Shown: positions 1 through 35,354, counted from the stretch's first letter. The stretch: DNA of 35,354 bases from Myxococcales bacterium (GCA_045863395.1 BTVJ01000076.1:1-35354), one strand, 5' to 3'. Numbers and translations: made by a program. The notes: a model not told the origin generated them from the sequence alone.

Positions 1-1
1 C

Positions 2-2491
2 TCCGGCTGCGCCCGCGCGAGTCCGATGAGTCGCCCCTCGCGCCGCCCGCCGTCGACAGGCCGTCCCCTGGGCGGGGAGACCGGAGGGGTCCGCGTTGCG
101 GCGGCGGAGCTGGCGCGCCAGCTCCAGGAGGGGGGCGCCCGTGCGGACGGCGTCGAGGAGCGGGAGGGGAAGCGGCGACCGTGGGGGGATCCGTGGGCCC
201 CCGGCCCGGCCTGCCACGATGGCGCGGGCCAGCAGATACGGGCTCGCCTCGAGGAGCGGCTGGCTCATGGCCCGCGCGGGCTCCGGGTCTCCCCCGCCCA
301 GGGCGACGGAGGCCGCGCGCCCCAGCACGTCGGCCGCCGCCGCGGCGACTCGGGGGTAGCGGGCGCAGTCCTTCCACGCCCGCAGCAGGCGATCATGGAT
401 CGTCCGGAGCGTCCCGGCGTCCTTCAGCCTCGCCATGGCGGCCAGGGAGGCGGCCGCCGCGAGGCGGTCGCCGGCGGCCAGGTCCGCGATGCCCGCGGCC
501 TCACGCGCGAGCGCGGCGCGGGCCTCGTCTGCGCCCGCGTTGGCCGCGCCGACCAGCACAGCCACCAGCGCGGCGCGCTCCTCGGCGAGGAGCGGCTTGC
601 GGAGCATCGCCGCGGCGATGGTCGCGGCCTCCTCCAGGCGGCCCGCCCCCGCGAGCTCCCGCGCGGTGGCGACGCGCCGGGAGGCCGCGTGCTGGAAGCG
701 GGGGTCCGACACCGCGGCGTCAGCCCCCACGTCGGCGGCGAGCAGGCGGAAGGCGGCACGGGAGGCGGGCGCGGGGAGGACGTCCACCCCCGCGTCGTCC
801 ATGGGCAGGAGGGCGAGGGCGGCGTCGGCCACGGCGCGGGCGTCCGGGGATGCCGCCGTGGCGAGGGCTCGCACCAGGCGCGCGGCCGCGTCCAGCAGGG
901 CTGCGTCCTCCGCCGTCGCGGCGCGGAGGGACCGCAGGATCCACGAGCGCCGCCCACTCCAGGCGATGGCGCTGCCCTGCTCCAGAGCCTCCGCGGCGGC
1001 GTCCATGAGCGCCGCACCCAGGGCCGGGCCCGCTCCGCCCTCCTGGAGGGTCCGGTCCAGCACCTGGCGGCGGACTGCGCGGGCCTCCGCTGCCTCCGCG
1101 CTCCGGCCCGCCCGGTCCAGCAGCGCGGAGGCCAGGGCGGCGCTCTCCGCGGCCTCCAGACCCGAGGCGCCCGGCAGCGCGGCCCCCGTCGAGGCGAGGA
1201 CCTGGGTGGCGAGTGTCCCGATGGCGACTCCGGTCGGGCTGTCCCCGCCGGAGGCGATGAAGCGCGCCAGCGCGAGGACCTCCCGCTCGGTGGCCTCGCC
1301 GTCGGCCATCATCGCGGCCAGGGCCCGCGCATGCTCGTCGCCGTGCCCCAGGGCATGGAGGGCGGCAGCGCGAGCGTGGGGCTCCCCGTCGAGCAGCGCG
1401 TCCAGGGAGGGGGCGCCGGCGGCCTCCACGGAGGGCGCCTGCACGACGTGGGTGGTGGGCGACACGCCGAGCGCTGCGGCCTGGGACACGCGCCCGAGGC
1501 GCAGGAGCGCTGCGGCGCGCCGCGGGATCGCCAGTGGGTGGCGGCTCCACGGCTCCAGGGCCCGGAGGGCAGCCTCGTCATCTCCCTCGAAGGCCTCCAG
1601 GTCCGCTCGGATCAGCGAGGCATCCGGCCGCGTCGGGGCCAGCGCCACGGCCCGATCGAGGAGCGCCCGCGCTTCGTCGATGCGCCCTGCGGCCTCCGCC
1701 AGGTCCGCCCGCAGGAGGAGGCCGTCGAGCCATGGGCCCCCCAGAGCGGCCTCCACGGCGGCGATGGGCTCTTCGGCTGCCGGGTCGCCCAGCAGCGCAA
1801 GCTCGCAGGCTCGCTCCACGGCAGGGTCTTCGAGCGTCGTCGGGGCATGTGTCCCCGAGGTGGCATCCTCTGCGCGCCCACCGCTGGAGGCCTCCGGCGG
1901 GGCATGGCGTGCTCCGGCGGCGCTCACCGGGTCTGCATCGTCCCCTCGCGCGTCCCTGGCCGTGAGGCCCGCAAGCGCCGTCAGAGCCGGGTAGCGCCGC
2001 CGGAGGCGGCCCCAGCCCGCGACCGACCGCTCGCCGCGGAGCCAGGCGTCCGTCGCCCCCGCGTCTGCGAGCAGGGAGGCGAGCGCTCTGGCGCTCTCGG
2101 TGAGTGCTGACTCTGGGAGCCGGTGCCCTCCCCGGCGGCTCGCGATCTCGGCGTCGACGATGGCTGCCGCGGCCCCGAGGGCGCCCTCCGGGTCGGGCGC
2201 CGTTGCGATGCGGGCCGCGAGCCGGTCGAGGACCTCGTCGGGCCACGCGCCGAGCGCCTCGCGCAGCACGGCGATGGGGACGGCGGGAAGCTCCACCGGG
2301 CGGCTGGCCAGCTCTGCGTCGAAGCCAGCCGCCCGCAGCGCCCGGAAGACGCGGACGTCGGCGGGGCGGTCGCGCTCGTCGAGCCAGGCTCGGGCGAGGT
2401 CCCCCAGATCCGCCGGGTCGAGCGTCCCTCCGCCCCCCGACAGGGCGCTCCAGAGGCTGGCTACCCCGTCGAGGGTGCTCCAGTCAGGCTT
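2..2491 (-). CDS. Long Ala/Leu-rich helical (TPR-like) reading frame running off the window; probable -1 frameshift continuation of the 2461..3117 gene
   Basis: Absent from the ORF track because its stop lies outside the window. I found no in-frame stop from 2491 to 2 (830 codons). It reads KPDWSTLDGVASLWSAL..., with a TPR-like stretch LLLRADLAEAAGRIDEARALLDRAVALAPTRPDASLIRADLEAFEGDDEAALRALE at about 1550-1725. G/C-ending codons start right after the A10 run. There is no ATG near the 5' end; the first GTG is at 2296 and has no clear Shine-Dalgarno (SD). Confidence 0.8.
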
Positions 2492-2508
2492 TTTTTTTTG
2501 GCCGCCTC
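2457..2508 (-). other. Candidate -1 frameshift / transcriptional slippage signal (A10 run, upstream GAGG, downstream hairpin)
   Basis: The minus strand reads GAC GAG GCG GCC AAA AAA AAA AGC CTG ACT GG (T10 at 2490-2499 on +). GAGG lies at 2505-2508. After a 6-nt spacer comes a possible stem CUGG..ACCCU-CGAC-GGGGU..CCAG (2483-2457). Confidence 0.55.
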
Positions 2509-3117
2509 GTCGAGGGCGGTGGGGAGCGCGTCGAGGGGGAGCCCTTCGAGGGATCGTCCGAGGGCTTCGGCCAGCGCCGCCTCGCCCGCCGCGCCGTGGA
2601 GGCGCAGGAAGCGCTCCAGGGGAGCATCCAGGGGGCGCGCCGGGCGGGTCTCGGTGACCACGTCCCATGGGCGCCCATCGACGTCCAGCGCTGAAGGCAG
2701 GTCTGGCCGCAGGCGCGCTCGCCTGACCTGGACCGCGATCCCCGCGCCCCAAGGCGCCACCGCTCCCACGTCCTCCGAGGCGAGCCCCAGCGAGCGGGCG
2801 ATGGCCCCCACTCCCGGCAGCGGGCCCTGCTCCCGTGGCGCCAGGTGGAGCGTCCGCGACGCGGACGGGCGTGGAGGCAGGTCGAGGCGCCGGACGGCGA
2901 CGGTCACCGCACCGGTCGCGAGGGGAACCCGGAGCCGCACAGGTCCGCGACCCAGCCGCGCCGCGCCGCGGATACGCACCACCGTGCCCTCCCGCGCGGC
3001 GCGTACGTCGAGGAGGTCGTCGGCGCCGAGGCCGCAGGCGTCGTGCAGCGCGCGCGCCAGCACGCCGGCCGGCGCGGCGCAGTCCACGAGGAGCTCCGCC
3101 CTGTCTCCTTCAGACAT
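2461..3117 (-). CDS. 218-aa hypothetical protein with two putative DbpA-type RNA-binding (RRM-like) modules; N-terminal part of a frameshifted gene
   Basis: The ATG overlaps the upstream stop (ATGTCTGA, 3110-3117) after a G-rich SD. Segments PAGVLARALHDACGLGADDLLDV and PGVGAIARSLGLASEDVGAV...VQV...LDVDGRPWDV resemble the DbpA RNA-binding-domain pattern (by eye). The frame ends about 10 codons after the A10 run. Confidence 0.7.
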   Translation of the reverse strand: MSEGDRAELLVDCAAPAGVLARALHDACGLGADDLLDVRAAREGTVVRIRGAARLGRGPVRLRVPLATGAVTVAVRRLDLPPRPSASRTLHLAPREQGPLPGVGAIARSLGLASEDVGAVAPWGAGIAVQVRRARLRPDLPSALDVDGRPWDVVTETRPARPLDAPLERFLRLHGAAGEAALAEALGRSLEGLPLDALPTALDEAAKKKSLTGAPSTG

Positions 3118-5305
3118 TGGACCCCCCAGTCGCCACCTCGACGGGAGCCCTCACGCGGTAGCGCCGATCCCCCGGGGCGCCGCTGCCCGCGTCCACGCTG
3201 TCCACCGGGGCAAAGAGCTGGTCACCGGGCTTCAGGTCCGCGAGGCGCGCCCCCTCGGGGAGGTCGCCCGCGACCACGCGCACGTCGGAGGGGAAGGTCT
3301 CCCGCCCGCCCCGCGCTGGCGACTCGATGGACGCCCAGAGCGCACCCCGTCGCGGGACCACCTTCCGCACGCGCAAGGACAGCGAGGCCCCCGTACCGAT
3401 GCGGAAGCGTCCTTCAAGGTCCGTCACCCGACGGAGCCGCTCCTCCTCGGACCAGCCCGGGTCGACGGGGCCGTCCACCCAGTAGATGCGGAGGCCCCCC
3501 TTGCGCTTGAGGTCGTCATCTCCCCGCACGCGGGCGAACACGTCCCGGCCCTTCTTCAGGTCCGCCAGGTCCAGGTCCCCCGGCAGGTCGGCGCGCCGGA
3601 CCATCACGCGGATGTGCTTGTGCTCGTACCAGGACGGGGCCGGGTGGTCGACCGCCTCCGCCAGCGCAAACCCCTCGCCCGTGTAGACCACACGCAGCCG
3701 CAGGGGGCGCCCGCCCACTCCGATCTCGTCCTCGTGCTCCAGCAGGAGCTCGCGGCGCTGCCGCTCCAGTGCCGGGTGCGCCGCCACCCTCTGCCGCAGC
3801 TCCCGCGCTCGCTGCTGCAGCGGCCCGGCGGCGCCGGCCAGCGCCCGCAGCGCCTCGTCCACCTCCGGCAGCTCCCGCTCGGCGGCGAGCATGGCCTCTG
3901 CCCACCGCAGGCGGAGCGCGTCGTGTCCGCCGCCCGCGAAGCCCTCACGAAGCAGGTCGAGGGCCGCCTCCTCCCGACCAGCCTCTCTCAGCAGCGCCTC
4001 GCCGCGGTCCCAGAGCGCCGCGAGCCTCCGCAGGTCGCGCACGTGCACGAGCTGCCCCGTGACGTGCTCGGCGGCGGCGTCGGCGCCGAGGCGCGCGGTC
4101 AGGTGCGAGAGCCAGCGCCCGAGCTGCTCCTCGTCGAGGCGCGAGAAGGCGCCCCGGTTGGCCGCTGCCGCGGCAGCCCGCAGAGCCTCTGCCGGGATCT
4201 GCGGCTCCTCTCCGGTCGCCAATGCTGCAAGGGCGTGCTGCACCAAAGCGGAGGCGGGCTCCCGGCTGCGGGGCGAGCGGGTGACGTCGGCGACCAAGGC
4301 TTCCAGGAGCGCTCCCCGATCACCGGCCTTCTCCAGCGCCTTGCGCAGCGCCTTGTGGAGCCCACCCCGGTCGCTCGGGCGCGCGGACTGCGCGCGGGCC
4401 CGCAGAGGTTCCACGAGCGCCGCCCAGTCGGGCTTCTGAAGGACCCCGGCTCGCTCTGCGCCACGGAGCGCGCGCAGCAGCTCGCCGTCGGACAGCCGCC
4501 CTGGTGCCGCCAGGGAGATCAGAAGTTCCCGAGCCTCCTTGCGTGCGCCGTCGCCGGCCCCCTTGGCCTGGAGGCGGAGCAGGGCCACGTCGAGGCGCGT
4601 GGCCTCGATCTCGGGCGCTGCGCCGAATCTGTCCCCGAAGTCGGCGGCCAGGACGCGGAAGCGTGTCAGCGCTTCGTCCCGCACGCCCGCGTCGCTCCTC
4701 CCGGCGTGGGCGGCCACCAGCCGAAGTCGCGCGGCCGCGATGCCCACGTTCCAGGGGCGCTGCTCCAGAAAGCCGTCGAGGCGCGAGATGGCCGTCTCCA
4801 GCCGCCTCGCGAGCGCCTCGTCCTCCGGGTCTTCGGCCAGGGTGCAGAGCAGGCGAGCCCAGGCGCCGAACAGGCGGTCCCCGGCGAGGGGGCTCGTCGA
4901 CGCCGCCTCGCCCAAGTCCAGCATGCGCGCGCGCCTCTCATTTGGCGCGAGGTGACCTAGCTCGAGCAGCGCGGCGGCGATGGCCAGGTCGTCCGGGTCG
5001 TTGGCGACCCCTGCCGCCAGCAGTGGCGCTCCGGCGCGCCACAGCGCAGCGAGCCTGTCGTCGTCACGGTCCATGGCCGCCAGCCCGAGGATCAGCACCG
5101 CGAGGTTGTGCTCCACGTATGGCGAGACCACCCGGCCGGCGCCGACGTCGGCCTCCACGTCCGCGCGCAGGGCGCGTGCCAGGTCGAGGAGCTCGGCCGC
5201 CTCGGCCCCTGCTGCCGAGAGCGGCTCCAGCGCGGCCAGTGGGGAGAGCAGCGTGGCGCGGAGCGCGATGGGCTGTGCTCCTGCGTGTTCGTCGGCGTAT
5301 GGCAT
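3110..5305 (-). CDS. 731-aa hypothetical protein: helical/TPR-like body plus two C-terminal S1/OB-fold-like repeats
   Basis: Likely start MPYADEH at 5305; the ORF-track extension to 6160 is the rhomboid shadow. The body is Ala/Leu helical. The C-terminal repeats VMVRRADLPGDLDLADLKKGRDVFARV and VRVVAGDLPEGARLADLKPGDQLFAPV resemble each other and the S1-domain C-terminal pattern. Confidence 0.75.
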   Translation of the reverse strand: MPYADEHAGAQPIALRATLLSPLAALEPLSAAGAEAAELLDLARALRADVEADVGAGRVVSPYVEHNLAVLILGLAAMDRDDDRLAALWRAGAPLLAAGVANDPDDLAIAAALLELGHLAPNERRARMLDLGEAASTSPLAGDRLFGAWARLLCTLAEDPEDEALARRLETAISRLDGFLEQRPWNVGIAAARLRLVAAHAGRSDAGVRDEALTRFRVLAADFGDRFGAAPEIEATRLDVALLRLQAKGAGDGARKEARELLISLAAPGRLSDGELLRALRGAERAGVLQKPDWAALVEPLRARAQSARPSDRGGLHKALRKALEKAGDRGALLEALVADVTRSPRSREPASALVQHALAALATGEEPQIPAEALRAAAAAANRGAFSRLDEEQLGRWLSHLTARLGADAAAEHVTGQLVHVRDLRRLAALWDRGEALLREAGREEAALDLLREGFAGGGHDALRLRWAEAMLAAERELPEVDEALRALAGAAGPLQQRARELRQRVAAHPALERQRRELLLEHEDEIGVGGRPLRLRVVYTGEGFALAEAVDHPAPSWYEHKHIRVMVRRADLPGDLDLADLKKGRDVFARVRGDDDLKRKGGLRIYWVDGPVDPGWSEEERLRRVTDLEGRFRIGTGASLSLRVRKVVPRRGALWASIESPARGGRETFPSDVRVVAGDLPEGARLADLKPGDQLFAPVDSVDAGSGAPGDRRYRVRAPVEVATGGSNV

Positions 5306-5386
5306 GGCGGGGCCAACAGTAGCCCGACTCTCTCGCCCCGCGCAAGCCGCTCGACGGAGCCTCCTTCTGGAGCTAACGTGCGGGCC

Positions 5387-6121
5387 ATGTTTCCGCTCCG
5401 CGACGACATCGACACCCGCCGCACCCCCTGGGTCACCTGGGCCTTCATCGCGCTGAACGTGGCGGCCTTCCTCTGGGAGCTCACCCTGGGCGAGCGGCTC
5501 CACGACGCGTTCTACGACCTGGGCCTCGTCCCGGCCTTCTACTCCGATCCGCAGCTCTCCATGGACCTCACGGCCACCGAGCAGGTGCGCCCCTTCCTGA
5601 CCTCGATGTTCCTGCACGGGGGCTGGACCCACGTCATCGGCAACCTCTGGATGCTCTGGATCTTCGGCGACAACGTGGAGGACTACCTCGGGCACCTCCG
5701 CTTCGTCGTCTTCTACCTGGGCGCGGGGGTCCTGGCGGCCGTCGTCCACCTGGTCACCAACTGGGGCTCCACCGTACCGACCATCGGCGCCAGCGGCGCC
5801 ATCGCCGGGGTCATGGGGGCCTACTTCGTGCTCTACCCCAAGGCGCGGGTCCTCGCGGTGGTGCCCCTGTTCGTGATCCTGTGGCCGCTGGTGGTGCCCG
5901 CGGTGGTGTTCATCGGTCTGTGGTTCCTGCTCCAGTTCCTGAATGGGGCGTCGAGCCTCGTCGCAGGCATGGACGGGGGCGTCGCGTGGTGGGCGCACAT
6001 CGGCGGCTTCGTCGGTGGCATCCTCCTGCTCGGCCCACTGGGGCTCGGCCGCACGCGCCGCCAGCGCGCTGCCACCGGGTGGCCTGCGGGTCGCCTGGAG
6101 CGACGCCAGCGCTTCAGGTAG
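5387..6121 (+). CDS. Rhomboid family intramembrane serine protease
   Basis: Start MFPLRDD; motifs TSMFLHGGWTHVIGNLWML, FGDNVED, GASGAIAG (catalytic Ser) and WWAHIGGF (catalytic His); multiple transmembrane segments. Confidence 0.95.
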   Translation: MFPLRDDIDTRRTPWVTWAFIALNVAAFLWELTLGERLHDAFYDLGLVPAFYSDPQLSMDLTATEQVRPFLTSMFLHGGWTHVIGNLWMLWIFGDNVEDYLGHLRFVVFYLGAGVLAAVVHLVTNWGSTVPTIGASGAIAGVMGAYFVLYPKARVLAVVPLFVILWPLVVPAVVFIGLWFLLQFLNGASSLVAGMDGGVAWWAHIGGFVGGILLLGPLGLGRTRRQRAATGWPAGRLERRQRFR

Positions 6122-6327
6122 CGCGCCGTCAGGGCGAGTCCGGCTCCCGCCTCCTCTCACCGATCCTGCAATTCTCGCCCTCCGGGCCCACTTGTGTTAT
6201 GGAGGCGACAGGACTTTGAAACGCGGTGGACCCTCCGTTCGGGGGGCGACCCTTGTGGGCGTTGCGCCCGTGCGCCCAGGGCGGAGTGACGCCAGTGTTG
6301 GGGAAGGGCGAGAAAAGAGGAGCTTTC

Positions 6328-7638
6328 ATGCGAGGAAGACTCAGAGCGGCTCTGCTCGCGGCGTTGGTCGCCGTGTGCATCCCAACGGGCGCAAGCGCCC
6401 AGATCCCGAACCCGAGCCTGCACATCGGCCTCTTCGGTGGCTACCACATCATCAGCGAGGACGCGGACTTCGGAGACCACGGCCTCGTGCCCCAGCGCCG
6501 GCTCGAGAGCGCGCCGGACTTCGGCATCCGCATCGGCGTCAACTTCACGTGGCTGTTCGGCCTCGAGCTCGAGGTCGAGGACGCCATGGCCAACGTCGAC
6601 GTGCTGGACGAGACGGTCCACCTGATGAGCGGCAAGCTGCTCTTCGTGTTCCACTGGCTGGAGGACAGCAAGGTCGTCCTTCCCTACGCCCTCATCGGCG
6701 GCGGCATCTACGGGCTGCTTGGAGATGATCCGGGAACGGACGTCGACTGGCTCGCCACCTACGGCATCGGGGTCAAGTTCATGCTCGCCGACTGGGTGGC
6801 CTTCCGCATCCAGGCGACCCACGTGATCCACGGCGATGGCCTGGACCTGGCCATCGCCAACAACTTCGACGTCACCGGCGGCTTCGACTTCTTCGCCTGG
6901 GTGGGCCGAGAAGAGGAGCCGCCCCCGCCGGCCGACCGCGACAAGGACGGCATCCTCGACGTCGACGACCGCTGCCCTGACGATCCCGGCCTGTCCGCCT
7001 TCCGCGGCTGCCCCGATCGGGACAACGACGGCATCGCCGACCTCGACGACAAGTGCCCGGACGAGCCGGGCATCCAGTCCTTCCAGGGCTGCCCGGACAC
7101 GGACGGCGACGGCATCATCGACTCCAAGGACAAGTGCCCGAAGGAGGCCGGCCTGGCCGAGTTCGACGGCTGCCCGGATCGCGACGGCGACAAGATCCCG
7201 GACTACCAGGACAAGTGCCCCGACACCCCCGGCATCCCCGAGGAGATGGGCTGCCCGGCCAAGCCGAAGGAGGAGGTGATCAAGAAGTTCAGCGGTGCGA
7301 TGCGCGGCATCGTGTTCGACACGAACAAGGCGACGATCCGGAAGCAGAGCTACGGCATCCTCGACGAGGCCGTCGCAGTGCTGGCGGAGTTCCCGCACAT
7401 CTCGCTGATCATCGAGGGCCACACCGATGACCGGGGCTCCGACGCCAAGAACCTGAAGCTGAGCCAGGATCGTGCTGACTCGGTGAAGCAGTACCTGATG
7501 TCCAAGGGCATCGCCGGCGACCGCCTGACCGCCATCGGCCACGGCGAGGCGAAGCCCACCGCGACCAACAAGACCAACGCGGGACGGCAGGAGAACCGGC
7601 GCATCGAGTTCAAGATCGTCCAGCCCAACGTGCCCTAG
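6328..7638 (+). CDS. OmpA family protein: signal peptide, outer-membrane beta-barrel, thrombospondin type-3-like Asp/Cys repeats, OmpA-C peptidoglycan-binding domain
   Basis: SD GAGGAG before ATG 6328; signal peptide ending ASA; four DxDxDGIxDxxDxCP repeats; IEGHTDDRGSDAKNLKLSQDRA and GRQENRRIEF. Confidence 0.93.
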   Translation: MRGRLRAALLAALVAVCIPTGASAQIPNPSLHIGLFGGYHIISEDADFGDHGLVPQRRLESAPDFGIRIGVNFTWLFGLELEVEDAMANVDVLDETVHLMSGKLLFVFHWLEDSKVVLPYALIGGGIYGLLGDDPGTDVDWLATYGIGVKFMLADWVAFRIQATHVIHGDGLDLAIANNFDVTGGFDFFAWVGREEEPPPPADRDKDGILDVDDRCPDDPGLSAFRGCPDRDNDGIADLDDKCPDEPGIQSFQGCPDTDGDGIIDSKDKCPKEAGLAEFDGCPDRDGDKIPDYQDKCPDTPGIPEEMGCPAKPKEEVIKKFSGAMRGIVFDTNKATIRKQSYGILDEAVAVLAEFPHISLIIEGHTDDRGSDAKNLKLSQDRADSVKQYLMSKGIAGDRLTAIGHGEAKPTATNKTNAGRQENRRIEFKIVQPNVP

Positions 7639-7640
7639 CG

Positions 7641-7684
7641 GTGGGCGCCGGGGGAGGGGCTCGGCCTCTCCCCCGGGTGTCCAC
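7641..7684. terminator. Long GC-rich hairpin between convergent genes (possible bidirectional terminator or stabiliser, no U-tract)
   Basis: GTGGGCGCCGGGGGAGGGGC-TCG-GCCTCTCCCCCGGGTGTCCAC pairs over about 20 bp with G-U pairs and one bulge, and fills the gap between the two stop codons. Confidence 0.55.
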
Positions 7685-9045
7685 TACGCTCCGCGCTTGC
7701 CTCGGGGGGGCGCCGGCCCGCCGGCCCTCCCCGCCGCTGGCCCCCCGGTCCGTGGCGTGGCCGGCCCCGCTCGCCGCGGCGCCGCCTGCCTCCGTGGCCC
7801 GGCCCCGCCTCCCCTCACGGACTCGCTCCCCGCCCCCTCTGGTCGCCTCAGCCACACCAGGTGCTCCGGGCGCTCAGCGCCGTCCTCCCGCTGCGTCCCC
7901 ACCGGGGCCCGGTCTGGCCGGCTCTGGGAGGCGATGGCCACCGCGTCCAGGCCGGCCCTGGGCGCCAGCTCCTCGATGATCACCTGGCTGTCCACCAGGC
8001 GGTCACCCACCCGTGAGGTGCCGATGAGCAGGAGCGCGTGGCCCCCCCTCTGAAGCACCCGGGCCATCTCGGACAGCACCGCCAGCAGGTCGTCTCGCCA
8101 CGTTGCGATGGCCCGCTCCGGGTCGGTGGCCGCGCGCCGGCTGCCGATCTCGGTCTCCGCCGCCCGCCGCGTCCCGATGCCGAGCAGGCCCGAGCGGAGC
8201 GCCTGGTGGGCGAGGTAGTCATAGGTGCCCAGGTAGGGGGGCGACGTGACGATCAGGCGCACGGACTCGGGCCCGATGCCCCGGAGCCGTCGGGCATCCC
8301 CCTCCTGGATTCGCGGCGGGAACGCCCGCTCGGGTGCCGCGGCGGCGAGGGCGCCGAGCTGGGTCGCCAGCTCGCCCGCCCGCCGCACGAAGAAACGCGA
8401 CGTGAAGCCTCGGGCCAGGGAAGGCGGTGCGGCCGCGAGCTGCGAGTCCGCCGCCTGGTTGGACACCTTCACCAGCATGGAGGAGAGCGCCATCTCCAGC
8501 GCGTCCCGGACCCGGGAGCTCTCCACCGACGCGATGCCGGCGAGGAGGTTGGACAGCTCCCACCGGACATGGGGCTGGAACCAGCGCGCCTCGCTGGGGC
8601 GCGACAGGCGCTCCGAGCCAGGCGCGCGCCCCCGGGTGCGCGCCAGCTCGAGCGCAGCCTCGCCGACCCGCGTCGCCTCAGCGCGCAGCAGCTCCAGGTC
8701 GGCCTGGGGCCACAGCGCCGTCTTGATGCGCGCGATCCGCACGGCCAGCGGGTGCGCGTCGACCCCGAACCCCCGGCAGCCGGCCAGCAGGGCCTCGACG
8801 AGCACGGTGCCGCTCCCCACGAACGGGTCGAGCACCCGGTCCCCTGGGCGGGCGAGCGCCTGGATGAGCCGGGCGGCGATGTCTGGGTGCATGCGGGCCG
8901 GGTAGGCGTGGAAGGCGTGGGTCAGCCGCCGCCACTCCTCGCCGGTGGGGACGTCCAGCGCGCGCCGCAGCAGCGCGGTCTCCCGCTCGGGCCCCTTCGT
9001 GCGCACGGGTCCCCCCACCGTGCTCAGCGCCTGTCTTCGCCCCAT
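7684..9045 (-). CDS. Amino-type DNA methyltransferase (SPPY, N4-cytosine-like), orphan
   Basis: THAFHAYPARMHP; SAM-binding VLDPFVGSGT precedes catalytic IVTSPPY; EMARVLQRGG; basic low-complexity C-terminal tail. No restriction endonuclease is adjacent. Confidence 0.85.
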   Translation of the reverse strand: MGRRQALSTVGGPVRTKGPERETALLRRALDVPTGEEWRRLTHAFHAYPARMHPDIAARLIQALARPGDRVLDPFVGSGTVLVEALLAGCRGFGVDAHPLAVRIARIKTALWPQADLELLRAEATRVGEAALELARTRGRAPGSERLSRPSEARWFQPHVRWELSNLLAGIASVESSRVRDALEMALSSMLVKVSNQAADSQLAAAPPSLARGFTSRFFVRRAGELATQLGALAAAAPERAFPPRIQEGDARRLRGIGPESVRLIVTSPPYLGTYDYLAHQALRSGLLGIGTRRAAETEIGSRRAATDPERAIATWRDDLLAVLSEMARVLQRGGHALLLIGTSRVGDRLVDSQVIIEELAPRAGLDAVAIASQSRPDRAPVGTQREDGAERPEHLVWLRRPEGAGSESVRGGGAGPRRQAAPRRAGPATPRTGGPAAGRAGGPAPPRGKRGA

Positions 9046-9055
9046 GTGGTGGCCT

Positions 9056-10678
9056 CTATTTGAGTGCGCTGCCGACCGCGTGCAGGAGCTCCTCCCGCGA
9101 GAAGGGCTTCGGCAGGGACGGGATGTCCTGGCGCTGGGTGTACTCGACCACGCCGGTCATGAGGATCACCCGCGCCGTGAGCGCTGGATACCTGGAGATC
9201 AGGGCCTCGCGCAAGGCCAGGCCGTCCATGCCCGGCATGCGAACGTCCGTCAGGACCACGTCCGGAGCCTCCCCCGCAAGGCTCTCCAGGGCGTCCAGTC
9301 CCGATCCGAAGGCCAGGACGCCGTAGCCTGCGTCGCGCAGGATGGTGGCCACCAGCTCCCGGATGACGGGCTCGTCGTCCACCACCATGGCGACCCTTCC
9401 GCCCCCTGCGACCTCCTCGACCATCGGCCGGGCAGGCACGACGCTCGTCCGGCCCGCTACGGGGAGGGTCACCCTGAAGATCGCCCCGCCCCCGTTGCGG
9501 TTCTCTGCCTGGATGTGCCCTCCGAGCTCCCTGATGATCCCGTAGCTCACCGCGAGGCCCAAGCCGCTGCCCTCGCCGACGCCTTTGGTGGTGAAGAAGG
9601 GAGAGAAGAGCAGCGTGCGGTGCTCGGGACGGATGCCGGGCCCCCGATCCCGCACCTCGATGACCGCTACGTCGTCCGCCCCAAGGGCGACCACCTCCAC
9701 GAGGTGCTCCGAGCCGTGGTCGCCGGCGTTGTCCAGCAGGTTGAGAAGCGCCTGGGCGAGGCGCTGGCGGTCGGCGATGACCTCCACGGATGGGTGCAGC
9801 CCCCCCGTGTGGAGCCCGATGCGCGTCGCAGGGTGACGCGTCGTCGTGATCTCCGCAGCATCGCGCAACACGTCGAGGACCCGCACGCGCTCCCCCCGGG
9901 CGCCGTCCCTGCCCGCGAAGGTCTGGAGGTTCGACACGATCCCGGCGATGCGCATGGCGTGGTCACGGATCGTCACTGCCCGTGTCCTCAGATCGTCGCT
10001 CAGCGCAGGGGCCATGGCCAGGAGGTCTGCCTGACCCCTGACCACGGTCAGCGGGTTGTTGATCTCGTGGGCAACGCCCGCGGCCAGCGCTCCGACGGCG
10101 GCGAGGCGCTGGGCGTGGGCAAGCTCCTGCTCGAGGCGGAGCTTGTCGGCGACGTCGCGGAACGTCAGGAGGAGCTGGCCCGCGGCCTCCCCGGCCTCCT
10201 GTGGCAGCCGCACGGCACGCATGGTGGTGCTGACGATGACCCCGTCCGCGCGCACGAGGTCGATGCCCACGTCCAGCCGCCCGTCCACGTCGCCCTCCAG
10301 CGCGATGGACAGCCGCGCCGCCGACTCCTCGGTGATGTGGTCCTTCAGGAACCCCCCGGGAGCCACGCCCGCCGGTAGGTCCAAGGTCCGCGCGAAGGTC
10401 TCGTTCCAGCGGAGCACACGGCCTTCACCGTCGATGGTCGCGTAGAGATCCGGCGCGTGGTCGTACAGGGTGCGGTACCGCTGCTCGGAGGCGCGCAGGG
10501 CCGTGGTGCGCTTGGCCACGACGCCCTCGAGCGTGGACATGGCTTTGACCACCGCGTACCGGTCGCCCGAGACGTCTGCGGAGCTCTCGTGGAGCTGGCG
10601 GCGGACCAGCGCGTCGATGGTCCGGCGGGCCGCGCGAAGCTCGGCCTCCACCGCCTCGATGTGCTCCCGGGAGGTCAT
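9056..10678 (-). CDS. Hybrid sensor histidine kinase (coiled coil, PAS, HisKA, HATPase, receiver), NahK-like partner of the FIST protein
   Basis: H-box AHEINNPL, N-box LLNLLDNA, DRGPGI, FSPFFTTK, GSGLGL; receiver VVDDE...LTDVRMPGMDG...KPF. The ATG overlaps the FIST stop (ATGA, 10675-10678). Confidence 0.95.
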   Translation of the reverse strand: MTSREHIEAVEAELRAARRTIDALVRRQLHESSADVSGDRYAVVKAMSTLEGVVAKRTTALRASEQRYRTLYDHAPDLYATIDGEGRVLRWNETFARTLDLPAGVAPGGFLKDHITEESAARLSIALEGDVDGRLDVGIDLVRADGVIVSTTMRAVRLPQEAGEAAGQLLLTFRDVADKLRLEQELAHAQRLAAVGALAAGVAHEINNPLTVVRGQADLLAMAPALSDDLRTRAVTIRDHAMRIAGIVSNLQTFAGRDGARGERVRVLDVLRDAAEITTTRHPATRIGLHTGGLHPSVEVIADRQRLAQALLNLLDNAGDHGSEHLVEVVALGADDVAVIEVRDRGPGIRPEHRTLLFSPFFTTKGVGEGSGLGLAVSYGIIRELGGHIQAENRNGGGAIFRVTLPVAGRTSVVPARPMVEEVAGGGRVAMVVDDEPVIRELVATILRDAGYGVLAFGSGLDALESLAGEAPDVVLTDVRMPGMDGLALREALISRYPALTARVILMTGVVEYTQRQDIPSLPKPFSREELLHAVGSALK

Positions 10679-11907
10679 CGCACCGGCCCCTCCGCGCCTC
10701 GCGCAAGGGCGACCCCCGTGAGCGTCTCATTGACCTGCATGAACCCGAACTGCTCGCCGTACGTGTGGAAGCCCGCGGTCGGGGCGATGATGGTCGCGTC
10801 GGCCACCTGCCGGTCGATGCCGCTCACCCGCGCCTCGATGAAGCGCCCGCCGCAGTTGAACTGGATCAGCGCGCCGATGTCACGGCCCAGCATGCCCCGC
10901 ACGTGCGCCATGGCCTCGCGGGAGTCGGCGAGCATGTCGCCCGCCTGCATCACCGTGAGCACGACCCCCTCGTCCACCGCGCCCCCCAGCACGAGCTCGT
11001 CCCCGTCGATGGACATGACGCTGCGCATCGTGTGCTGTCCGCCCACCAGGAAGGCCAGTGATCGGCGCCAGCGGTGGAGCTGGCCGAAGGGGTCAGCGCG
11101 CAGGCGAGACTCCGGGACCTCGAGGATGTCGGCGAACACCCGCACCGCCGGCCAGCCGTCCAGCTCGCGGACCCGACGCCGGAGAGGGTCCGCCTCCGTC
11201 ACGACCACCCTGCGGTCCGTGGGGTGGTAGTGGTGGCTGTGGAACACCTGGAAGCCCGCTGGCCACCGCACGATGAGCAGCGCCGCGGCCCCGGGCAGCG
11301 CCCGGTCCTCGTGGAAGATGCTGGTCTCCCGCATGTCGTAGTCGTCCCCCGCGGATCCCCCCACCGACGGGAGGCCGATGGCCTCGGCCGCCATGTGGGC
11401 CATCAGGAGCTCCTCCATGCCGGAGAGGCCGTCGGTGAGCGTGATTCCGAAGCAGCCGTCCGCAGACGCGGCCCCGGGGGTCGTGCCGACGGCCCCGCAG
11501 GCAGCCTCCATGACGTGTCGCGTCCGGTCGATGTGCAGGGAGTGGAGGTCGTCGATGACGGCAGCAGCCACGCGGAGCTGGTCGCCGCCGAGTGCGAGGG
11601 CGCTGATCCCGCCCGTCGTCCAGCCCGCGATCCCCACCTCGCCCATGGTGGTGCAGCCCAGGACCAGCGTGTCCGGGAAGGCCGCCTTGACTCCCCGGCT
11701 CAGCGTGTAGCGGTCGTGCCGGGACGACGCGAACATCAGCAGGAGGCGGGGCGCAGGGCGACCGGGGCGGGCGAGCTGGTCGATCAGGTCTCCCAGGGCC
11801 TCCGGGGTGGCAGTCTCCAGCGAGTGGGCGGCGCGGACGTCCAGGGCAGCGCTCCCCGTCGTCGGGGCCCGGTTGGCCGTGCTGTGCGAGGCCGTCTCGT
11901 GGGTCAT
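10675..11907 (-). CDS. nosP: FIST-domain signal transduction protein (NosP-like)
   Basis: GCTTMGEV, LTDGLSGMEE, VGGSAGDD, RRVRELDGWPA and GFHTYGEQFGFMQVNETLTG are FIST_N/FIST_C motifs. It is coupled to a hybrid kinase. Start chosen at MTHET (11907) after AAGGGA; the gene symbol is a family-level call. Confidence 0.85.
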   Translation of the reverse strand: MTHETASHSTANRAPTTGSAALDVRAAHSLETATPEALGDLIDQLARPGRPAPRLLLMFASSRHDRYTLSRGVKAAFPDTLVLGCTTMGEVGIAGWTTGGISALALGGDQLRVAAAVIDDLHSLHIDRTRHVMEAACGAVGTTPGAASADGCFGITLTDGLSGMEELLMAHMAAEAIGLPSVGGSAGDDYDMRETSIFHEDRALPGAAALLIVRWPAGFQVFHSHHYHPTDRRVVVTEADPLRRRVRELDGWPAVRVFADILEVPESRLRADPFGQLHRWRRSLAFLVGGQHTMRSVMSIDGDELVLGGAVDEGVVLTVMQAGDMLADSREAMAHVRGMLGRDIGALIQFNCGGRFIEARVSGIDRQVADATIIAPTAGFHTYGEQFGFMQVNETLTGVALARGAEGPVR

Positions 11908-12123
11908 TGCGGGTCCCTTCTGGTGCCACATCTCCACTGAAGGCACGGCTGTGCGCTATCCGTCGAGTTTCTGTACACCATCGGCGTGGGAAGCGCAAAG
12001 CCTCGGTCTCCCGTGCGCCTGGCGCCAGGGCCGTGAGCGCTGGCGATGGGGACCCCACTGGAATAGACTCCCGCTGAGCTGCGCCACGGAGCGCATGGGC
12101 CAAGCCCCTCCGAGGAGGACACC

Positions 12124-15387
<3,264 letters not shown>

Positions 15388-15524
15388 CCCGCTCTCACCT
15401 GCGCTGGGAGGGTCCCTCCATCGGGGCTCCGACACGCGCCCGCTTGAGGTGGCGCTGCCCCTGACCGATGTTCCCTGTGCGGCGGCACGATTCGGCCTCG
15501 CCGCAGGAGGCGGCCAAGGAGTCC

Positions 15525-16718
15525 ATGGCAAAGGCATGCCGCAGATGCGAGCGCGAGTTCACCGACCTGGTGAGCTCCTGCCCCGAGCACGGGAAGGAGC
15601 TCGTGCCGTTCACGGACTCACGTATGCGCCCCGGCGACGTCGTCGACCGCTACGTGGTGCTCAACCGGGTGGGGGCAGGGGGCGCCGGTGACGTCTATCG
15701 GGCGCGGCGGGCCGACCTGGAGCAGGTCGTGGCGCTGAAGCTCCTACGCACACGCACCCGCCGGGAGGCGGAGCGATTCGAGAACGAGGCGCGGGTGCTC
15801 TCCAGGGTCACGAGCCCGCACATCGTCCGTCTGGGGGAGCGTGGCATCGCAGGGGACGGGCGGCCCTACCTGATCATGCCGCTGGTGCCCGGCCGCACGC
15901 TGCGCCAGGTCATCCAGGCGGAGGCGCCGCTCGGGCCCGTGCGAGCTGCGCGCCTCATGGGGCAGGTCGCGAGGGCCGTCGAGGCGCTCCACGCGGCGGG
16001 GGTCGCCCACCTGGACCTCAAGCCGACGAACATCATGGTCACGCCCGACGCCATCACGCGCGAGCACGTCACTCTGGTCGATTTCGGCATTGCCCTCGAC
16101 CCGCAGGACGCGCTGAGTGCCCGCCTGCGCGTGCCCGGGGCAGGCACGCCCGGCTACTTGAGTCCCGAGCAGGCGGCGGGAGACGCTGTGGACACGCGCT
16201 CCGACCTCTGGTCGCTCGGGGCGATCCTGCACGAGCTGCTGACGGGCGAGCGCGCCTTCGCCTACGACGACGCGCGGGCGGCCATGGACGGCGTCAGGCA
16301 CGCCCAAGTTCGCCCGATCCGCGAGAGCCACCCCGCGCTGCGCGTGCCGTCTGCGCTGGACGAGCTCCTCCTGGCGCTGCTCAGCGACGACCCGGCGTCG
16401 CGGCCCGGCGCCTCGCGGGTCCGGGAGGCGCTCGATGCCATCGTGACCGCCGGGTGGGCAGGTACAGCAGAGCGAGGGGAGGGCGTTGACCCCGACGGCA
16501 CGTCCACCTCCCAGGACGGCCCGGCCGCGAGCGCCGTCCTCGCGTCGCCGCCTGCGCCCCTTGCAGCGGCCCTTCGTTGGTTCACCCGGGCCACGTCGTC
16601 CCTGGCGGGATCGGCGACGACCCTGGGCGCAGCGCTCGTGCGCCGCGTCAGAGGTGGGGGTGTCTCGGTGGCGGCGGCCAGCCGGGCCGAGGTCCAGCAG
16701 GTACCTCCCCGGGCGTGA
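15525..16718 (+). CDS. Hanks-type Ser/Thr protein kinase with an N-terminal zinc-ribbon-like motif
   Basis: SD AAGGAG; CRRC...CPEH; GAGGAGDVY, VALK, HLDLKPTN, DFG, GTPGYLSPE, SDLWSLG. Confidence 0.92.
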   Translation: MAKACRRCEREFTDLVSSCPEHGKELVPFTDSRMRPGDVVDRYVVLNRVGAGGAGDVYRARRADLEQVVALKLLRTRTRREAERFENEARVLSRVTSPHIVRLGERGIAGDGRPYLIMPLVPGRTLRQVIQAEAPLGPVRAARLMGQVARAVEALHAAGVAHLDLKPTNIMVTPDAITREHVTLVDFGIALDPQDALSARLRVPGAGTPGYLSPEQAAGDAVDTRSDLWSLGAILHELLTGERAFAYDDARAAMDGVRHAQVRPIRESHPALRVPSALDELLLALLSDDPASRPGASRVREALDAIVTAGWAGTAERGEGVDPDGTSTSQDGPAASAVLASPPAPLAAALRWFTRATSSLAGSATTLGAALVRRVRGGGVSVAAASRAEVQQVPPRA

Positions 16719-16794
16719 AGGGGTCCAACCATTGCACTCTCGGCGCACGGGGGCCGCGCCCCCGCCCGTTGCCGACTCGGTGGGTGGGCCTGTG

Positions 16795-17664
16795 TCAGGC
16801 GCCCGGAGCGAGGATGGTGCCGGAGAGCAGGTCGATGGTCATGCCCTCCACCGCCATGTGGGTGTCCGGGAAACGGCTGCGCGCGCGGGCGTGGATGTCG
16901 TCGAGCTGCTCGTCGTCGTGGGTGTAGTCGTGGTGGAAGAGCACCAGGTTCTTCACGGCCGCGTGGTGCGCGACGCGCACGGCCTCCTCCCAGGTGCTGT
17001 GCCCCCAGCCCACCCGGCAGGGCCCCTGCCGGCCCAGGTACTCGTCCTGGCAGTAGCTGGCGTCGTAGCTGAGCCAGTCGGCTCCGGCGCACAGCTCGGT
17101 GACGTTGTCGTCGAAGCCGTCGGCAGGGTGCTCAGTGTCCGAGCAGTGCACGAGGGAGCGCCCCTTGTAGGTGAACCGCATGCCGACGCTGCCGCCGGGG
17201 TGGTTCAGGGGGCGCGTGTCGAGCCGGATGCCGTCCCCGAGGTCCCGCGACTCCCCAGCCCGCAGCTCGTGGAAGCTGAGCTTCGCGCCGAGCTGATCGA
17301 GGGTCACGGGGAACGTGGGGTAGGACATCTGGCCGCCGAGGACGGCGCGCAGGTCCGTGCCGTCGAGCGCCTGACCGTGGAGCCGGAACGTGTTGCCGGC
17401 GCGGAACACGGGCGAGAAGAACGGAAACCCCTGGATGTGATCCCAGTGGACGTGGCTGAAGAAGAGGTCCGCGCTGACCGGGTGGGGCAGCGTCGCGCCC
17501 AGGGCCCGCACGCCTGTTCCCGCGTCGATGATCAGCAGGCGGTCGCCGCAGCGGATCTCCACGCAGGAGGTGTTGCCGCCGTACCGAGCCGTGCGCGGGC
17601 CTGGAGTCGGGATGCTTCCGCGCACACCCCAGAAGCGCATGGTGAACCGATCAGTGCTGCTCAA
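16795..17664 (-). CDS. MBL-fold metallo-hydrolase
   Basis: FWGVRGSIPTPG, YGGNTSC, IDAGTG, SHVHWDHIQG (HxHxDH), GHS, LFHHD. TTG start follows GGGAGG; an alternative ATG is at 17640. Confidence 0.92.
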   Translation of the reverse strand: MSSTDRFTMRFWGVRGSIPTPGPRTARYGGNTSCVEIRCGDRLLIIDAGTGVRALGATLPHPVSADLFFSHVHWDHIQGFPFFSPVFRAGNTFRLHGQALDGTDLRAVLGGQMSYPTFPVTLDQLGAKLSFHELRAGESRDLGDGIRLDTRPLNHPGGSVGMRFTYKGRSLVHCSDTEHPADGFDDNVTELCAGADWLSYDASYCQDEYLGRQGPCRVGWGHSTWEEAVRVAHHAAVKNLVLFHHDYTHDDEQLDDIHARARSRFPDTHMAVEGMTIDLLSGTILAPGA

Positions 17665-17777
17665 GCTCGAGGCCTCCCCGGGGGCGAAGGGTTGCGACGG
17701 AGTATAGTGCAGGAACCCCGAGCTTGGCCACTGCGGCGATGTCTGGCGGGGGCCGAGCTGGACACTTGGAGAATGTG

Positions 17778-18860
17778 ATGAAATTCAGAGTGGTTACGTT
17801 CGCGGCCTGCGTGGCCCTGGCGACGGTGGCGCAGCCCGCGGGCGCCGAGGTGGTGCCCGGACCACGCGGCGTCATCGACGTGCATGGCCACCTGAGCTTG
17901 CACGGAGCGAAGGCCATCGCCCAGATCATGGGCACAAACGGTGTCCGGGCCATGGTCAACCTGAGCGGCGGCTCCCCGGGCATGGGCATGGAGCAGGCGG
18001 TGGCGCTGGCCAGCCTCTTCGGCGGGCGCATCGTCAACTTCTACACCCCCGACTGGTCCCACGTAGACGAGCCCGACTTCGGGGTGGTGGAGGCCGCGCG
18101 GTTGGAGCAGGCCGTCACCCGACACGACTACCGCGGGCTGAAGATCGCGAAGGTCCTGGGCCTCGGGCTCCGGTGGGCGAGTGGGGTGCTCGTCGACGTG
18201 GACGACCCGGTCATGGACCCGATCTGGCAGAAGGCGGGTGAGCTCGGCGTCCCCGTGTCCATCCACGTCGCGGACCCCAAGGCCTTCTTCGAGCCCATGA
18301 GCCCGGAGAACGAGCGGTGGGAGGAGCTGAGCGTCCACCCGAGCTGGTCTTTCCACGGAGGGGACTTCCCCTCGCACCAGGAGCTGCTCGACGCCCTCGA
18401 GCGGGTCGTGGACCGCCACCCCCGCACTACGTTCATCGGCGTCCACTTCGGCAACGACGCCGAGGATCTCGCCTGGGTGGACCGGATGCTCGACGCCTAC
18501 CCCAACTTCATGATCGACACGGCGGCCCGCGTCGGGGAGTTCGGGCGGCACGACGCGGCGGCCGTGCGGGCGTTCTTCGTGAAGCACCAGGACCGGATCC
18601 TCTTCGGGACGGACATCGGCGTCGGGGCCACCCACCTCATGCTGGGGTCCAACGGGGCCGTCCCTCCCACCATGAAGGACGTCAAGCCCTTCTACGACGC
18701 CCACTGGCGCTACTTCGAGACCGAGGAGCGGCAGATCGATCACCCGTCGCCCATCCAGGGGCGCTGGAAGGTGGACGCCATCGGTCTGCCGCGAGAGGTT
18801 CTCCAGAAGTTGTACGTGGGGAACGCCAACCGATTGATCTTCAAGGGTAAGGTGCCATAG
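17778..18860 (+). CDS. Exported amidohydrolase-family (TIM-barrel metal-dependent) protein
   Basis: Signal peptide MKFRVVTFAACVALATVAQPAGA; IDVHGH, GLKI, PVSIHVAD, GVHFG, RILFGTD. Confidence 0.88.
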   Translation: MKFRVVTFAACVALATVAQPAGAEVVPGPRGVIDVHGHLSLHGAKAIAQIMGTNGVRAMVNLSGGSPGMGMEQAVALASLFGGRIVNFYTPDWSHVDEPDFGVVEAARLEQAVTRHDYRGLKIAKVLGLGLRWASGVLVDVDDPVMDPIWQKAGELGVPVSIHVADPKAFFEPMSPENERWEELSVHPSWSFHGGDFPSHQELLDALERVVDRHPRTTFIGVHFGNDAEDLAWVDRMLDAYPNFMIDTAARVGEFGRHDAAAVRAFFVKHQDRILFGTDIGVGATHLMLGSNGAVPPTMKDVKPFYDAHWRYFETEERQIDHPSPIQGRWKVDAIGLPREVLQKLYVGNANRLIFKGKVP

Positions 18861-18863
18861 GGG

Positions 18864-20534
18864 TCACTCCGCCCGTGCAGGGGCGTGCTCTCCGTCGCCC
18901 ATGTGCTGGATCACGAGGCGCCAGGTGCCCGTGGGGAGGTCCTGGGGGATTGGGACCGCCTCGGCGAAGCGCCCGTCCGGCCCGGTCAGCGTGCCGCCCA
19001 GCTTGCGGGGCTTGGCCTCGCCGACCGGGGAGACCAGCAGGAACACGACCTGAAGCCCGGCGACGCCGCGCGCGCCCGAGTCGAGTACCTGCCCGGCCAC
19101 GGGCAGTGACTCGCCGCGGTACACGCTGACGTCCAGGGCGTCGAGCGCGATGCGGGTCGGCGCGCGGCGGTCCGCGGGATCCATGCGCAGCGCGCGGGGG
19201 AGGGCCGGGTCCGCCAGGGCCTCGTCGCCGGCGCCCGGGTCCCGGGACGCCAGGCGCTGTCGGGGAGGGAGCCCATGCACCTGGGACGCGCCCGCCTCGC
19301 CCTCCATTGCCTGGTAGCTGTAGGTCTCGTCGTAGCCGCCCCCAGTGGGGAAGGGGTCCGGCCCGTCGGGGACGTGCCGCCGCCGGTCGTCCCCACCGAA
19401 GACCGTCAGCCCGTCGGCGCCGCCGCCCAGGTCCAGTCGCAACCACCCCGGGTCCGGGCCGGGGATCCACACCTCGGCGAAGACGTGGGCCTCGTTGGAG
19501 ACGTAGCGGGCCGGGATGCCCAGCGTCTGGGCGGTGATCACGAAGGCGTGGACCCGGTGGCGGCACACCCCCACCTGCCCGAGCGCCAGGTCCAGGTAGA
19601 TGTCCCCCGAGTCCGACGGCGGGTCGCCGGGGCGGAAGGCGCGGAACCACGAGACGAGCCGGGGCAGCGCCTCGTCCAGCGGCTGCTCCGGTGCCACCCC
19701 GATGCGCCGCCACACAGTCGTCGCCACCTCGCGGACGCCTCGGGGCACCTGGGGGCGGCCGCCGGGACAGCCGGACCAGGCGTCGGCGGTGGTGATGCCG
19801 CGAGGGATGGTCCGCGTGAACCAGCGCCGCGGGGCGTCCATCAGGACGTTGAGGCGCACCCGCCCCCCGTCATCGGAGCGGACGAAGTAGTTGCCTGCGC
19901 CGTCGATGAAGAAGGCGAGGCCCACTCCGGGGGCCGTCTCGTAGCCGAGGATGCGGGACTCCGGCGACACGCTGGGGATGGGGGCGTAGCGCCCCGGAGC
20001 CAGCTCGACCAGCAGCGAACCCCAGAAGGCGTCTCGGCCAGCATCCAGGCGGTTCCCGACGATTTCCAGCGGAGTGGGTCGAGGGCGCCCGATCTCCAGC
20101 GAATAGTCTGGCTGGATGAGGTCCTTCGCGTTGTTCCGCTTGAACGGAACCACGGAGGGGTCGAAGACCGCGTGGTAGTAGAGCATGCCCTCGCGCTGCG
20201 TGTGCCGGTCCGGTGCCGTGGAGGAGCCGACCGACTGGGCCGCCCCCTCCACCGTCTCGCCCTCGCCGAGGGAGCGATAGACGATCTCGTCTCCCGTGGG
20301 GGGCGGCTCCTCCAGGTCGGGGGCCGGGATGTCCTCTCCTCCCACGCGCACCGCGTCCGGCAGGGTCCCGGCGCCACTCGGGTCCAGCACGAGTCCCTGC
20401 TCGGGGGCCTTCCGGTGGCGGGGGAGGCGCTCGTGGAGCACAGGCCGATCGGGGGTCTGGGCGGCTGCGCCCGACCACAGGAAGGCTCCGAGTATTGCGA
20501 TGCGCAGCGCCCGCGCGCTACCCTGCTCCGTCAT
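18864..20534 (-). CDS. Exported transglutaminase-like domain protein
   Basis: Cys-His-Asp triad context GVCRHR...LGIPARYV...HVFAEVW...GWLRLD; signal-like N-terminus; beta-rich C-terminal domain. The start codon is uncertain. Confidence 0.85.
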   Translation of the reverse strand: MTEQGSARALRIAILGAFLWSGAAAQTPDRPVLHERLPRHRKAPEQGLVLDPSGAGTLPDAVRVGGEDIPAPDLEEPPPTGDEIVYRSLGEGETVEGAAQSVGSSTAPDRHTQREGMLYYHAVFDPSVVPFKRNNAKDLIQPDYSLEIGRPRPTPLEIVGNRLDAGRDAFWGSLLVELAPGRYAPIPSVSPESRILGYETAPGVGLAFFIDGAGNYFVRSDDGGRVRLNVLMDAPRRWFTRTIPRGITTADAWSGCPGGRPQVPRGVREVATTVWRRIGVAPEQPLDEALPRLVSWFRAFRPGDPPSDSGDIYLDLALGQVGVCRHRVHAFVITAQTLGIPARYVSNEAHVFAEVWIPGPDPGWLRLDLGGGADGLTVFGGDDRRRHVPDGPDPFPTGGGYDETYSYQAMEGEAGASQVHGLPPRQRLASRDPGAGDEALADPALPRALRMDPADRRAPTRIALDALDVSVYRGESLPVAGQVLDSGARGVAGLQVVFLLVSPVGEAKPRKLGGTLTGPDGRFAEAVPIPQDLPTGTWRLVIQHMGDGEHAPARAE

Positions 20535-22029
20535 GACCCAGCCACTCCACGTGTCTCCCCTGGAACCGCCCGACGACGACCTCCGTGGGCTGCTGCCAGA
20601 CAAGGTACCATATCAGTCCCGCGTGTTCGTCAACCGCACCCTGCGCCTGGACCAGATCCGCGTCGTCGGCTTCGACATGGACTACACCCTCGCTCAGTAC
20701 GGGGTGGCGCTGGAGCACCTCCAGTCACGCATGACGCTCGAGAGGCTCGTGGGGGTCCACGGGTATCCGCCGGAGGTGGGCGAGATCGCCTACGACCCCT
20801 CGTTCCCCATGCGCGGGACGGTCATCGACAAGGCGCGGGGACACATCTTCAAGATGGACGCCCACAAGCACGTGGAGCGGGTGGTACACGGCACGCGGCG
20901 CCTCCCGAAGGAGGAGCGCCATCGAGCGTATCGCCGGGGGGTCATCCGGGCGGGTCACGGGCGCTACGCCCTCATGGACACCCTGTTCGCCCTGCCCGAG
21001 GTCTTTCTCTATGCGCGCATCGTGGAGCTTCAGGAGTCCCGGGCGCCGAGCGGACGCCTCAGCGCGGCGGGCTATCGGAAGATCTACGACGACATCCGGG
21101 AGTCCATCGACTGCGTGCACCGGGACGGGTCCCTCAAGGCCATCATCATGGCCGATCTCGACCGCTACGTGGAGCAGGATCCCCACCTGGTCGCGACCCT
21201 GGAGGCGTTCCTGGTCGCGGACAAGCGCCTGTTCCTGCTGACCAACTCCGGATGGGAGTACACCGATGCGGTGATGCGCCACCTGCTCGACGGGAGGCAC
21301 CCGCGCCGCCCCTCCTGGAGGGACTGGTTCGAGGTGGTGGTGGTGGCGGCGAGCAAGCCGGGCTTCTTCTCGGCTCGCCACCCGTTCCGGGCGGGGCCCT
21401 CGGGGGAGGTGGCGACCGAGGCGCGCTTCAAGCCTGGAGTGGTCTACGAGGGCGGCAACATCCGCGACTTCGAGCGGATGCTGGGCGACGGCGGCGACGG
21501 GGTGCTCTACGTGGGAGACCACATCTACGGCGACATGCTGCGCTCCAAGAAGGCCTGCGCGTGGCGGACGGCCATGATCGTGCCGGAGCTGGAGCACGAG
21601 CTGCGCATGCTCTCCAACGCGCGCCTCGACATCCTCGCCCGGGACCGGCTGGAGGCCGAGCGGGTCGCCCTGGACGACGAGCTCGCCTACACGCTGCGGG
21701 CGATCGGGCGGCTACGGACAGGCAACGGTTCCACGGAGGGGGCGCTCCACGCCGAGGAGGCGCGCGCCGAGGGCATCCAGGCCGCGATCCGCGCCAACCT
21801 GGTGCAGACGCGGGGCCTGGAGCGTGCCATCGAGGGTCGCTTCAACCCCACCTGGGGCATGCTGCTCAAGGCCAACGCGGAGCACAGCGTCTTCGGGAGC
21901 CAGGTGGAGACCTACGCCTGCGTCTACACGAGCCGCGTGTCCAACTTCCGGAACTACACGCCGGTTCAGTACTTCCGTACTCCCCGCGACCTGCTGCCCC
22001 ACGAGCGCTTCGAGTACTTCGGGATGTGA
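20533..22029 (+). CDS. HAD-IG family 5'-nucleotidase (cN-II-like)
   Basis: VFVNRTLRL...GFDMDYTLAQY, FLLTNS, ASKPGFF, LYVGDHIYGD, YACVYTSRVSN. The start is uncertain (ATG 20533 or GTG 20551). Confidence 0.95.
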   Translation: MTQPLHVSPLEPPDDDLRGLLPDKVPYQSRVFVNRTLRLDQIRVVGFDMDYTLAQYGVALEHLQSRMTLERLVGVHGYPPEVGEIAYDPSFPMRGTVIDKARGHIFKMDAHKHVERVVHGTRRLPKEERHRAYRRGVIRAGHGRYALMDTLFALPEVFLYARIVELQESRAPSGRLSAAGYRKIYDDIRESIDCVHRDGSLKAIIMADLDRYVEQDPHLVATLEAFLVADKRLFLLTNSGWEYTDAVMRHLLDGRHPRRPSWRDWFEVVVVAASKPGFFSARHPFRAGPSGEVATEARFKPGVVYEGGNIRDFERMLGDGGDGVLYVGDHIYGDMLRSKKACAWRTAMIVPELEHELRMLSNARLDILARDRLEAERVALDDELAYTLRAIGRLRTGNGSTEGALHAEEARAEGIQAAIRANLVQTRGLERAIEGRFNPTWGMLLKANAEHSVFGSQVETYACVYTSRVSNFRNYTPVQYFRTPRDLLPHERFEYFGM

Positions 22030-22042
22030 GGGGGGCCGGTCG

Positions 22043-22945
22043 TCAGTGGCCGGCGGCCCAGGGCGCCGTGTAGTTGGAGGGGATCAGGCCCGCCAGATCC
22101 TGCTCGGGCATGTCGCTCACCACCGCGGCCACCGCCGCCTCCGTTCGCAAGACGGCCACGTTGAGGCGGCCGGCGCGCCGCAACGCCACCAGCGACGGGT
22201 TGAGCCGCTCGTCAGGGATGCTCTGGCGCTGGATGAGGCGCTGCACCACGGTCATGCGCCGCCCCAGGTGATCGTAGGTGTACATGGCCGTCGGGCGCAG
22301 GCCCGTGCGCAGCACGCGCACGCCGACGAGGCGGGTCTCGCGCGTCTCGGGGAGCGGGGGTGCCATGCGGACCAGGGTGCGGGTCGTCAGGTAGCGGCCG
22401 ACCGTCGTCGCGTCGCCGACGACATCCATGGGCAGGTTGTCCTCGTGGGTCTCGACGGCCTCGGCGACCACGTTGCGCTCGATGCCCCGCGCCGCGTCGT
22501 CCTGCTCAGACGGATCGTCGGGCTCGCTGCTGAGGGGGCCTGTGGGCTCCTCGGCGTGAGGGGCGCCGATGCCGAGGAGGCCGGCGGTCCGGATGGACGA
22601 GCTGTCCATCCCCAGGGAGAAGGGCCAGAACACCACCGCGGCAACGCTGGCGGCCAGAGCCACGGGGACCCACCGCACGGAGGGCTCCCGCGCGTGGAGA
22701 CCGCTGATCTCGGTTGTCGCCGGCGGGTTCGCGATGCAGGTCAGGACCCGGTCGCGCAGCGAGGACGGGGCGCGCTGCCCGGAGAGCTGGTTGCGCAGAC
22801 GCACCCGGAAGCGCTCCTCGAAGGCGCACAGGTCGCGGCACGGCTTGCACTCGCGCAGGTGGGCCTCGAGCTCCAGGCTGTCCTTGCGGTCGAACTCTTC
22901 GTCCAGGTAGACGTAGATGTACTTCTCGACGTCGCTGCAGTTCAT
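22043..22945 (-). CDS. Zinc-binding (zf-HC2/ZAS) membrane-anchored anti-sigma factor
   Basis: MNC...YLDEE...EAHLRECKPC (HxxxCxxC), one transmembrane segment (WVPVALAASVAAVVFWPF), directly downstream of the ECF sigma. Alternative GTG start at 22954. Confidence 0.9.
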   Translation of the reverse strand: MNCSDVEKYIYVYLDEEFDRKDSLELEAHLRECKPCRDLCAFEERFRVRLRNQLSGQRAPSSLRDRVLTCIANPPATTEISGLHAREPSVRWVPVALAASVAAVVFWPFSLGMDSSSIRTAGLLGIGAPHAEEPTGPLSSEPDDPSEQDDAARGIERNVVAEAVETHEDNLPMDVVGDATTVGRYLTTRTLVRMAPPLPETRETRLVGVRVLRTGLRPTAMYTYDHLGRRMTVVQRLIQRQSIPDERLNPSLVALRRAGRLNVAVLRTEAAVAAVVSDMPEQDLAGLIPSNYTAPWAAGH

Positions 22946-22946
22946 C

Positions 22947-23648
22947 TCACGCACCCTTGCCGCCGGCGGCCTTGCGGGCGCGCCAGGCGTCCAATGACGT
23001 CGGTGACTGGGAGTCGTCCTGCGAGCTTGCGCTCTGCGGGCTGGCCGTCTGCGGACTGACGACCCCGGTCTGGATGGCGTAGTCCAGGAGCTTCTTCTGA
23101 AGGAGCCGGCGCCCGCGGTAGATGCGGCTCATCACGGTGCCCACGGGGCAGTCCATGACCTCCGCGATCTCCTTGTAGCTGAAGTCCTGCAGGTCGGCGA
23201 GGATCACGGCCATGCGGAAGTCCGGCGGCACCGACTCCAGCGCCTCCCGCACCGTGTCGCTCATCATGCGGCTGACGAAGCTCGCCTCCGGGTCCAGCAT
23301 GTGGGCCGAGGCGTCGCGCGTCGTCACCGCGTCCGCCTGGTCGCCGACCTCCACCTCGTCGATGAACGACATCTCCCGGACGGAGCGCCGGTTCTTGTTC
23401 AAGAAGGTGTTGGTCAGGATCCGGAACAGCCACGCCTTGCAGTTGGTGCCGACCTCGTACTTGTCGAAGTGCCGGAAGGCCTTGAGGAAGGTCTCCTGGA
23501 CCAGGTCCTCGGCGTCCCGCTCGTTGCGGGTCATGTAGTAGGCGGCGCTGTACAGGGCATCCAGGTGGGGGAGGGCCTCGCGGTCGAAGTCGGACTGGGC
23601 GTCCTGCTTGCGTCCGCGGCTCCCGAAGCTCATCCGTCCAAAGAACAT
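22947..23648 (-). CDS. ECF sigma-70 factor, SigH/SigR-like
   Basis: [64 protein letters not shown]. The ORF-track extension to 24812 is the oxygenase shadow. Confidence 0.95.
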
Positions 23649-23721
23649 GGGGTCTTGCGGCTCCTCTCTTGGGCGTTCAGTCGTGGGGGGCCACCCTGGG
23701 TCCCGTTTCACGCGACACGAG

Positions 23722-23747
23722 AACACCACCTCTCTGGGGCTTATTCC
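23722..23747 (-). promoter_or_regulatory. Putative autoregulatory ECF promoter, GGAAT-N18-GTT
   Basis: The minus strand reads GGAAT aagccccagagaggtggt GTT, an exact match to the SigR/SigH consensus, about 75 bp upstream of the sigma gene start. Confidence 0.7.
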
Positions 23748-23882
23748 GAGCCGTGGGCGGCGCGGGCGTCGGTTACGACCCCCCTGCTCAGGCCGTCCTT
23801 CCAACCGGGGCGGCCATCCGGTAGGGATCCGTCGACCCAGGAGGGTGCACCACGGGCGACCGACGTTCAAGGAGGAACGTGC

Positions 23883-24791
23883 ATGAGCATCGCGGAGGTC
23901 CCGGTCATCGACATGGCCTCGTCCCGGGGGGCGTCGCGCCCGGGCTTCGTGCGGGCGCTCGGCGAGGCGCTGGAGACCTGGGGCTTCGCCGTGGTCATCA
24001 ACCACGAGGTGCCGGAGGATCTGGTGGATCGCGCCTACGTGGCCGCGCGCCGGACCTTCGCGCTGCCGCTGGCGGAGAAGCTCGCCTGTGAGCTGCCTCG
24101 CATCGGGCGCCAGCGGGGCTACACGTCCTTCGGTGTCGAGCGCGCCCGAGACCAGCCGACGGCTGATCTCAAGGAGTTCTGGCACGTGGGCCGCGACCTG
24201 CCGGAGGACCACCCGTACTGCACGCAGGGGCTCGTACCGCCCAATGTGTTCCCGCCCCGCGTAGCGGAGTTTGGGGAGACGAGCCGCGCGCTGTTCTCCG
24301 CGCTGGAGGGCCTCGCGCTCGAGCTCCTCGACGCGGTGGGTGAGCACCTGGGGCTGCCCGACGGCACCTTCCGCGACATGGTGCGCGACGGCAACAGCGT
24401 GCTGCGCATCATCCACTACCCGGACGCCGTCGCGGAGGGGGCCGTGCGTGCCGCGGCCCACGAGGACATCAACCTGATGACGGTGCTGCCGGCGGCGACC
24501 AGGCCCGGGCTCGAGCTGCTCACCCGGGATGGGCACTGGGTCCCCGTGCAGAACCCGCCCGGCGCGATGATCTGTGACACCGGCGACATGATGAAGCTGT
24601 TCACGGGGGGGCGCATGGCCGCGACCACCCACCGGGTGGTGAACCCGGGCGGGGCCGACGGCGGGCGCCTGTCCATGCCCTTCTTCCTGCATCCGCGGCC
24701 CGACGCGGTGCTGGCCATGCGCGGCGAGGAGCCGGTGCGAGCTCACGACTTCCTCCTGGAGCGGCTGAAGGAGAACGGGGTGCTGGGCTGA
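23883..24791 (+). CDS. Isopenicillin N synthase-like 2OG-Fe(II) oxygenase
   Basis: [36 protein letters not shown] (HxD), [14 protein letters not shown]. Confidence 0.93.
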
Positions 24792-24825
24792 CCCGACGCC
24801 GAGGCGGCCCACGGCCGTGCGGCGG

Positions 24826-25635
24826 TCAGTCGTCGTACCAAGGCGAGCGCATGACCTGGGACTCGCAGCAGAACTCGCCCTTGCTCAGGTTGCAGTCGTT
24901 GTTGGTGGTGCACGGCTGGTCGCAGCTCTCGTCGCAGAAGCCGGTCGGGCAGCAGATCGGGGTCTTCTGCGGGCACTGCTGACTCGACGTGCAGGCGACG
25001 GGGCAGGGGGTCTCCTCCAGGTTCGTGCAGACGCCCCCCGCGGCAAGGGCGCTCGAGCCCCATGTGGCGATCTCGTGGTCGCGGCGGGTGAAGCAGCACA
25101 CCTCCCCGTTGCCCGACGCGCAGTCCTGCGCCTTCTCACACACCTTGGGGCAGTGGTTCGGCTTGGTGCAGATGGGGTCCGTCCCTGCGGTACAGCAGAT
25201 CGTCCCCTCCCCGCAGTCGGCGTTGGAGGTGCAGGAGACGACGCAGTCGTCCGCCTCATCGCACACCTTCTCTGGCGCCAGGGGGTTCGTGCGGCAGCAG
25301 ATCTCCCCTTGGGCCGTGTCGCACTGGCTGTCGCCGGTGCAGAACCTGGGGCAGTTCTTCGCCTTGATGCATGCGCTCCCGAAGGAGCCGTAATTGCAGC
25401 AGATCTGACCCTCGGAGAGCGGGCAGTCCGTGTCCGTCGAGCAACCCTTGGGGCACTCGGTGCGGCAGATCGGGCTGCCGGTTCCAGCCCCCCCGCCCTG
25501 TGAGTAACCCCCGACGCCGCCGCCGCCCTTGGACTCACATGCCAGCAGCAGGGTGGCTGCCAGCAGGAGCGCGCTGGCGCCCCACACCACCGCCCGTACA
25601 GCCGTCCATGCCTCGAACCTTGCTGCCGCGCGCAT
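24826..25635 (-). CDS. Cys-rich repeat lipoprotein
   Basis: Lipobox LLAC, Gly linker, then six Cx5C-x5-7-CC units ([93 protein letters not shown]). Confidence 0.85.
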
Positions 25636-25874
25636 CGCTGCTCCTCTCGCGTCTCGTGATCGTGTCGGCCGCTGTGTGCTGGCGCCCGCGATGGCCAGCA
25701 CCTCGTGCCTGCACGAGTCTATGTATGCCCCGAGGTCGTCGTTGTCACCAGAAAACACGGGGCATGGTGTCAACGCGCTGGACGCCTCCGGGCGTGAGTG
25801 CATCATGGTGGGGGATGGACCCATAGACAGGGGAGGCGACGCGGGTCGTGACCGCGGGGGGCGGGAGGTGGACC

Positions 25875-27128
25875 ATGAGCCCGAAGTGGGTGGTCGGAGT
25901 GCTGGCGGCGTGCGTCGGGGTGGCCGGGTGCTCTGGGACGAGTGGCGGCGCGGTTGGCGGTGCCGGTTCGAGCGCTGGCGGCGGGGGAGGCAACGAGAGC
26001 GGCAACGGGGGAGCCGCCGCCGAGCTGTTCTGCCTCCCGGCGGAGGCGGGGCGTCCGTGCAGTCCCGGCGCGCTGATGGGGGTCGTCGGAGGCCCGTGCG
26101 TCTCAGACGCGGACTGCGCCTTCGATCCCCCCGGTGGCCCCCCGACCCAGGGCACGTGCATCAAGGAGGGGGCCAAACAGGTCTACGCCGGCGGCTACTG
26201 CTCGTTCTCCTGCAAGTCGTCCTCTGACTGCCCCGTGGACTCCCTGTGCCTGCTGTTCGAGGAGGGCAAGGGGATGTGCCACCGCGCGTGCGCCGACGCG
26301 TGCGACTGCTCCCGGACTGGCTACACCTGCGCCGGCTGCTCCCACGTGTGCATCGACACCCAGTCCGCCCAAGCCTTGTGCTACAACCCGCCGACCGAGG
26401 GGGAGTTCACCTGCTCCAGCACCTGCCTCGCGAACCACTGCGGGGGCTGTTCGTCGCCGTCCTGCCTCGATGCGTGCGCCGACCGCTGCTGCTGGCTCCC
26501 CGGGAAGGAGCCCGCACCAGATCCGAAGGCGGCGTGTGGCGACTCCGGCGGGCAGGGCGGTGGGGCCGACGCTGGGGGCGGCGCCGGCGGGAGCTCGGGG
26601 GATGCGGGTGGGTCGCCAGACGAAGACGCGACGGGTGGGGGCTACTCGTCGGCGGTCCACCCCGGTCGGCGACCGTCTCATGAGGACGCACGACAGGTGG
26701 GGCCGGCGGCTGGGCCCTGGGAGCTGGGGCTCACGTTCCGTTGGCGCGAGCGGGCGGGGCGGGCCGACGCCTTCGATCTGGCCGTCGATGACGCCTCTCG
26801 GCGCCCCCTGCTCCAGGTCTTCTCGCGGGGAGGGAGGCCCTTCGCGCGGGTGGGGCTGCGGATCACGCCGCTTCAGCCCGGCGTGAGCTACCGGGCCACC
26901 GTCTCGGTGGACGGGGGGCGGATCGGGGTCCTCGTGACTCGGGACGACGGCGGCCCTCCTGTGCTCGCCGACCAGCGCACCGCCAACGTGCCGGGCCCGC
27001 TGACCGTGCGGGCCGTGCGCGACGGCAGGGCGGTCGTGGGGCCGCCCGAGGTGAGGAGCGGAGCCCAGGCCCCAGCGCGGGTGTCACTGGACCCTGTCGA
27101 TGCTCCTGCCGCCCCCGCCCGCTCGTGA
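25875..27128 (+). CDS. Cys-rich lipoprotein with Gly/Ser linkers and a beta-rich C-terminal domain
   Basis: SD GGGAGG; lipobox VAGC; Cys-rich core (GGYCSFSCKSSSDCP...); Gly linker; Cys-free C-terminal domain. Confidence 0.8.
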   Translation: MSPKWVVGVLAACVGVAGCSGTSGGAVGGAGSSAGGGGGNESGNGGAAAELFCLPAEAGRPCSPGALMGVVGGPCVSDADCAFDPPGGPPTQGTCIKEGAKQVYAGGYCSFSCKSSSDCPVDSLCLLFEEGKGMCHRACADACDCSRTGYTCAGCSHVCIDTQSAQALCYNPPTEGEFTCSSTCLANHCGGCSSPSCLDACADRCCWLPGKEPAPDPKAACGDSGGQGGGADAGGGAGGSSGDAGGSPDEDATGGGYSSAVHPGRRPSHEDARQVGPAAGPWELGLTFRWRERAGRADAFDLAVDDASRRPLLQVFSRGGRPFARVGLRITPLQPGVSYRATVSVDGGRIGVLVTRDDGGPPVLADQRTANVPGPLTVRAVRDGRAVVGPPEVRSGAQAPARVSLDPVDAPAAPARS

Positions 27129-28860
27129 GCCGATCAGCCGCTGGGTGGTGGGGGCCGTCGTAGCGGCGGCCGTCCTCCCCCGCGCGGTCTACCTTGCCCA
27201 GCTCCATGCGGAGTGCCCGACCTTCGATGCGCCCGAGGGAGGGGACTCCATCTTCTATAATCGGGTGGCGCAGCACGGGGGCGCGTCAGACCGGGCGTTC
27301 TTCCACTCGCCGCTCTACCAGGGGTGGCTGACGCTCCTCTATCAGGTGCTTGGGCGTGACCTCCTGGTCGTGCGGGGGCTCCAGCTCGGCCTCGGCGCTG
27401 CGACGGCCGCGCTGGTCGCCGCGCTCGGGTGGCGACTCACGGGTCGGCGCAGCGTGGCGCTGCTTGCCGGGCTCGTGCAGGCACTGCTCGGGCCCGCGGT
27501 CTTCTACGAGGGGCACCTCCTGGTCGACGCCCTCATGCCCCTGGCCCTCGTCGGAGCGGCGCACGGTGCCCTCTCCCTCGCGGAGCGGCCGCGCCCCGCC
27601 ACGGGCCTGGTGGCGGGGCTCCTGATTGGTGTGGCCGCCACCGGCCGGGCCACCGCGCTGCTTTGGCTGCCCGTCCTGCTGGTGTGGAGCCTGCGGCGCT
27701 CGCGCTCCTGGGCGCTGGCTGGGGCTCTGCTGGCGGGAGCCGCCTTGCCCATCCTCCCCGTCACCATGCTGAACCTGGTCGCGGAGGACGACCCGGTCCT
27801 GCTGACCTCCAACGCTGGCCTCAACCTGTTCATCGGCAACGGGCCCGACGCGAGCGGTGCCTACGTGCCGCCGCGGGAGCTCCGCTTCGTGCCGGGGGAC
27901 CCACACGGCGACTTCGCCGGGCGCGAGGCGGCGGAGCAGGACGTCGGGGGCCCGCTGTCCTCGGCGGCCGTGTCTCGCTGGTGGGCGCGCCGCGCGCTGG
28001 ACGCGGTGGTCGCCGATCCCCTGCGCGCGCTGGAGCTGGTGGTAGCCAAGGCGCGCCTGCTCGTCTCGGCGCGTGAGCAGCCCCAGCTCTATCACATCGA
28101 GGGGTACGAGCAGGTCGCGCCCGTGCTCGGGCTCCTGCCGGGCGCGGGGCCGGTGGTGGCCCTGGGGCTCGTGGGGCTCCTGCTGCTCTTTGCAGGCCCC
28201 CACGGCGAGCGGATGCGTCTCTATGGCTGGTGTGTCGTCGCCACCGCCGCCGCCTTCCTGCCCTTCTTCGTCGTGGGGAGGTTCCGGGCCCCATGGGTCT
28301 CCTTGCTGGCCCCGCTCGCTGCCTGGGTCCTCGTGACCCTCGCGCGGGCCCTGGCGACGGGGGCGTGGCGCCGGGCGGCTGCGCTCGTCGGCGGGGTAGT
28401 GGCCAGCGCCGCGGTCGTCTGGGCCCCAGGGCCTCCCGTCCCGCCCGCCGCCCAGCTTGCTGCCTTTGCCGATGGGGAGCTCGCGCGTGATCGCCCGTCC
28501 GAGGCGCTTCGGTGGGGGACCCTCGCCGTCGACGAGGTGGTCACCTGGCCGCGTGGCTGGCTGATCACTGCGGTTGCGCTCCGGCGCCTCGGGCGGCTCG
28601 ACGAGGCTCGCGGCGCCCTGCGGCGCGGGGTCTCCGTGTGCCCGGAGTCCGGCGCGCTCCACCGCGCCCTCGGCGAGGCCGAGCTGGAGCGTGGGCGGCC
28701 GGCGGAGGCCGCCCGAGCCCTGGAGCGGGCCGTGGAGCTGGAGCCTGGCGTCCCGGCAGCCTGGGAGGCGCTTGCGGTGGCGCTGCGCGGCGAGGGCCGG
28801 TGGGGCGAGGCTCGGGAGGCGAGGCGGTCAGCGGCCCTGCTGCGCTCGTCGGCCCCGTGA
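27100..28860 (+). CDS. GT-C fold (family 39/ArnT-like) membrane glycosyltransferase with C-terminal TPRs
   Basis: Many transmembrane segments, acidic first loop (EGGDSIFY...FFHSPLY), NAGLNLFIGNGP, FFVVGRFRAP, and C-terminal TPR-like GRPAEAARALERAVELEPG. Confidence 0.85.
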   Translation: MLLPPPPAREPISRWVVGAVVAAAVLPRAVYLAQLHAECPTFDAPEGGDSIFYNRVAQHGGASDRAFFHSPLYQGWLTLLYQVLGRDLLVVRGLQLGLGAATAALVAALGWRLTGRRSVALLAGLVQALLGPAVFYEGHLLVDALMPLALVGAAHGALSLAERPRPATGLVAGLLIGVAATGRATALLWLPVLLVWSLRRSRSWALAGALLAGAALPILPVTMLNLVAEDDPVLLTSNAGLNLFIGNGPDASGAYVPPRELRFVPGDPHGDFAGREAAEQDVGGPLSSAAVSRWWARRALDAVVADPLRALELVVAKARLLVSAREQPQLYHIEGYEQVAPVLGLLPGAGPVVALGLVGLLLLFAGPHGERMRLYGWCVVATAAAFLPFFVVGRFRAPWVSLLAPLAAWVLVTLARALATGAWRRAAALVGGVVASAAVVWAPGPPVPPAAQLAAFADGELARDRPSEALRWGTLAVDEVVTWPRGWLITAVALRRLGRLDEARGALRRGVSVCPESGALHRALGEAELERGRPAEAARALERAVELEPGVPAAWEALAVALRGEGRWGEAREARRSAALLRSSAP

Positions 28861-28928
28861 GAGCTGAGGGCGCAGAGCCGCGTCAACTCCTCGGGAAGAA
28901 ATGCAGTCGAGGGGAGTGCGTCGCCTGG

Positions 28929-29342
28929 TCAGTGCTTCCCCGGCGCAAGCGGGACCCCCCGGCGCTCCCACGTCACATAGGCCTCGATGGCGATCATCCG
29001 CGGGTCGTCCAGCGCCATGGGCTTGCCCTCCAGGGGCTGCTGGAGGCACCAGTTGATCATCTCGCGCAGGGTGGCGACGCGGCCGAGCTGCTGCTGGAAC
29101 TTCGGGTAGGTCTCGGGGTGCGTGTTGGCGGCGTTCGGGTGACACTGGGCGCAGGCGACGCCGTTGGTGCCGAGCTTGTCGCTGGTCCACAGGTCGCGGC
29201 CCTTCTGGACCACCGCCATGTACTCCTTCTCCCAGCGCTCCGCGTCCTTCTTCGTGAACTCGTCGGCCCGGACCCCGCCGTCCGCTACGATGGCGACGGC
29301 GACGAGGCACCCGATCCCGAGGAACGATAGCTTCATCCACAT
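28929..29342 (-). CDS. Small exported monoheme cytochrome c, TsdA/SoxA-like domain
   Basis: Signal peptide, CAQCH, then YPKF...RVATLREMINWC...LEGKPMALDDPRMIAIEAYVTW. Confidence 0.85.
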   Translation of the reverse strand: MWMKLSFLGIGCLVAVAIVADGGVRADEFTKKDAERWEKEYMAVVQKGRDLWTSDKLGTNGVACAQCHPNAANTHPETYPKFQQQLGRVATLREMINWCLQQPLEGKPMALDDPRMIAIEAYVTWERRGVPLAPGKH

Positions 29343-29357
29343 CTGGACATCTCCGCT

Positions 29358-30434
29358 CTAGTAGTGGGTTTGCGGGGGAATCCGGGACTCGGCGTCCTGG
29401 TGCTTCGTGTCCACCGGCTTGCCGGCCGGGGGGTCGAAGGCGACCCGGCGGTTCGCGTTCTCGTGGAGCTTGTAGTCCAGGGCGACGCGCCCCGTGGCCA
29501 CGTCGATGAGCTGCCACCCGGTGGCGTCTCGCTCGAAGAACGGGTTGGCGCGGTTCATGGGCACCGTGAGCTTCGGCAGGTGTGACTCCGCCTGGGCGTA
29601 GCTCTGCGGGTAGGGCCACGGCCACGCCGTCGCCATGACCGCGTTGAACGAGATGTTGCCGATCTGGTTGTACTGGATCTGGTGCACGTGCCCGTAGATC
29701 ACGTTGACCTTGTCGAACGGCTGGAGCAGGGCCTGGACCTCGTCCGCGTCCTCCGTCCAGAAGTTCCAGCCCTTGTAGATCTTCTGGAGCGGGGAGTGGG
29801 AGAACACGACCACCGGGGTGCTCTTGTCCACCTTCGCGAGGTCCTTGCGCAGCCACTCCCGCTGCTTCTCGCCGACCATGAAGGGCGAGCCGTTGGGGTT
29901 GTCGAGGCCGGCCATCTCCAGCATGCGCTGCTGCGCCGTGGGCCACCGCTTGTGGGTCCACTCGTCGGTGGTCAGGATGCTGTTCAGGGTGACGAAGTGC
30001 ACGCCCTTGTGGTCCCAGCTATACCAGTGGGGACCGAACAGCTTGGACCAGTACTCGCCGAGGTCCAGGTAGTAGTCGTGCTCACCCATGACGTGGTGGG
30101 TCTTCACGTTGAGCTTGGAGAGCAGCTCGGCGCCGTGATCGAGCTCCTCTTTCGTGCCGAGCTGTGCCAGGTCCCCGCCAAACACCACGAAGTCGGGCTT
30201 CGGGACCAGCAGGTTCGCCTCGGCGACCGCGCGGATCAGGCCCCGGTCCCAGTTTCGCACGAACCTCGTGCCCTCGATGTGCTGGATGTGCGAGTCGGAG
30301 ATGTAGGCGAAGGTGAAGCTCTGCTTGTCGTCGGCGAAGGCGAGCTCCACGAGGGTCAGCGGTAGGGCGCTGGCTGCGGCGACGGCCCCGGCCCCCTTCA
30401 GGAACGTGCGTCTGCTCGGTGTGAAGCGGGTCAT
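29358..30434 (-). CDS. Tat-exported calcineurin-like metallophosphoesterase
   Basis: SRRTFLK twin-arginine signal; ISDSH, GGDL, MGEHD, FSHSP, GHVH. The start overlaps the upstream stop (ATGA, 30431-30434). Confidence 0.92.
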   Translation of the reverse strand: MTRFTPSRRTFLKGAGAVAAASALPLTLVELAFADDKQSFTFAYISDSHIQHIEGTRFVRNWDRGLIRAVAEANLLVPKPDFVVFGGDLAQLGTKEELDHGAELLSKLNVKTHHVMGEHDYYLDLGEYWSKLFGPHWYSWDHKGVHFVTLNSILTTDEWTHKRWPTAQQRMLEMAGLDNPNGSPFMVGEKQREWLRKDLAKVDKSTPVVVFSHSPLQKIYKGWNFWTEDADEVQALLQPFDKVNVIYGHVHQIQYNQIGNISFNAVMATAWPWPYPQSYAQAESHLPKLTVPMNRANPFFERDATGWQLIDVATGRVALDYKLHENANRRVAFDPPAGKPVDTKHQDAESRIPPQTHY

Positions 30435-31576
30435 CGGTTACCTCCGGTCGAGCCCTTGGGGGCAAACTCGGGGCTGGTCAGAGACTCCAGGAACGCCACC
30501 AGATCGTCGATCTGCTCGTCGGTCAGATTCAGCGGCCGAATCCCGCCGCTCAGGAAGTCGTTGACGCGGTCCTTCACGCTGGAGACTCCCCCGTTGTTGT
30601 AGTGGATCATCACGTCGTGGAGAGACTCCAGGCTGCCGTCGTGCATGTAGGGCGCGGTCTGCGCCACGTTGCGCAGAGTCGGCGTCTTGAACGCGCCGAG
30701 GCCGTCGAAGCTGTGATCGACGACGAACCGCCCGAGCTCCGATGTGCGCGCGTCGGTCAGCACCTTGGCGTCCACCTCAGAGGCGGTGGCGTCGGCCTTC
30801 AGGAACTCCTGCGCCAGCGCCGGGATCTGGTCCTGGATGGCCGTGATGCCCACCCCGATGTTGTGGAAGCGGTTGTCCGTGAACAGGGCCTGGGTCTCCT
30901 CCACCACGTGGCAGGTGACGCAGCGGCCTTCGTTGACGAACAGGTCGAAGCCGCGCTTCTGCTGCTCGGTGAGCGCTGCCTCCTCGCCCCCGTACCTCCA
31001 GCGGTCGAAGGGGGAGTTGCCGCTGACCTGGACCCGCTCGAAGGACGCGATGGCGGCGACCACCTCCTTGATGGTGATCGCGTCGCCCTTCTTGCCGAAG
31101 ACCCGCTCGAACTGCTTCACGTACTCCGGGTCCTTGCGGACGATGTCCAGGATCGGCTGGTGATCCGTGAGCCCCATCTCGACGGGGTTCAGGAAGGGGT
31201 GGAGCGCCTGGTCCTCCAGCGAAGGGGAGCGCCCGTCCCAGAACTGGGACGTCAGGTAGGCGGCGTTCACGACCGTCGGGGCGTTGCGTGTCCCCGTGAG
31301 CTTGTGGATCCCCTCGGAGACCTGGAGCGGGCTGTCCGTGAACACCTTCTCCCTGGCGTGGCAGGTGGCGCAGCTCACCTCTCCCGTCGAGGAGAAGCGC
31401 ACGTCGTGGAAGAGCTTGTCTCCGAGCGCGATCTTCTCTGGGGTCTGAGGGTTGTCAGCCGGGATGGGCACCTCGGGGAGCCCGAGGGGGACTCCCGGAG
31501 GCGCTGCTGCCGCCGGGCCCGCGACCCACGTGAGGAGACCCGCGGCCAGGAGTGTGGAGAGGGGCGTTCGTCTCAT
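30431..31576 (-). CDS. Di-heme cytochrome c peroxidase / MauG family protein
   Basis: SD GAGGAGG; signal peptide; CATCH and CVTCH; RNAPTV, QFWDGR, NPVEMG, FKTPTLRNV..TAPYMHDG. The ORF-track extension to 32143 is not supported. Confidence 0.95.
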   Translation of the reverse strand: MRRTPLSTLLAAGLLTWVAGPAAAAPPGVPLGLPEVPIPADNPQTPEKIALGDKLFHDVRFSSTGEVSCATCHAREKVFTDSPLQVSEGIHKLTGTRNAPTVVNAAYLTSQFWDGRSPSLEDQALHPFLNPVEMGLTDHQPILDIVRKDPEYVKQFERVFGKKGDAITIKEVVAAIASFERVQVSGNSPFDRWRYGGEEAALTEQQKRGFDLFVNEGRCVTCHVVEETQALFTDNRFHNIGVGITAIQDQIPALAQEFLKADATASEVDAKVLTDARTSELGRFVVDHSFDGLGAFKTPTLRNVAQTAPYMHDGSLESLHDVMIHYNNGGVSSVKDRVNDFLSGGIRPLNLTDEQIDDLVAFLESLTSPEFAPKGSTGGNR

Positions 31577-31973
31577 GGATTGTCCTCCTCGGTGCATGGA
31601 CGCTCTGCCCGGGGCGACCCGCAGCGCCGGCGGGCTTGGTGTCTCGGAGCGCTCTGCGCCAACGCGGGGCGCACGCATCTGCGCGCCGTCCCAGGCCATG
31701 GCGCCAAAGTAGCGCATCGGCCGGTGCTGGCAATCAGGACCTGTCGGTGCGGACATCGAGGGTGGAGCCGTCTGGGTGGGTGCCTGGGGCTCTGCCGCTG
31801 CCCACGAGCGTTGGAGCGATCTGTACGTGACCACTCCGCCAGTGAGGGAGCAGCCACACCGAAGCGCCCCCAGGGGGGGCGAAACGCCACGGGATCCGGC
31901 GAAATCTGCGGTTACAGGTGGGGGGCCTGCGGTGGCCGGGCGCGAGCGCTCTCGCGGGACCGGACGCCGACCG

Positions 31974-33524
31974 TCACCGCGTGCGCCGCACCTCGCCCGT
32001 CGCCAGCTTGTCGCTGTACTCGTCGAGCCAGCGCTTGACGCTGCCCGAGAGGAACAAGAGGCCGAGGATGTTCGGGAAGGCCATGCCGAGGACCATGAGG
32101 TCGCTGAAGTCGAGGATGTTGGTGGCCGTGACGATGGAGCCACCGAAGGCCGCGACCAGGAAGAGGACGCGGTAGACCATGGAGGAGCCGTCGCCGAAGA
32201 GCCAGACCCAGCAGCGCTCGCCGTAGTAGGACCAGGAGATCATCGTCGAGTAGGCGAAGAGGAAGACCGCCCCGGAGAGGACGTAGGGGAACCAGGAGAT
32301 CACGTGGGCCATCGCGTGGGAGGTCAGCGCGGCGCCCTGGTTCTTCTCGATGAAGTCGGCGTACTCGGGGTTCGCATAGGCCTCGGTGATCACGATGACG
32401 AGCGCGGTCATGGTGCAGATGACCACCGTGTCGATGAAGGGCTCCAGCAGGGAGACGATGCCCTCTTGGACGGGGTACTCGGTCTTGGCGGCCGAGTGGG
32501 CGATGGCGGCCGACCCGATGCCCGCCTCGTTGGAGAAGGCGGCGCGCTTGAAGCCGATGATGATGACGCCGAGCACGCCGCCCTTGATGCCGTCCGCGGT
32601 GAAGGCGCCCTCGAAGATGGCGCCGAAGGCCCGCGGGATGTGGGCGTACTCCACGATGAGGATGTAGAGGCACGCGAGCACGTAGACCGTACACATCAGC
32701 GGGACGATCTTGTCCGCCACCTTGGCGATGCGCTTGATTCCGCCGATGATGACCACCCCGACGAGCACCACCATGATGAGGCCGTAGATCCACTGGGCGT
32801 CTGCGAGGCCCGGGATGAGCACCTGGATCTGCGTGAGCGACTGCTTGACCTGGAAGGCGTTGCCGCCGCCGAAGGACCCGCCGATGCACAGGATGGCGAA
32901 GGCGACCGCGAGGACCATGCCCAGGCGCGGCCAGCCCTTCTCCGCGAGGCCCTCGGACAGGTAGTACATGGCGCCGCCCATGATGCGGCCGTCGGAGCGG
33001 ACGTGGCGGTAATGCTGCCCCAGCGTGCACTCGGTGAACTTCGAGGCCATGCCGAGCAGCCCCGCCATGATCATCCAGAAGGTGGCGCCCGGGCCGCCGG
33101 TGCCGACGGCGATGGCGACCCCCGCGATGTTGCCGAGGCCGACGGTCGCTGACAGGGCGGACGCGAGCGCCTGGAAGTGGCTGACCTCGCCCTTGTGGTC
33201 GGCCCTGTCGAAGCGCCCCCTGACGAGCGCGATGGCGTGACCGAACATGCGGAAGTTCACGAAGGCCATGCGCAGCGTGAAGAAGATGGCGCCGAAGACC
33301 AGCCATGCGACGACCAGCGGCATCTTCAGGACGGGCACCTCGATGAAGAACACCGTGGCGAGGGGGCCGACGATGTAGGTGCCGATGAACGCGTCGATGG
33401 CGTCGCCCGTGGAGTTGTTGGACGCCTCCTGGGCCGCCGCCAAGGTGGGTGCCAGCAGGACCAGCAGGGCGGCGAGCGCGGGCAGCCAGGGGGGGCCGGA
33501 GGCGGACCCGTGAGATCGTTGCAT
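31974..33524 (-). CDS. Alanine/glycine:cation symporter (AGCS) family transporter
   Basis: ALSATVGLGNIAGVA, GGPGATFWM, KFTECTL, RAAFSNEAGIGSAAIAH, EPFIDTVVICTMT, SWSYYG. Confidence 0.96.
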   Translation of the reverse strand: MQRSHGSASGPPWLPALAALLVLLAPTLAAAQEASNNSTGDAIDAFIGTYIVGPLATVFFIEVPVLKMPLVVAWLVFGAIFFTLRMAFVNFRMFGHAIALVRGRFDRADHKGEVSHFQALASALSATVGLGNIAGVAIAVGTGGPGATFWMIMAGLLGMASKFTECTLGQHYRHVRSDGRIMGGAMYYLSEGLAEKGWPRLGMVLAVAFAILCIGGSFGGGNAFQVKQSLTQIQVLIPGLADAQWIYGLIMVVLVGVVIIGGIKRIAKVADKIVPLMCTVYVLACLYILIVEYAHIPRAFGAIFEGAFTADGIKGGVLGVIIIGFKRAAFSNEAGIGSAAIAHSAAKTEYPVQEGIVSLLEPFIDTVVICTMTALVIVITEAYANPEYADFIEKNQGAALTSHAMAHVISWFPYVLSGAVFLFAYSTMISWSYYGERCWVWLFGDGSSMVYRVLFLVAAFGGSIVTATNILDFSDLMVLGMAFPNILGLLFLSGSVKRWLDEYSDKLATGEVRRTR

Positions 33525-33584
33525 GGCTCTCCTCAGGCGAGCGGAGGTTCGGAAGCGGCGAGGATACCGGACCCCCCGGATCTG

Positions 33585-34316
33585 TCAACCACGCGTGCGC
33601 CACAGCTCGGCGAGGACGATCCCGGCTGCAACGGAGACGTTGAGGGACTGGACCAGGCCCGTGGACGGGATGCACACCAGGCGATCACAGGCCTTGCGCA
33701 CCTCGGGGGTCAGGCCCTCGCCCTCGCTGCCCAGCACGACGATGGCGGGTCGCGGGAGCACCGCGTCGAAGAGGCTGGCGCCCGCCGTGGAGTCGGTGCC
33801 GATGGCCGTGAAGCCCGCCGTGCGCGCCGTCCGCAGCGCCTGGGGGAGCGACGGCACCACGGCGACGCGGACCGTCTCCGCCGCGCCCTGCGCGATGCGG
33901 ACGGCTGCCGGCGACAGGCGCGCCTGGGCCTCCGAGCCGCGGGCGACGACGCCGCGGGCCCCGAGGGAGGCGGCGGAGCGCAGGATGGCGCCGAGGTTGT
34001 GGGGGTTGCCCACGTTGTCGAGGGCCAGGAGCACGGCTCTGGGGTCCGGTGGGGAGAGCAGCGACTCGAGCGGGACGGTCCCGAGCGGGCGGGCGGCGAC
34101 GGCGACGCCCTCGCTGTGGTCCGCCTTGGTGATGCGCGCCAGCTCTTCGTCTGGTACTTCTCTGTAGGGGAGCCGGTGCGCCGCGCACCACTTCAGGAGC
34201 GGCGCGACCACCTCGCGGCGGGCGCGCACGTGGTAGACCCGCAGGATCGCCTCGGGTCGGTGGGCAAACAGGGCGAGGGTGGCGTGGACGCCGTAGACCA
34301 GCTCTTCGCGCGGCAT
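33585..34316 (-). CDS. TrmH/SpoU family RNA methyltransferase
   Basis: LVYGVH, HSEGV, LDNVGNPHNLGAILRS, VLGSEGEGL, VQSLNVSVAAGI. Confidence 0.95.
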   Translation of the reverse strand: MPREELVYGVHATLALFAHRPEAILRVYHVRARREVVAPLLKWCAAHRLPYREVPDEELARITKADHSEGVAVAARPLGTVPLESLLSPPDPRAVLLALDNVGNPHNLGAILRSAASLGARGVVARGSEAQARLSPAAVRIAQGAAETVRVAVVPSLPQALRTARTAGFTAIGTDSTAGASLFDAVLPRPAIVVLGSEGEGLTPEVRKACDRLVCIPSTGLVQSLNVSVAAGIVLAELWRTRG

Positions 34317-34337
34317 GGGGACCTCCAGCGGCGCGTT

Positions 34338-35111
34338 CTACCCCGTTCTCCCCGGTGGCACAAGGCGCGCGCCCATGCGGCGCACGAGCGCAGGGGGTAG
34401 GGTCGGGAAGGCGGCGAGGGTCTCCGGCAGGGACACGTCCCGCCAGGCGCCGGCGGCGAGGTCGCCCAGGGCGAGGCCCCCGTAGCTGACGCGCAGGAGG
34501 CGCGTCACCTCGTGCCCGATGGTCAAAGTCAGGCGGCGCACCTCCCGGTTACGGCCCTCGGTCAGCGTGAGGCGCAGGCGGCTCTCCCGGCGGGAGCGCT
34601 TCAGGACCACCGCGTCCGCACCGAGCCGCTCGCCGGCGTCCTCCACGGATCGCAGCGCTGCCGCCTCGTCGTCGGTCACCAGCCCGCGCACCGTGGCGAC
34701 GTAGACACGCTCCACCCCGCTTGCCGGGTCCGTCAGCCATGTGGCGAGGCGGGTGTCGTTGGTCAGCAGCAGGAGCCCGCTGGTCGCCTGGTCCAGGCGG
34801 CCGACGGGCATGAGGTCGAGCGATGGGGGGAGCCAATCGTAGATGGTGGGGCGTCCGCGCGGGTCGCTGCGGGTCGTCAGGCAGCCCCGGGGCTTGTGGA
34901 ACGCCACGATGCGAAGGGGGGCTTGGGTGACGGGGCGGCCGTCCACGTCGATGCGCGCGGTCTCGGGGGTGACGGGACGCTGCGGGTCGTGGATGGTGGC
35001 CCCGTCCACCCGCACCCGGCCCGCCTCGATGAGGGCGCGGGCCTGGGTGCGAGACGCCGCCCCCAGCTTGGACAGGGCGCGCTCCAGGGGCACAGTGGGG
35101 GGTGGGGACAC
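34338..35111 (-). CDS. RsuA/RluB family pseudouridine synthase with S4 domain
   Basis: LERALSKLGAASR (S4), FHKPRG, PVGRLDQATSGLLLLTND, EGRNREVRR. GTG start inferred at 35111, just after the upstream stop at 35120. Confidence 0.93.
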   Translation of the reverse strand: MSPPPTVPLERALSKLGAASRTQARALIEAGRVRVDGATIHDPQRPVTPETARIDVDGRPVTQAPLRIVAFHKPRGCLTTRSDPRGRPTIYDWLPPSLDLMPVGRLDQATSGLLLLTNDTRLATWLTDPASGVERVYVATVRGLVTDDEAAALRSVEDAGERLGADAVVLKRSRRESRLRLTLTEGRNREVRRLTLTIGHEVTRLLRVSYGGLALGDLAAGAWRDVSLPETLAAFPTLPPALVRRMGARLVPPGRTG

Positions 35112-35119
35112 TCGGGGCG

Positions 35120-35353
35120 CTACTTCCTGCGCATGCGGGCGGTGGTGACCCACTCGTCCCAGCTCGACTCGTAGCCGTCGTAGTGGATCTTGTACTTGCC
35201 GTCCTTCACCTCGAGGATGGAGGCGGGGTACCACTTGCCCTTCCACTCCACGGAGACCGGGTCGCCGACCTTCCACGCGTCGCCGCCGCCGCCGGCCTTC
35301 ATGCGGGCGGTGGTGACCCACTCGTCCCAGCTCGACTCGTAGCCGTCGTAGTG
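35120..35353 (-). CDS. 3' part of a protein with tandem Tudor/Agenet (Tudor-knot)-like domains; 5' end outside the window
   Basis: ...HYDGYESSWDEWVTTARMKAGGGGDAWKVGDPVSVEWKGKWYPASILEVKDGKYKIHYDGYESSWDEWVTTARMRRK; the frame is open to the window edge. Confidence 0.85.
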   Translation of the reverse strand, partial: HYDGYESSWDEWVTTARMKAGGGGDAWKVGDPVSVEWKGKWYPASILEVKDGKYKIHYDGYESSWDEWVTTARMRRK

Positions 35354-35354
35354 G
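35132..35354. repeat. Exact direct repeat of at least 55 bp with a 168-bp period (35132-35186 = 35300-35354)
   Basis: CATGCGGGCGGTGGTGACCCACTCGTCCCAGCTCGACTCGTAGCCGTCGTAGTGG occurs twice; the second copy reaches the window end. Confidence 0.95.

Follow-up and report, generated by a model that had tools for sequence, protein, structure and literature searches.

We conclude that a run of ten adenines in the genome of a Myxococcales bacterium is very probably a programmed recoding site, through which one gene gives rise to two proteins. The run lies in the 35,354-nucleotide stretch of DNA that was analyzed here (the window), which is the entire contig C76 of an 8.77-Mb genome with 71% GC. Standard decoding of the A10 mRNA would yield a 218-aa protein with tandem RNA-binding domains (RBDs), and addition of one A by RNA polymerase would join the same N terminus to about 800 residues of helical repeats, possibly aided by, or mixed with, -1 slipping of the ribosome on the AAA codons. 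Both products are proposed to act with the TPR-S1-S1 protein encoded upstream in an RNA-binding complex. The initial annotation had suggested that one gene yields 218 aa and a fusion of more than 1,030 aa; conservation across the gene family supports this, with the length of the long product secure to about 1,000 aa. The features on which the argument turns are listed in Table 1.

Table 1. Features of the recoding locus, in coordinates of the window unless another locus is named
Feature	Position	Strand	Remarks
A10 recoding site (AAA AAA AAA AGC, the run ending before GC)	2490..2499	-	contains in-frame A_AAA_AAA heptamer
ORF1, 218 aa, default short product	2461..3117	-	two RRM-like (DbpA/YxiN RBD-like) domains, helical hairpin, tail
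-1 frame, C-terminal part of long product	2..2500	-	alpha-helical, TPR-containing; bases 1 to ~110 unreliable
Upstream gene, 731 aa	3110..5305	-	overlaps ORF1 start by 8 nt; TPR-like solenoid and two S1/CSD-like OB domains
GAGG, weak SD-like 4-mer	2505..2508	-	7 nt before heptamer, not conserved; from pairing comparison
Predicted stem-loop, -33 kcal/mol	2432..2478	-	starts 11-14 nt past run; from folding; role uncertain
Candidate A7 frameshift cassettes	L016:3379-3460, L018:8222-8303, L023:7219-7300, L026:7405-7486, L040:1983-2064		candidate

The run is exceptional in its surroundings, as the initial annotation had noticed. A run scan of the whole window found no other A/T run longer than 4, and there are only 10 A/T runs of 9 or more in the genome. 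Lysine is encoded by AAA in 1,941 of 56,146 cases (3.5%) across 4,992 long ORFs chosen by length and codon bias; in these ORFs 99 of 101 KKK triplets are written AAG-AAG-AAG, and the sole AAA-AAA-AAA is the A10 site. What had been read from the three frames also proved accurate. ORF1 ends in AAKKKSLTGAPSTG and a stop that comes 9 sense codons beyond KKK (about 10 had been claimed), the tail of the short product including KKKSLTGAPSTG; the +1 frame closes immediately (GCC TGA); and the -1 frame, for which at least 830 codons with normal codon bias had been claimed, has no stop from 2500 to the contig end, a span of 833 codons, with codon bias moving from the ORF1 frame to the -1 frame at A10. 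Genes with programmed slippage are expected to have at least nine A/T within the coding sequence at a frame junction, as this gene has, and -1 frameshifting calls for an X_XXY_YYZ heptamer in the zero frame, which A_AAA_AAA supplies.

The same arrangement recurs in related genomes. A search with a profile built on the N-terminal part found matches at E 1e-12 or better in 23 of 107 genomes of one class of Myxococcota, and strong matches in a 401-genome sample of the phylum were confined to that class; twelve weak phylum matches, most of them covering the first domain (E 1e-7 to 5e-4), were excluded as probable DEAD-box helicases. A metagenome scan gave 5 loci (including one cut and one repeat of a counted genome), a scan of a genome collection gave 10 (nine repeats and one cut), and the G418 locus is interrupted by a contig end. 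Two contigs carry the G040 locus (L032 and L056), and the copies agree at 3,501 of 3,501 bases; this reflects a duplication or assembly redundancy, and the locus was counted once. Once repeats and cut loci were removed, 25 distinct loci were left, which are related and not independent. The initial annotation had advised a search of homologs for the tract and the frame break: a run of A7 to A10 stands at the domain junction in 20 of the 25 (A9 or A10 in 15, A7 in 5), and no other A/T run reaches 7 in the 155.5 kb that cover the 19 run-bearing relatives. Conservation in non-identical homologs has been used as a criterion for slippage genes (PMC1088944), and both the run and the ORF layout are conserved in this way here.

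The loci differ in their default frame. Eleven of the 25 are out of frame, with A10 (the window and G420), A9 (G012, G040, G054, and G019), or A7 (G397, G045, G421, L023, and L026), and in all eleven the long product requires a -1 shift. Nine are in frame (G010, G043, G028, G017, G419, G048, G033, G417, and L027; G017 was placed by its open frame, the codon-bias rule having tied). All nine have exactly A10, in three codon phases, and their other two frames close within 4 to 22 codons; at these loci a slip would truncate the product. The remaining five are without a run, which is therefore not universally needed: G001 (GC 56%) is fused, and G030, G025, G058, and G004 are split, with a downstream start that overlaps the stop (ATGA, GTGA, GTGA, or CTGA). 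Separate genes without an A-tract had been named in the initial annotation as evidence against recoding; they are found at a minority, these 4 of 25 loci. Further frame breaks occur 265 and 314 codons past the run in L035 (G054) and L040 (G045), in both cases without an A-run; these are probably assembly indels, so the run lengths of the two loci are less sure.

Proteins point in the same direction. A protein-level search returned 27 matches, of which 22 were read (5 repeat-rich ones lay outside the set). After removal of one unrelated protein and one that was too short, 20 remained, and KK or KKK is present at the junction in 17 of these. In the subtype to which the window belongs the run comes about 45 residues later, behind a helical hairpin. 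Three proteins with 42-66% identity to ORF1 (P0006, P0013, and P0014) have K207-K209 in common and then end 20, 7, and 7 residues on, breaks that were judged from protein ends only, and the fused P0024 (1,038 aa) has KKN at about the position of KKK. The -1 frame of the window aligns over its full length with the fused G001 and P0024 at 33-34% identity; the homology begins by codon 4 to 7 and is weak in the first residues. A 156-aa homolog, P0016, ends in EKKKL as a G043-type gene with one more A would, and would then require the opposite shift, as judged from the protein only. Longer forms were not found with ORF1 alone as the query, which is weak evidence, and a search with P0024 yielded 2 weak loci. 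We dismissed as chance the 23 stretches retrieved by an 18-nt DNA pattern scan, because their record titles named unrelated taxa.

In a tree of the 25 loci (midpoint root, with G001 on a long branch and two rows less than half filled), the four states must have changed at least 8 times, and the run must have been gained or lost at least 4 times. The split G004 and G058 nest beside the A9-bearing G019 with full support, and G004 retains the CCC TGA found behind the run of G019. Given this position within a run-bearing clade and the retained CCC TGA, splitting looks derived in at least these two. The sisters G420 (out of frame) and L027 (in frame) have the same A10; a 20-nt indel downstream of it switched the default frame and left the run unchanged. 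Layout is stable within clades, with 6 of 6 loci in frame in one and 4 of 4 with A7 in another. Retention of the run under either default frame is consistent with a two-product site but not with a broken gene. We infer that the family keeps a supply of a short RBD-only protein together with the helical part and that default frame and mechanism vary.

At the window locus, slippage of RNA polymerase is probably, if not by a wide measure of confidence, the main route to the long product. Less likely, yet deserving serious attention, is -1 programmed ribosomal frameshifting, in which two tRNA-Lys would move back by one base on A_AAA_AAA, favored by the slow reading of three rare AAA codons and by a downstream stem; the join peptide, AAKKKKPDW, would be identical for either route. 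Runs of nine A slip efficiently (PMC5009743 and PMC1088944). An in-frame A_AAA_AAN heptamer is found in 20 of 20 runs, as is automatic for A9 and longer, and this speaks for the ribosome, as does the need for -1 at every out-of-frame locus. A10 in the contig of the one sequencing run labeled RNA (X6) likewise tells against slippage. The genome encodes both tRNA-Lys(CUU) and tRNA-Lys(UUU); both lysine tRNAs are also present in Thermus, where they have been linked to dnaX slippage (PMC5009743). In E. coli, A_AAA_AAA shifts much less readily than A_AAA_AAG does (PMC5009743), and the accessory signals at the window are poor.

The initial annotation had pointed to two such signals, a GAGG just upstream and a hairpin beginning 6 nt downstream. 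Both exist, but neither is convincing as a stimulator. An internal SD is expected about 10 to 14 nt before the heptamer, and the GAGG sits at 7 nt, leaving the window without an SD at the expected distance; 17% of in-gene windows pair equally well (percentile 0.17), the median percentile over 20 loci is 0.32, and no conserved internal SD was found upstream of the run in the 20 run-bearing loci. A stimulatory 3' stem-loop is expected 5 to 9 nt past the heptamer. Folding around the run, which had been proposed as a check, did reveal a strong stem, but at the greater distance given in Table 1 (12-15 nt past the heptamer) and not at 6 nt, and it outcompetes the hairpin at 6 nt, which is weak (-9.7 kcal/mol). 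The strong stem gives the ribosomal route borderline support (z -2.07, with 8 of 200 shuffles as stable), although 55 of 500 synonymous recodings fold equally well. A helix 5 to 9 nt downstream is absent from the best fold of the window and from the four A9 loci, and one of 6 bp or more is present in 3 of 11 A10 loci, which counts against slippage. As many as 104-286 of 300 recodings are as stable at the A9 loci (n=4); among the A10 loci (n=11), two stand at 5 and 7 of 300 and the remainder at 13-274. No family-wide stem was seen in fold windows of 45 to 60 nt, and a consensus fold of four A9/A10 loci gave nothing useful (-5 kcal/mol). No promoter-like or terminator-like sites were found in window positions 1-6300. 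Since the SD and the 6-nt hairpin are unsupported as stimulators at the window, we rank polymerase slippage above ribosomal frameshifting.

The A7 relatives carry a candidate -1 ribosomal-frameshift layout, consisting of A_AAA_AAA, a 6-nt spacer that includes the TGA stop, and a stem-loop some 65 nt long. In 5 of 5 A7 loci, four of which form one clade, a 7-bp helix begins 6 nt past the heptamer. Few sequences equal the 72-nt fold, namely 0-1 of 99-304 in-gene windows and 1-4 of 500 synonymous recodings, the 72-nt window having been picked after the A7 consensus fold was seen (smaller windows missed the hairpin). Two-sided covariation is absent from the base helix, where a single one-sided change occurs, and this counts against the ribosomal route. 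The helix and the rarity of the fold nevertheless suggest that the family does use that route. Long runs mostly lack a stimulator and short runs have one, a pattern that fits polymerase slippage at A9 and A10 and ribosome slipping at A7; probably, then, the A9/A10 sites are transcriptional and the A7 sites with their stem-loop ribosomal.

A contingency switch had been offered as an alternative in the initial annotation, with A10 as a tract for DNA slipped-strand phase variation and the population in a state without the long protein. A mononucleotide run of 10 is suited to this, the in-frame A10 gene G417 resembles the out-of-frame A9 type with one more A, and P0016 (protein only) would likewise be one A longer than the G043 type. 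We nonetheless consider a switch improbable. Parts of the stretch are contained in 20 of 23 listed sequencing runs, and in the four that were compared (X1, X2, X4, and X6, from four studies, X1 possibly being the window's own source) one contig each bridges A10 without a gap. Run length does not differ among the 4 populations compared, as seen in majority contigs, where minority alleles and mRNA indels are invisible. The stability of layout within clades argues in the same direction, as do the G420/L027 pair, in which the frame changed outside an unchanged run, and the fact that none of the out-of-frame loci is one base too long. Judging from their predicted folds, moreover, the products look cytoplasmic and RNA binding and not surface exposed.

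More improbable still is that two coupled genes are present, with a stop at 2461, re-initiation in the -1 frame, and the run as a remnant or an enhancer of initiation. The start-stop overlaps of the 4 split loci among the 25 are what such coupling would look like, A7 and A9 loci retain CTGA at the same place, and the window has a CTG at 2443, 17 nt past the stop and preceded by GGAG. A canonical ORF2 start within about 10 to 20 nt of the ORF1 stop, present in 3-4 of the split homologs, is absent in the window, however, where the first ATG, GTG, or TTG of the -1 frame is a GTG at codon 69, well behind the point at which homology to the fused relatives sets in. Nor does re-initiation explain A10 in nine in-frame genes.

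The reading of the site as a homopolymer assembly error or recent pseudogene, to which the error-prone nature of long runs and the extra, indel-like frame breaks of G045 and G054 lend some color, is largely refuted by an identical A10 in three independent studies, by the same break in proteins 42-66% identical, by a downstream frame that is free of stops, and by strain differences in that frame (190 to 2327) that favor third codon positions (10 of 16, two of the 16 from a contig of depth 2.7; binomial p 0.016 versus one third). Seven of the 15 codons affected are synonymous, and none of the differences creates a stop. The initial annotation had named A8 or A11 in accurate data as the mark of such an error, and the contigs of all four runs have A10, among them that of X6, which is labeled RNA (and may contain DNA). 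The contigs from the three other studies differ from the window at 5 (X2), 24 (X4), and 10 (X6) other letters. As these contigs span the run without a gap, A10 is confirmed as genuine and not an assembly error, as far as contigs can tell.

The contig end is another matter. Eight differences fall at positions 66-94 and were excluded from the strain comparison; X2 and X4 agree there with each other and not with the window, and the X1 contig starts at 112. For these reasons the first 110 bases or so of the window are doubtful and are probably a mis-assembled contig end, window positions 35-107 matching the end of contig C56 at 85%. The long product is consequently secure only to about 1,000 aa or more. 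Its true C terminus presumably lies beyond the contig (the X2 and X4 contigs run about 10 kb and 0.9 kb past the window end), and the joined product as read from the window would have about 1,000 to 1,040 aa.

As to what is encoded, ORF1 appears from its predicted structure to be a tandem RNA-binding-like protein, with RRM-like parts at about aa 1-81 and 84-159, a helical hairpin at 164-207, and a KKK-SLTGAPSTG tail. The model (pLDDT 86.7, pTM 0.49) contains two beta-alpha-beta domains, for which the top fold matches are the RBD of YxiN (Z 6.8, rmsd 2.5, 68 aligned) and DbpA (Z 6.7, rmsd 2.4, 70 aligned); a Z under 8 may mean only a common arrangement, and the subfamily of ORF1 is not settled by these matches. 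DbpA is also the best PDB sequence match of the family profile (E 0.002). ORF1 does not reach the Pfam cut-off for PF03880, to which 2 of 17 homologs match weakly (best E 0.0015), and Foldseek with ORF1 found nothing at E 0.001 or better. The extension matches TPR_14 at E 1.5e-4, below the cut-off.

The upstream gene is the only neighbor kept in 12 of 12 long loci, the others being present in at most 4 of 12. Its predicted model (pLDDT 84.6) is a helical solenoid with two beta domains that match S1 domains (TM about 0.44); Foldseek with this protein returned generic helical solenoids only, and beyond weak TPR matches neither it nor ORF1 is named by Pfam, NCBIfam, or PADLOC. Complex prediction gives weak support to binding of ORF1 by the upstream protein, with a score of 0.60 (best of 3 controls, 0.01), runs that agree in at least 91% of contacts, and a partner pLDDT of at least 66. 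Of 157 solved complexes, 116 attain the mark for this score, as do 2 of 215 mismatched pairs, and scores of 0.60 or less include only 18 of the 157 solved complexes and both mismatches. As the likeliest role, these models suggest a part in an RNA-binding complex, with the ratio of the free RBD pair to an RBD-scaffold fusion being set by the recoding site, and the short product could feed back on its own mRNA. Far more tentatively, the class may possess a two-gene ribonucleoprotein machine (TPR-S1-S1 plus tandem RBD) in which that ratio is selected and has been reached by four solutions in one family: polymerase slippage from either default frame, stem-loop -1 frameshifting, a start-stop coupled split, and full fusion.

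Elsewhere in the window lie genes for a rhomboid protease (5153-6118, + strand), an OmpA/TSP3 protein (6226-7638, +), and an N6/N4 DNA methylase-like protein (7684-9045, -); in G001, too, the gene pair is preceded by a rhomboid gene and by a similar methylase-like gene. Positions 9056-11946 (-) presumably encode a hybrid histidine kinase, with a FIST-like gene upstream of it, and 12124-15387 (+) what we take to be a 1,087-aa cysteine-rich repeat protein. An in-frame A8 occurs in G000 at about 35046 of contig C65, in a gene that we assume to be an acyl-CoA carboxylase beta subunit.

Conserved recoding is uncommon in non-mobile bacterial genes, the usual examples being dnaX, prfB, copA, tssM, and mxiE. 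The present family would add a new member to the dnaX/tssM type, with the site in 20 of 25 loci, and brings a candidate RNA-binding operon, so far unstudied, to notice. Our literature searches, whose coverage left out most subscription papers, found no papers on the family, and the string "myxococc" is absent from the main text of PMC3711429, the cluster tables of which could list a member. The natural series (A10 in frame, A10 and A9 out of frame, A7 with a stem-loop, split, and fused) makes it possible to test directly how run length trades against a 3' stimulator, and with it a change from slipping polymerase to slipping ribosome. In annotation, the 11 out-of-frame loci would wrongly appear as a pseudogene, or as a small gene followed by an ORF that has no start.

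Several known systems resemble parts of this one. The TOTE/TALON conflict systems combine a TPR-CSD fusion with TBP and an effector (PMC12458937), and the upstream gene here is like them in having a TPR-like solenoid with S1/CSD OB domains; from this analogy a defense role is possible. S1CSD-TOTE clusters are among the weak feature matches of the upstream protein (scores 0.82-0.83), but the TOTE profiles PF22707 and PF22708 have no match at the locus at E up to 1, PADLOC has no hit there, and the comparison of neighbors over 12 long loci showed no conserved TBP or nuclease gene. The putatively RNA-binding ORF1 domains resemble the C-terminal RBD of DbpA/YxiN (PF03880) in their top fold matches; unlike in those proteins, they form a tandem pair without a helicase and fall below the Pfam threshold.

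The closest parallels in recoding are tssM and dnaX. The tssM gene has an A11 run that interrupts it in Citrobacter rodentium, which requires both TssM variants, and an A9 run in frame in Yersinia pseudotuberculosis (PMC4256274). Shared with the present family are the poly-A run, the two length variants, and a default frame that is reversed between species, slippage in tssM being transcriptional. In contrast, tssM encodes a type VI secretion membrane protein, few tssM genes have a run, and the shift required in C. rodentium is +1, whereas here the run is present in 20 of 25 loci and every out-of-frame case needs -1. For dnaX, the long and short products arise by -1 ribosomal frameshifting in E. 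coli and by polymerase slippage on A9 in Thermus (PMC5009743), and two-ORF dnaX genes with A7 to A10 exist (PMC3711429); the window genome's own dnaX-like gene is without an A-run of 4 or more. The present family differs in encoding tandem RBDs and helical repeats and not a clamp loader, and in having split and run-less fused orthologs. Like dnaX with its tau and gamma proteins, however, it appears to obtain an N-terminal short product and a long product from one chromosomal gene, with in-frame and out-of-frame layouts, runs of 7 to 10, and a mechanism that seems to depend on the lineage.
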